This document shows, in pieces, positions 1 through 64,000 of a stretch of 64,000 bases of DNA (position 1 is the stretch's first letter; the number at the start of each line of letters is the position of its first letter). The stretch comes from Piromyces finnis finn. Taxonomy: Eukaryota; Fungi; Neocallimastigomycota. The position numbers were made by a program, and so were the translations under genes. The stretch is taken from positions 372,001 to 436,000 of the forward strand of contig MCFH01000033.1 in the NCBI GenBank assembly GCA_002104945.1, written 5' to 3'. Under the pieces are notes generated by a model that saw only the letters and a list, made by a program, of their open reading frames with translations, had not been told where the DNA came from and ran no database searches.

Positions 1-966
1 TTGACACGAATTGTGAAAACCTAAATATAAACCTCTCATTCCCGGAACTGATTCGTCAGCTTTCTTGAAAAAGTGTCTATAGTTTCGCAAAGTAACACGA
101 CAAGGATAATCTGTATTCGATCCAGAACCATTACCAGTTTCTTGGAAACATAAGAATAATGGTTTGAAAATAGCTGTGAAATAGCTAATACTATCTCTCT
201 TTTCATGATTCCACCCATTGGTGTTCCAACTAAGACAAAAAGAAAAGTTATCAGGCTTGTTGGATGAGGAAGAATCGTTGCTATTATTATTATTATTAAA
301 GTCATCGTTATTAATGGATGATGCATCAGAGGAATAAGTAGAACTATTACTAGATGGCTGTGAAACTGAAGAACTATCAACTATTGAACTGTTATCAGAG
401 TTGATAGAACTATTAGAATTAATTGTTGAATGTTGAGATTGAAATTGTGTTTGCTGTAGATCTGGAATATTTTCATGATGGGAAACTTGTTGAAGATCCT
501 GTTGAAGATCTTGTTGAAGATCGGATTGTTGATGAGATTGTTGAACTGATTGTTGAACTGATTGTTGAAATGATTGTTGAATAGAATGTTGATGTTTATT
601 AGAAACTAAAATTTTACGTTTGAGAGTGGAAAAAGTGTATTTGTGATTCCTTCTACTACGAGCTGAAAAGGAAATTGAGGTAACTGAAAGTTTCTTCTTT
701 AACATGTGTAAGATTTTAATACAATCTTTTGATGAACCATGAACCTTGACTAAGAAAAAGTGATCATTGAAAGTCTGAAAATATTTAACACTAATAACTG
801 AATTAAATTTATCTTCTAGAATAACCTCGAGTTTTTCCCATAGCATATTTACTGACCATGATCGAATACCACGGATAAAGAAGGAGCGAATATCATCTAA
901 GGGGATACCATAAGACCGGGTACCACGTCTGATATAATTCTTATCTTTAATATAAAGGACTGACAT
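1..966 (-). CDS. 5' part of the single ORF of an APE-RT non-LTR retrotransposon (LINE); runs off the left edge of the window
   Basis: 1-~905 is the reverse complement of ~17556-18459. I saw one silent difference, and the shadow ORFs 36..380(-) and 18080..18424(+) translate identically. The frame continues past the homology break to an ATG at 966 (MSVLYIKDKNYIRRGTRSYGIPLDDIRSFFIRGIRSW...). It is absent from the ORF track because no stop lies in the window. Confidence 0.92.
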   Translation of the reverse strand, partial: MSVLYIKDKNYIRRGTRSYGIPLDDIRSFFIRGIRSWSVNMLWEKLEVILEDKFNSVISVKYFQTFNDHFFLVKVHGSSKDCIKILHMLKKKLSVTSISFSARSRRNHKYTFSTLKRKILVSNKHQHSIQQSFQQSVQQSVQQSHQQSDLQQDLQQDLQQVSHHENIPDLQQTQFQSQHSTINSNSSINSDNSSIVDSSSVSQPSSNSSTYSSDASSINNDDFNNNNNSNDSSSSNKPDNFSFCLSWNTNGWNHEKRDSISYFTAIFKPLFLCFQETGNGSGSNTDYPCRVTLRNYRHFFKKADESVPGMRGLYLGFHNSCQ

Positions 967-1610
967 GATAATAAATTCTAATTAAAAAATATTGAATATA
1001 AAATAAATACTAATAAAAATTACAAATATAACGTATATGGAAAAAAATCTGTCTCTCTCTCTCTTCTTAAAAGTACTGGATAGTACAAAAATTGTTACGA
1101 TGCTTTGTTTAAAGTTTCTTATTTTTTGAATTCTAGTTGTAAATTTTCTTTAAAAATTCTAGTTTTGGTTTGTTGTTAGTAAATTCGATTCGCTTTTTGA
1201 CACTAAACTTGTTTGACTTACTTTTCATTAAATATTTAAATTGGTAAAAAATTTGAATCAAGAATGTCGACACCAGAAAGCTTGTGAATAGTATTTTTAC
1301 ATGATGTAGAGTGAATCAGTCTCTTACAAGAAACAATACAACAATAGCTACATGAATATAAAAGTACAATGCAAATGCTAAAGTTGACTACATTGGATTC
1401 TTACAAGAGAAGAGTAGTACTACATGAATACATGAATAAAAGAAAAAATACAGCAACAAAATGTATTACTCTTCTAATTAAATACTATACAAACTTACCT
1501 GAAAAATCAAACATTCACTTATTCATCAAATACTTAAATTTGATGAATAAAATGTTTTTTAATCGCTCAGTACCATGAGCTTAGTCCTAATAATTTTCCC
1601 TTGAAGACTA

Positions 1611-1857
1611 ACCAAGCATCCATTGCGCAATGCTTGGATTTAATTCTTTCTACTCTCTCAGTACCATGAGCATGAGTAGACCCCCTTGAGAAATTACATT
1701 TATTAAATAAATGAAGGCACATTCCTAAGAGGGCACCAAGCATCCATTGCGCAATACTTGGATTTAATTCTTTCTACTCTCTCAGTACCATGAGCATGAG
1801 TAGACCCCCTTGAGAAACTACATTTATTAAATAAATGAAGGCACGTTCCCAAGAGGG
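1611..1857. repeat. Two tandem 124-bp monomers rich in inverted repeats (plus a partial related hairpin at 1565-1610); possibly the LINE 5' UTR end
   Basis: Units start at 1611 and 1735 (accaagcatccattgcgcaat...aagaggg), with 4 differences over 123 bp. GC content is far above the flanking intergenic DNA, which resumes at ~1860. Confidence 0.9.
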
Positions 1858-2455
1858 ATTAATAACAATAAATTAAAAAAAAAGTTTTTTTTTTTTCGAT
1901 GTCTTATTTATGATGAATAAAGTAATATTCATTAAATAATATTTAATGAAAAACTACAAAACTACCCAAGATTACGAATTTTTTTAACCACCATTTTATT
2001 ATATTTAAGATATAAAATAAAAATAAACATTTAATTGAAATTTCATTCGTCTTCCCTTTTTTTTTTTTTTATATTTTTATACTAATTAAATAAAATTTTA
2101 TTTTCATATTTATTAATTATTTTTTTTTCTTTTTTCATTATTATATATATATATACTTTATTATTTTTTTATATTGTAAAGATTTGTATGTATTTATTAT
2201 TATTGATGATTTAATCAAAAATTTTTATAAGTAAAAAAAAATGTTGTAAATAAATATAAAAAAAAGAGGGTTTCAAAAATTTTAACAAAATTGAGTTGGG
2301 GGTTTTTTTTTTTTAAGTATTTTATAATAATAATAATAATAATGCTAATTTATATTGATGCCTATAACTATTGAATTATGTCATTGTAAAAAGAAAAAAT
2401 ATATAAAAAAATAAAAAACTACTCTGTTCCCATCATCATATTTCTTTTATTAAGT

Positions 2456-3694
2456 TTATTCCATAAAATCATTGGAAACAGTCGCATCACATTTGCCATA
2501 GTTTTCTTGACAACCATTATCTGGTAAACAATAGTATTCGGTAGTACCACAATATCCTTCCTTTGAACAACATTGTTCATTATTTGGACATCTACCATAA
2601 CCTTCACCACATTTACCAACACTGGATTCACTGTAACATTCACCAAATTCACTTTGACAACCATTACTTAATTTACAGAAATCAGCAGCGATACCACATA
2701 ATCCTTGCTTTGAACAACACCAACCGTTAGGACAGCTACCAATACCTTCACCACATTCTGGTTCAATTGGAATACCAGAAGTTTCTTCTTCATCTTGTTC
2801 GTAATAATCATCAACGATATCATTGACACAGAGACCATAGTCGGATTGACAACCTTGACTAGTGTTACAATAGGCTTCACTTGTTCCACAATAACCATTT
2901 CTGGAACAACAATGGTTTGGATTTGGACATCTACCAAAGTCATAACCACATTCACCATGTTCAGAGACACTATTGCATAAACCAAAGTTTTCTTGACAAC
3001 CTTTAGCAATGTCACAGTATTCACTATCCTTACCACAAAAACCATCACTGTTACAACATTCACCGTTAACACAACTACCAATACCAACACCACATTCTTT
3101 TTCATTAGTACCAGCAATATTAGCTGTATTTACAATTTCATAACAATCTCCAAAGGCAGGTTGACAACCCTTTGAAATTTCACAATAAGCTTCAGAGGTA
3201 CCGCAGTAACCGTACTTTGAACAACATTTACCTACTGGACAATCCTTCATTACATCAGAACCACATTCCCTGGAATCTTCTACTTCTTCTTCATAAACAT
3301 AAACAGTTTCGGTAATCCATTCAGTAACCCATTCAACATCTTCTTCTTCTACCATTTGTTCTTCTCCACAAAGACCATAGGCACTTTGACAACCGGTACC
3401 ACAATAGGCACTTGTTTCACCACAGTAACCTTTTTTGGAACAGCATTGATATGGTTTTGGACATCTACCATAATCCTTACCACATTTACCGTTAGAGGTA
3501 GAGGCGTAACAAGAACCGTATTCTTTTTGACAACCTAAAGTATTTTCACAATGGTCACTTGTAGTACCACAGTATCCATATTGTGAACAACATTGACCTT
3601 CTGGACAAGTTCCGATACCTTTACCACAATTTGGAGCAGCAAGGGTAGTTGTTAATAAGGAAAGTGCAATACTAAGAATAGTTGAAACTTTCAT
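2456..3694 (-). CDS. Secreted chitin-binding protein with seven hevein/CBM18 modules and no catalytic domain
   Basis: N-terminal hydrophobic signal (MKVSTILSIALSLLTTTLAA). Seven CG-x-C-x-CCSxxGyCG-x-C-x-GCQ-x-G-x-C modules with acidic linkers. Intronless 412 aa. Confidence 0.93.
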   Translation of the reverse strand: MKVSTILSIALSLLTTTLAAPNCGKGIGTCPEGQCCSQYGYCGTTSDHCENTLGCQKEYGSCYASTSNGKCGKDYGRCPKPYQCCSKKGYCGETSAYCGTGCQSAYGLCGEEQMVEEEDVEWVTEWITETVYVYEEEVEDSRECGSDVMKDCPVGKCCSKYGYCGTSEAYCEISKGCQPAFGDCYEIVNTANIAGTNEKECGVGIGSCVNGECCNSDGFCGKDSEYCDIAKGCQENFGLCNSVSEHGECGYDFGRCPNPNHCCSRNGYCGTSEAYCNTSQGCQSDYGLCVNDIVDDYYEQDEEETSGIPIEPECGEGIGSCPNGWCCSKQGLCGIAADFCKLSNGCQSEFGECYSESSVGKCGEGYGRCPNNEQCCSKEGYCGTTEYYCLPDNGCQENYGKCDATVSNDFME

Positions 3695-5346
3695 TTTTTT
3701 TTTATTTTTATTTTTTTAATAATAAAATGATTTTAATGATTTATTATACAAAAATTTTATATATATTCGATTTCTTATATCTATTAAAAAAGGTATTTAT
3801 TTTATTATTATTATCATTATTATTGTTGTTGGTATTATTTAAGAAAATTAAATAGTGGATTGATGATGATATATATTTTATTGATAGTGATGATTATTCA
3901 TTTAGTACAATAGAGTTGAAAAAAATAGTAATTTCAAATGAATCCAATTTTTATTGATTAAAAAAATATGGATGATGTTGGATTATTATTCATATTGAAA
4001 TAAATAAATTATATTTATACAATAAAAAAAAACGGTTTCAATTTAGTTTATTAATAAAGAGAGATAGAAATGAAAAAAAAAAAAAGAAATGTAATTTATT
4101 ATAATTATTGTTATACAGACAGTTATATATATTTATAAAAATATTAATTACCTTTATTTAATTTATTATTACACTTTTTTTTTTAAATATTTTGTGTATT
4201 AGTGTTTAATAAAGGGAAAAAAATAGTAAATGATAATGGGAGGAAATATTAACTATACAACAACAAAATAAAAAAAAATAACAAGAAAAGAAAAAAGATT
4301 TTAAGAAATAAAAAAAAATAGTTAAATTTAATTATTTATATATAATATTTTTTAAACTTTTCAAACTTTTTCTAATAAATAAATAATCCATTTTTTCTTT
4401 TATTATACTATTTTATATTTTATTGTCATTATCATCCTTTATATTTAATTATTCTATTATTTTAAAAAAAGTTTATTATTTTTAATTTTCGTTTCGTAGC
4501 AAAACGTTTTTAAAAATTAAAAACTTTAAAGTTTTTTTTTTTTTTTTTTTAAATGAAAACTATTTCTTATGGTAATTAAATTTTAAAATATAAATAAAAT
4601 AAAAAATAATAATAAAAAAAAACTTTTTTCTTTTAATTGTGAAAAACTTTATAGATAAAAAACATAATTCAATTTTTTTTTTTTTTAAAAAAAAAAAGTT
4701 TTTTATTTTTAAAAATGAAAATTTTGGTAAGGAATTATATTATGCAATAGAACTATTATGCCTATTTATTGAGTTGAATAAGAAAAAAAAAAAAAAAGTT
4801 TATACACTAGTATTTTTTAAAAGATTTTTTATATAGTTTCAATATACGTTTCCCTTTTAGACTTGTGATAGAAAAAAAAATAGATTATTTATTATATATA
4901 GTATAAATGAGCAACATAAAAGATACATATCATTAATTATTTTATAATAAATATAATTAAATATAAGGTGATGATTAATATAAACATAATTTATTTTACG
5001 GCTATTTTTTTTTTTTTTTTAAACATTATAATGAAAAAAAAATAAAATAAAATTAAAATGCATTACGCAGCTTATTTTTCTTTATTCGTTTTAATTATTT
5101 AAACATTAAATTATTATTAATGTTCAAAAACATTAAATTTTTAAGGATGATGACTTGATAAAACTTTTTTTTTTTTTATTTTAATTGCAGTTAATATTTT
5201 AAAACTTTCCTAATTCGTATTAGATTCCTTTAAAAAATGTAAAATGAAGTGATTATATATAATTTAAAAGTATATGTAGATGTAGTAAAATTTGAATGAT
5301 GATCTATTTACTTTTTTTTTTTATATAATAAAAAAGTAAAATATTA

Positions 5347-5348
<2 letters not shown>

Positions 5349-5417
<69 letters not shown>
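5349..5417. repeat. (AAT)n microsatellite
   Basis: About 23 pure AAT units read directly. Confidence 0.95.
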
Positions 5418-5418
<1 letters not shown>

Positions 5419-6023
5419 AAGATTAATTAATTGAATAATAAAATTAATGAAAATGAAATAAAATTAAAGGTATAAAAACTTTAAAATTATTAATTAGAAA
5501 AGTTTTTATTTTATTTTATTTTTAAAAAGATAATTTAAACATTTTATAGTTTATGCATTATAAACAGAAAAATAAAAAAGTTTAGAAAAAATCTTTTTGT
5601 AAAGAAGTGATGGAAGTAGAGCAAAAATTCTTTACATGATTATTATGATTATTAAATTGAATAAATCATTTTAATTGCTTTTTTTTATTTATTTATTTGT
5701 TATGAAATGAGACACTAAGAATGATTATATTATTATTATTATTATTATTTAATAATTATCAAAGTACTTTTTATAGTTTAATTTTTTTTTTGCCCTAGGA
5801 TATTTTATAAAAATTTAAATTTATATGTTTATTTAAAATATAAAAAAAAATTGTTTTTTTTTTTTGTATGCCGTTTTTTTTTACTACAAACCTTGACTAT
5901 CGGCTAGGTAACTTTAATTTTAAATAATATAATAATTATTTATGAATTTTAAATTTATTTAAATATATATATATATTTAAAAAAAAAAAAAAAAAAAAAA
6001 AAAACAATCCTTTAACTAAAAAG

Positions 6024-6061
<38 letters not shown>

Positions 6062-7751
6062 ATAAAAGAAATAAAAAGATAATGAATATTTTATTCAATA
6101 CATAAATAAAATAAATATTACTTTAAATATAAAAAAAGGAAAATGAATAGGTTAAAAAAAATAAAACTTTTATAAAAAAAAATATACTAATATTTTGAGA
6201 TTTAAATTTAATCCGTTTTATTAAAGTTTTATAATTTTGTTTTTACGATGAATATATAAAAATATTTTTCTTTCATTCTATCTTTTCATAAAACTTATTT
6301 AGCAATTTTTTTAGCTATTTTAAAATTTATTTATTAATGAAAATGAATGATTATTTCCTTTATTATTAGTTTCATTATTTTAATTTTTATATTATAATAT
6401 AAAGATAATTTTTTAGCCCTATTATAATAAATATTTATATTTTATTTATTATTTATTTTTTCTTTATTACTTTATGATTAGTTTTTTTCTTTTTAAAAAA
6501 AAAAAAAAAAGAAATATTAACTATTTATATTCATCCAGATAATATATTAGCAAGGTTATCATCAGTATTTATTATTTTTGGATTATTTCTTTGTAATGGA
6601 AATAAACATAAAAGTAAAACAATGGTTGATATTACAAAAAAAAAAAAAAAAAAAAAGATTGAAAAATTTTTTAATTTTATTTTTTTCTAATATAGTATTC
6701 ATCTATAGAGCTAAACTATTCAATGGATCATTCCTAGCAATATTGAAAAAACTTGATAGCATTTTAAAATACTAAAACATTAAAATAGAATAATAATAAT
6801 CATCGCCATCATTTATTAAATCAATAATAATGCAATTATTTATTAAAAAATAATTCTTTTTAAAACTTTTATTCTTTTAAATTATTAACAATAATATATA
6901 TAATATTTATGAATATAATAGGAATACAATTTACAAAAACAAAAGAAATAGTTTTCTTTTAAATAAACTTACCATAATTAATTAATAATTAAAAAAAAAA
7001 AAAAAAAAAAAAGATTTCCCGAGTTTTGAATAATATATTAATATTATTATAATTATCTTTATCGTCTTCCAAATACTATTATTTCACCAAACTTTCCAAG
7101 TTATAACAATGTTTGAAGGAGAACAAATAAAATTTACAAATAAAAAAAAAAATATATGAACATTATTAAAAAACATCTCCAGTTTGAAACAAAATACATA
7201 TAGCATGACTTTTTCTTTTCAATATATTCAAATATATATATATATTTATTTTATTCATATAAAAAAAGTAATCTCTTTTTTTATAATTCAATATCTATAA
7301 TTTTTATTATAACAGTTAGTATAAAGAACACTTTATGATTTCTAGTATTTTATTCTACACAATAAATATAACACCATTTAATATACAATCAAAACTGTTT
7401 TCTTTCATGCAAATTTTCTAATGGCTTAATGCATAGTAAAAAAGGGAAATATTTTTATTATTTAAATATAAATTGTTCATGGGTTTTTTTTTTTTATAAT
7501 GCATGAATGAACCTTTTTAAAAAGTTTTTCAGTAGAAATGATTCATTTTTTTTCATTTAATCTTTTTTCCTTTTTTGAAAAATTAATTTTAATTTTCTGT
7601 TTTTAATAATAAAAAATTTAATTAATAAAAAAATTTAATTTATTATTCTGCTCATTCATTGGTTGATTTCTAATTATGGAAATTTATAATAAAATTGTTT
7701 TTGGAAAATATTTTAAAAAATCTTTTTTTTTTTCCTTTTTTAAAAAGAACC

Positions 7752-7755
<4 letters not shown>

Positions 7756-7831
<76 letters not shown>
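7756..7831. repeat. (ATT)n microsatellite
   Basis: About 25 pure ATT units read directly. Confidence 0.95.
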
Positions 7832-7834
<3 letters not shown>

Positions 7835-10800
7835 TTTTTTTATTTTACTATAAAAGTCTGTTTTTATAAAGGTATTTTTTATTTTTAGTACTATTTTTTG
7901 TTATTATTTAAATATTTTTCTCTCGTTTAGGTGCTGTTAAAATTATTAAAGTTGAAAATCATAAAGTATAAATTTTTATTTTTAATTTTAATTATTCCTA
8001 TTTTATCCAATATTTTTCTTTATTTTTATGGTGATTAAGAGTGGCTATGAATATTAAAATTTTAATAAACTTTTGAAATATAGAAAAAAAAAAACAATAT
8101 AATAAAATGTAGATTATCTAAATGAAATAATGAGAGTGGATAATAAGTAAATAACAAGTAAATAATAAGAGATAACAACAACAGCAGCAGCAGCAGCAAC
8201 AACAATACTAATTATAATGATTCAATAATCAACATAATCAACATATATTAGATACAATAGACATTAAATTAATAATAATAATAATAATCAATAAATAAAT
8301 GTATAGTTAAATAGATAAGTATAATGAAATAAATAGTAATGATATATAAAATAGCCAACAGATTACATTATGATTTCATTAATTATGGTTGTGAAAATGA
8401 TGTCACTTTTTTTCATTTAAAAGTGACACATCATTAATTTTTTTTTTATTTATTTATCCTAATATAAAAATATAAAATATATAAAAATAAATTAATTAAA
8501 AAAAAAACTACATTCATTCTACTTTAAAAAGTTTTAACCTTTTTTTTTATATGATGATAGGCAATTTAGACTATACATAACAATTAATTATTAAAAACAA
8601 ACTGGAGAAATATACTTTTTAACTCTTATATATTAATAATATAAGAATAGAATCATAGGAATTATAATATCTATTTTAAAGATTTTATTATCATCATGAT
8701 CATTATGATGATTGTAGTGGTAGTGATGTAGTAATTTTATTAAAATAGATTAGTTATAACTTTGGCATTCATCGAATGAAATTTAAGGTTTTATAAAAAG
8801 CATTAAACTTATTTCTTTTTTTTTTTTTTCATAAAATAAAAAAAAAAAGTCAATAAACTTTAATTAAAAAGAAATGAAATTTTACATTAGTAATGTCCTG
8901 TTTGTATATAATACTATGTAACAATTATTGTCATAATGAAAAAAAAGAAATAATAATTTTTAAAAATTTTTAAAAAACATACAATTTAAATTGTTTCTTA
9001 AAATGATATAAAAAGGAATATCTTTTTTAAAATACTCATTCCTCATTAGTAAAATAATTAAAAGTAGTTTTTTTTAGTTTCATTTTGTTATTTCAGTAAT
9101 AAACTTTAAAAAAGAAAACGTCTTTTACTTTTTTATCTTTTCCTTTTTCTTTTTCTAGGTCCTTTTAATTTACGCATTTAGGTTTAATTTAGAGCTTTTT
9201 TTTTTAATTAGACTAAATATAGAATATTCTCTTGTAATATATTTTTTAATATATTTAAAGGTAGTACAAAATCAACAAAATACAAAAAAGGGAAAAAAAT
9301 TGTATTTTTTATATTAAATGTATACATTAAACAAATAATGTAATATAATGTATAAAGAATCACATATTTGGTCCATTGAAATAATAAAAGATACCTAAAA
9401 AATACCTAAATATACCTAAATATATATATGTATATAATGGCTTAAACTACCAACAAATTGTTTTTTCTTATATAAATGATTACCATAAAATTTACTATTG
9501 AATTTTTTTAAAAAGAAAACTATTATTATAATATATTCAACTTTAATACACAAAATGTATTTTTCATTTTAATCTTTTTCCGTTTCTTAATTTCTATAAT
9601 AGAAAATAGAAATGACAGGTAGTCATCTAAACCTATACAATTCCATATTATAAAATATTTATAATTACTTTGATGCTTTCTATTAAAAAAAAAAACACTC
9701 AAAAAATAATCATAATATATTATCTATTTTTATTTAAAATATAATAATAAATACATAAATATTTGATACATACAAATGCATTTATATATAATATTTATAA
9801 AATATTCTTTTTTGTTATAATATTCATTTTATACTGATCCTTTCATAATATTTATAAAATATTCTTTTTTGTAATATTCATTTTATATTGTATATTCTAT
9901 TGAAAAAAAAAATCATTTTCCATTTAATATCATAATACTATAAAAAAGAATTTAAGCTCATTTAATTTATTTATATTATTTTTAGAAAATGTTTATTGGG
10001 AGGGTGGCCATGATACTGCTACTTAAATAAGGAATTGATGAAATAAATTAAAAAGAAAAAAAAATAAAAAATTAATTAAGAAACAAAAAAATTCATTTAC
10101 CAGTCAATCCTTCGATAATACTAATGAGATTCTATAAAGAATCATGGATGACTTTAATTTAAGAATTGAACACTATCAAAAATGATTTTTTTTTTTTTGT
10201 TTTAATAAATAAAAAAATCCAAAGGGAATCCTTTACTAGTATTAAAATAATTTGAAAGAAAGCTTTTAGTCTTCGATAACCAATATAACCAAGACAAAGT
10301 CATCGTTTTCTTTATACAAATTTTTATAATTTCAAGTAAAGGCCTTTTTATCTAATGAAGAAGGAAACTTCGTTTCATGAAGTCATGGTAAGTTTTGAAA
10401 ATTAATTAAACCAAATTTGTTCATTTTTATTTAATTATAATATATTATCTTATTATTATATCATATATTATTAATACTAATTATAATATATTATTATTAA
10501 CTCTATTTTTTTAAATTAAAATATATTTTTAGATTAAATTTATATATATATAGTATAAATAAAGGACGAACAGAATTTCTCAATAATATATCCAACAAAA
10601 AGATATTCAAAAAATAATAATAAATAAAGTTCATTATTATAGAAATTAATTTAAAATAAAATAATAAATGTCATATTACAATATAATATAATAAATTACT
10701 AAATATATAAAATATAATTATTATTGAATTAAAATTTATATTAAGAAATAAAAATGGAGAAAATTCAAAAATTTATTTAAATTTTAATACTAAAGAAATT

Positions 10801-13072
10801 AACTTTTTTTAAAAATTCAGTTTTTTTTTTTTTTGAAAATGAAAAAGACATCATTATCATCACCTTTAAAAAGTATAATTTATAAATAAAAGAAAGAAAG
10901 AAAGAAAAGCAAATGTGCATTAATGAATTATTAATTATGAAATGAAAGGATTAATCATTGAAACTAATTGAAATTCAAAGATTTTGGAATGAAGTTGTAT
11001 AAAGAATTAATATTAAAAAAAAAAAAAGAGTTGATTCTTTATTTAAACCTTTGTCATTTCATGATGGATATAATTATTTTAATTTTTACTTTTTCTAAAT
11101 ATAAAAGAAATTTATTTTTATTTGTGAAATCTCAAATTTTATAATTATATAGATGAGAATTAAGATGAATGGTAAGAAATAATTAAGAAGCTAGTCTTTT
11201 TTTTTTTTTTAAGATTCTTTATGTCAATTTTAAATATAATATATAATGTATAAATGCACATTACTATTTTTAATATAATAGTATTATATAATACCTATTA
11301 TATTTTTGATTATCCGAATATCGGAATACTATGGCATGTAAATGAGTCTTTTATATTAATAAAGTACTATTTTTGAATTTTTATTGACCTTTTGATAGCT
11401 TTTTCAATAAATGTAATATAATAAACGTAAAATAAATGTATTATATTTTAATTATAATTACTTTCTTTTGTTATTATTATCATTATAGTTTCATGACATT
11501 TTTATTTTCTAATAAAAATGCAAATTCTTTTTACCATTGTTTCCAAATATTTTTTTATTCTCTTTATTTAGTAAGAATGAAATAAAAAGATATACCATTA
11601 TTATTAATCCTATTCATCTTTATGGCCATTTAAATAATCGTGTATGCCTAGTTAAATAAAGGTTGATATAAAATTAATTTTAATAGTAAATTCATTGATA
11701 TCATTTAATACTAATACTATTAATATTAATAGTATATTCAGTCGTTGGCAACAACAACACTTAATTTGAGTTTTCCTTGTATTCTTCTACATTAATGTAA
11801 TGTAATATTTAAATTTCCTTGTATTTTTTTACATTAATGTAATGTAATAAACTATATATTAATGATTTACTTTTATAAATTAATTAATTCATAGTTGTAT
11901 TATATTAAATATAAATGTATTATATTTAATATAATACAACTTTGAATATAATTTTTGTATATTATAACATATATAAATATGATTCAATATATATTGGTCA
12001 ATGGAAATATTTATATTAATTCATTAATTGAATTATATTTAAAAATAGATATAAGAAATAATGAATTGAGGCAATAAAGTAGTATATAATTTAATTATAT
12101 AATAAAGTGTATTTTAATATATATAAAACTATAATAATAAATAAATTCTATATTCTATTTATGAAGAAGGCATTTCTTTTTTTTTTTTTTCTTACTACAC
12201 CTTATAAAATGAAATATATTATAAAATAAACTTGTGATTATAAATATTTATATTATAATATATATTGTAATGTAATGGTATAATACAAAATAATATTATA
12301 GCATTTAATTCCATTTTTTTTACCTCAGAAAAAGTGGGTGGTTATGATTCATACAAAAAAAGTGATGATTTCTTTATTCCTATCAATAGATTAATTCCTC
12401 TTTTTTCATTTCTATTCAACAAGTATTTCTTCTTGTTGTTTATGTTTAGATGGTTCATTTCCTACATTTCTTCTTAATACCTCTTTTTTTTATTATTATA
12501 AATATACTTTTTTTTTTTTGTATTAATAGAATTTAATTAATTAATCTTTATCCATACTTCAAATTAAATTTGCATTATTTAAAAAAAAAAAAAAGAAATT
12601 CCTTTAATTTACATATATTATAATATATTTATAATATATTGGGTGATATATGTTAATTAAAAAGATTTCATTATGAAAAAGTTCATTATTAAATGAAGAA
12701 TATGATTAATTATTATTTAATTATTTAATTATAAAACAACTTTTTTTAGATAGTATACATTATACATTAGTATTACATAGTAATCCATGTCAATATAAAA
12801 AAAGTATATAAATAAAAGAATATTTCCTTTAATAATTTTTTTTTAAAAGTAATATCCACCCTATTTCTTTTTAATACTAAAATATAGATATAACTACTGA
12901 ATAATAACGAATAAATATTAGTAATAATATTTATTAATAAAAAAATTATTATATTAAAAAGAAAATAAAAAAAAAAAAAACAGAAATATTAAAAAGAAAC
13001 AATAAAAACTAGTTAAATATTTAAGAAAGAATAAAATAAAAAAAAAAAAGAAAAAGGAATAACCTTTAAAAA

Positions 13073-15989
13073 ATGCTTACAAAACTATTTAGTACAATTT
13101 TGATATTGGGATCACTACTTTATTGTAGTGCTATATCCATTAATATGAAAGCTTTAGTTTTAACCTCAGAAAAGTATATCCAATATGATGATGTTGTAAA
13201 GTTAACTTTACAATCCTATGGTATTCCATATGATATGTATGCTTTCAATGAAAATAATATACCAAAAAGTAACTTAACTTTAGTCAACTCTGATGGTGAA
13301 CCATTATATAACCTTATTATTGTTAATGGTGGAAGTCTTTCATATGAAAATTCTGAAACTCACGCTTGGGTTAGTTATTTAACTTCTGCTCAATGGGCTT
13401 ACATTGAAGAATATGAAGCTAAATACCATGTACGTAGAGTCTCTATCGATTCCGAAATTAATATCTATAATTATATCGATTTATATGACCAAAATGATTG
13501 GGGTAAATCTGTTCCAGAACAAAAACTTATTCCAGCAGATAATGATGTTACTAAGAAGATTTTTGAAGATACCAGAGTTAAATTTACTGCTCCATTAGAT
13601 GTTAACAAGTAAGTATTTATTATATACTTTTTTTTTAAAAAAAAAAATATTAAAAACTTTGGATGGATAATGGATATTAATTAAATTGGAAAAAGAAGAA
13701 AAAAATTAAAGCACATGGATAATTTTTTGCTTATCCCTCCTAAAAGTTGTTATGAAAAATAAAAAAAAAATGTTGCTTATTTTTAAAAAATTTTTAAAAA
13801 ATTTCTAAAACTCCTCTTTTTTATTTTTTATTATGATTAAATGATTATTAACCATTTATTATTTTACAAAATTCTTCATTTTACTATAATTTAATAGTAT
13901 CTATCACACTAGAATAAAGATTACTGATGAATCTATTGTTAAACCATTCTTATACTATGATGATAATGGTTCAAAGGGTGCTGTTGCTGCTACCATCTCT
14001 ACTTTCCCAGATGGTCGTGAAAAAATGAGTTTCTACTTTGGTTTTGGTTCATGGTCTCAAAGTAGTATTATCCTTAATCACTTATGGTTAGTTTGGGGTA
14101 CTCGTAATATTTTCAATGGTTTCCGTCGTGTTTACTTCTCTGCTCATATTGATGATGTTTTCCTTTCAACAGATCTTATTGATATGAAAAAAGGTTTAGT
14201 TGAAAATGAAGAAGGATTAGCTTTCCGTACTAGTAGTAAGGATTATGACGGTATCGTTAAATTCCAAAATGATATTATGAAAAAAATGCCAGACGGTTCT
14301 TTCTTCAGAGTTGAATTAGCTTTCAATGGTAACGGTATTATTATTCAAGCTGATCCAGAATCTGCTGTTGAAGTAGATGGTGAACGTTATGTCGATTTGG
14401 AATTCGTAAAAACTCCAGGTACTGGTGATAAGCGTTGGCCAAAAGAAAATTATCAATTAAATTTCTCTGATTCTTTCTACCAAAAGGATCCATTATTCAA
14501 ATACTTTGCTAATAATGATGCCCATCAAAAGGAATTCTTCTGGAGTTCTCACACCTTCTCTCACGAAAACTTAGATAACGCCTCTAGAAGTGATGTCGAT
14601 AATGAAATTCGTGTCAACATTGAATTAGCTAAGAAATTAGGTGTTGTCGGTAAGGAATGGTGGTCTGAACATGCTATTATCACTCCACAAATTTCTGGTC
14701 TTCACAACAAGGATGCTCTTGAAATTTTCAGACAATACGGTATTACTGCTGGAACTGGTGATCTTAGTCGTCCAGCTATTACTAACCTCGAAAACCCATA
14801 CCTCCCATTCTACACTACTTTAGAATCTAGTAACTTGGAAGGTTTCCCAATTATCCCACGTACCCCAACTGAAATTTACTACATGTGTACTGATGTTGCA
14901 GAAAATACTTGGATGTACAACCATATCTACAAATCTTACTTTGGTAAGGAATCTACCTGGGAAGAAATTTCTGACCGTGAAAGTAAACGTACTTTACTTT
15001 TAATGACTAAACTTCGTCATGAAGCTCACCAATTCCACCAAGCTAACCTTCGTAATGAAGATACTGGAAAATCTCTTCTTGAAGAATGGGTCACCCCAAT
15101 TGTTAACTTGTACAATCAATACGTTGAATGGCCATTAATTTCTCTCAAGATTGATGATAATATGGAAAGCTTCAAAAAACGTGCTAATATTGAAGCTTGT
15201 GGACAAAAAGTTAAATTAATTATTAATGATAACAAGGTGACTGGTATTTCCGTTTCTGCCACTAAAGGTGATTGTACTCTTCCAGTCACTGTTCCAGTTA
15301 AAATTAATGAAGCTACTCTTCCACAAGGTATTACTCTTGAACAAGTTGGTAAGGATCCATTAACTGTCTGGGTTTCCTTAGTCAAGGGTGAAACTAAAAT
15401 AATCGAATTTGCTGAAGGTATTGAATGGAAGATTAATGAAGATACTCCAGCTTCCGCTGAACCATCTAACCCAACTACCACTACTGTTATCGGTAAAAAT
15501 TGAACAACAAGTTTAAAAATTAATTAAAAAAAAAAACTATTTTTTATTTAAAGACACTATTATTAATCAATCTTCATTTATCACTAATATTCTATATCAC
15601 TATTTATAATCAAATATTATTATTTATAAATGTTATTTTATATATATCACTACTATTTATACCCTCTTTATCACTATGATTCCTATCATTTTATTTTTTT
15701 TCTCTATGATTATCTTTTATCCAATATATAATTAGATGAACAAACAGTTATTGTTGATACTACCACCACTATAATTGATGATGTTACTACTCCAGTCACA
15801 ACAACAACAACAACTACTACTACTACTACTACAACTACTACTCCAGTCACAACAACAACAACAGCTACTACTACTACTACAACTACTACTACTACTACCG
15901 CAACTCCAACTTCATCTACACAAAATTGTGATCAATATAAATTACAAATTCTTAAATACATTAAATGCATATTAAACATTAAAATCTAA
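13073..15989 (+). CDS. Agd3/CE18-like secreted polysaccharide deacetylase, paralog 1; exons 13073-13608, 13898-15492, 15736-15989
   Basis: Signal peptide; motifs RRVYFSAHIDD, FWSSHTFSH, ITPQISGLHN, GDLSRP, PRTPTEIYY and FHQANLR match the Aspergillus Agd3 family from memory. Introns 13609-13897 (GTAAGT..AG) and 15493-15735 (GT..AG) restore colinearity with paralog 2 (DVNNIYHTR vs DVNGIYHNR; TTVIDEQ vs TTVIDEP). A Thr-rich linker is followed by TQNC and a non-CBM tail. Confidence 0.85.
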
Positions 15990-16620
15990 TCAAGCTAAAT
16001 GAATATAAATCTAATTATAAATTATCCAAATATTTTTATTATTAAAAATGTTATATAAATTAATGATTTATTAAATATATCATATACTATTTGATTAAAT
16101 AATATTTTTTTTATTATTTAATACCTTTTTTTTTTTTATCTCATTATTTATCTTTATTTAAAAAAAAAACTTCCATATTTTAAGAAAATATATTTTTTAT
16201 TTTTTATATTAAAAAAAAAAGTATCTAGGTATAATTAAAACCTATACCTTGTGTACTTTTTTTTTTTTTAGTTCCATTCATTCTATTCATACTAAATATA
16301 TATAATTTTTTTTTATTAAAAATTATTTTAAATAGAGAAAAAAAAAATCAATATTTTTAATTTTTATATTTTTTTTTTTTAAAAAAAAAGCCTATATAGA
16401 TTTTTTTTTTTAATTAAAAAAAAAAAGTATACTATTTTTTAATATAATAATTTTTACACGTTTATAAACTTTTTTAAATAAAAGTAATCTAAAAAAATAT
16501 ATAAAAAGTAAGATTATTTTTAAAAGTGTTTCTTAAAGATGTCCATAAGAATTTGTAAAAAAAAATTTTTTTTTTTTGAAACTTAATGAATCCTAATTAA
16601 AAAAAAAAAAAAAAAAAAAA

Positions 16621-16689
16621 ACGAAGCGTATTAAAAAATGTGATATTTTTTTTCAATAAAATGGCTGGAATGATGATTACCCTTCATAT
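16621..16689 (+). mobile_element. Possible left remnant of the oldest LINE relic (layer 0)
   Basis: aagcgtatt...atgtgatatt...tggaatga loosely matches 19811-19850 (KRIKKCDIF..WND vs NRIWDGDFPNSWNE). Weak. Confidence 0.35.
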
Positions 16690-16729
16690 TCAACGATGGT
16701 GATTCGTCCTGAATCAGTAGAAAATCAGA

Positions 16730-17392
16730 TAGAAATAATAATATTAGTAATGATAGCAATAGTGAAGATAATAATTCTAATTTAGATAGTAATTTAGTTA
16801 ATGATAGTAATAGTTCTAATAATCCGGTGAATATTAATGTGTATGATTATTCTAGTGTGTGCAGTAAAATATTTAAATTCCTTCTTGGGGGAAGAAGTTT
16901 TAACAATATCAATTACAATTCAAGGGAATGGAAAGAACTTTGTAAGCGTCAGATTCAATCTGGTACTAACGAAGGAACACCATTCTTGACGGTAACCGCG
17001 GAACTTCTAACCAAAATCATGCCTTTTGCTATTGGCCAGCAATGGTCAATGTTCAAAAGGTTTGAAGCAACATCCAAGAGCGTCAATGCTGAAGAAACAG
17101 TAAGACAGGCCAGGAGGGCCAGCGCAACCAATGGAGATCATAATTTTGTCCCATGATAAAATTTTGATCTTTGGCTCGGTGTCCCATTGGAAGTCAAATA
17201 CAATTATTATACTTTAGTATGATAGTGGCTTTCTTACTTTAATTAAAATTACTAGAATACATTATACCCAATTTTTATTCATTTGTGTTTATTTAAACAT
17301 ATTTTTTTTTATTTTTATTTTATTTTAATTTTTATATTACATGTATTATAATTTTAATTAAATTAATAATAAAGTTTAAAATATTTGATGCC

Positions 17393-17440
<48 letters not shown>
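16730..17440 (+). mobile_element. Young, heavily 5'-truncated LINE copy (layer 2a), 711 bp
   Basis: About 99% identical to 21618-22325; 45-nt poly(A) at 17396-17440; 14-bp TSD AGTAGAAAATCAGA at 16716-16729 and 17440-17453. Confidence 0.95.
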
Positions 17441-17443
<3 letters not shown>

Positions 17444-17555
17444 GAAAATCAGAACAAGAAAGATCCAGTATTTTTACTTAGCAGGAAGCCCCATTCCAAT
17501 TACTTCCTGATGGCTACACTTATCTTAGTGTTCCATTTGATAAGAATTTGTCCCT

Positions 17556-20500
17556 CCCCTTAGATGATATTCGCTCCTTCTTTATCCGTGGTATTCGATC
17601 ATGGTCAGTAAATATGCTATGGGAAAAACTCGAGGTTATTCTAGAAGATAAATTTAATTCAGTTATTAGTGTTAAATATTTTCAAACTTTCAATGATCAC
17701 TTTTTCTTAGTCAAGGTTCATGGTTCATCGAAAGATTGTATTAAAATCTTACACATGTTAAAGAAGAAACTTTCAGTTACCTCAATTTCCTTTTCAGCTC
17801 GTAGTAGAAGGAATCACAAATACACTTTTTCCACTCTCAAACGTAAAATTTTAGTTTCTAATAAACATCAACATTCTATTCAACAATCATTTCAACAATC
17901 AGTTCAACAATCAGTTCAACAATCTCATCAACAATCCGATCTTCAACAAGATCTTCAACAGGATCTTCAACAAGTTTCCCATCATGAAAATATTCCAGAT
18001 CTACAGCAAACACAATTTCAATCTCAACATTCAACAATTAATTCTAATAGTTCTATCAACTCTGATAACAGTTCAATAGTTGATAGTTCTTCAGTTTCAC
18101 AGCCATCTAGTAATAGTTCTACTTATTCCTCTGATGCATCATCCATTAATAACGATGACTTTAATAATAATAATAATAGCAACGATTCTTCCTCATCCAA
18201 CAAGCCTGATAACTTTTCTTTTTGTCTTAGTTGGAACACCAATGGGTGGAATCATGAAAAGAGAGATAGTATTAGCTATTTCACAGCTATTTTCAAACCA
18301 TTATTCTTATGTTTCCAAGAAACTGGTAATGGTTCTGGATCGAATACAGATTATCCTTGTCGTGTTACTTTGCGAAACTATAGACACTTTTTCAAGAAAG
18401 CTGACGAATCAGTTCCGGGAATGAGAGGTTTATATTTAGGTTTTCACAATTCATGTCAAGCCTCACTTGAAAACTTCTCTGGAAAGTATATTATTTCTAT
18501 TTATACTTTTAGTCTCTGGAATAGATTCAAATGCTCGATTGGTAATGTTTATATGCCTCATAGTCATCACAACATCTATGTTGATCATGCAAAGTTAGAA
18601 GTTCGCTTGTGGTTACAAACTCATTCATCCCATCCATCGATTCTTGTTGGTGATTTTAATATGTCTAAAGTAAAATTATCCAACTGGTTATCAACTAATG
18701 GATTAGGAGATTGGGAAATTCTTCCGCTTAGAGGGTCTACTATCTCTTGGACTCGAGGTGATCAATCTTCCGACATTGACCATGCTCTTATCAATTCGAA
18801 GATGAAAGATCTTATTCACTCAGGATCATTTATAAATAATTTTTATCCTGTATCAGACCATAAGCCACTTCTTATTAATGGTAAAATTATTCCTATGGAA
18901 GATTTTTCTAATGACTTTAATGTTCCTAAGAAAATTCTGAAATGGAATAGATTAAAATGTATTGAGGAAAAGGAATCTATTCTCAGTCATAATAAATTCC
19001 AAATACTTTCAGCAAAATTCAACGATCCTAATGTTTCTACAGATGAACTTTCCAAAGAGTTTACTTCAACTGCTTTTTCAATTGCAGACGAGCTCAGTAT
19101 TACTTCAGCAAATAATGTTATAAAGTCTTCATTTCATATTTCACAACAAATTTTTAATCTCCAAAAAATCAAAATGAAGTTGTATAAGAGATTTAAAAAA
19201 GAAAGAATTTATGATATAGATGAATTTATTAAAAGAATTAAAATCTACCGTAAACTCATTGATTACATCCACAAAAGATGTAATGAATTTAGGAAGCAAG
19301 AATATCTTCATTGGATTAAAACAGGATGTGAGTATATGAAGAGTCATAATCCTAAGAAGGCCTGGAAATGGATCAAGAAAACTGCAAAAATTGGAAAAGA
19401 TTCTTTCTTTATTGCTCAACCAATTAAAAATAAAAATGGAGAATTAGTTGTTGCTACGGAAGAACAACTAGATGTGTGGCATGATCATTTCGAAAATCTT
19501 GCATCAGATCCAAGTGGTGTAAGTCTTGATTTGGAGCATTGGTATGAAGAACCAACGAATAAACGTTTTTCACTTCCTATGCTTGATGAGTGGGATATCA
19601 ACCAAGATATTAGTATTGATGAAGTCAAGTCAGCTATCCTCACTACTCCAAATTATAAAGCATCAGGTCCGGATGGTATTCCAATTGAATTTTACAAAGC
19701 ATTAGTTCCATCAAGTAATGATTCTAATAATGCTACAGATAATAATTCTTCTGGTAATACTACTTCAGATAATGATGCTCATGGTTTAAATTTTATTCTT
19801 AAATTATTCAACCGTATTTGGGATGGAGATTTCCCCAACTCATGGAATGAATCCAGTATTGTTTCTATTCCTAAGAAGGGAGATTTGACAGATTGTGATA
19901 ACTATCGAGGTATATCACTTATCAATAATGGTATTAAGTTGATTTCCAAAATTGTCACCACTAGAATCTCAGAATATGGTTTAAAGAATAATTTCATTAG
20001 ACCTGAACAATTTGGTTTTCGAAAAAAGGAAGAAAGTATCAGTCTTTTCATTTCAATCCAAGAAATATGCCGTAGACGTCAATTAGATAATAAAGAGACA
20101 TATTTGGCCTTTTTAGATCTCAGGAAAGCATACGATTCAGTCCCAATCGGTAATATTCTCCATAAATTAGATTGTTTAGGAATCCGAGGTAAGAGTCTAC
20201 AATTTATCAAAAATTTATATTTAACATCTAAGGCTAATGTCAAATTAGATGGACAATTCTCGAAATCTTTTGATGTGAAGAAAGGAGTCCGTCAAGGATG
20301 CCCTCTTTCTCCTATTCTCTTTAATCTCTTTATTAATGATATATTTAAAGAGTGCGAAGATCTAGGAGTCAGTTTAGGTGACACTCGATGCTGTGGTGGA
20401 CTTTTTGCAGATGATATAGTTATTTGTGCTCCAACAAGAGGATGCTTAAAAAAGATGCTTAGAAGAGTTAATGAATGGGCATTGTATAATGAAATGGAAT

Positions 20501-22278
20501 TTGGTATCCAGAAATGTTCAACGATGGTGATTCGTCCTGAATCAATAGAAAATCAGAACAAGAGAGATCCAACATTTTACTTAGCAGGACAACCCATTCC
20601 AACTACTGATTGTTATACTTATCTTGGTGTTCCATTTGATAAGAATTTGTCCCTTAAACCAGTAATTAAAGCTCTTAATAACAAGGTTTTGAAAGGACTT
20701 TTCTCAGTCAGTAAATTCTTAAGAAATCCTAATATTCCTATTCCTTTCAAAAAACTAGTACTTAACTCACAAGTGATTAGCAGAGTTTCATACTTTGCAC
20801 CATTACTTGGATCCAACAAAGCTAGGTCTAGGATTGCTCAGAAGCATGTTAACAAAGGAATACGATGGGTTGCCGGAGTTCATAAAGCTGTATCGTTTAT
20901 ATCTTTATACTCTATTTCAAAAGATTTGAATATTCCTCCATTGTCAGCCAAATGTGCGTTAGCTCAGGTTAGATGTTTTAACAAATGGAAAAACTCAAAT
21001 TGTATTATCTCACACCTTGTCAATTACATTCCTAAATTTAGAAAATACACGTGGTGCAAATCAAGTAGGACACTTGATAAAAAATTAAAGAAACATGGAG
21101 ATGTTAAAGCAGTTAAAAACTTTTATTGGAAAGATCTCAAAGGGAATTCAATCAAAGCGCAATATTATGATGATAATAAGTTTATTGAAACTAAAGATTT
21201 TATCAAATTATGTTATGAATACCCAGAGTTTGCCTATGGCTTCTACTGGCTATTGAAAGCAAGAAGCGGATATAAGTTGGATGCTAGAGTTGCCAAAGCT
21301 GCCAAATTTGTTGATCCAGTTTGTCCTAACTACTGTCCATGTTGCAAGTGTGGAGATCAAAGTATTAAACATTGGTTATTAGATTGTCCAACATTTAGAG
21401 ATATCCGTATTAAACATTATGATTCTATAGTCCAGCTATTAAATTTTTTCAGTCAACGTAATTCCAATAGTCCTATCAATAATAATGAAATTGATAATAT
21501 CAGTAGAGATAGTAATAACAGTAATAGTAATAGTAACAATAATAATAATAACAATAGTAATAATAACAATAGTAGTAATAGTAATAATAGAAATAGTAAT
21601 AATAACAATAGTAGTAATAGAAATAATAATATTAATAATGATAGCAATAGTGAAGATAATAATTCTAATTTAAATAGTAATTTAGTTAATGATAGTAATA
21701 GTTCTAATAATCCGGTGAATATTAATGTGTATGATTATTCTAGTGTGTGCAGTAAAATATTTAAATTCCTTCTTGGGGGAAGAAGTTTTAACAATATTAA
21801 TTACAATTCAAGGGAATGGAAAGAACTTTGTAAGCGTCAGATTCAATCTGGTACTAACGAAGGAACACCATTCTTGACGGTAACCGCGGAACTTCTAACC
21901 AAAATCATGCCTTTTGCTATTGGCCAGCAATGGACAATGTTCAAAAGGTTTGAAGCAACATCCAAGAGCGTCAATGCTGAAGAAACAGTAAGACAGGCCA
22001 GGAGGGCCAGCGCAACCAATGGAGATCATAATTTTGTTCCATGACAAAATTTTGATCTTTGGCTCGGTGTCCCATTGGAAGTCAAATACAATTATTATAC
22101 TTTAGTATGATAGTGGCTTTCTTACTTTAATTAAAATTACTAGAATACATTATACCCAATTTTTATTCATTTGTGTTTATTTAAACATATTTTTTTATTT
22201 TTATTTTATTTTAATTTTTATATTACATGTATTATAATTTTAATTAAATTAATAATAAAGTTTAAAATATTTGATGCC

Positions 22279-22325
<47 letters not shown>
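17556..22325 (+). mobile_element. Young, near-full-length APE-RT LINE (layer 2b), lacking the 5' UTR and the first 21 codons
   Basis: 44-nt poly(A) at 22282-22325 with AATAAA upstream; 14-bp TSD AAGAATTTGTCCCT at 17542-17555 and 22324-22337; 5' junction on a 1-nt T microhomology. Confidence 0.97.
17557..22044 (+). CDS. LINE polyprotein: putative RRM-like N-terminus, AP endonuclease, reverse transcriptase, C-terminal CCHC-type Zn motif (start codon missing in this copy)
   Basis: APE motifs SWNTNG, LCFQET, LVGDFN, DIDH, SDHKP; RT motifs GPDGIP, NYRGISL, QFGFR, FLDLRKAYD, GVRQGCPLSP, FADD, YLG; C-terminal CPCCKC..HWLLDC. Open over 1495 codons. Confidence 0.96.
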   Translation, partial: PLDDIRSFFIRGIRSWSVNMLWEKLEVILEDKFNSVISVKYFQTFNDHFFLVKVHGSSKDCIKILHMLKKKLSVTSISFSARSRRNHKYTFSTLKRKILVSNKHQHSIQQSFQQSVQQSVQQSHQQSDLQQDLQQDLQQVSHHENIPDLQQTQFQSQHSTINSNSSINSDNSSIVDSSSVSQPSSNSSTYSSDASSINNDDFNNNNNSNDSSSSNKPDNFSFCLSWNTNGWNHEKRDSISYFTAIFKPLFLCFQETGNGSGSNTDYPCRVTLRNYRHFFKKADESVPGMRGLYLGFHNSCQASLENFSGKYIISIYTFSLWNRFKCSIGNVYMPHSHHNIYVDHAKLEVRLWLQTHSSHPSILVGDFNMSKVKLSNWLSTNGLGDWEILPLRGSTISWTRGDQSSDIDHALINSKMKDLIHSGSFINNFYPVSDHKPLLINGKIIPMEDFSNDFNVPKKILKWNRLKCIEEKESILSHNKFQILSAKFNDPNVSTDELSKEFTSTAFSIADELSITSANNVIKSSFHISQQIFNLQKIKMKLYKRFKKERIYDIDEFIKRIKIYRKLIDYIHKRCNEFRKQEYLHWIKTGCEYMKSHNPKKAWKWIKKTAKIGKDSFFIAQPIKNKNGELVVATEEQLDVWHDHFENLASDPSGVSLDLEHWYEEPTNKRFSLPMLDEWDINQDISIDEVKSAILTTPNYKASGPDGIPIEFYKALVPSSNDSNNATDNNSSGNTTSDNDAHGLNFILKLFNRIWDGDFPNSWNESSIVSIPKKGDLTDCDNYRGISLINNGIKLISKIVTTRISEYGLKNNFIRPEQFGFRKKEESISLFISIQEICRRRQLDNKETYLAFLDLRKAYDSVPIGNILHKLDCLGIRGKSLQFIKNLYLTSKANVKLDGQFSKSFDVKKGVRQGCPLSPILFNLFINDIFKECEDLGVSLGDTRCCGGLFADDIVICAPTRGCLKKMLRRVNEWALYNEMEFGIQKCSTMVIRPESIENQNKRDPTFYLAGQPIPTTDCYTYLGVPFDKNLSLKPVIKALNNKVLKGLFSVSKFLRNPNIPIPFKKLVLNSQVISRVSYFAPLLGSNKARSRIAQKHVNKGIRWVAGVHKAVSFISLYSISKDLNIPPLSAKCALAQVRCFNKWKNSNCIISHLVNYIPKFRKYTWCKSSRTLDKKLKKHGDVKAVKNFYWKDLKGNSIKAQYYDDNKFIETKDFIKLCYEYPEFAYGFYWLLKARSGYKLDARVAKAAKFVDPVCPNYCPCCKCGDQSIKHWLLDCPTFRDIRIKHYDSIVQLLNFFSQRNSNSPINNNEIDNISRDSNNSNSNSNNNNNNNSNNNNSSNSNNRNSNNNNSSNRNNNINNDSNSEDNNSNLNSNLVNDSNSSNNPVNINVYDYSSVCSKIFKFLLGGRSFNNINYNSREWKELCKRQIQSGTNEGTPFLTVTAELLTKIMPFAIGQQWTMFKRFEATSKSVNAEETVRQARRASATNGDHNFVP

Positions 22326-22327
<2 letters not shown>

Positions 22328-22924
22328 ATTTGTCCCTTAGACCAGTAATTAAAGCTCTTAATTTAGTTAATAATAGTAATAGTTCCAATAATCCGATGAA
22401 TATTAATGTGTATGATTATTCTAGTGTGTACAATAAACTATTTAAATTCCTTCTTGGAGGAAGAAGTCTTAACAATATCAATTACAATTCAAGGGAATGG
22501 AAAGAACTTTGTAAGTGTCAGATTCAATCTGGCACTAACGAAGGAACATCATTCTTGACGGTAACAGCGGAACTTCTAACCAAAATCATGCTTTTTGCTA
22601 TTTGGCCAGCAATGGTCATTGAAGCAACAGCCAAGAGTGTCAATGCTGAAGAAATAGTAAGACAGACCAAGAGGGCCAGCGCAACCAATGGAGATCTTTG
22701 GCTTGGTGTCCCATTGGAAGTCAAATACAATTATTATATTTTAGTATAATGGTGGCTTTCTTTCTTTAATTAAAATGACTCGAATACATTATATCCAATT
22801 TCTATTCATTTGTGTTTATTTAAACCTATTTTTTTTTTTTTTTTAATTTTGTTTTTTTACAACATGTATAATTAAATTATTAAAAGTTCAAAATTATTTA
22901 ATGTCGTTAAAAAAAAAAAAAAAA

Positions 22925-23210
22925 TTGCCACTAATTTCATTAGACTTGAACAATTTGAATTCTGTAGCAAAAAAAAGAATGCATTAACTTTTACATTTCA
23001 ATTAAAGAAATCCAATAGAGAAGAAAAGTCTATAAGTAAAATTCATCTACCTAGATTTTTCTTCACCTTAAAGAAAGCTTTTGATTTAGATCTAACAAGA
23101 AAAATATAAAATTTTATTACAATAAAATTTTGGTAATGAAAAGTAATAGTCTTCCTTAAACTTAAAAAAAGGATTCAACTTTTTATTAGTTTATTTACAT
23201 TTAAAAAGGT
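22925..23210 (+). mobile_element. Oldest, heavily decayed LINE relic (layer 0), RT region
   Basis: aatttcattagacttgaacaatttg...catttcaattaaagaaat aligns to 19990-20066 (aatttcattagacctgaacaatttg...catttcaatccaagaaat). Translation retains FFTLKKAFD, matching the FLDLRKAYD motif. Many stops. Confidence 0.75.
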
Positions 23211-23694
23211 TATTACATAAAAGAAAATGCAGTTATATATTCTTAATAAAAACACAATATTAATTTTGGAAAAAAAAAAAAAAAGTACAGTTCTTTTATT
23301 GCGGAGACTTGCGGAATTCAATACTAGTATTAATCCGATTATTATTTAGTCTCATTATTATTACTTTATAGATTAGCAATTGTAAAAAAGATTCATTATT
23401 CCATAGTCTAAAATATTCATTAATAAATAAAGGATTCATTTACTGGATAATTTAAAAGTAAATCCTAAAAGTTTTTTTTTTTTAATATTATAAATAATAA
23501 ATTTTTTAAGGTTTTTTTAATATTATAGTAAAAGGAAAATTTTTTTTTTTTTTTGGTACCACAATACTATCAATATTATTAATATAATATTTTAAACAAT
23601 ATTAATAATTAATAATTAAAAAAAAAATGTTTTTTTTTTTTTTTAAAATTGAAATTTGAAATTTAAAATTAAATCTTTAAATTTTTATATAAAA

Positions 23695-25026
23695 ATGACT
23701 GAAACAACATATCCTACTGCTTCAAATATAAGACTTTTAGTATCAGGTATATTGTAAAAAAATATTCGATAAAAAGAGGAAATAAAATAGAAAATAGAAA
23801 TATATATTAAAAAATAAAAAAGAAATTCAATTTCAAAATTGTTTTTTTTTTTTTTCCTTATAATTCTCATTCATAATTACTTTTTTTATTATAACAATAT
23901 ATAAACGTTTTTCTCTTTATTTTATATATTAAATTATTAAAAAATAACTTTTAATATTATGTTAATATGTTAATATATATATATTTTTTGTAAAAAAAAA
24001 AGATGTTGATGGTACATTATTAAATTCAAAAGGTCAACTCTCAGAAAAAACTATAGAGGTAATTCAAAAAGTTACCAAACAATACCCATTAGTAAAGTTT
24101 GTTATTTCTACTGGAAAATCAGAACACGCCATTCAACCTCTTCGTGACCAACTTAAACTTAATGATACTCCCAATCATCCTACTTCTTGTATTAATGGTT
24201 GTGTCATTTATAATGAAAATAACAAGGTTATTAAAGAATACATAATTCCACCAGAATCAGTCATTGATATTATTAATTTATGTGAAAATTATTTAAAAGA
24301 CAAAACCCTTTTCAGTTTTGGTTGCTATTCCAGAAATGATATGATTTTTATTAGAAAAGACTTCCATTATCATCGTTTACGCGATTTTTACAATGAAAAT
24401 ACTGTTTATATAGAAAGAGAAGAGTTCTTCCAAAGAGTTCTTTCAAGTGACATTTCTATTAATAAAATATGTATTTTTAATAAGGATATTGACGTCATTA
24501 AAGGTATATATATATATATACATAAATCATAAATATTATATATTATTATATATTGCTATGCATTTTTATTATTGTTATTACATTGTTATTATGTGTACTT
24601 TTTATTATTGATATTGTTGTTATTATTCAATTATTGATTATTAAACATTTAAATTTTATTAATATATAATATATATTTATTTTTTATATATATAAAGAAT
24701 TTAGAAAAATTAAATTAGAACCTTTTATTGAAACCAATTCAGTTTTATGTATGACCCAAACAGGTGCGGATTGTTTAGAAGTAATGCCAAAGGATGGTAA
24801 TAAAGGTTCTTCCTTAAAAAATTTATTAGAAACTTATCAATTTACTAATGATCAAGTTATTGTATTTGGTGATGGAGAAAATGATATACCTATGTTTGAT
24901 GTTAGTGCCCATGGTGTAGCTATGGAAAATGCAGTAGATTGTTTAAAAGAACATGCTAATTATATTTCAAAAAGTAACGATGAAGATGGTTTAGCTGTAT
25001 TTTTAGAAAAAGTATTCTTATCTTAA
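23695..25026 (+). CDS. Cof-type (HAD-IIB) haloacid dehalogenase-like hydrolase/phosphatase; exons 23695-23746, 24003-24503, 24698-25026
   Basis: Spliced product has motif I LLVSDVDGTLLN, motif II ISTGK, motif III K (GNKG) and motif IV FGDGENDIPMF...AMENA. Both introns are GT..AG and phase-compatible. Confidence 0.9.
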
Positions 25027-27904
25027 TTTTTTTTTTTTTTATTATAAATATATATATATATTTAAAATTTAAAATATACTAATAATTTTATAGTGAATTA
25101 TATCATGAAAAGACTTTTAATATTTATATAAAAGATGTACTTTTATAAATGTTAAAAAATTCTTTTTGTGTTATCAAGAAAGTTTTAATTATTAAAATAA
25201 GAATAATGTTTAATAAGGGAAAGATCAGTTTCTCACAAGTTTATAAATTAGAATATTTGAAAGCTTTTTTTTTTTTTTTTTGACTACTCTTCAAAAACAG
25301 GAAATTGAAATAAATTAATTACTATTAAAAGTATTATATCTTTAAAAGAAATCACAACTATTGCCCACAAAAAATTATGTTTTTTTTTTTTTTTTTTTTG
25401 AAACTAAAAAGAATATTAATATTTATTGTATTTTAAAAAAAAAAAATAATAAAAAGTAAGCGCAATGTATATGTTATTAATATCTTAATTTACTCAAAAA
25501 AAAAAAAAAAAGTATAATAAAATAATTGCATATCAATTAGACAATAAAAAACAAACAAAAAAAAAAAAAAGTAATATATATTAATTATAATTATTAAAAG
25601 GTTATTAATATGTATAAAATATATTTTCAAATCTTATTCATACTTTATTAAAACTGATGCATTTATACAAGGATACCTTTTTTTATTTTATTTTTTTTTT
25701 TTTTTTTTGATGAATATAATGTATATGGCACATCTAAGAATTATGCTTTTAAAGAATTGGATGAATAATTAATAATCCTTCATCCAATTTTTTCCAAAGT
25801 ATAATAATTATTAATTATATATATTAAAATTATGAATAAAGAAAAAAAAGTTTTTATTAAGACATTCATTTCTCCTCTAAAAAAGGAACATTATTTTAAA
25901 TAAAAATGTAACATATTAGATAAACTTTAACAAATCAAAAAAAAAAAAAAAGCATTTTATAATATTTTATGCAGTTTTATTATTTTTAAAAAAAAAAAAA
26001 AACCAATATTTTTTTCTTTTAATCATTTAAATAACCATTAAAAATGAATCTCATTAAATGAGAATTTTCATCACCAACCGTTGCCAAAAAAGAAAAAAAA
26101 ATTATTTTTTTTTAATAATTTATAAATTTATCTATAAATAACTTTGAAAAGAAAAATATACTTGTTATTATTGTTACTATTCATAGTAATCATAAAATAA
26201 AAAAAAGTTGTTACTCTAACTATTAAAGTAAAAAAAAAATAAATTTAATAATAAAAAAGGATACATTTGTATGCATTTGTATACAATTATATGTTTCTTG
26301 ATACATTAAAAGTAATTTGTACATTTTATGTATTACATTATTTTATATTAATTAGAACGATATTAATTTAAATTAATTTATTTATAAAAAAAGATTCCAA
26401 AAAAAAAAATAAACTCTTTAATTATTATTTATTTTTTTATATAACGAATATTATTGAAAGAGTTTTTATTAATGAATGACATTCGTAGTTGACATGAAAT
26501 CAACAAATATTATATTCATTGTGATAGATGATTTATACTTTATCTTAGATTTTGGAAGGATTTAGCCAGGATTTCTAGCCAGAGGAAATTTGACCTCTGG
26601 TAAAATTTTAAAGCTTAATACCTTTTCTTTTATATATTATTATTATTATTATGGTAGTTCAATATTTTTATTATTTTTATTTTATAAATATAATTATTAG
26701 AATAAATAAAAAGTAATTCATTGGTTATTTTCATTATTATTAAATCATTAATTTATTATTTATTATTATGGCAATTTAATTTGCGGCTAATGGCAGTTTT
26801 TCAATTATTGTATTTTAATTTGTTAAAAATATCGTGTAACATTGCTATATTTTAATAGAATTAAAATTTATATTTTTCATCTAAATTAATTAAAATTAAA
26901 TTAAATTTAATAGATTAATAATTTTAATATAAATAATTTATATTAACTTTAATAAACAAAAGTTTAAAAAAATAATGAAAGCGAAGGATAAAAAAAATTG
27001 GAAAGTTAAAAATAATTATAAATATTTATAAATCTTTATGAAATTAACATAAAATTAATAATGAACTATAATAAAATATAATATTTATAACATTAATAAT
27101 ATTATAAATAATTCATTACTTTTTCTTCTTTTAACTTTCAACATATCATAAAGGTGTGAATGGTAAAAATTATTATTAAAGTTTCAAGCGTAAATTAAAA
27201 AAATAAATTATTTTTATTTATATCTTTGATTTAAAGTTTAATTTAATTATTAAAACTTTTTTTAATATAATATTATTCTTTCTTAATAATAATTAAAAAC
27301 TAATTAAATAATATTAAATAATAATAATTATTATTATAATTATTAAAAAAAGTTATCAATAAAAAGTTGCTTTGTTTTTGTTTGTTCTACCACCACCACC
27401 ACCACCACCACACAACTATAATTATTATTCTTTTATAATTTTAAAAGATTCTTTTTTTTTTATATACCACAATACTTTTTATAATAATTAGAATTATTAT
27501 CATTAATATGCATATTAATTTTTTTATATATAAAGAAAAAAGTTTCATCTGAATTGTAAAAAAAAAATATAAAATTAAGAAAAAATATAAAAAAAAAAAA
27601 TTATATATTTTGAAAGAAAAAAAAAAAGGTTTTTTTTCTTTTAAAATATATACTAATAATTATTATTTAGTTTATAATATATTATAATATACTATAAAAA
27701 TAAATATTTATTGAATCATTCTTTCAATTAATAACAAGAATAAAATTATTTTTATATAATAAATAATAGATATATATTGTAAATTACAAACAACTTATTT
27801 AAATATAATATAATATAATATAATATAATATTACCATAAAAAATTGTATATATAAATAATTTATTTATTAATCCATATAATTGAAGAAAAAAAAAAAAAA
27901 GAAT

Positions 27905-30775
27905 ATGGCTCGTTTAAATAATTTATTAAAGGGTTTTGCTATGTCCGTATTCGTGACTATGGCTGCCTGTAAGCAATCAATTAACATGAAAACTTTAGTA
28001 TTATCTACAGCTAATAGTGAAAATGAAGCTATTACTCTTAATTTAAATTCATATGGTATTCCATTTGATATTATTGAATTTTCATCTTTGAATACCTTAA
28101 CTGGAAATTTAACATTATATAATGAAGATAAAGAACCAAAATATAATCTTATTGTTGTTAATGGTGGTTATCTTTCCTATGAAAATAATGGTACCTGGGT
28201 AAGTGCATTAAATGCTGAACAATGGTCTTACTTGGAAGAATATGAAGCTAAAAATAGTGTTCGTAGAGTTGTTATCTCTGAAGATATTTCTTACAACAAA
28301 GAAATTAAATTACAAGATCAAAATAATTGGGGTGAAACTAAAGTTCATCAAGATTTAATTGTTGACACTTCCGATGAAATTAAAAATATTTTCAAGGATG
28401 CTAGAGTAAAGATGACATTACCATTGGATGTTAATGGTATTTACCATAATCGTGTTGAAATCGTCAATACCAACACCACCAAGCCTTTCTTATACTACAA
28501 TGATAATGGTGAAAAGGGTGCTATTGCTGCTACCATTTCTACCTTCCCAGATGGTCGTGAAAAGATGAGTTTCTTCTTTGGTTTCGGTTCCTGGTCTCAA
28601 AGTAGTATTATGATTGGTCATTTATGGTTAACTTGGGGTACTCGTTCTTTATTTAATGGTTTCCGTCGTGTTTACTTTACTCCACATATTGATGATGTTT
28701 TCTTATCTACTGAATTGGTCGATCTTAAGAATAATGAAGTATTCACTGAAGAAAGTGAAATCTTCCGTACAACTACCTTAGATTACCAAAAAATCGCTCA
28801 ATTCCAAAAAGATGTTTTAGAAATCATGCCAGAAGGTTCCTTCTACAGAGTTGAATTAGCTTTCAATGGTAATGGTTTATTACTTAATGTTGACTACGAT
28901 GAAGCTCTCGAAGTTGATGGTGAACGCTATGTTGACTTGGAATTTGTTAAAGAACCAGGTACTGGTGATAAACGTTGGCCAAAAGAAAATTACAAATTCT
29001 CTTCAAAACAACTTAGTACTTTCCAAAAGGATGACCTCTACCAATACTTTGCTAACAATGTTACTGCCCAAAAAGAATTCTTCTGGAGTTCTCACACCTT
29101 CTCTCACGAAAATTTAGATAATGCTTCTAGAACTGATGTTGACAACGAAATTCGCTTAAACATCGAAGTTGCTGATATGTTAGGTCTTCGTGATAAGGAA
29201 TACTGGTCAGGTGGTTCTATTATTACCCCACAAATTTCTGGTCTTCACAACAAGGATGCTCTTGAAATCTTCCAACAATACGGTATTTTCTCTGCTACTG
29301 GTGATCTTAGTCGTCCAGCTATTTGTAATGTTGCTAACCCATACCTTCCTTACTACACTACCTTAGAAAGTAGTAATCTTGAAGGTTTCCCAGTTGTTCC
29401 ACGTACTCCAACCGAAATCTATTACTTCTGTTCCACTAGAGATGAAAATGCTTGGATGTACAACCAAATTTACCACAACTACTTCGAAGGAGATTCTACT
29501 TGGGATGAAATTGCTGAACGTGAAAGTAAACGTACTCTACTTTTAATGACTAAACTTCGTCATGAAGCTCACCAATTCCATCAAGCTAACCTTCGTTATT
29601 ACAAGAAAGAAGGTGAATATGGTGAATCTCTTCTTGAAGATTGGACTAGAAGTGTTGTAAAGTTATACACTCAATACGTTGACTGGCCATTAATTTCAAT
29701 TAAAATGGACGATCAAGCCAAAACTTTCATTGAACGTGAAAAGTTGGAAACTTGTGGTCATCAAACAAAGTTAGAAGTTGAAGATAATAAAATTATTGGT
29801 ATTACTATTACTGCTACTAAAGGTGAATGTACCGTACCAATTACTGTTCCAAGTGGTGTTAATAAATCTACTCTTCCTTCTGATGCTACTCTTGAACAAA
29901 TTGGTAAGGATCCATTAACAGTCTGGATTCCATTAAAAAAGGGTGAATCAAAATCTATTCAATTAGAACCAGCTCTTGAATGGAATGTTGTTGAAGAAAC
30001 TATTCCAGTTGAACCAACCACTACTATTATCGAATCAACTAATCCAGCTGAACCAGTAACCACTGCTGTTGAACAAACAACTGTTATTGATGAACCAGTT
30101 ACTACTGTTGTTGAAGAAACTACAACTACTGTTACTATTGTTGTTGAACCAACTACTTCTGTTGAACCAACTACAACCACTACTACTACTACAACTGTTA
30201 AGCCAACTACTACTACCACCACTACTACTACCACTACTACTACTACAACTGTTAAACCAACTACTACTACAACTGTTAAACCAACTACTACACCATCTGA
30301 AAAATGTAGTAGTGCATGGGGTAAGTGTGGAGGTATTGGTTACACTGGTCCATCATGTTGTGTTGAAGGTTACTACTGTAAGTATTCTAATGACTACTAC
30401 TCTCAATGTGTTCCAGGAACTGCTGCTGAAACTACCACTACTAAAAAGACTACTACTACCACCACAAAGAAAACTACTACTACCACTACTAAAAAGACTA
30501 CTACTACCACCACAAAGAAAACTACTACTACCACTACTAAAAAGACTACTACTACCACCACAAAGAAAACTACTACTACCACTACTAAGAAAACTACTAC
30601 TACTACCACTAAGAAGACTACCACTACTACTGCTAAACCAACAGAAACACAATGTAGTGGAGCCTGGGCTGCATGTGGTGGTGAAGGTTACAAAGGTCCT
30701 TCTTGCTGTGTCTCTGGATACACTTGTGTAAAATTCAATACATGGTATTCTCAATGTATTCCAAAATTAATTTAA
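27905..30775 (+). CDS. Agd3/CE18-like secreted polysaccharide deacetylase, paralog 2, with two C-terminal CBM1 (fungal cellulose-binding) modules; intronless, 956 aa
   Basis: ATG at 27905 precedes a signal peptide. Same HIDD, HTFSH and FHQAN motifs as paralog 1. CBM1 modules CSSAWGKCGGIGYTGPSCC..YYSQC and CSGAWAACGGEGYKGPSCC..WYSQC are separated by a Thr/Lys linker. Confidence 0.9.
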   Translation: MARLNNLLKGFAMSVFVTMAACKQSINMKTLVLSTANSENEAITLNLNSYGIPFDIIEFSSLNTLTGNLTLYNEDKEPKYNLIVVNGGYLSYENNGTWVSALNAEQWSYLEEYEAKNSVRRVVISEDISYNKEIKLQDQNNWGETKVHQDLIVDTSDEIKNIFKDARVKMTLPLDVNGIYHNRVEIVNTNTTKPFLYYNDNGEKGAIAATISTFPDGREKMSFFFGFGSWSQSSIMIGHLWLTWGTRSLFNGFRRVYFTPHIDDVFLSTELVDLKNNEVFTEESEIFRTTTLDYQKIAQFQKDVLEIMPEGSFYRVELAFNGNGLLLNVDYDEALEVDGERYVDLEFVKEPGTGDKRWPKENYKFSSKQLSTFQKDDLYQYFANNVTAQKEFFWSSHTFSHENLDNASRTDVDNEIRLNIEVADMLGLRDKEYWSGGSIITPQISGLHNKDALEIFQQYGIFSATGDLSRPAICNVANPYLPYYTTLESSNLEGFPVVPRTPTEIYYFCSTRDENAWMYNQIYHNYFEGDSTWDEIAERESKRTLLLMTKLRHEAHQFHQANLRYYKKEGEYGESLLEDWTRSVVKLYTQYVDWPLISIKMDDQAKTFIEREKLETCGHQTKLEVEDNKIIGITITATKGECTVPITVPSGVNKSTLPSDATLEQIGKDPLTVWIPLKKGESKSIQLEPALEWNVVEETIPVEPTTTIIESTNPAEPVTTAVEQTTVIDEPVTTVVEETTTTVTIVVEPTTSVEPTTTTTTTTTVKPTTTTTTTTTTTTTTTVKPTTTTTVKPTTTPSEKCSSAWGKCGGIGYTGPSCCVEGYYCKYSNDYYSQCVPGTAAETTTTKKTTTTTTKKTTTTTTKKTTTTTTKKTTTTTTKKTTTTTTKKTTTTTTKKTTTTTTKKTTTTTAKPTETQCSGAWAACGGEGYKGPSCCVSGYTCVKFNTWYSQCIPKLI
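30430..30630 (+). repeat. Coding minisatellite encoding the (TTTTTTKK)n linker between the two CBM1 modules
   Basis: 24-bp units, alternating ...actactaaaaag and ...accacaaagaaa variants; 7 KK pairs. Confidence 0.9.
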
Positions 30776-31139
30776 AATAGTATAAATATATAATATTTTT
30801 TCTGTTAAATAATAATAAATCTGTTAATAATAAAAATAATAAAAAAATATAAATATAATTAATAATAATAATAATAACAATTAAAAAATAATATATAATA
30901 TAAATATCAAATATATGGAATTGCTTTTATATTTAATAGCAATACTTAATCATAATTATACTTATATAATTATTAAGAATAAAACATAAATATAATAAAA
31001 TATAAATAAATAAAAACATAAATTTTAAAATGTAATTTATGCAAATGCCTATTCATGAAATTATGAAAAAGGGTTATTTTATATATATATAAATTTTTTA
31101 TTTTAAATTTTTCTAAAAATATTTATTATAATTAAAAAT

Positions 31140-31569
31140 AAACCTGATGAGTATAAAAGTATAGTTGAAATAACAAACGTATATTTTATAAATATATGTT
31201 TGTTATTTCAAGTTTATTAAAATTTTATAAAAGTAATATGTCTAAGTTTAATAAACTTGAAATAATAAACACATACAAATATTCAAACCTAATGAGTATA
31301 AAAGTATAGTTGAAATAACAAACGTATATTTTATAAATATATGTTTGTTATTTCAAGTTTATTAAAATTTTATAAAAGTAATATGTCTAAGTTTAATAAA
31401 CTTGAAATAATAAACACATACAAATATTCAAACCTGATGAGTATAAAAGTATAGTTGAAATAACAAACGTATATTTTATAAATATACGTTTGTTATTTCA
31501 AGTTTATTAAAATTTTATAAAAGTAATATGTCTAAGTTTAATAAACTTGAAATAATAAACACATACAAA
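31140..31569. repeat. About 3 tandem copies of a 145-bp palindromic unit
   Basis: CT(G/A)ATGAG anchors at 31144, 31289 and 31434. Each unit has a 22-bp-arm inverted repeat (3-nt loop) overlapping a second 19-bp-arm inverted repeat. Units differ by 1-2 nt. Confidence 0.95.
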
Positions 31570-33657
31570 CATTTATATATATTTTTTTATAATTATGATT
31601 ATATATATATTTTTTTTTCGTTATAGCTTTACTTTTTAAATTTATTATTAAAACCATTTCATGTAATAATATTATTAAGCCATAGGTAGAGTTGAAACTG
31701 GTGATAATATTAAAGTAATTAATTCCCTTGTTACAAGGCAAGGACTATTTTTTGATTTAACTAAATCATCAAACATATTTACCTGGACTATTTAATGCTC
31801 AAGATAAATATTTAGCCATAAATATAAATGTAGTGTATTCTCTTTTTTTTTTTTCATCAATCCCTAAACCGTATACATCTCTAATGGTTCTATTCTTAGA
31901 TAACCAGTATATATATATAATTTGAATAACTATTACCAGTTTTAGTCATAAGACCAGTTTGTATTTTTGTCATTTAGTTTGTTAAATAATTTATTAAGAA
32001 CTAGTTAATTTAGATGACGAATATTATTCAAATTCAATATAATTGTAGTGGTATTAATTGTAAATTGTTTTTTTTAATGGTTGCAAATAATTCCGATATT
32101 TTATTTAAAGAATTTATTACTGATAATTCTTTTTAGTAATATTTAATTTTATTATATATTAAACCCATGTAAATAATAATTAATAAAATTAAATAAGATG
32201 TAATTTTAGGTACTTATGACGCATCGATATAATTATAAGCAACATTGACAAATCCTAATATAACAATTAAAATATAAAAAATTAAATAAATATTGACTGA
32301 AGACATTTTTTCCTCTCCTATTTATGTTATTTAAAGATTTATAGTTTATTTCAAATCGAATATTATTTTTTAAAAAAGCAAGAACATGTATTATCGCTAA
32401 TTTTCAATGATAAATTGTTTATATATATTATCATTTGATTCTACTTGTATAAATTAATATATTCATTTGATCATATCTCTTATCTATATATTATGTGATA
32501 TATAATTATAATTTATTTTATATTATATTATGACTAATTATTTTTTGATATAATATATTATTATATATTATCTTAATATATAATTTAATTTTAATTGTAT
32601 TTCTAATATTTGTATAATATTGTATACAATGTACTCATAATGTATTTAATTTAAATAAAGTGATTTTTAATAATTAATAAAGTTCTTGGTCTATTATAGG
32701 CTTTATATTCATTTTTTAAAAAAAAAAAAAATTTTTAATTAATTTTTTTTTTTTATAACTTTAAAAAAATTGATAAACCTATTAATTGAAATAAAATTAA
32801 TAGATGTTAAGTAGTTAAATAGTAAATGTGAAAAATAAATTTACTACGACGTTCAAGAACATAAATGTAAAGATAAAAAAGAAGAAGAAAATAAAAGATA
32901 GTATTTAAAAGAAATTAAAAATATTAATATTAATTTTATATTAATAAATCGTCATTAATTCAATCCAATAATCCAATATAAATAGATATTTTAAATTTTT
33001 ACTTTTTATCAATATATCCACACTTTTTACATTTACATTAATATAGTATAAACTTTTGTTACGAGTTTTAAAGTTTTGTTTACTTATAGCAATTTTTTAA
33101 AAAATCTCGCAATATGACAGACAATCTATAAAATAGTCATATAATTATAAATATTGTAAATTATGAAATAGTAAAAATTAATTTATTTAAATCTATAAAT
33201 TTAACAAGTTTATTGTATAAAAAAAAAAAAAAAAGTCATATAATCTAGTCTATTATATTATTTATACTTATATTTTATTACTGCATTAGCATTACTCTTA
33301 TAACTAAATATAATCATAAAGAAAATTTATTTATTTATTAAAAAATAATACTATTAGAGACTTTTTACTTTTAATCATAAAAAACATAGAATCTTTTTTT
33401 TCTTTTTTTTTTATTACTTATTTTTATTATTAATAAAAAAGAAAAAAGAAAAAAAAAAAAGAGAAATAAAATCTAAAGTAGTATTTTTTAATAAAATAGT
33501 ATTTATTATATTAATATTCAATAAAAATATATAGTTTACTATCACGAACTTTATACTTTTCAAATCAAAATAAAAAAAAATAGTAAAAATAAAAATAATT
33601 AAATAGATCATCAGTATTACAAAAGAAATTATTATAATATAGTAAAAATAATTCAAA

Positions 33658-34923
33658 ATGGAATCGGAAAATAATAATAATAAAAAGCACGAACATCAAC
33701 ATAAAGAAAATACAAATGAACATTATTATTGTACATGTCATTTATGTGATTCAGAGTATGATTCAGAGTATGATAGTGAATATGATAGCGAATATACTTA
33801 TTCTGATGATAGTTACTCAGAATGGGAAGATGAAAGTGTGGTTGATGAAGATTTATGGAGTGATCCTGAATATATTAATGAAGCAATACTTAATATGAGA
33901 CCTCATTCTGGTTGGGATTCAACAACGATACCAAGAAATAGATATCATCTTCCAGAGTCAGTTTTACAAAATAACAGAAATGTAAATTTTTACGTCAATG
34001 AAATTAATAATCAATCAAGGGATAGAAGTGACAATTTATTAGAGCAACCTTCTACTCGACAATTACTTGATATACCAAATCATTCAAGGGAATCCACTTC
34101 TTCAAGCTCAACTTTAAATAACTCAACGAGCGAGGAAAACAATAATAATGGTGAAACTCATAATCTCAATGAAAACAATAGAAATAGTAACATAAGAAAC
34201 CGTCATCACAACAATAACAACAATCAAAATAGACATAATAGTAGTAATAATGATAATGACGATGATGATGGCAATAACAATAATAGACCAAATATTAGAA
34301 GAAATAACACAAATCGTAGTAATAGACCAAGAAAATCAAAAAGAAAGGCATTCTTTTCTCATTTAATGTTTGTAGTAGCTTTAGTAAGTACATTAGCATT
34401 AGTATTATTTGTCCAACTCTTTGGTTATATTTTAACTGCTGCTGATCAAGCAAGAGACGTTACTTTAAGATTATCTAATTATAATAGACGCCAAACTGTA
34501 ATGGATAATAACGAAAGAGTAAATGAAAATGAAAATGATGAAAATACTCGATCCACTGAAAATCCATCATCATCAATTCCAAATGTAGACCCGGATATTG
34601 TATTCACTGAAGAAGTTTTAGATATAAATACAACAAATGATGATAATGAGGAAGGAAATAAGACAGAGGAAGAAGAGGAAGAAGAAGAAAAGGATAAGGA
34701 GAAAAAGAAAAAGAAAAAAGAAGAAAAAGAGAAAAATGAATTTTTAGCACATTTATCCTCATTAAGAGCAGCTCAAGCTATGGCTGGAACTAATCAAAAT
34801 CCTAATCGCGTCAATGACGCAACCCGCATTAACGATCCAACACGTATGTCAAATCCATCTAATCGTATAGCATCCTACCTTTCTAACTACGTCTATTATA
34901 ATTCAGATATCTACTCTCCATAG
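33658..34923 (+). CDS. Hypothetical low-complexity protein with one predicted transmembrane helix
   Basis: 421-aa intronless ORF with ATG after an A-rich leader. Hydrophobic run AFFSHLMFVVALVSTLALVLFVQLFGYIL follows a basic stretch; acidic and Asn-rich segments. No family recognised. Confidence 0.7.
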   Translation: MESENNNNKKHEHQHKENTNEHYYCTCHLCDSEYDSEYDSEYDSEYTYSDDSYSEWEDESVVDEDLWSDPEYINEAILNMRPHSGWDSTTIPRNRYHLPESVLQNNRNVNFYVNEINNQSRDRSDNLLEQPSTRQLLDIPNHSRESTSSSSTLNNSTSEENNNNGETHNLNENNRNSNIRNRHHNNNNNQNRHNSSNNDNDDDDGNNNNRPNIRRNNTNRSNRPRKSKRKAFFSHLMFVVALVSTLALVLFVQLFGYILTAADQARDVTLRLSNYNRRQTVMDNNERVNENENDENTRSTENPSSSIPNVDPDIVFTEEVLDINTTNDDNEEGNKTEEEEEEEEKDKEKKKKKKEEKEKNEFLAHLSSLRAAQAMAGTNQNPNRVNDATRINDPTRMSNPSNRIASYLSNYVYYNSDIYSP

Positions 34924-35958
34924 ATTTCTTTTTTTTTTTTTCTTTCTTTCTTTTAATTTATAACTTTTATCGTCGTCATTATTGTTTTACTATTTTAATT
35001 TATTTAACATCTTTTGTACAGTTATTCATGGACAGTTGAAGTAATATCAACCGTAAATGACAAGATGATACCATTTACAACTAAATAAATTTTATAAGTA
35101 AACATTAAAAAAAACCAATTTTTCATTTTTTATGAATTAATCCACCTTTTCAGGCATTCATGATAAAAATGGAAAGAAGTAAAAAAAAAAAAAAAACATT
35201 TCAAAAAGAAAAAAATATATAGTTATATCATACCATCCTATCATATATCAATAAATCTTTAAAAATTAACATATCATAAAGTAGTAAAAAAAAAAAATCT
35301 AAAACATAAAACAAAATATAAATTAATTATTAAACCACAAACAAAAAGCAAAACAAAAAGCAAAGCAAAAAAAAAACAGCAATATAAAATAAAACAAAAA
35401 TACGAATAAAATAAAAAATAAAAATTTTACATTTAAAAAAAGCATTTCACATGCAATGTAACGTTTAATGAGTATTTTTTTTTTTTTTTTTTTCGATGGT
35501 TAATATATCATTGTTTTTCAAAAAAAAATAATATTTTATTTTTGTTTTGTTTTGTTTTTCTTTTTTGCTTTCTAAAAAAAGAAAGTTTAAATATATTTAT
35601 TAATATATCATTAAATAGATAATAATTAAAAAAAAAAAAAATAAATAAATAAAAATAAATAAATAAAAATAATAATTTTTTAGTGTGTTTTATATTTTTT
35701 AAAAAAGTGTAATGTATTTATGAACCTCTCTAAGAAATAAATAGTATCTTTACATTTTAAAAAAAAAAAAAAAAGAGACAATATTGGTAATACTTTTAAT
35801 ATTTTATTAAAAATTCTATTTTTTTTTTAATAATTATGATAGTAATGGTATATAATATTCTTTTTTTTTTTTTTTTTTACTATGATAGACAGGCATTTAA
35901 ACCTCATGAATATTTTACAAAATAAATAAAAATAACATCTATTCAATATAATCAATAT

Positions 35959-36278
<320 letters not shown>

Positions 36279-39200
36279 TTATAAATGAAATTAGTTTTTT
36301 TAATAAAAAATATAAATTACAATTATTACATTGTTAAAAGTTTTTCTAGAAATCCATTTTATTTTATGATGATAAATAATTATAAAAAATTATATGTTTT
36401 TATATAAAACGTATTATTCATATTATAATTTATTGTTTCAAATAGTTAATATTAGATTTTTTTTTTTAATCTTTGAACTTTTAAATTTATTATATTTTAT
36501 ATTTATTTTTATGTTCATACTTAATGTTGTTAATATTATTGTTGTTGTTATAACTTTGCCTATTTCCTCTTTTTTCATGTTTATTATGTATATTTATTTA
36601 TTTGTTTATTCATTCATTCATCTATTTATTTGTTTATTTGTTTATTTATTTTATTATTTTATTCATTATTAGTGTTCCTATAGATTTTTCTCTTTTTTTT
36701 TTAGTATAAATAAAATGATTTTCATTCAATTAGTAATATATTACTGCCAAAAATATATATATGAACAATAATAATTATATAACAATAGTTCTTAACCATA
36801 TATTTATAACCATTTTACTTGTAATAAAAAAACTATATATTACTATATTAAATTACATATTATTATTGCTGTTGTTGTTGTTGTTGTTGTTGTTACATTA
36901 TTTTATACAGAAAAAAGGTAATTCAAGCTCAGTATATATACACTTTTAGAAAAGAAACTAAATTTCATTTCTATCCATTACTATGAAAATCATACACTAT
37001 TAAACTTAATTTAAAAAAAAAAAAGTAAAATAAAAGCAAGCTTTTTAATCAAAGACTCTTATCATATATATTATAATGGTATATATATATATATATATAT
37101 ATATAAATTCTAAGCCTAAACCTTCTTAAGATGCTTCCTTTTTTATTTTAATATGTATAAAAAAAGAAATATTAATTGTTAGTAAAATGAACATTGAGCA
37201 CTACTTTTAAAAAGATTTTTTATCATTACCACTTCCAATACTTTCTTCTCTCCCACACCTTTCCCACTAAATGAAATAACTTGACGTTGTTTTTTTATAG
37301 AAAAGATTTTAAAAAATTTTTTTAAAAATTTTTTATTTTTTCATTTAATAAGAAATAGAATTTAGAATATTCTAAGAATACATAGAAAATATAATAAATT
37401 AATTTTTTTGTGAAATAAAATTTGTAAATTAAAATAAAAATATATAAAATAAAATAAATAATAATAAAAGAAAGAAAGAAAGAAAGAAAGAAATGATGGA
37501 CAGATTTCATTAGTAAGAATAAATAAATATAGATGCATGAACAATAGAGAATAGTAAGGAATCATAATCAAAAAGTTTTAACAAAATAAGACTACTTTTA
37601 ATTATTAATAATCAAGTTAAAATTTCCTATTCACACTTTTCTTTTTTGAAAATAAAAAAAGAGATTATCTAATATATTTGATATAGTTTAATCTATGAAT
37701 CTAATATATTAAGTAATATATTATTTTTCTTTGTTTTAAATAATAATATATTATTAATATTAAATATATATTGACTTTCAATAGCTAATTATAAATTTAA
37801 TATATATTTTATATTAAAAAAATAAATGATCTCTTGGTAATTCAATAGAAAATGTAATATAAAATAATAAATAGAATTAATTTATTAGAATTTAATATAA
37901 TATATATAATATTATACTTTATATTTTAAAATTTTAAAAACTTTATTTAATATAAATGGTTAGGTTATTAAAAAGTCTACTTTTTTTTATTAATAAAAAT
38001 GGTTTGGTTGCTGTATTTGATGGTTAAATTCTTTAACTATTTAGTATGCTTTACTATTATTATTTTTAAATATATCAACATCATCTTGTAGTAAAAAAAA
38101 AAAAGATTGAAACATAAATACTTTACAATAGCTTAAATAAAAAAAACTATACAACACAATAAAATAAATATAAAAGTTTTTTATTAGTTCCTTTTAATAA
38201 AACCAAACATTTTATTCTTTTTTTTTTTCACCAGAGGATGATCATCATCATGATTAAATAGACACATATTCAATCTATTTTACTCTCAAAAGAATACTAT
38301 TGAAATACAATTAGAAAATTGTATTTATTAGCTCTTTTTATGTCAACTCTAAAAAAGAGATATCTTTATAAAGGATGCATTATTTTTACTACACTTTTTA
38401 CATTTTATGCTCTATATCATTAAATAAGAAAAAGGTTTTTTATATAAAATTTTTTGATTCGCTTTTTTAATTGAAAGCCTTTTTTTTTTTAAAAAAAAAA
38501 AAAAGCGAATGATTTAAAAGTTTACTGGCAAATACTTTTTTTTTTTCTGTATGCAATGGTGGAAGATTCAGTTGTTGAGGTAAAGTTTCCTACTGCCAAC
38601 TTTTCCTTTTCATTAGTAATACTTGTCATACAGAACGAAAAAAAGATTTATCTAAATGAGAATTTAACATAAAATTATGTTAAAAAGTCACACTCTATTT
38701 ATCGTGACTTTTTAATATATAGTAGAATATTAAAATTTTAATAGAAACAGTAATAATAATAGTAACTTTAATAATAAATTTAAATTTTATTAGAAATTAA
38801 TATAAATATATATATATTATTATTATACTTTAATATAATGAAAATACAATTTATTATTTATAAACAATACATTTTAAACTTTATTAGAATAAATTATTTC
38901 AATATATTCACAATCTACTATTAATAATTTAATTGATAAAAATAACCTTTATAAACTGAAAGGATTAGGTTTTACTATATTTTATTATCAAAAAATTAAA
39001 AATTTTAGGGTTGAATTGCTCTGAGGCTAAAGTTCCTTTTTTTTTTTTTTTATTAAAGTTTATAGAGAAAATTCTGAAAAAATTTTAAAACTAATATAAA
39101 AACAACGAAAAAAACCTTCAAAAAATAATTAATTAATTATTATTATTATTATTATTATTATAAAAAAAATAATTAAATATAAAAAGGAAAGGATTTATAA

Positions 39201-39683
39201 TATTTATTTGAAAAAAAAAAATAAAACAAAAATATACCTTTTTTTTAAACTGAAAGAGTAGATACAATTGAATATTTCAATATTTTTTAATTTATAAACA
39301 AACAAACAAACAAAAAATGATAATAAATTAAAACAAAAACAAAAACAAAAAAAAGCTAAACAGGAAAAGGAACAAACTACCGTGAACAATAATAAATATA
39401 TTAAAAAAAAAAAAAAAAAAAATCCAAAAACAATTTTGATTATGAAAAATTTATCTGTAACATATTGAATATATTTTTAATTCAGAAATTAAATTTATAT
39501 ATAGATACTACAATTTAATTAAAATATACTTTTTTAAATGTTAAAGTTTTCATAAACCAGTACATTAATTTAAAAAAAATAAATTATATTAATAAATAGT
39601 ATAACATTTTTGAAAAAAAAAAAAACGAAAAACGAAAAACCAACAATAAAATAATTACAATATATAATAATAAAGAAAAAAAA

Positions 39684-41105
39684 ATGGAACCAATATTTCA
39701 AAAATTACCATTATATTCTACTCAAAATGATGCTTCTAATGAGGCTATCATAAATGAAATAAAAGAAAATAGCTTACGTTATAAATCTTTTAATAAAAAT
39801 GAAATAAAATATTTATACAATACTTTAATAGATAATTGTATTTATTTCTTAGAAACTACTTATGAAAGCCTTTATGCTTCTTCCTATACCTTTAGTCACC
39901 ATGAATTTCATACCTTTGCTGAAGAAGTCATACGTAAGGCAAGAATTACTATCCCTCTTCTTTACAGTATAATGTATTGTATTAAAAGATTTAGAACTTC
40001 AGTCAAAAAATGTCCAAAAATAATCTTGGGTTTAAATCAAGGAGTTTCTATTAAAGAACCAAAAGATCTTTATAAAATTTTTGTAACCGCTGCGGTCCTT
40101 TCTTTAAAATTTTTTAATGACCGTGTCATATTAAATGTAGAATGGACTAAGTTTATAGATATTACGGTGGAAGAAATTAATTTGTGTGAACGTCAATTTT
40201 TCAAATTCATCGACTATAATTTAAACTTGAATAGTAAGAATTACTACGTTTTTATTAATGATTACTTAAATAAATTTAATAACAAGTCAGCACTTCCATC
40301 CAAACCATCTTTTAAATCTTACTCTACACCTTCATTATCTTCCTCCCACGATTGTGAACTCCAACCTGTCATTACAATCAATAATCAAATATCAAATAAT
40401 CAACAAAAATTTTCTAATACGCCTTTTAATGCTCATTTATCTCAACCAAATGTTAACAGAGGCAATACTAGTAATACATTTCTTTCCATAACCCCAACTC
40501 CTTCACTTTGTAGTCAATCATCACCATATACCAACACCGTTGATGGAAACGGTGACAAACCATTGACACCAAATGAAATTTATATGGAATATAATCAACA
40601 AAATCAGCAACACTGTTTATACAGTGATCCAATGAACGTTGATGAAAATATGTCTCCACAAAAATCACAATATGATAATTTTAACTCTAATATAAAAATT
40701 AATAGAAAAGATACTCAACGTACCCTTTGTAATGATACTCAAACTACACCTTTCAATGAACCTAATAATTTCCAAAATATTAAAAGAAATGATACTCAAA
40801 GCACTCTTTGCAATGAAAGTAATTTATTAATTAATACTAATGAAAATATAGCCATTTGTAATGAACCAACAGCATATTCAACATACTTTCCAATAAATTC
40901 TCCTAATGACAATGATAATATCAATTGTCATGAATATCATCCATCCGAAGACGAAATTCTTCGCGAACATCTTAATAATAATACAGAAATACCATTAAAT
41001 AAATTATTATATAATCTTCATCATTATCAAATGAAAATGAACCAACAAAATAGTAATCAATATTCAAGTATGCAATCTATTTACTTAACAGTAGTTAATA
41101 AATAA
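39684..41105 (+). CDS. PCL/Pho80-type cyclin
   Basis: Cyclin-box-like segment EEVIRKARITIPLLYSIMYCIKRF...IFVTAAVLSLKFFND...NVEWTKF...EINLCERQFFKFIDYNL, followed by a long S/P/N-rich tail. Confidence 0.8.
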   Translation: MEPIFQKLPLYSTQNDASNEAIINEIKENSLRYKSFNKNEIKYLYNTLIDNCIYFLETTYESLYASSYTFSHHEFHTFAEEVIRKARITIPLLYSIMYCIKRFRTSVKKCPKIILGLNQGVSIKEPKDLYKIFVTAAVLSLKFFNDRVILNVEWTKFIDITVEEINLCERQFFKFIDYNLNLNSKNYYVFINDYLNKFNNKSALPSKPSFKSYSTPSLSSSHDCELQPVITINNQISNNQQKFSNTPFNAHLSQPNVNRGNTSNTFLSITPTPSLCSQSSPYTNTVDGNGDKPLTPNEIYMEYNQQNQQHCLYSDPMNVDENMSPQKSQYDNFNSNIKINRKDTQRTLCNDTQTTPFNEPNNFQNIKRNDTQSTLCNESNLLINTNENIAICNEPTAYSTYFPINSPNDNDNINCHEYHPSEDEILREHLNNNTEIPLNKLLYNLHHYQMKMNQQNSNQYSSMQSIYLTVVNK

Positions 41106-42139
41106 TAATGATATGTCTTTTTTTTTAGATTTTTTTTTTTTTTTTTTTGCTTAAAAGAAATATTAACTATTATTGTAGTTTTGAATTTCTTTATTTTTTT
41201 TTCCTTAAAAAAAAAAAAAAAAAGAATAAGAAAGTAAAAAAGAAAAATATTTTTCATACTAAAATATTATCATTTCATCAAAAAAAAAAAAATCTTATTT
41301 CAATATATTATTCATATATATCATCAATTAATATAGCATATAAAATAGTATCAATTCATTAAGAATAGATAAATATATATTTTTTATTTTTAAAAACAAT
41401 ACCTTTTCATTTTTAATCTGTTAACTTCATCCTATACATCATATATATCCTATATCCATAATTATTATATTTATTATTATATTATTCATTCATAATTATA
41501 AATTTAAAAGGAATAACTATCCATATACTAATAGTGTTATTACATTAATATCTTATTTAAAAAAAAGAAAAAAGAAAATAAAATCAAAATCAAATAATAA
41601 TAAAGAATAATTTTATATTTTGTTTGTTTTTAATTTTTTTAATTTTTTTTTTTAATCTTTTCTTTTCATTTATTATGGTCAAAAAGACATATCATCATTA
41701 TCCATTATATTTATAAATAAACATTCAATATTTATTGAATATATATAAACATATCCTATAAACGATTTTACTAACAACATTTTTTATATTTTATTATTTA
41801 TTTTTATATTATATTATGTAAATTTTAAAGATAACGAAAAAAGTGCCTGTCAAGTAAAAAATTAAAAGTGTCAAAAAAAAAAAAAAAACTATGCTAATAA
41901 AAATTATTTTGCTAAAATATTAGATCTATTGGGAGTTAAAGATTATAAATACTGTTAAAGAAAGGGACTTTATTGATAACTATTTTCAATAAATTATCAA
42001 AATAAGAATAAAAATTGTTTTAATACTTATGAAGTTAAAAGCAAAAAATTTTAATTAACAAGTATTAAATATCAAAAAAAAAAAAAGGTATATTCATACT
42101 AACAATTCTCATTTTATTCAAATTTATAAATTAAGAAGG

Positions 42140-42174
<35 letters not shown>

Positions 42175-42765
42175 TTTACCGTCTAAATCATTAATCAATA
42201 TTGTTTTTTTTTTTTTTTTTTTTTATGGAATGAAATAATATTAAATAATATTAAAAATAGATTAATATTAAAAAAAAAAAAAAAAAAAAGAAAAAACGTC
42301 TAATCAAAAATCATAAATTATAAATAATTTAAATATTAAAAAATAATAAATTTTAAAATAAAATAAAAAAAATTCAAAATAATAATAATAATAATTAATT
42401 AATTAGTTAAAAAAAAAAAAAAGAAAAAGAAAAAAAGTAATATTTTTATAATATTATTGTTAATAAAAAACTTTGATTTTTATAACTAATAATATTATAT
42501 GAAACAAAAGAAACTTTTAAAAAAAATCTGAATATCACATCGATTTTTTGTTCCTCAAGAAAAAAAACAAGACTAGTTTAATTTTGAGCAGTTTAATACA
42601 TATAACTACACAAAACATATTTTCATATGAGTGAATAAGTTATATATATATAAACTGTTGAAGGCCCATTATTAAACTGGTAAAAATATTCTTATCAATT
42701 TAATAACAGAATTTCAATATATTTAATTAGTTTAGTTTTTCGAGGTTTTTCAAAAAGATAAAAGA

Positions 42766-44754
42766 AGTTTAGTAGGTTGATTTCTTGACTGAGATTTTGT
42801 ATATCGTTTCGAGATTTCTTGAATTACTAAGTTAATTTGAGTATAATGAAATATTAATTAACATTCAAAGGCTTTTAACACCTTATGAATGGTCAACTAA
42901 TAAGCTATCAGAGTCAGATTTCTTATTTAGTTTGTCTAGAACAATAGTCGATGTATTAGATCTTCGTAATTTTTTATTAGTTTCTTCTTCTATTTGTTCA
43001 TTGGGATGAGTTCGTTTAGGCGATTTAGGTGTTTCATCAACACCTGATTCTACCTGATCATCTATTAAAACTAAATAGTGTTCACCACTCTTCCCATTTT
43101 TATAGTTTTCTATAAAATTTTTATGGTTTTGGTAAAGGTATCCTATAATACCTTTATCATCCGCATTAACCATAAAGCGTTCATATATAATATCAAAACA
43201 TAAGATTAATAGGCTGACTTTTTTATTTCTATCTTTACAATCTTCTATTTTAGTAATAATAGTATTAATATTAATAGTATTTAATTTTTCATCACAATCT
43301 ATTTTGTTGTTTTTTAACTCTTTTAATAATTTCTCTTCGAGTTTTTGCTGCTCAGAATTTTGCCCGAGCTCACCCTTTTCTTTCATTATTTCTTCAAGGA
43401 ATACGAACAATTTTCCTCCATTTTTCTTTTCAAATTCTAACAATTCATTAATTATATCTATCTTTTGTTTCTTTTCGTAAAAACCCTTATATGGCATTTC
43501 TCCTTCCTTTTCATTATTTTTTCTTTGACGGCCTCTTCCAGTTTCTAATGAAACTTTGACTTTAAATACTTCCGTTTTCTTATCTTCCTTCATAAATAAT
43601 ATATTAATTTTATTATAACAAGTTTTTTTGTTTTTCCCTTTAAATGGAAAAGAGATGTCAAATTTCTTTTTATCAATAAAATTAGCTTCAATGAAATTTA
43701 AATCATCTTTGCAACTTTCATCTCTAATATTATAAAATGATCCTTTTTCTGATTTATCTGAAAAGATTTCATGCTTTTCGTTTAGTATGATCCTTATAAA
43801 TTTAACATTTGAAAATATTCCATTCTGATTTTCTATACAAAGTTTAAATTCTCTTTTTTCTTTATACTCATGATCACCTTTATAAACGATTTTCGCCTCT
43901 TTTTCGTCAGGTAACTTGCTACCAGGTAAAGATATAATTTTTAGTACAGAATTATATTTTTCCTTTACAGAATTCTTACTCTTCCTTTTAACATTTTCTT
44001 TCTTATTGTTATTATTTTCTTCATAATTATTTTGAGCACCTTTATCATTAGAGAAATTCGAATTTTTAAAAGACTTGCAATCATTTGAATCATTTTCAGC
44101 AATAGGATTATTCATGTTTCCATTATTTTTAATAATACATGGAATACTTTTCGTACTAATTAATCTTGTTGGAACAATATTTGGTTGATAATTATTATTA
44201 TTACTAATATCAGGATAATGAGTATTAGACTCATTGTCTTCTGAATTATTACTACGATAATCATTACCACCATGATTGATTCCTTTATTAATTAAATAAT
44301 TATATTGATTAATATTCCATTGAGTAGTATTATCGAGAATAGGAGCATTAAAAATAAATCTATTACTATCGGAAGGTGATTCAAGATTGAAACTATTTAA
44401 TTCGGATTGCAATTGATTAGGATAACGAGAAGGATAATTTTGAATACTTTTTTGTTTCATCACTGGCATATTTTGAACGAAACTAGGAACCAATAGAATT
44501 TGTTGAACTGGATTTTGTTGAACTGGAATTTGTTGAACTGGAATTTGAAAGACATGCTCAACAGGAGTACGATGTTCCAAGTTTTGATTAATACAAGGAA
44601 GGGATAAATAAGTCATAGTTTGATTATTGCGCTTTCCCTGAATTGAATTAGAAAGTGAGGAATAATTAAAACCATTCTTTCTTTGATAATTATTATACTC
44701 ATTTAACAGTGTTGCCATTTGAATACTCATTCTTAAAAATCAGCCTACTAAACT
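42766..44754. repeat. 18-bp inverted repeat pair (17/18) bracketing the 615-aa ORF
   Basis: AGTTTAGTAGGTTGATTT at 42766-42783 and AAATCAGCCTACTAAACT at 44737-44754. Imperfect similarity extends to about 33 bp. No TSD seen. Confidence 0.65.
42883..44730 (-). CDS. Hypothetical 615-aa protein; possible DNA-binding/transcription factor-like
   Basis: Long intronless ORF. Q/P/N-rich N-terminus, central beta-strand-patterned region ending FKVKVSLETGRGRQRK, helical C-terminal region, basic NLS-like KKLRR. No family firmly recognised. Confidence 0.7.
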   Translation of the reverse strand: MSIQMATLLNEYNNYQRKNGFNYSSLSNSIQGKRNNQTMTYLSLPCINQNLEHRTPVEHVFQIPVQQIPVQQNPVQQILLVPSFVQNMPVMKQKSIQNYPSRYPNQLQSELNSFNLESPSDSNRFIFNAPILDNTTQWNINQYNYLINKGINHGGNDYRSNNSEDNESNTHYPDISNNNNYQPNIVPTRLISTKSIPCIIKNNGNMNNPIAENDSNDCKSFKNSNFSNDKGAQNNYEENNNNKKENVKRKSKNSVKEKYNSVLKIISLPGSKLPDEKEAKIVYKGDHEYKEKREFKLCIENQNGIFSNVKFIRIILNEKHEIFSDKSEKGSFYNIRDESCKDDLNFIEANFIDKKKFDISFPFKGKNKKTCYNKINILFMKEDKKTEVFKVKVSLETGRGRQRKNNEKEGEMPYKGFYEKKQKIDIINELLEFEKKNGGKLFVFLEEIMKEKGELGQNSEQQKLEEKLLKELKNNKIDCDEKLNTININTIITKIEDCKDRNKKVSLLILCFDIIYERFMVNADDKGIIGYLYQNHKNFIENYKNGKSGEHYLVLIDDQVESGVDETPKSPKRTHPNEQIEEETNKKLRRSNTSTIVLDKLNKKSDSDSLLVDHS

Positions 44755-46629
44755 GTTACATTGATATAAAAATAATTATTATTAAATTAATAATTTTATA
44801 TTTAATTTTTATTAAATAATAATATATTATTAATAAATTACCTTCTTTTATGTTTTGAATGGTTTGAAAAATAAATTAATTTAAGGGTTTTTTATACGCA
44901 TCATGAAAAATAAAGTTTTTTGGTTTTATAATGTTAATATATATTATATTAAATTAATGAAAAAGTTTAATAAATAGTAATACAAAAAAATAGTACTCCA
45001 TAAATAAAACTTTTAAATATTTTTCCCTATAAAAATGACAAAAGTGGTCATTATTTCTTTTTCTTTTATAACAATAAAAGTATTAAACGAATTAAAATGG
45101 TTTACATTGCATATTATTTCTATTTAAAAAAAAAAAAAATCAAACTCCGCTTAATAAAAAAAAAAGGAAAGGAAAGAAATGGAAAATAAAAGAAAATAAA
45201 GAAATAATACAACAATAAATTTTAATTATAACAATAATAATGATATAATACATAAAAAATAAAAATTATTATTATTATTATTATTAATGTTTTTTCTTTT
45301 TTATACTCTTGTAATTTTAAACATAAAATTAATGAAATTTTATTAAAAATTGTTATAATAAATAAAGTTTAAAAAATTTTTATATATTAAATATATTAAA
45401 TATATATAATTTAAACTTTTAAAATAAGTTTAATATTGCTTTATTCACCCTCTATATTTTATAGTTATAAATAAATAGTATAAATATTTCTTTTTTAATG
45501 ATAACCTATTTTTTTATTTAGTTAGTTTATTAATTAAAAAAAATAAATGTGTAAAAAAAGTGGTACAACGCATTACAAGAATTTAAAGAAGTTAAAATAA
45601 GCTGCAAAGGATTATAACTTTTTTGAAATTCATATTTACTTATATAAATTATTATTATTAAAATTGATATACATTATTTTATTGTATCGATGTAAAAATA
45701 ATAAATAGCTTTTAAACTATTAAAAAAAAAAAAATTGAATACCTTTATATAACTCTATATTTTATTTACTTTTAATAACTTATAGGTTGACTATAAATAT
45801 TCTATTAAATAATAAAGTATTTAATTATTAAATATATTTAATTTTTTTTTATATTAAAAAAAGAAAAAGAAGAAGATAAATAATGAATAATAAATATTAA
45901 TAATAGTTAATTACTTAATGAATTTTGAATTTTTTATAAGTTTATATTTAATAACTTTATTTGGTTTTGCTATGGTAAATTTATATATATAAATGTATTT
46001 AAAGGAAAACATCAAAAAACAATATTATAGGAATAAAATTAACCGGAAATACTAATTTACAAGCTTTTCTTTTTTTTTTTTTTTTTTTTTTTTCTTTTTG
46101 CTAATAAAAAAAATTAATAATAAATAATATTTTATTCTTTTTATTAAAGGGTTATAGGTATATATTTAATAAAATCCGTTAAAATCTAATCCTTTTATGA
46201 AAAATTTTATTATGCATTAGCAATATTTCATTACTATTTATTTATTTAATCTATAACATTACCTATTATAAAAATAGAATTATTAAATAAGTAATTAACT
46301 ATGTTTTTTTGTTATTATACCAAGTAAAAAGGAAAAAAATTAACCAATTAAAGCTTTTTTTTTAATTTATATAAAACTGAAATGAAGAAATAAATTTAAA
46401 AAAAAAGTATTTTTCATATTGTTTTTATTATTGATTTATTATTAACATGTTATAAATTTAAAATTTATATTATTTTTTAAAATCGATAAGGATATATAAT
46501 TTTTTTAATTATTTTTGAATATACATAAGTAATATACATTAATTATATTTTATTATTTATTTTTTTAAAAGTTTTTTTTTTTTTTTTTTTTTTTTAAAGT
46601 TTCTTTCTACAATATTTTTAATATTAGAA

Positions 46630-48003
46630 TTAACAATTATTTTTAATGCTGCACCAATTTCCGTCAAGAACACCCCAGCGACTACCATCTTCTTCAGTTA
46701 AAAATACATCACAAGTTGGACAACATGGATAATCAGGATAGAATGCACATGAGTCTTTAGCTGATTTTAATGCTTCACATTTTGATGGAATACCACACCA
46801 TTCACCATTTTCAGAACCCCATTCTTGACCATCATTAAGAACAACGTAACAACTATTCTTACAACATGGATAATCTGGTTCTGACCAACATTTTTCATCC
46901 TTTAAAGATGGATTATTTTGATTTAAAGAACTTGAAAGTACCTTGTAGATTTCACCGATAGCTTCATCTCTAAAGACTAATGTTTTGCGGTTAAAATGTT
47001 CACCATTATCCCATAAGAATGGACACATACCAGAATTAAGTGAAGTTTCAGCAACAGTTTTTAAGAATTTATGAACACTATTAATATCCTTATTTTTGGT
47101 AACAGTACCATATTCACCAATAACTACTGGAATACCATTATCGACAAAACGTGTTTTTATTTTTTTGAAATCGTTAAGAAGATATTCAACTTCACTTTCT
47201 GATCCCCAAGTTGGTTGGGCTTTACCCCAATCAGCATCTTCTTCAAGAATAGTGAAGGTAGAAGGGGTATAATAATGAACAGAAACCATAACACGATCAT
47301 CTTTTGGAACAACATAAGCTTCATCAATAGTTAGATCAATATCAGTACAATAACCAGCTAAAAGTAAATGTCTTTCCGTATTATTACCACCTGAATTACG
47401 AACAATATCAACAAAATTTTGATTCATTTCATTTAAAAGACCATATGCTTTTGATTTGTCTCCTTGATTAGACCAACGATTCCAAACAGTATTCCAACAA
47501 CCTTCTTCATTTAATGATTCGAAAATTAAATTCTCATTAACATCTTTGAAATAATCTGATATTTGTTCCCAAATTCTTCTATATTTAGTGAAGGATTCTT
47601 CTTCTTTTGTAGCAAAATTTTCAAACCAACCATTATCCCAGTGAATGTTCATAATAGCATACATATCATTATTAATAATGTAATTAACAATTTCTTTTGC
47701 TCTAGCAAGTAATAATGGATTTATAGTATAATCAGAAGCAATAAGGTTACTCCAAGCTACTGGAACACGGATTGATTTAAATCCATAGCTTTTAATACCT
47801 TTTATCATTTCTTCAGTAGTTTCTGGATTACCCCATGAAGTTTCATATTGTTTAACAGTACTACCATTAATCCAGTCACCACATGCTTCTAAAGTGTTAC
47901 CTAAATTCCAACCAACACCCATATCTTTAATAAGTTCTTGTACGGTCATAGCATAAGTTGTGCTAATACCACCTAATATAGTTAAAATATTTACTAACTT
48001 CAT
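46630..48003 (-). CDS. GH5 endoglucanase (GH5_4-like) with two C-terminal fungal dockerin (CBM10-type) modules
   Basis: Signal peptide; GWNLGNTLE, SWGNP, IRVPVAW, NIHWD, acid/base FESLNEE, VHYY, nucleophile IGEYG, LWDNG. Two C..YPCC...WG.E/L.G.WC dockerin repeats. Intronless. Confidence 0.95.
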   Translation of the reverse strand: MKLVNILTILGGISTTYAMTVQELIKDMGVGWNLGNTLEACGDWINGSTVKQYETSWGNPETTEEMIKGIKSYGFKSIRVPVAWSNLIASDYTINPLLLARAKEIVNYIINNDMYAIMNIHWDNGWFENFATKEEESFTKYRRIWEQISDYFKDVNENLIFESLNEEGCWNTVWNRWSNQGDKSKAYGLLNEMNQNFVDIVRNSGGNNTERHLLLAGYCTDIDLTIDEAYVVPKDDRVMVSVHYYTPSTFTILEEDADWGKAQPTWGSESEVEYLLNDFKKIKTRFVDNGIPVVIGEYGTVTKNKDINSVHKFLKTVAETSLNSGMCPFLWDNGEHFNRKTLVFRDEAIGEIYKVLSSSLNQNNPSLKDEKCWSEPDYPCCKNSCYVVLNDGQEWGSENGEWCGIPSKCEALKSAKDSCAFYPDYPCCPTCDVFLTEEDGSRWGVLDGNWCSIKNNC

Positions 48004-49885
48004 TTTCCTAATTATTATTTAATTAATATTAAATATCTTCTTTTTTTATATTTTTTATTTTTTTATTTTTTTTTTTTTATTTTTTTTTTATTTTTTTAAT
48101 TTTTGAAAGAAAAGTAGGCCTATTTTTTTTAGTTATATATAAATTTTTTTTATATATGTTTATGTTGCTTATATTGTTTTATTTTTATGTAACAAAGATG
48201 GTTCATGCTGTGATAATAATATGTAGAATTTTAAACTTTAATTATTATTATTATATTAATTAAATTTTCAAAATTTCAATAAAAATCATATAAATTAAAC
48301 TTTCAAAATGTCTTTATTTCTAAAAGTAGTTTTTTATTTTGGTTTGAGATTTAGTATTATTGAGAGAAATGAAATTAAAAGTTTAAAATAATCCAGCCAA
48401 TAAAATTCATTTTTAATTAATTAAGAATACTTGAGTTTAATTGTTATTAAAATCAACGATAAGGAACAATAGAACAAAAAAATACTATTGATTTAAAATG
48501 TTAGTATGATAAAACCATTATAATTTCCCCTTTTTTTCCTAGAGAAAATCTAAATTATGTACTATTATTAGTGAGGAATTTTTTTTTTTTATATTAGTAG
48601 TTCTTTGGATTGAAAATAGGAATATTATTTAATATATATTATTAATAGTTTTTATAATAATAATTAAAAAAATAAAGTAAAAAATCAATAGATAATGATA
48701 TCCTTATAATATTTAATATTAATTATTAATTTTTTTTTTTTAGTAAATATATATTATGAACGGAACATTTAAGTAATGAATGTTCACTATCATAACAATC
48801 TCTTTAACGATAAATAGTGAATTTGTAATTAAATATTATGAACTTAACTTAAGCAATAGAAATAAAGTATAAAATGTGTTAAAGATATATATATATATAT
48901 ATTTCCCCCTACTTTTTATTATTATTTCCGATGTTACAAAGTTTCTTTGTAGAGCTAATAATTATACTTTATTTCTTTTTTATAAAATATATTTAAAGAA
49001 TATATATAAATAAATAAATATATTTAAATAATAATTTAATTTTATTATTAGAGTATTATATATATAAAATAATATCTAAATAACTGATGAGTCACTAGAA
49101 GTAATCCTGAATACTATAAAAAGTAGTATAATTTTTGGTTACACGATATTATAATTAATTAATTATTTATAATTAACAATAGTTTATAAAAAAAATAAAG
49201 TGTTAAATAATACAGTATATAAATTAAATTCAATATACATTTTTACCATTTTTATTTTTATTTTATTAGGTATTTTAATATAATTATTATTTTTTTTATT
49301 ATCATTTTTAAAATGAAAAATATAATAAACATAATATAATGAAAACAAAACAGTAGCTTTAATATTTTTTTTTTTTTTTTTATCAAGACTTAATTTAGAA
49401 AAAAAAAAAAAAAAAAACATTTCATTTTTAACTTAATCCAATTCATTATAATTTTCACAAAAATTAAAAATATTAAATATATACAAAATAGTTTAATATT
49501 AACATTCATGTTTAATAAAATATAAATTTGTAAACTATATTTGTTATATACATTTTTATTTCATTACTTATTTACTTATATTACTACTTTTTGAATTAAA
49601 TTATGATTTTTTGTGATATATATATTATGGTGAATTCTTTTTTAAGGTATTAATAAAAATAAAAATCCATAAAATTTGAAGTTAAAAAAGAGTTATATTT
49701 AATTAAATATTATTGAAATGAAAGTTAAAAAAAAAAAAAGAAAATTATAATAATTATGAAAATAATTATTGTATATTATTATTTAATATTATAAATATTA
49801 TAAATATAATATATATATTCTATTTATATATATATAAATAATATTAAATTGTTGTTTTATTAAATAATAAAAATAATATAAATAT

Positions 49886-50150
49886 TTAATTGTCATTTTC
49901 TAGATCAATGATGATAGTATTATCAGTTTTCTTTGGTGAAACATTGGTTTTCTTTGGTGATATATTATTAGTTGTTATGGTTTTCTTTTTTGGTAAAAAG
50001 TTTAACATTGGCTCTTTTGTTTGTTTCTTTTTATTATCACCATTTGATACTGGTGATTTTATATTTTTGAATATGCTTTTATTTCTTTTTGGTGATGTAA
50101 TTGTTTTTTCAATTTTTAATGAATCTGGTATCTCTGGTTTTTCCATATTC

Positions 50151-50196
<46 letters not shown>

Positions 50197-52990
50197 TATT
50201 AATATAATTATTTAATATAGAGATTTAATTATTATTATTGCTATTCATTTATTTATTTGAAATTATAAACTTACTAATTTCTGATATATTTCATCTTTAA
50301 TGCACCAACAAATTTTCTATTTTAATAATATTTAAAATATTAATTATTTTATTATTATTATTATTTTAAATTAAAAAATAATACCTTACATATGTTAAAT
50401 TTATTATTATTAACTTACCGATACACCTTCAGGTTTTTCTTTTACCGCTATTTCTCTCAATTTCTTTTCGATTTGAATTTTTGGTATGTTTTTAAATCTA
50501 AATTAAATTATAATATATTTAATATTTAATTCTTGTATTCGACTTTTTTTTTTTTTTTTTTAAAATATATGTATATTTATATTTACTCTTCTAATTCCTT
50601 GGCTTCATCGATAATTTTTACCATTCCTTTCAATGAATATTGAACAATCTATTTTTTTTTTTTTTTCATTGTTAAAATTAATATTAAAAATATTTTTAAT
50701 TAAAAAATAATTTGAATATTTAACATACTTTTACAAATATAGACAAATGTTCTTCTGGGAATGGTGTTATCTTTAACTTTTTATCATTTTCTTCATTTAA
50801 ATTGTTATTTGAAGTAATATCATCATTTTGTGGGTATTCTTTAAATGGGTCTAATGGAAAGTCCATATCTATAAAATTAATTATAAAATAATAAAATTAG
50901 TGAGTTATTAATTATTAGTATTGGTTATTTTAGAATTATATATATATATTTATAGCGTACCAGGATCAAGCAATTGAGTTGTGAATTGTGCCAAATTAAT
51001 ATTTTCTGGAATTTCATCATATGAATTTTCAGCATATATTGGTCCAATTATAACTGGAATTAACGGTACAATCTTCATTGGTTTTGGTTCATTCTTTTTA
51101 TCCATTTTATTAACTATTTTTTTTTTTTTTTCATAAATTTTATTAATATTTTAATAAGTAGAATGTATATATTAAAAAATATATAAATTATATAAATTAT
51201 ATTACTTTTTTCTATATCTTCTTCAACACCTTCATCATCTGATAAATATCCATGAGGAACAAGCCAATCATCCTATTATATATATTATATTATATTTATA
51301 AATATTATATTTTTAAATGGAAATACTTTCATATAAAATTATAAATATTTGATTTTGATATACGTACATCCTCTCCTTGTTCATCTTGAGCATCAATCAT
51401 ATCTTCTTCTTCATCTTCTTCGTCACTAAGACATTCTTCACCTTCTTCATCTGCAACCCATTCAATCTCACTATCAAATTCATAATCTAACAGTTCTGTA
51501 TCTTTTTTAAATGGATGTCTACCAGAAATTACTTTTGTTTCTTTTCTCCAAGTACCTGAATTAATTATAATTTTAATGTTAAAATTATAGATACAGAATA
51601 TTGTTATATTTTTATTATTTAAATTATTAATATATATTAATTTATACTTACCATAATAAGCTGGTCTATGATTTTCAAAAAATTGAAGTAATTTCATTTT
51701 ATATTGTGGTAAGGCATTTCCATCGGTTAAGTCAACAATGTCTGAATCTATTAACTTTTGCTTTTCTTCTTTACGTTTTTTAATGATATTTTTGATTTTT
51801 CTTTCCTTAATAATTGATAAATAATGGTCTAAGGATACTATATTAAAAAATATTCAAATAAAAATAAGATGAAATTATTATGGTTTACATTGAATTAAAT
51901 GGATGAAATGACTTTTATTAATCGTATAAAATACAATAATATAAATACCATCTTCATCACAACTCATTTTATCCTCCTTATCAAAGTTATATTCAGCCTT
52001 AATATCATTGAAATAATTTAATGGAGCAATTTTTGTATTTGATTTTATATAAAAGGATTTGAATCTATTATCAAATTCCATATTTTGTTTTTCTTATTGA
52101 AAACAATAAATAATATATATATTTAAGTTAAATATTATGGATGACCTAATTATGATTGCTTTACATTATATACAAACCTTGAATTGTCTCTGGTATTACT
52201 TTTTCTTCTATCTTTTTTCTTTTTATCGGTGAGAAGAAACCAGAAATACTTCTTTGACCCTGTATCTATATATATTTTTAAAGATTAATTACAAATTAAT
52301 ATATATAGTATATATAACTTATTATTTATAATAATTATTCTATTATTTTATAAATTATTACTTGATCTAATTTTCTTTTATCATTTTCTTTTGGTAGTAG
52401 CTCCGCTGTTTTTTCGTTCTTTTAAATTTGAAAAAAAAAAAAAGTTACATTAGTATTTGAATTTTACTTTAGAAATCATGAGAAATTTTGAAAATTTATT
52501 TACCTTTTCTTTTTCCTCTGTTTTATTATTATTCTGAGCTTTTTGTTCATTAGTATTCTCAGCTTCCTTTTCCTAAGTTTTTTTTTTTTTTGTATTGCGA
52601 TATTTAATATTTAATATTAATAATTATCATAAAATAGGATCAAATAATGAACTTACTGTATCATTAGTTTTATTTTCTTCAGCTATTATTGGCTTTCTTT
52701 TCTTACTTCTAAATAACAAAGTTTTTTCTTCTTCAGACATATTATCTACAATTTTCTTTAATATATCCGAAGCCTATTTTGATTTATTAATATTTACTGT
52801 TAATATTTATTTTATATTTCTATTAAAACTAGTTATTCGTAAATAAAACATACTCTTTCACGAATTTTTCTTCTTAATTTTATTTTTTCTTGAATAGGTT
52901 TTGGTAACCATTCAAGATTTTTAACTTCCCAACGAAATATGGCAAGATTCTTTAAATAAATATATAAATAAAAGAGAAATTAATACAAAT

Positions 52991-53030
<40 letters not shown>

Positions 53031-55614
53031 AATTATAATATTTACTGGATAGTAAGATCCTTCTTTTTCAATTCCATAGTTTTTTCTTACAGCAACATTA
53101 CGAATTGCTGCTGATACAGCAGATCTTAATAATATAGAATCATCTTTTTTTATTTAACATTACAAATTTATTTAAATATATATATATTTAATTAATTAAA
53201 TGGTTATTAAAATTCTAAACTATTAAAATAAGATTCGATTATTATTTTCTATATACCTTCTTCATCTTCATCAGTAGGATTTAAGCTTTGGAAAACAGAA
53301 TATGATAGACTATTCTCACTTGCATCACTTTTTAAATATATATATTTTTATATATTTTAATTTTCATAATTATCTTATTTACATTAAATATTTCATTATT
53401 ATCATTATTACCTATCTTGAACAAGTTTTGCTATTAATGAATTAAATCTTTCTGGTACTTTTGTGATAGATTCAACTTGTGTATTTCTAAATTCGTGGAA
53501 ACAAAGAAGTTCTGCATATTTTATTTTAATAGTCAAAGTTTATAAAATAATATTAATTTATTACTATTATTGTTTTCAACTATATATATGATTTTTACCA
53601 ATTAAAGTTTCAGAAAGAGTATCAATTTGGATTTTCTTTTCGTGGAAAATAACTCTTCTATTCTTCAATTCAACAATCTTTAATAATAAAACATAAGTTA
53701 ATACTATTGATTCATTATTATATAAAAATTAATTTTTATAATTATTTTTTTTTTTTAATGTATGTTTACTTCATTATCCGGTATTTCTTGATTATGAATA
53801 TTAATATATTATTAATAAAAATATAAATAAAGATAATTCTATTGTTAATATTACTAAAGATTAGTGTTGTTTTATTTGTATTACTAATATTTTACCATCA
53901 ATATTTCTTTTATTTTTAATTTTAGTTTTTGATGATGAATTATTATTTTGACTTATTTTTGGATTGGTGCTTGTTTCAGTGATATTTTCATCAGTATTTT
54001 CGTTCTTATTCTTATCTACTTTTTTATCTTTATGTTCTTTTTTCTTTTCTTTTTTCTTTTCCTTTTTACTTTTCTTTTTGTTATTTTTTATTTTTTTGGA
54101 TATATCATCAGTTTGACTTGATGATAATAAGTTATTTTCCCTTAGTATTTTTTTATCATCACAATCCTCTGTTTCTATTGATATCTTTGAACTTTTATTA
54201 TTTAATCTTGCTTCTACTTCTGAATCAATATTTAAATCTGAACTTGTGAAAGAAGATAATGTTTCAATACTAATATCAGAATCATAATCTAATTTTTAAT
54301 AAATATAGTTGTGTGTGTTTAATGTTATAATTATATTATATAAAGTATATATAATCATATAATCATATATTTATTACTATTTTGTTATTATTTAAAAGTA
54401 TATTTCCAATATTTTAGTAAAATAAAAATGTAATGTATACCGGTATCATTTTTATTAATAGCTTCCTTTTTAGTTATCGATTGGGTGTTGTCGTTATTAT
54501 TATTTTCATTTTTATTTCCATTTTCATTATCCAAGTCCTTATCTTTTTCCTTTATAGTTTCCTTTTTTATTTTTCCTTTTTTATTTTTATCCTTTGAATC
54601 TTTTATTTCATTTTCGTTTTCTTCAACCTTTCTCTTTAAATCCATTTTTTCTTCATTACTAATGTTATTTATTTTAATGTCTTTTTTATCATTATCATTT
54701 TCAGCATTTTCTTCTTTTTTCTTTTTTATAATTTTACTGTTATCTTCTTGTTTTTTACAATTATCTTTTGAATCTATTTTTTCTTTCTCGGTTATTTCTT
54801 CTTTAATAACAATTACATTTACTGGATTTTCATTTTCAGATTTTTTTTCCTTATCAATATCAACCATAATAATATTTTCACTTTTTCTATTAGTATTATC
54901 AATTAATACTACCAGTTCTGAATTATTATTATTAATTATCTTATCATTATCATCAATTAAAATAACATCATTTTCTTAATTATTGAATTAATTAGATTTT
55001 TATTATAATTATTGTGATAAAAGTGTTAATTATTAATTATTGAATTAATTAGATTTTTATTATAATTAATGTGATAAAAGTGTTAATTATTATTTATTAA
55101 ATTAATTAGATTTTTATTATAATTAGGTGATAAAAGTATTAATAATGAAAAGGTATTTGGGATATAATAATAATTTTATAATAAATTAAAAAATTAAAAT
55201 GTTATTATTTTTTTTTTTTTTTGAGAATTATATAAAATTTATCGAAAATAATATATATTTCTTAAAAATTTTCAATTTACTGTTTTCCAATTTTTCATTT
55301 TTACCTTTTACTTCATTTTCATTATCATTATTTTCTGAATTTTTTACTCTTTTGGCTTTACGTGAAGTTATTAAAAATGAATCGATAGTTCTTATACGTT
55401 TCAAAGATGTTTCTTTTGAGTTTTTAGTGATTGAGTCTTTTGATTTTTTTGTAGGTGAATTTTGCTTAGGGTTTGGAGAGTGTATTATTTTTTTACTTGG
55501 TGAAGTATTTTTTGAATAATCATTTTCGCTTTCATTTAATACATGTTGATTTAAATTATCATCTTCATTGGAAGAATTTTGATTTGAAACTGAATTTAAA
55601 TTTGAACCCAACAT
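49886..55614 (-). CDS. CAC1: Chromatin assembly factor 1 large subunit (p150/Cac1/Rlf2); multi-exon, not all boundaries resolved
   Basis: Exons encode LIAKLVQDS, LAIFRWEVK, KLLQFFENHRPAYYGTW, HPFKKDTELLDYEFDSEIEW..EEGEECLSDEED and DWLVPHGYLSDDEG, plus Lys/Glu-rich coiled-coil exons. ATG at 55614, stop at 49886. Confidence 0.85.
54977..55140. repeat. About 3 tandem 57-bp AT-rich units in a CAF-1 intron
   Basis: attaattagatttttattataatt..gtgataaaagt recurs at 57-bp spacing (anchors 54985, 55042, 55099). Confidence 0.85.
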
Positions 55615-56873
55615 TATAATTTAGTATTATTTTGAATTTTTTTTTTTTTATGTAATAAATATATATTTTTTTTATTTTAATTTGTCAAATTGAATAATAT
55701 ATATATATTGAAATGATTTGTATATAAGTTTTAAATTAAATTTAATAATTGAAATCTAATGTAATTAGATAAATAAGAAGACAAAGAGTTATTTATAAAT
55801 ATTAAAAAAATTTTGGTTCAATATAGAATGTTATTAATTAAAATAACATTAATAATTTTCCAATTTATTTAAATGAATTATTTCATTTTTTTTTTATTTC
55901 TTTTAAATTGTTATTCACCAAATATTATATATATATATTTTCTTTCAACCTATTTATTTATATTCTGTGAAAAATAAATGATAAATATATATATTCTAAC
56001 AAAACTTTAGATTTATTCAATTCTTTTTATCCATAAAACAAATGCTATTTGTTTTAAATAGAATAATTCAAAAAATATAAAATATAAAAATTTTTTTTAT
56101 TATTCTATTAAAAAAAAAAAAAATTTTTTTTCTTTGAAATCCTTAATAATTAATTATGGATTTATAATAACTTTTTTATTATATATTTTTAAATTTCTCT
56201 TTTTCTTTTTTTATTTTTTATTATCTATTTTACCTGCCAATACGATACTTCTTAATAAAATAAATTAAATAATTACATTAATTAATTAGTTAAATTATTA
56301 AATATTTAAAATAATTTATATATCTAAAATATTAATAATGTTAAAAAAAGAATTTTTTTTTTTTTTTTTCTTTTTTTGCATTAAATATAGAAAAATATTA
56401 AAAAATTCTAAGAATAAGTATTGGTATATTGGTATTGCAAAACAATTACCAAAGAAGTTTTATATTAATTTTAATAAAAATAATAATAGTGTAGATAATT
56501 TTTATTGTTAAAATTTTAATATTATAATATATATTTAAAATGTTATAAATAATGAAAAAGTAAAAAAAAAACAAATCAATTAATTGAATATAAAGTATTA
56601 AACCATCAAAATGTAATACACATTTTGAAAAATCATTAATTTTAAAAGCTAAATATTTTAATAATGAATCATGTATATTATTTTCAAAAATTAAGGTATA
56701 TAAATTTGCATTTGCTTTTTCTTTTCAATTCATTGCTTGTTGTATTTTTAAACTTTTTTTTTTAATAAAAAAGTAGAATTAATTTAAAATAAAATGAAAC
56801 CTATGAATAACTATTAAACTTTACCAATATAATAATTCTTGTGGAATTTGAGATTAATTAAAACTTTTTATAT

Positions 56874-56883
56874 ATCACGTGAT
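56874..56883. promoter_or_regulatory. Palindromic E-box ATCACGTGAT in the divergent CAC1/deaminase promoter
   Basis: Perfect 10-bp palindrome with CACGTG core, ~108 bp upstream of the ATG at 56991, in DNA otherwise almost free of CpG. Confidence 0.35.
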
Positions 56884-56990
56884 TCTCTATATGAATTAAT
56901 GGAGAAATACCATTTACATTTTTAATATTTTTTTTTAAATTTTAATTTTATATCTCTTTATTATTTAAACTAGATATTTATTTGAAAATA

Positions 56991-57915
56991 ATGGAACAAA
57001 AATCTCAAGAAGGTATAAATGAATAAGAATATATTTAACAATAATAAAATACATTAAACAAAAAAAAGAATAAAACGTTATTTAAAATATATATATTTAT
57101 AAATCAAACTTTGAAATTCCTACTTTAATTCAAAATGGAGTATAATAATTTTAAATTAAAATGAAATCTTGCTTCTTAATTGTGCTTTACAATTTATTTT
57201 CTTTTTCCACAAAAATACTTAAATAGTAGAATATCATAATAAAATATAAATATATTTAAATTAATATTAATAATGGGAAAATGAGAATAACTTTTTTTTT
57301 TATATATGAGCGATGATAATAAATCTTTTATAATTAACTATTGAGAGGAAGAATTCATTTTTTTTATTTTAAATATCAAAAATTCAATATTTAATAGAAA
57401 TTTCATGTTTTTATATATATTTAATATTTTGTATTTAAGAGTTAGATAAATATTACATGAAGCTTGCTATTGATGAAGCTAATAAATCAATTCCATTGGA
57501 AAGTGCCTATTGTGTTGGTGCTGTTTTAGTCCATCCAGAAAAAAATATTATTCTTGCCACTGGATTTTCACGTGAACTCCCAGGAAATACGCATGCAGAA
57601 GAATGTTGCTTTCTAAAACTTCAAAATCAAGAAAAAGAAAATATTATTCCATCTGCTGCTGACCTTATGAAAAACAGTACAATTTATACCACTATGGAAC
57701 CATGCTCTAAAAGATTATCTGGTAATAAGCCATGTGTTGATCATATTCTTAATTATAATGTTTCACGTGTAGTAATGGGTGTGAAAGAACCACAAAACTT
57801 TGTTCATTGTACTGGTGTTCAACTCTTAAGAGATAAAGGTGTAGAAGTTACTATTCTTGATGGATTTGAAGAACAGTGTTTAAAACCAAACAGACATCTA
57901 AATTTAAAATTATAA
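56991..57915 (+). CDS. Cytidine-deaminase-fold riboflavin pathway deaminase (RibD/Rib2 deaminase domain); exons 56991-57012 and 57440-57915
   Basis: YMKLAIDEA, AYCVGAVLV, TGFSRELPGNTHAEECC, IYTTMEPCSKRLSGNKPC, VVMGVKEP: HAE and PCxxC Zn ligands. GT..AG intron 57013-57439 is in phase. Confidence 0.88.
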
Positions 57916-58084
57916 AAATGATACAATAATATTCACATTATATAGTTTCCTTTTCTCTCTCTCTCTCTTTTTTTTTTTTGTAAAACAAATAAAAAAGAAT
58001 ATTAAAAATTATTTAAAAAAGATAAGTATTCAAAATTTCATTCCACAATAAAGTAATTTCTTTATATTAAAAAAAAAGTAAAAG

Positions 58085-58116
<32 letters not shown>

Positions 58117-58265
58117 TTATTTGATTATTATTTATTATGATTTTTTTTTTTTTTTAATATATATGCTTTTTCTTTTTCTTTATAAATTATTATTATTATT
58201 TTTTTTTTTTTAAAATTATTGTTATCTTTTATTTTAATTTTTTTTTATTTTTTAATTTTTTTTTC

Positions 58266-58296
<31 letters not shown>

Positions 58297-58385
58297 ATTT
58301 GCAAAGCTATCTAAAAGTTACTTTGTTAATATAAATTAAACATTTTATAATTTCAAATATTTGTTAATTAAAATATTGAGTTAAA

Positions 58386-60395
58386 TTATAAAATTTGAGT
58401 ATTAACAATAGATTCTATGGTATTATCTATATCTTTAATTTCATTATCGAATTCTTCTTCTTTCTTTAAAAATTCTTTTTCGGCAGTTTCTTTTTTATCT
58501 GATTCTAATTTTTCAGTACGTAATATATGAGCATAACCTCTTTTACCCTTTTCATTAATTTTTTGAACCTTTTTATCTATTAAATCAAGTAAAGTATTAA
58601 CATTCTTTGCTAATTGATGTTGTTCAATTTCTTTCAAAAGATCTTGGTTTCTAATTAACGCATCAGTAGATTCTCTTAATTTATCTCCAACAAGTTGAAT
58701 AGAAAGCTTATAAGCATCTTCATCTTTTGTTTGAACAAAAGTTTCATTTACACTTGTAAGTTTACTTACTACCTTTAATGCAGTACTAGTGTGAGAAGCA
58801 ACAGACTCCCAGTAAGAAACAGCAAGATCATGAAGATCAGCTCTTGGATCCTATTTTAATATATTTTATATAAATATAAGTCAATTTTCATTAAAATAAT
58901 CTAGAATTATTAGTAGATATTTTTATAATGGTAAAAAAAAAAAACTATTATTACCTTAACAATACTTAAATCAAGTCTTGTCCAAATCATAGAAATAAGG
59001 AATAAAGAGAAAATGAATAATGAAACAACTAATGGTTTTTGAACAGTGAAGTAGAATGGTAAAGAATAGGAAATCTTTTTTTAAATTAACAATAAAATAT
59101 AAATGTAATATTGAATTTATAAATATTAGATATATGTTAAAATAGTATTAAAAATAATACATAAAAATAAAATACTTACTTGGAAGTATTGGAAGTGATC
59201 ATCACAAACATTATCTTTTTCTAATACAATAGTTGGTCTACCTGTAGTATCTAAGTAAGAATAAGTCATCTTTCTTTCTTCGGAATCAAAACTGTATGGA
59301 AGATGAATATCAACATTTCTTGCACCTTCTGGTAAAACTACGGTAAGTTTAAAGTGATCAATTGGAATATGTTTTAATGATAATACAATTGGAGCTTGGA
59401 AAACAAACTTTTTTATTTTTGGATTATATTTAACATTTCCATCTAAAGGATTGTTGTATCCTTGACTCCAGGTGTATTTCCAACCTCCAAATAATGGATA
59501 TCTTGGTAAAACTTGTAATAAAGTTCTGGTATCATCTTTATGGAAAGCAGAGGTTGAAACATTACCAATAGTATCAACAAAGAAAATATCATGGGCTCTT
59601 GGTGGAAGAACAAAAATCATATCTTTAACAGATGATGGTGTTTCAGTGTAAAATTGTGACTTTTGGAATGCAATTCTATTAAAATTATTCTTTAATCTTA
59701 TATTTAATTGTAGTGCATATGTATAATTTCATTTTTTTTATTTTGGAATAAACCAAATATTATAATATAAAAAAAAAAAAAGAAAAAATTAATTTTACAA
59801 TTATTTACATTTAGAGTTTTATATAAATTATTATTCATTAAAATAAAATTAAGGTGTAATCAATATTTACTGTGAGCCATCATGGTGAACAATTAAATCT
59901 TCTTTAAAGTTAACGGTGTGACCCCAGTGAGAAACTTCAATAGTTCTATCAAGTTTTTCAAAGTGAATTAAACGATCTTTAAATTTGTAATGAATAGATA
60001 CAATTTTTTCGGTACCTGGAGCAATGTTTTCATATGGACCATAATAAACATCATTATCATCTTCTTTAACTGGAGCTGGTTCTTGTGAATATGATTTAAT
60101 AGTATCACCAATCCTATTTATTCAGATTACAAATGGAAATTAGGTTATTTTGACTTTGAGTAGAAATTATTAATATAATATAAAATATTACTTGATAGTA
60201 GTTTTTTGTTTAGTAATGGTGTATGGACTTAAATAATAAACGTTACTACTGAATAAAACATATTGATCATCATTTTGGTTGATGTATTTTGGGTATGGTT
60301 TTAAAATTTTAACATATGAAACTTCAACATTTACGATGACTCTTTCACCTATTTTAAGTGGTTCTTCTAAATCAACCTTAAAATATTGTAAATCG

Positions 60396-60442
<47 letters not shown>

Positions 60443-60855
60443 ATTATTGTAATAACATATAAAATATTAATTAACTTATTGAATATAATCATATAAATTC
60501 TATAGTGATTTAATTTTGTTAATATATTTATTGATATATCATTATCTGCCTTTATTATTTACCTATCTTCTTCTTCCTTTTCTTGAGTAATGGTGAGTAT
60601 ATTTTCCTTATCAACTTTTGTGAAAGCAACCATGGTTGAAATATTTGGAATTAAATCCTTTTTATAAGCTAAATAAAAGAAATTTGCACCATCTTCCTTA
60701 CTCTTTACTGATATGGCAATATTTTCACGAACAACACTTGAATTTACTTCAAATTGACGATGTAAATTATTAATAAAAACATTGTCTGGAACTTCTAAAG
60801 CATTAACCACTGATAAGAATAATGCTATAAATAAAGAAATAAACTTTAATTGCAT
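58386..60855 (-). CDS. OST1: Oligosaccharyltransferase subunit 1 (ribophorin I); exons 60855-60563, 60395-60192, 60113-59871, 59696-59180, 59074-58955, 58850-58386
   Basis: Signal peptide; IEVSHWG, PRYPLFGGWKY, YSYLDTTGRPTIVLEK, one TM helix and a cytosolic helical tail. All introns are GT..AG and in phase. Confidence 0.92.
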
Positions 60856-63800
60856 TTTATATTGTTTATTTTTATAATAGTTTTCCTTTCTTTTTTACTA
60901 AAAATCATAATATATTATATATATATAAAGAATATTTTATTAATATACTATTATATTATTATTATTATTTTTTTATTCAAACATTAAATAAATAACTTTA
61001 CTATTAATTGATAATAAATAAATAATTAATATTTCATCTACAGAAATTAATAGAAATTTTATAATGCATTACTACTATTTATTATTAATTGTAATTATAT
61101 ATATAATATAATTATAAAAAAAAAAGTATCAAAAAATAATGATCGTATTAAAAATTTCAAAAATGAAATTATTTAATATATAATATATTAAAATAAATAG
61201 TAAATAAATATTATAAATGTTTGCCAGTTATTAGAATTTCATATTCTTTTATTCTTATGAGATAAACAAAAATATTAAAATATTACTATTTTTTATCATT
61301 TTGTTTCATTAATTAATACCACTAATGAATAAATTATATGAAATAACCAAATTGAATATATATATATAAAGCAGATGTTATATAAATTTTATTAACAAAA
61401 ATAACTTTTTTTTTTTAATTACCTTTTATTTTTCTTTTGTTTAATTTTATTTTAAATTTTCTTTTTTCTTTATTTTTTTTTAATTTTGAGATTTTTCCTG
61501 ATAAAAAACAACTTTGTCTATAATTAATTGTTATTATTCTATCTATTGTTAATAAATACTTTATAATAATTAAATCTATGCTTAATTAATTTAATACTTC
61601 CAAATAATTTATATAAAATGTGGAAATACAATTATTATAAAATATTATTATTAAAAAGTAAAGATGTAATATTTAACAAAATAATTATAAAAATAAATAT
61701 AACCAAATATAAAATTTCATATTTTTAATAATAATATTATAATTTAATCTATCATTATATATTAAATTTTGCAATACCAAATGTTTTTATAAATAAAAAT
61801 TAATTTTTTTTTTAATTAATTAATTAATAATAATAAGGATATTAAAAGAATGTATTAGTATACATTTGTATAAAATATTGTATTTAAAACGTTTTTATAT
61901 TTTTTTGTTAGTATAATACAATGGAATACAACCATTTTTAATCAAGTTTTTTTTTTATTATTGTAAATAGAAAAAAAGAATAGTAATAAATAGATATATA
62001 TTTAAAGATTTATATAATAAAAATAAAAAAAAATTGGTAATTAATATATATTAACTTTAATGATATCACATCATAAAAAATATGATATATGCTATATAAT
62101 TATTATTTTTGCCAAATTATTTTATAAGTGAATTATGAAAATATGCTTAGTACATTGAAATCGAAAATTATTAAAGAACATATTGTATGTAAAAAAAAAA
62201 AAGAAAATTTAAATAATATAAGAAAAATAAATATTTTTTGAATTAATAATTGTTTATGATCATTTTAAAAAATAAGATTATTTCGATTCTTTTAAATAAT
62301 ATTAATGAGTTATATATCGAATATGTATTTTTTTAATGTATTTTTATTTTTTATTATATAAATATAATAAATACAATAATAAACATAATATAATAATAAT
62401 AATAATAATAATAATAAGATGATGATGATGAAGAAGAAAAAAAGAATAATAATAAGAAAAAGAAAAAGAAGAAGAAGAAAAAAAAAAAAAAAAAGAATAG
62501 TAATAATAATAATTAGAATAATAAACATAATAATAATAAAAAGTATTTAAAAGATTAGCAACAAATGTAATTTTATTAATTCTATTATTTCATTATGTTA
62601 TTTTTTCTATAGTGAATATAATGAGATGTTAAACTTTTTAAAATGAAACATACTTTTTTTTTTTTTTAGAATAAGCAGTAACATCAATAATACTAATTGT
62701 AATTCCATTAACAGCAATCAAATAAAATTCTTCCCAAAATACAAAAATACAGAACTTACTTTTTTAATTTAAGATTTAATTTCAGTTTAACAAATGATAT
62801 ATTGTTATGTAATATATATATTATAATATATTAGAAAGGTATATCTATTAATTAAAAATTTAAAGGATAAAAATTTAATGCATCCATTTTTTAATTTCAT
62901 TTATTATTTTATAATATACATAAAATAAAATTAATTTATTTTATAATATATTATGTAATATATTCTGAAATATATCATTTTTTATTTAGTTATCAATTAC
63001 ATTTTTTTAATTTTTAATAATTATAAGCTTTTAAATAAAAAAGAGATAACTTTTTAAATTACAATATATATTTATATATTATAATATTATATTAAAATCA
63101 AATCTGTATATTTAATATGATAATAGTAATACATCCAAATAATAATATTTAATTATCTTATTAAATTCCTGTATAAATATATAATTTAAAAAAAAATCTT
63201 TTTTTTTTTTAAGAAGCACTTTTAATTTTTTTATTTATATTTATTATTTCCTCATTTTATAATATATATAATTATTATTCTATCTCTTACTTTCTGTCAA
63301 TAACTTTGGAGAAGAAATGTAATTGAATTGTTTATTATTATTTTATATTTAAATATATTAATAATATCTATAATAAATAAATAAATACATAAATATGAAG
63401 AAAAAAGATTTGTAAAAATTATTCTTGCCCAATTACAAATATATATTTTTTTAAAAAAGTCATATAATATATATATATATAAAAGAACAAATTGAAGGAA
63501 CAAAAAATATAAAAAATACAAAATACATATATATTTGAAATAGAAGAAATAAAAGAAATCATATTAATCAAGAAAACATAGATAATTAATAAATATATAA
63601 ATATATTGAAAACAGCTGTTTTTCATATTTACTTTACTATCAAAGTATTTTTTTTTTTTTTCGAAAATATAATGTTTTTATAAAATTTTTGAAAATGAAA
63701 TATTTATATATAAGTAAATATTATATTCAATAAAATAAGCAAACTTAAATTTTATGATCTAAAAAGCAATAATAGAATAAATATTTAATATTAGATAATA

Positions 63801-64000
63801 TGGTTTATTTATAAGCATTATATATTAATATAATACTTATATAGACTATTATATTATATTGTTTTATTATAGTTATAAACAGAAAAAAAAAATACAATTG
63901 TTTTTTAAATATAAAATAAAGCCATTATTATTTTATTTTATTCTTTTGTTTTTTTTTTTTTTTTCTAAAAAAAAAAAAAAATAAAAGGAATAGTATAAAA

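Follow-up and report, generated by a model that had tools for sequence, protein, structure and literature searches.

The locus raises the question of whether a LINE in the genome of the anaerobic gut fungus Piromyces finnis directs its new insertions into its own older copies. In the window, by which we mean the whole 64,000-nt stretch of DNA that was analysed, a nest of such elements is flanked by ordinary genes, an Agd3-like deacetylase gene and a HAD-like gene. It consists of two young LINE copies (C1 and C2) inside one older copy (B) of the same family, with a decayed reverse transcriptase (RT) relic (A) beside them, and a fifth copy (D) lies 15 kb from the nest in the opposite orientation (Table 1). 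An earlier, sequence-only reading had described a four-layer nest of a single family that prefers its own copies. Of that proposal, the independent, co-oriented and target-primed insertions into an older copy hold, whereas a preference for own copies does not follow from this one locus.

Table 1. Positions of the elements and target site duplications (TSDs) of the nest, and of the copy outside it, numbered from the first letter of the window.
Feature	Position	Strand	Description
B, piece 1	16686..16729	+	5' end of the old, 5'-truncated LINE copy; start equivalent to C2 20514; tblastn reading STMVIRPESVENQ
TSD1, left copy	16716-16729	+	AGTAGAAAATCAGA; within B piece 1
C1	16730..17439	+	Young, severely 5'-truncated; the element's 3' 710 bp; poly(A) of 44 A at 17396-17439
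TSD1, right copy	17440..17453	+	AGTAGAAAATCAGA; exact match to 16716-16729
B, piece 2 (102 bp)	17454..17555	+	Aligns to C2 20558-20654; tblastn reading DGYTYLSVPFDKNLSL
TSD2, left copy	17542-17555	+	AAGAATTTGTCCCT; within B piece 2
C2	17556..22323	+	Young, nearly full-length, 4,768 bp; poly(A) of 42 A at 22282-22323
TSD2, right copy	22324..22337	+	AAGAATTTGTCCCT; identical to 17542-17555
B, piece 3	22338..22924	+	25 bp of RT, ~1-kb deletion, C-terminal coding part, 3' UTR; poly(A) of 16 A at 22909-22924
A	22932..23085	+	Decayed, frameshifted RT relic; blastn, nhmmer, Smith-Waterman
Proposed left half of A	16621..16685	+	Unsupported
D	1..1857	-	Young, full-length 5' end; runs past the left edge of the window; two 124-bp monomers at 1611-1857

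The two young insertions are as they had been described. C1 is 99.1% identical to C2 (21618-22290), and each of the two carries a poly(A) tail and is flanked by an exact 14-bp TSD; for TSD2, the length and the exact match stand, and only the coordinate given earlier was one base off. The probability that a random pair of 14-mers in the window is identical is ~6e-5. Copy D is near-identical to C2 (99.67% over 904 bp by blastn), and the young copies C1, C2 and D share 99.1-99.7% identity with one another. Contigs of other copies of the family extend upstream past 16729 and 17555, so these positions are the 5' truncation points of C1 and C2. In B, the two insertion points are spaced 102 bp apart.

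The host of both insertions is a 5'-truncated copy that is 91-92% identical to C2. Its own sequence amounts to just 733 bp, and it bears an internal deletion of ~1 kb, which corresponds to C2 20680-21677. Counting mismatches only, B matches C2 at 91.4% and 92.2%. By blastn, piece 1 is 95.5% identical to C2 20514-20557 over 44 bp, and piece 3 is 97.4% identical to C2 over 39 bp and 84.1% over a gapped 622 bp (92.2% when gaps are left out). Both insertion points fall in RT-derived sequence, as had been noted, at the equivalents of ORF residues ~1000 and ~1036 and 45-80 residues downstream of the FADD box, and all four elements of the nest (C1, C2, B and A) are on the + strand. The C1 and C2 sites are 44 and 146 bp away from the 5' junction of B. 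That both insertions should fall in the first 146 of the 733 bp of B has P ~0.04, and 0.007 for a deletion that happened afterwards, as inferred from the coordinates. Because B is truncated inside the RT and both hits are close to its 5' end, the RT-coding location of the hits is probably incidental. In addition, C1 and C2 are parallel insertions in B, which makes the nest one of three nesting levels with four elements instead of four layers.

The outermost element had been proposed to be a decayed RT relic on both sides of B, and its two halves fared differently. The right part begins 8 bp past the poly(A) of B, is 76% identical to the family LINE over 80 bp by blastn (nhmmer E = 0.004), and gives a Smith-Waterman z of 10.6, a score reached by 0/300 shuffles. 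It reads NFIRLEQFEF ... KKECINFYISIKEI ... KAFD, which corresponds to ORF residues ~815-863. The left part (16621-16689) scores no better than shuffles in local alignments of DNA and protein, so that an interruption of A by B is not shown. Pfam does not recognise A, and 16621-16685 has no Pfam hit. The frameshifted translation of A is 48.6% identical over 37 aa to P0018/P0027, which belong to other anaerobic-fungal LINE lineages, and 33% identical over 51 aa to the C2 ORF. A is thus at least as near to other gut-fungal LINE lineages as to C2, and the claim of one family running through all layers is not established for the outer layer. A is a genuine RT fragment of uncertain lineage.

Of the full-length element, C2 is missing no more than the 5' UTR and the ~21 initial codons, and it has an intact open frame of 1,498 codons with an APE endonuclease at ~18226-18861, an RT at 19867-20634 and a CCHC motif at 21334-21387. 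The RVT_1 match in the C2 ORF covers residues 774-1029 (E = 1.3e-35), and Exo_endo_phos (PF03372) is found in the window 18214-18900 with E = 1e-7 and 32.4 bits (cut-off 24.5). The element therefore shows the features of an APE-type LINE, namely a non-LTR-type RT, an AP-endonuclease-like domain N-terminal to it, poly(A) tails of 44, 42 and 16 A, differing truncation points, two exact 14-bp TSDs and no LTRs. The whole element is ~5.7 kb long with 124-bp 5' monomers. It has a single ORF, whose start codon in D is at ~966 on the minus strand, and a 5' UTR of 891 nt. Its abundance in the DNA run is very high, with 9,986 Logan contigs falling on 6 kb. These contigs shatter at the repeat, the 42-44 nt poly(A) tails being uncrossable, and none of them bridges a junction; among the matches listed for the Logan contigs there is no empty-site joint. 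RNA runs contain the family at 99% identity, with full-length 5' continuations. A protein database search for the family returned no match above 70% identity, and exact patterns taken from the 3' end or from the RT target region had no match in metagenome contigs, prokaryote genomes and viral contigs.

The anatomy of the locus, its TSDs, the relative ages of the copies (B at 91-92% to C2 and A at ~76%, against the young copies) and the independence of the insertion events are established. They suggest the following history. The relic RT fragment A would have been there first, and the older family copy B would then have inserted at or beside its 5' edge, losing ~1 kb internally at some point. 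Much later, C1 and C2 entered B separately, each by way of a cut staggered by 14 bp and each with a long poly(A), and the pile is made up of independent insertions by target-primed reverse transcription (TPRT). If there is any regularity in it, it may be that new copies settle near the 5' end of an older copy, a place taken up by the 5' monomer where the older copy is full-length. The likeliest contributor would be an endonuclease that weakly prefers a motif borne on the monomer, with the high abundance of the family and the tolerance of insertions in dead LINE DNA explaining the remainder. We consider this combination of a TPRT pile with weak motif preference, abundance and tolerance the best explanation and give it a probability of about 0.6, a value that applies jointly to the description of the element as a single-ORF, L1-like gut-fungal LINE that is abundant and transcribed at present. 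What weighs against it is that the evidence comes from two or three events at a single locus and that the regularities were all spotted post hoc.

The suggestion of an endonuclease preference comes from the target sites. The first 8 nt of TSD1 and the first 7 nt of TSD2 are both found within one 13-nt stretch of the monomer, AGTAGAAAGAATT, and such prefix matches are obtained at 0.8% and 2.5% of element positions. Moreover, site 1 as it stands in B (AGTAGAAA) is closer to the monomer than is the young consensus (AATAGAAA). These matches weakly support the preference that the sequence-only reading had listed among its mechanisms; however, the pre-insertion window has 41 other sites that equal site 1 in their match to a 26-nt monomer template, all of them free of insertions. 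The monomer matches of sites 1 and 2 are offset in register by 6 nt, which does not fit a nick at a constant distance from the motif. On the bottom strand, the nick sites are ...TTTTCTACT/G and ...AAATTCTT/A. Two simpler ideas on targeting were discarded. One was that a short word in the target is enough for insertion: the non-LINE DNA (56 kb) contains 16 occurrences of AGTAGAA and 36 of AAGAATT, and no copy has inserted at any of these. The other was that an A-rich or purine-rich sense strand lies behind the co-orientation: the element has A at 0.347 vs T at 0.341, and AGAA-type words are even on both strands.

As to a preference of the family for its own copies, one locus is insufficient as proof, and the preference cannot be shown because the family is very abundant and some nests are expected by chance. 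Besides, the earlier statement that the AT-rich intergenic DNA of the window has no such insertion is contradicted by D, whose 5' flank is AT-rich non-LINE DNA beside a chitin-binding-protein gene; the family thus inserts outside LINE DNA too. Chance combined with retention would need no preference at all: insertion would be near-random, many new copies would end up in old ones given how much of the genome the family occupies (under a uniform model, a sizeable fraction of new insertions), hits in dead LINE DNA would be harmless and persist, and hits in the compact gene-flanking DNA would be purged. This account, possible though unlikely in our estimate, agrees with the enormous abundance of the family in the DNA run, with the position of D, and with the simple target words, which are equally frequent on both element strands and common in non-LINE DNA. 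By a rough inference from 1,000-2,000 young copies, about one double hit inside family DNA is expected by chance genome-wide (on the order of 0.1-2 within 100 bp), and the co-orientation of two or three events has a chance probability of only 0.125-0.25. It accounts less well for the fact that both hits are in the first fifth of B and that both TSD prefixes occur in the monomer. Distinctly unlikely is the stronger reading that the LINE carries its own landing pad, with an endonuclease that favours a short monomer motif around AGTAGAAAGAATT and copies that stack on older 5' ends. The look-alike words near the 5' junctions of truncated copies, as in the RT fragment of B, would then serve as secondary sites. 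Equally unlikely is a variant in which position and not sequence decides, so that new copies go to the ~150 bp nearest the gene-side edge of any earlier insertion. Were landing pad or edge targeting true, the outcome would be a self-reinforcing safe haven in an extremely AT-rich and compact fungal genome.

A hot spot in the RT gene itself would mean that ~110 bp of family RT sequence (the equivalent of C2 20544-20655) is recognised by the endonuclease at any truncation point. Two insertions 102 bp apart in that region would be in line with it, but the two TSDs differ in sequence and the intact C2 20544-20655 is without insertion (the region of D is beyond the left edge, which leaves n=1 region examinable), and we hold this very doubtful. 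Guidance by homology, in which RNA or cDNA of the element finds a resident copy by pairing and steers integration to it, had also been put forward, and membership in the same family and co-orientation speak for it. The truncation points, however, are unrelated to the targets: in element positions, C2 starts at ~955 and its target is at ~4,050, while C1 starts at ~5,015 with its target at ~3,950. Each 5' junction has 1 nt of microhomology, the 3' junctions are plain poly(A), and such a process would yield conversion or register-matched junctions and not TSD-flanked nests, which makes it extremely improbable. An assembly artefact, i.e. a mis-join of repeat copies, is barely credible. The family is high-copy and no Logan contig bridges the junctions, but a mis-join does not produce two different perfect 14-bp duplications that each exactly flank a poly(A)-tailed unit, nor a collinear older copy once C1 and C2 are excised.

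LINEs that nest in themselves are already known, with Zepp and Cnl1 as published precedents. According to the passages on Zepp in PMC8226300 (citing Higashiyama et al.), new copies of Zepp, an L1-type LINE, insert into existing copies and give rise to co-oriented nests rich in 5'-truncated 3' ends. Zepp and the Zepp-like LINEs of green algae (Chlorella, Coccomyxa and, as ZeppL, Chlamydomonas) are restricted to a single cluster on each chromosome, at the centromere or telomere, and are absent elsewhere. The nest described here is like Zepp in that C1 and C2 are young copies inserted, in matching orientation, into an older member of their family. It is unlike Zepp in that the family is not confined to clusters, since D is in intergenic DNA beside a gene and the nest itself is between ordinary genes. 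Cnl1 of Cryptococcus is a fungal non-LTR element whose copies and fragments build up into arrays (bioRxiv 10.1101/2021.08.11.455996). The Cnl1 arrays are subtelomeric, whereas the nest locus is genic and the window has no telomeric TTAGGG-type repeats; Cnl1 can also strike genes, so that neither element is exclusive. Reuse of a small target region to give co-oriented stacks is shared with site-specific LINEs of the R1/R2/Tx1 type, but the two insertions in B, at a spacing of 102 bp, differ in target nucleotides and TSDs, and the DNA around D is unrelated, so strict site specificity is lacking. We found no paper on LINE nesting in Neocallimastigomycota. If a genome-wide preference were true, self-piling LINEs would be present in anaerobic gut fungi as well as in green algae (Zepp) and Cryptococcus (Cnl1). 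Such self-piling would limit damage, which would be sensible in a gene-dense genome with 80-87% AT intergenic DNA, and would help to explain how repeat islands form in the hard-to-assemble genomes of gut fungi. Taken by itself, the locus offers a clean and well-dated example of nested TPRT, not new in kind.

Compared with mammalian L1, the element has the same APE, RT and Cys-rich C-terminus, and among solved structures human L1 ORF2p matches it best (E = 1e-32), ahead of R2 at 1e-18. The hallmarks of L1 TPRT are poly(A), variable 5' truncation, TSDs of 7-20 bp and 1-nt microhomology at the 5' junction, and the gut-fungal LINE agrees with them in poly(A), truncation, TSDs and 1-nt microhomology. 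It would nevertheless be called L1-like by resemblance only. Unlike human L1, it has a single ORF and nick sites that are not TTTT/AA-like; the longest ATG-started ORF in the 891-nt 5' UTR is 58 aa, so the two-ORF architecture of L1 with an ORF1 is not found. With its 124-bp 5' monomers, the gut-fungal LINE resembles mouse L1 more than human L1.

The LINE locus was dissected by self-comparison, gapped alignments and direct reading of the sequence. It is a real nest of three levels and four elements, not of four layers as the sequence-only reading had it: a decayed RT relic (A), an old 5'-truncated copy (B), and two young copies inside B (C1 and C2). The young copies had been described as about 99% identical, with poly(A) and 14-bp TSDs, and 102 bp apart in an older copy, and this was borne out, as C1 and C2 mismatch at 6 of 673 aligned bases and both TSDs are exact. 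B begins within the RT, at what corresponds to C2 position 20514, lacks the counterpart of C2 20680-21677, and shows 91.4% and 92.2% identity to C2. Excising C1 and C2 with one TSD copy each renders B collinear with C2. Two 14-mers drawn at random from the window agree with P of about 6e-5, so chance does not account for two exact TSD pairs placed precisely at the element boundaries. Upstream of 16729 and 17555, contigs of other copies continue in the element's own sequence, and therefore 16729/16730 and 17555/17556 are 5' truncation points, with possible microhomology of 1 nt only at the 5' junctions.

Elements of the nest, the dispersed copy D and neighbouring genes, with positions in the window
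Feature	Position	Strand	Description	Flanks or domain
B (old copy)	16686-16729, 17454-17555, 22338-22924		733 bp own sequence, 3' end of 16 A
C1 (young copy)	16730-17439		final 710 bp of element, 44 A	TSD1, exact AGTAGAAAATCAGA at 16716-16729 and 17440-17453
C2 (young copy)	17556-22323		4,768 bp, 42 A	TSD2, exact AAGAATTTGTCCCT at 17542-17555 and 22324-22337
A (RT relic)	22932-23085		directly after poly(A) of B
D (young copy)	1-1857	minus	left window edge
Agd3-like polysaccharide deacetylase gene	14025-15503, Thr-rich linker exon up to about 15950		upstream of nest	PF25115, E = 1e-89
HAD-like gene	start near 23966		downstream of nest
Chitin-binding protein gene	2456-3694	minus	seven chitin-binding type-1 repeats	PF00187

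The reading frame of C2 stays open over 1,498 codons. It encodes an AP-endonuclease domain (PF03372, E = 1e-7) as well as a reverse transcriptase (RVT_1, E = 1.3e-35), and it includes the C-terminal motif CX2CX7HX4C. The solved structure closest to the LINE protein is human LINE-1 ORF2p (E = 1e-32), with R2 proteins ranking behind, and its best relatives are from anaerobic gut fungi (sources Orpinomyces and Neocallimastix). D, a young copy of the same family, matches the initial 904 bp of C2 at 99.67% identity and extends 21 codons upstream of C2's start to an ATG near 966 (minus strand). This ATG is preceded by an 891-nt leader, whose longest ATG-started ORF is 58 aa, and by two 124-bp tandem monomers at 1611-1857. 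Because D supplies the 5' end, the full length of the family is about 5.7 kb with a single ORF, of which C2 lacks only 21 codons and the leader. C2 itself is without a start codon and a promoter. It is inserted in frame with the RT fragment of B (..YTYLSVPFDKNLSL followed directly by PLDDIRSFF.., within 17509-17600), and for this reason the mechanical ORF starts in B, at 17548.

Three regions of the ORF deserve description. Residues 1-225 (17548-18220), ahead of the endonuclease, contain a short beta-alpha-like segment (..FIRGIRSW..FFLVKVHG..) and Gln-rich 12-nt repeats; a Pfam search of this N-terminal region gave no match, and the region may represent a fusion of an ORF1-like RNA-binding module to ORF2. 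The Asn/Ser-rich low-complexity stretch in the C-terminal part (21480-21700; C1 equivalent 16729-16751) appears hypervariable between copies, as contigs of the same-organism DNA run and of gut metagenomes diverge there. In addition, a number of DNA and RNA contigs agree with the element from 19989 on but differ just upstream, where they encode ..DRISKYVLFL rather than ..TRISEYGLKNN. Position 19988 is thus a subfamily-variable patch in the RT, and the similarity of relic A starts at the same place.

Contigs of four runs were compared with 16480-22479. The LINE family is very abundant and variable: the DNA run of the same organism placed 9,986 fragmented contig pieces on these 6 kb, with summed word depths, which are not copy numbers, of 2.4-7.1 x 10^5 over the greater part of the element and about 7 x 10^4 in the low-complexity stretch near 21480-21679, versus 14 in the unique left bin. 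The family is also present in two gut metagenomes. The RNA runs contain it at 99% identity, including full-length 5' continuations, which is consistent with transcription; DNA carry-over is also possible. No contig of the four runs bridged the nest junctions, and no empty-site joint was found among the contig joints listed. The logic of the TSDs nevertheless makes an assembly artefact very unlikely. In the DNA run, many single contigs have internal element deletions (e.g. 20670>21726, 18305>19975 and 19691>20110), some with filler bases, and copies with deletions of the kind found in B seem to be common genome-wide.

The sequence-only reading had taken the outer relic as a member of the same family, interrupted by B. 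That A is a genuine RT fragment is supported by blastn (76% over 80 bp to C2 19989-20066), by nhmmer (E = 0.004) and by a local alignment score with z = 10.6 that none of 300 dinucleotide shuffles reached; it is frameshifted, with KKECINFYISIKEI..RRK as its second frame, and a Pfam search did not recognise it. Membership of the same family is not established, since A shows 48.6% identity over 37 aa to other gut-fungal LINE lineages (P0018, P0025, P0027, P0032) versus 33% over 51 aa to the ORF of C2's family, and so resembles the former at least as well. The segment 16621-16689, proposed as the left half of the relic, did not outscore shuffled sequence, either as DNA or as protein. Therefore, B abuts the 5'-most recognisable residue of A, and an interruption of A by B is not supported.

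Self-nesting LINEs are an established phenomenon; for example, Cnl1 forms subtelomeric arrays in Cryptococcus (bioRxiv 10.1101/2021.08.11.455996). Our literature search for LINE nesting in anaerobic fungi found no paper. Unlike the known cases, the P. finnis family is also dispersed, as copy D shows, and in contrast to Cnl1 the nest is placed among ordinary genes, and the window contains no telomere repeats. A preference of the family for its own copies had been argued from the apparent lack of such insertions in the AT-rich intergenic DNA of the window. However, D, opposite in orientation to the nest, is a young family copy in just such DNA, its 5' end joining AT-rich non-LINE sequence about 600 bp from the chitin-binding protein gene (its 3' end lies beyond the window edge, where the TSD is not readable), and the contrast underlying the enrichment argument therefore falls. 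Young insertions in the window number two or three; before C1 and C2, family DNA accounted for about 5% of the window. In any one window, two insertions in a single fragment of 0.7-1.7 kb have P about 1e-4 to 1e-3, but about a thousand windows of the genome were surveyed and the family is abundant. Assuming 1,000-2,000 young copies and a genome of tens of Mb, rather than computing on the genome itself, we roughly estimate that uniform insertion would give 0.1-2 double insertions within 100 bp in family DNA genome-wide. Two or three events would share one orientation with P = 0.125-0.25, and plausible nick-site words are equally frequent on both element strands. The nest locus alone thus does not reject chance, and the self-nesting itself is of a known kind. 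As for mechanism, RNA-DNA homology is not supported, given copy start positions unrelated to the target positions and junctions of plain poly(A) or 1-nt microhomology. A preference of the endonuclease may exist but would be weak at most.

Two post hoc leads point towards non-random targeting. C1 and C2 both lie within the first 146 of the 733 bp of B (P about 0.04, or 0.007 if the 1-kb deletion came later), and the pile grew towards the upstream gene, since B sits at the 5' edge of A. If new copies tend to land near the 5' ends of older ones, their position in the RT would be incidental. Meanwhile, TSD1 in its initial 8 nt and TSD2 in its initial 7 nt both agree with a 13-nt stretch of the monomer, AGTAGAAAGAATT; only 0.8% and 2.5%, respectively, of the positions in the element match as well. 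Site 1 in B, AGTAGAAA, matches the monomer better than the young consensus AATAGAAA does. On this resemblance, the element itself may carry a target word for its endonuclease in this stretch; however, sites 1 and 2 match the monomer in registers 6 nt apart, and 41 other window sites resemble the stretch equally well and are all empty.

The window is very AT-rich, with a GC content of 13-20% in intergenic DNA and about 30% in coding islands. Once LINE DNA is subtracted, the spacer between the deacetylase and HAD-like genes is about 1.8 kb. At 16599-16621, 65 bp upstream of the 5' junction of B, there are 23 consecutive A, which may be low-complexity DNA or else the tail that a further retroposed fragment left on the side of the pile facing the gene.

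Follow-up and report, generated by a model that had tools for sequence, protein, structure and literature searches.

A CE18 (Agd3-family) deacetylase with two CBM1 modules in the gut fungus Piromyces finnis, and candidate partner genes of a GAG-type pathway

Background

The founding member of family CE18 is Agd3 of Aspergillus fumigatus (PDB 6NWZ; PMC7229062), a secreted protein composed of a CBM87 module, a CE18 domain and a C-terminal beta domain, and encoded by a single gene within a co-regulated GAG cluster of five genes. The enzyme is specific for GalNAc and does not attack chitin or chitosan oligomers, and the CE18 motifs CM1 to CM4 were defined in the same study, CM2 lying more than 120 residues past CM1 (beta2 insertion) (PMC7229062). 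The bacterial Pel deacetylases belong to other CE families (CE21 for PelA of P. aeruginosa, CE26/CBM114 for PelA-DA of B. cereus; PMC13254593) and remove, in a metal-dependent reaction, N-acetyl groups from an alpha-1,4-GalNAc exopolysaccharide, which becomes cationic and adhesive, the polymer itself being made by a PelF-type GT4. These enzymes are periplasmic or membrane-associated and devoid of cellulose-binding modules. A third point of comparison is given by CBM1-tagged fungal enzymes, such as the CE15 glucuronoyl esterase 6RV8 and the GH10 xylanase 6Q8M, in which an enzyme other than a cellulase is brought to cellulose by a CBM1 attached at its C- or N-terminus through a Ser/Thr-rich linker.

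Several elements of these systems had previously been reported in gut fungi. Agd3 homologues were mentioned in Chytridiomycota “including anaerobic herbivore symbiotes” (Bamford et al. 2020; PMC7229062, section 13), GH114 was counted with the most abundant CAZyme families of these fungi, with speculation on GAG (Gruninger et al. 2018; PMC6054980), and a 2025 review gives 16 CE18 and 19 CBM87 for Piromyces finnis (Table 2 of PMC12586995). NCBI/UniRef also contain CE18-CBM1 proteins from P. finnis, Piromyces sp. E2 and Neocallimastix lanati, for example as “carbohydrate-binding module family 1 protein”; the fusion is thus already catalogued, but without a known activity. In view of these reports of 2018, 2020 and 2025 and of the database entries, an earlier note on this DNA, in which neither the architecture nor a GAG pathway was taken as known in gut fungi, overstated their novelty. 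In the literature, we found no paper discussing CE18-CBM1 fusions and no report of a GalN/GalNAc polymer in gut fungi. The present study adds a gene inventory (CE18, GH114, GalE and PelF/Gtb3-like genes), the variety of modules attached to CE18 and an informative gene adjacency in the chytrid Phlyctochytrium arcticum.

Results and discussion

Gene organization

The gene was analyzed within a 64-kb stretch of the P. finnis genome, hereafter the window, whose first letter is position 1. Positions 27905-30775 of the forward strand form a single intronless ORF of 956 aa, uninterrupted between its ATG at 27905 and its stop codon at 30773-30775, with a coding GC of 28-38% against 12-16% in the flanks. 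From N- to C-terminus, the product is made of a signal peptide, CBM87, CE18 (Agd3), the Agd3 C-terminal beta domain, a Thr-rich linker, a CBM1, a (TTTTTTKK)n linker and another CBM1, in agreement with the earlier note, which had called an Agd3/CE18 enzyme with two CBM1 modules and had placed it exactly. The features considered here are the following:

13235..15503, +, second CE18 paralog, CBM87-CE18-Agd3_C without extra CBM, one intron within CBM87 (Pfam)
27905..27970, +, predicted signal peptide, aa 1-22, MARLNNLLKGFAMSVFVTMAAC (basic n-region then hydrophobic core, read from the sequence)
27980..28636, +, CBM87 module, aa 26-244 (Pfam PF25116)
28682..29764, +, CE18 (Agd3-type) metal-dependent deacetylase domain, aa 260-620 (Pfam PF25115)
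29765..29974, +, Agd3 C-terminal beta-sandwich domain, aa ~621-690 (6NWZ alignment, AF2 strands)
29975..30298, +, linker 1, aa 691-798, rich in Thr, Val, Glu and Pro (translation)
30299..30412, +, CBM1 module 1, aa 799-836, six Cys (Pfam CBM_1, PDB matches)
30413..30649, +, linker 2, aa 837-915, about nine TTTTTTKK repeats (tandem repeat, translation)
30650..30775, +, CBM1 module 2, aa 916-952, with a short tail and the stop codon (Pfam CBM_1, PDB match)

The signal peptide region appears as a low-confidence N-terminal helix (aa 2-18) in the AlphaFold (AF2) model, and homology to Agd3 begins only at aa 26-27. Linker 1 contains imperfect tandem repeats (30036-30295), and linker 2 a 24-nt tandem repeat of 8.6 copies (30431-30637, 84-94% matches), giving a segment rich in both Thr and Lys and hence cationic; these Thr-rich stalks are presumably O-glycosylated. 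The protein has no dockerin (CBM_10) match with Pfam at E up to 1 and is therefore not expected to be bound to the cellulosome.

A search for contigs encoding exactly this product returned no record, the window's own genome possibly lying outside its scope. By word content, four sequencing runs from one organism (library type guessed) contain 73-91% of the sampled words, and rumen and faecal metatranscriptomes 5-9%, which suggests, but does not prove, that the gene itself or close relatives are expressed.

The deacetylase core

Profile searches identified CBM87_Agd3 (PF25116) over aa 26-244 (E 4.5e-51, 174 bits, profile positions 1-214 of 214) and Agd3_CE (PF25115) over aa 260-620 (E 6.7e-83, 279.1 bits for a cut-off of 27.6, profile positions 3-364 of 366), so that the refuting outcome named in the earlier note, a domain outside the CE18/Agd3 profiles, did not occur. 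Among PDB sequences, Agd3 (6NWZ) aligns with aa 27-678 at E 3.9e-88.

All six CE18 catalytic residues are intact. The DD, HxxxH and FHQAN motifs read in the earlier note are present as D263/D264 in HIDDVFL (CM1; Agd3 D377/D378, the base and a metal ligand), H397/H401 in SHTFSHE (CM2; Agd3 H510/H514) and the catalytic H559 (CM4; Agd3 H668), to which R500 in VVPRTP is added as the CM3 arginine (Agd3 R613). The spacing of CM1 and CM2 is also preserved, with 133 residues from D264 to H397 against 132 in Agd3. No substitution of D263, D264, H401 or R500 occurs among 35 homologues, and conservation reaches at least 90% at H397 and H559. In the CBM87 cleft, the 6NWZ alignment together with the mutagenesis data of PMC7229062 equates D127, Y180 and W230 with Agd3 D242, W292 and W344, the replacement of W292 by Tyr being conservative.

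The AF2 model (pLDDT 90.7, pTM 0.89) presents the three-domain fold, with CBM87, a (beta/alpha)7 barrel and a C-terminal beta domain whose strands at 619-692 have a pLDDT above 90. Its best Foldseek match is 6NWZ (TM 0.84/0.88 at 30% identity, E 1e-61, rmsd 3.2 A), whereas its TM to the bacterial PelA is only 0.28. The Pfam Agd3_C profile does not score on this copy, although the orthologue P0001 and the paralogs score. Judged by its residues and predicted fold, the gene product is a member of the Agd3 family, predicted to be secreted and catalytically competent. It differs from Agd3 by its two CBM1s, absent from the latter, on long Thr-rich stalks.

The CBM1 modules

Two stretches match CBM_1 in Pfam (E 1.9e-20), and a search of the P. 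finnis genome recovers them at window positions 30314-30400 (G000:C160:402314-402400) and 30662-30748, among about 100 CBM1 modules. Module 1 aligns without gaps to 4BMF (E 1.4e-10) and 1CBH (E 1.2e-9), and module 2 to 1CBH (E 3.6e-8). Both are likewise gap-free against the CBMs of T. reesei Cel7A and EG1 and keep the four conserved cysteines as well as the flat-face aromatics, W805/Y831/Y832 in module 1 and W921/W947/Y948 in module 2. The two canonical CBM1s on a Thr-rich linker described in the earlier note are thus borne out by the alignments and the translation, and the pair probably binds cellulose.

Using as reference the metagenomic orthologue P0001, which is 87% identical (MAFFT alignment) and has the same CBM1x2 layout, dN/dS is 0.10 for the deacetylase domain, ~0.53 for linker 1 and 0.22 for the two CBM1s jointly. 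The CBM1s are therefore under purifying selection, as is the catalytic core. Their sequences are close to those of the tagged enzymes of the 6RV8 and 6Q8M type (E 1e-9 to 1e-10), which act on plant hemicellulose or lignin-carbohydrate bonds, whereas the core of the P. finnis protein belongs to a biofilm-polysaccharide family.

The CE18 family in gut fungi

While Agd3 is a single, clustered gene, the P. finnis protein is one of ~16 dispersed CE18 paralogs, which carry CBM1, dockerin or no added module; relatives in other gut-fungal data bear CBM18 as well (P0020/P0027/P0028). Within P. finnis, P0004 (BCR36DRAFT_587375) has three CBM1s, P0014 (BCR36DRAFT_587301) has two CBM10 dockerins, and dockerin-bearing paralogs are located on contigs C197 and C46. 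The second CE18 gene of the window, at 13235..15503, has its exon junction at a GTAAGT donor near 13606 and is identical to P. finnis P0039 over the columns kept for the tree (CE and C domains). The gut-fungal proteins constitute a single gut-fungus-specific radiation of the same core, with 42-87% identity to the CBM1x2 protein. Their common plan is a low-complexity stalk that ends in a C-terminal targeting module; the latter varies, being directed to cellulose (CBM1), the cellulosome (dockerin) or chitin (CBM18), or is absent. The CBM1x2 gene and its close relatives are intronless, whereas the more basal paralogs retain the intron in CBM87.

In the CE18 tree, the gut-fungal sequences cluster together beside chytrid homologues, and the distribution of CBM1 requires at least four gains or losses, a figure possibly raised by truncated gene models. 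As to an acquisition from rumen bacteria by horizontal transfer, no sign of it is seen in this tree of gut-fungal and chytrid sequences.

Partner genes

Among the partner genes of a GAG-type pathway named in the earlier note (Gtb3, Uge3, Sph3 and Ega3), the P. finnis genome has Gtb3-like and Ega3-like genes and a GalE, and Sph3 was not found. GH114 (Ega3-like) gave 25 matches over the cut-off at ~24 loci, eight of them confirmed by Pfam; a membrane anchor is present at the C-terminus of some copies, and one copy bears three dockerins. A single GalE epimerase (G000:C188:193621-194771, 348 bits to TIGR01179) may supply UDP-GalNAc and shares 46% identity with the epimerase adjoining a chytrid Agd3 homologue. 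Three genes combine DUF3492 with GT4 (Glycos_transf_1) and have PelF as top NCBIfam match, which recalls the bacterial Pel systems. All three are PelF/Gtb3-like synthases, and two of them reach 2,920 and 2,974 aa, with 10-12 membrane helices predicted. Outside the GT regions, the giant synthase gave no match in relaxed Pfam scans or in an Atlas look-up. A P. finnis PelF-like GT is 38% identical (E 1.6e-106) to a Metarhizium GT with two neighboring Sph3 (Spherulin4) genes. For Sph3/GH135 itself, neither PF12138 nor a Metarhizium Sph3 exon gave a match in P. finnis, both searches lacking a working positive control.

Synthase, GH114 and CE18 loci are spread over many P. finnis contigs without physical clustering, and the second CE18 is the only additional GAG-related gene of the 64-kb window. 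In P. arcticum, the Agd3 homologue stands between an NAD-epimerase gene and a DUF3492+GT4 gene of 2,656 aa, collinear with the giant GT of P. finnis. This clustering of the deacetylase with synthase and epimerase points to a biosynthetic role; the Agd3 homologue of Gonapodya is not clustered with a synthase.

Proposed role and alternative explanations

We propose, at about even probability, that the enzyme is a fibre-tethered de-N-acetylase maturing a GalNAc-rich exopolysaccharide of the fungus itself. By homology with Agd3, the CBM87 and the CE18 barrel would form one long groove holding an alpha-1,4-linked GalNAc-rich chain; a metal ion would be bound by D264, H397 and H401, the base would be D263, positioned by R500, and the acid H559, and N-acetyl removal would convert GalNAc into cationic GalN. 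The two CBM1s would park the enzyme on crystalline cellulose, i.e. on plant fibre. Its likeliest substrate would be an own GAG/Pel-like exopolysaccharide, for whose synthesis the GalE epimerase would provide UDP-GalNAc to the giant PelF/Gtb3-type membrane synthases and whose chains the many GH114 hydrolases would trim, and deacetylation at the fibre surface may generate an adhesive polymer where rhizoids contact plant material. The cationic adhesive at the rhizoid-plant interface suggested in the earlier note is still a hypothesis, now better grounded. The reaction of the P. finnis CE18 may be likened to that of the Pel deacetylases.

The tags carried by these proteins, CBM1 and dockerin, are however the usual marks of plant-wall enzymes, and the CE18-CBM1x3 paralog adjoins a CE8 pectinesterase-CBM1 gene, so that a plant or a foreign substrate is possible. 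CE18 and GH114 could attack Pel/GAG-like alpha-1,4-GalNAc exopolysaccharides that are foreign to the fungus, produced by rumen bacteria or by other fungi living on plant fibre, CE18 creating GalN stretches cut by GH114, either to clear the biofilm of competitors or to scavenge amino sugars. Pel operons occur widely in both Gram-positive and Gram-negative bacteria. Large secreted repertoires of both families, with dockerins in each and the CBM1s described here, would place such enzymes on a contested fibre surface, and Ega3 (GH114) is specific for deacetylated GAG, the agd3 and ega3 homologues being functionally linked (PMC7229062, section 13). As the main role this is unlikely, considering that the fungus has synthases of its own, that the deacetylase of a chytrid relative is clustered with synthase and epimerase and that some GH114 copies are membrane-anchored; the maturation of an own polymer and the attack on a foreign one are nonetheless compatible with each other.

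It is less probable still that CE18 was recruited as a plant-cell-wall esterase removing O- or N-acetyl groups from acetyl-xylan, acetyl-mannan and the like, with the CBM1s targeting lignocellulose. The related CE4 family includes acetyl-xylan esterases, CBM1 modules abound in this genome, the CE18-CBM1x3 paralog has the CE8 neighbor mentioned above, and both tags are typical of gut-fungal lignocellulolytic enzymes (PMC6054980). Against it, the CBM87 GAG-binding cleft and the entire Agd3 architecture are conserved, the sole CE18 activity that we found reported in the literature is alpha-1,4-GalNAc de-N-acetylation, CE18 co-occurs with an expanded GH114 and PelF-like synthases, which are families without plant substrate, and it also occurs in non-herbivorous chytrids, one of them having it clustered with a synthase. 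Finally, remodelling of the fungus's own wall, with CBM1s binding chitin, as some CBM1s do, instead of cellulose and an amino-sugar polymer deacetylated in situ, recalls the sister proteins of the same subclade in other gut-fungal data that have a chitin-binding CBM18 in place of CBM1, but is very improbable given the inactivity of Agd3 on chitin or chitosan oligomers and the agreement of the CBM1 flat faces with cellulose-binding prototypes.

Conclusions

With ~16 deacetylases, a matching synthase and hydrolases in the same genome, a sticky amino-sugar matrix is likely made by gut fungi. Extending the own-polymer reading, we suggest more tentatively, and at somewhat less than even probability, that gut fungi and the wider chytrid-lineage fungi make a Pel/GAG-like cationic GalN/GalNAc exopolysaccharide by means of giant PelF/Gtb3-type synthases, that in gut fungi the deacetylases have diversified, being addressed to cellulose (CBM1, as in the gene described here), to the cellulosome (dockerins), to the fungus's own chitin wall (CBM18) or left free, and that the polymer would serve as a glue fixing rhizoids and enzyme complexes to fibre.

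Gut fungi contribute to the digestion of ruminants and are used to convert biomass, and both rest on the attachment of their rhizoids to plant fibre; to our knowledge, their adhesive matrix has not yet been defined. The complete-looking cationic GalNAc/GalN toolkit (synthase, epimerase, ~16 deacetylases and ~24 hydrolases), some members of which are addressed to cellulose, cellulosome or chitin, represents a concrete candidate for it. If this holds true, it would constitute an unrecognised component of rumen fibre colonisation, account for the long-puzzling abundance of GH114 in gut fungi and bring early-diverging fungi into the range of GAG/Pel-type biofilm chemistry, alongside Ascomycota and bacteria. 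The enzyme would also be a ready cellulose-anchored polysaccharide deacetylase, with a possible use in producing chitosan-like cationic coatings on cellulose.

A CE18/CBM87 protein carrying two cellulose-binding modules

The gene at 27905-30775 (+) is one unbroken open reading frame of 956 codons, with its ATG in an A-rich context and a TAA stop, and its GC content is 28-38% in the coding part versus 12-16% in the flanks. The content of public sequencing runs is suggestive of expression of this gene or of close relatives. It had been described in the earlier note as an Agd3/CE18-like deacetylase fused to two CBM1 modules, Agd3 being the CE18 enzyme of Aspergillus fumigatus (PDB 6NWZ), and Pfam, PDB-sequence and fold matches all agree with this description.

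Domain and structure matches of the 956-aa product
aa 26-244: CBM87_Agd3 (Pfam, E 4.5e-51)
aa 260-620: Agd3_CE (Pfam, E 6.7e-83)
two stretches: CBM_1 (Pfam)
aa 27-678: Agd3, 6NWZ (PDB sequence search, E 3.9e-88)

The AlphaFold2 model of aa 1-700 (mee1e0b99135c), built on a 35-sequence alignment, has a pLDDT of 90.7 and a pTM of 0.89, and its top Foldseek match is 6NWZ (TM 0.84/0.88, rmsd 3.2 A, 30% identity). After Agd3, the model most resembles human heparan-sulfate NDST1, matching its N-deacetylase halves (TM about 0.5, E 1e-15) over both the CBM87-like and the CE parts; PelA gives a TM of 0.28. A signal peptide was predicted by eye, no dockerin was detected in the protein by Pfam scan, and the second linker is encoded by a 24-nt tandem repeat translated into about nine TTTTTTKK units.

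The CE18 family is defined by four motifs, CM1 (D377/D378), CM2 (H510/H514), CM3 (R613) and CM4 (H668) (Bamford et al. 2020, PMC7229062), whose equivalents in the alignment to 6NWZ are D263/D264, H397/H401, R500 and H559, respectively. Across 35 homologues D263, D264, H401 and R500 are invariant, H397 and H559 being at least 90% conserved, and CM1 and CM2 are separated by 133 residues as compared with 132 in Agd3. In the CBM87 cleft, D127, Y180 and W230 are the counterparts of Agd3 D242, W292 and W344, any of which weakens galactosaminogalactan (GAG) binding when mutated; chitin and chitosan oligomers are not acted on by Agd3 (PMC7229062). Both CBM1 modules align without gaps to those of Cel7A and EG1, each retaining its cysteines and the three flat-face aromatics. 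In all testable respects of sequence and fold, the predicted protein is a bona fide member of CE18/CBM87.

Conservation of the fusion among relatives

An orthologue with 87% identity (P0001), found on 5-8 kb contigs in JGI metagenomic samples, has the same CBM87-CE18-C-CBM1-CBM1 layout. Pairwise dN/dS between the two genes was calculated by the Nei-Gojobori method.

Pairwise dN/dS by module
CBM87: 0.16
CE18: 0.10
C-terminal domain: 0.22
two CBM1s: 0.22
linkers: about 0.5

These values indicate that all the folded modules, both CBM1s included, are maintained by selection. CE18-CBM1 proteins were also found in Piromyces sp. E2 and Neocallimastix lanati, and a second such gene of P. finnis bears three CBM1s. 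Judged from these sequences, the CBM1 fusion of CE18 is a real, selected variant.

We found no discussion of the fusion in the literature, but such proteins are already in public databases, and the occurrence of the family in gut fungi is already published. Five Chytridiomycota, "including anaerobic herbivore symbiotes" and Gonapodya, were reported to have Agd3 homologues (Bamford et al. 2020, PMC7229062), and CE18 and CBM87 counts are tabulated in a 2025 review (PMC12586995). In four gut fungi, Gruninger et al. 2018 (PMC6054980) listed GH114 among the most abundant families and speculated that alpha-1,4 galactosaminogalactan might work as in aerobic fungi; their study predates the CE18 family, and CE18-CBM proteins would be among the 40-44% of transcripts classed there as "CBM without known CAZy domain". 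Our literature search found nothing on the activity or substrate of gut-fungal CE18s, on their CBM1 or dockerin fusions, on a synthase or on a chytrid cluster.

Module exchange in the CE18 family of P. finnis

A six-frame search of the assembly (56,455,805 bases in 232 contigs) located about 16-17 CE18 loci, in agreement with the 16 tabulated in the 2025 review (PMC12586995), and four of these genes are identical to NCBI P. finnis proteins over the columns kept for the tree, which identifies the organism as P. finnis. Contigs of this assembly are designated G000:C or C, and stretches extracted from them or from other genomes L.

Accessory modules of the CE18 copies (Pfam scan)
27905-30775 (+): two CBM1
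copy on C199, beside a CE8 pectinesterase-CBM1: three CBM1
copy on C197: two dockerins
copy on C46: one dockerin
remaining copies, among them 13235-15503 and four divergent copies arrayed in tandem on C113: no extra Pfam module

The CE8 pectinesterase, with its C-terminal CBM1, lies at L016:6091-7398 (-) on G000:C199, convergent with the CE18 paralog. Other gut-fungal data contain CE18 relatives with chitin-binding CBM18.

In a quick IQ-TREE maximum likelihood tree of the CE and C-terminal domains of 93 sequences, computed without bacterial or ascomycete members, all gut-fungal CE18s form one radiation adjoining the chytrid homologues, and the gene studied here groups with the CBM1x2 orthologues (support 98-99). 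At least four gains or losses of the CBM1 label, and 10 of all accessory labels together, were counted on this tree, both numbers being open to inflation by truncated gene models. Targeting modules were evidently exchanged again and again on an unchanging CE18 catalytic core.

The following features were also observed in the window.

2456-3694 (-): protein of 411 aa that consists of seven hevein-type, chitin-binding CBM18 repeats (E 7.4e-49) and lacks a catalytic domain
13235-15503 (+): CE18 paralog in the same orientation as the two-CBM1 gene and 14 kb upstream of it, without extra CBM, with one intron inside CBM87 at a profile position common to several other paralogs
17548-22044: reverse transcriptase ORF of a LINE between the two CE18 genes
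33658-34923 (+): intronless ORF of 421 aa without Pfam match
42883-44730 (-): intronless ORF of 615 aa without Pfam match
46630-48003: GH5 with two fungal dockerins (CBM10), which, together with the base composition given above, is the mark of an anaerobic gut fungus

No intron interrupts the two-CBM1 gene or its closest relatives.

Candidate genes for a galactosaminogalactan-like pathway

Among the GAG genes proposed for verification, Ega3 (GH114) and Gtb3 (GT4 synthase) both have counterparts in P. finnis. About 24 loci encode Ega3-like GH114s; in a sample of eight, one has three dockerins (L030:2330-3604), several bear stalks rich in Thr and Lys, and two finish with an apparent membrane anchor. 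About ten GH114 genes form an array on G000:C178 (783-815 kb), two of which, L031:1411-3429 (-) and L036:1419-2771 (-), encode proteins with a hydrophobic segment and then a basic tail at the C-terminus, which makes them look like type-I membrane-anchored Ega3-like hydrolases.

Three Gtb3-like GT4 genes pair DUF3492 with Glycos_transf_1. Their best NCBIfam match is PelF, with scores of 97-102 bits that straddle the cut-off of 100, and PelF clusters are also their neighbours in the ESM Atlas. Two of these genes, G000:C200:1152675-1161434 (L007:675-9434) and G000:C200:1202303-1211224 (L008:303-9224), are giant intronless ORFs that encode proteins of 2,920 and 2,974 aa. The two products share 39% identity, and in each a C-terminal PelF-type GT4 is preceded by 10-12 predicted membrane helices, which lie at about aa 900-1490. 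No Pfam match was obtained for their first approximately 900 aa or for aa 1500-2350, nor any Atlas neighbour for the first 887 aa of the one named C200a. This predicted layout fits the description of Gtb3 as a "putative transmembrane glycosyl transferase" (PMC9030451). Over the GT region, the P. finnis sequence shares 38% identity (E 1.6e-106) with a protein of Metarhizium majus whose gene adjoins two Sph3 (Spherulin4) genes; a GAG cluster described in Metarhizium includes a Gtb gene (PMC8224951), and this neighbourhood suggests that the M. majus protein is the Gtb of such a cluster.

For the epimerase Uge3, one GalE of predicted function was found, 46% identical to the epimerase of a cluster in the chytrid Phlyctochytrium arcticum. 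No match to Sph3 (GH135) was obtained in P. finnis with the Pfam family or a Metarhizium exon, the positive controls of both searches being silent as well. The GAG-type genes of P. finnis are unclustered.

The P. arcticum locus (L039:7472-22621; GCA_025602905.1, JAHLKI010000016.1) holds an Agd3 homologue between an NAD-dependent epimerase gene and an adjacent gene for a 2,656-aa DUF3492+GT4 membrane synthase, the latter being collinear with the P. finnis giant glycosyltransferase over both the membrane and the GT parts. Its predicted gene content makes it a chytrid gene cluster of GAG/Pel-like type, of which no description was found in the literature.

Possible function and significance

By homology, the enzyme would be a secreted, metal-dependent de-N-acetylase whose extended CBM87/CE18 groove would take an alpha-1,4-GalNAc-rich chain, and its two CBM1s should keep it on crystalline cellulose. 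The synthases, the epimerase and the anchored GH114s of the genome, together with the chytrid cluster, lead us to give an even chance to its maturing, on the surface of the fibre, a GAG/Pel-like polymer made by the fungus itself. Breakdown of a foreign Pel-like biofilm on the fibre by CE18 and GH114 is rather unlikely as the explanation, even if compatible with maturation of an own polymer. Recruitment to an acetylated plant polysaccharide appears improbable: the CBM1 and dockerin tags and the CE8 neighbour suggest it, but nothing beyond them does. Action on the fungus's own wall through chitin-binding CBM1s, to which the CBM18-bearing sister proteins from other gut-fungal data could point, is very improbable.

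Beyond the single fusion, the more interesting part is the putative toolkit of synthase, epimerase, deacetylase and hydrolase, together with the swapping of modules on the deacetylase and the chytrid cluster, which make the hypothesis of an adhesive matrix in these fungi open to direct test.
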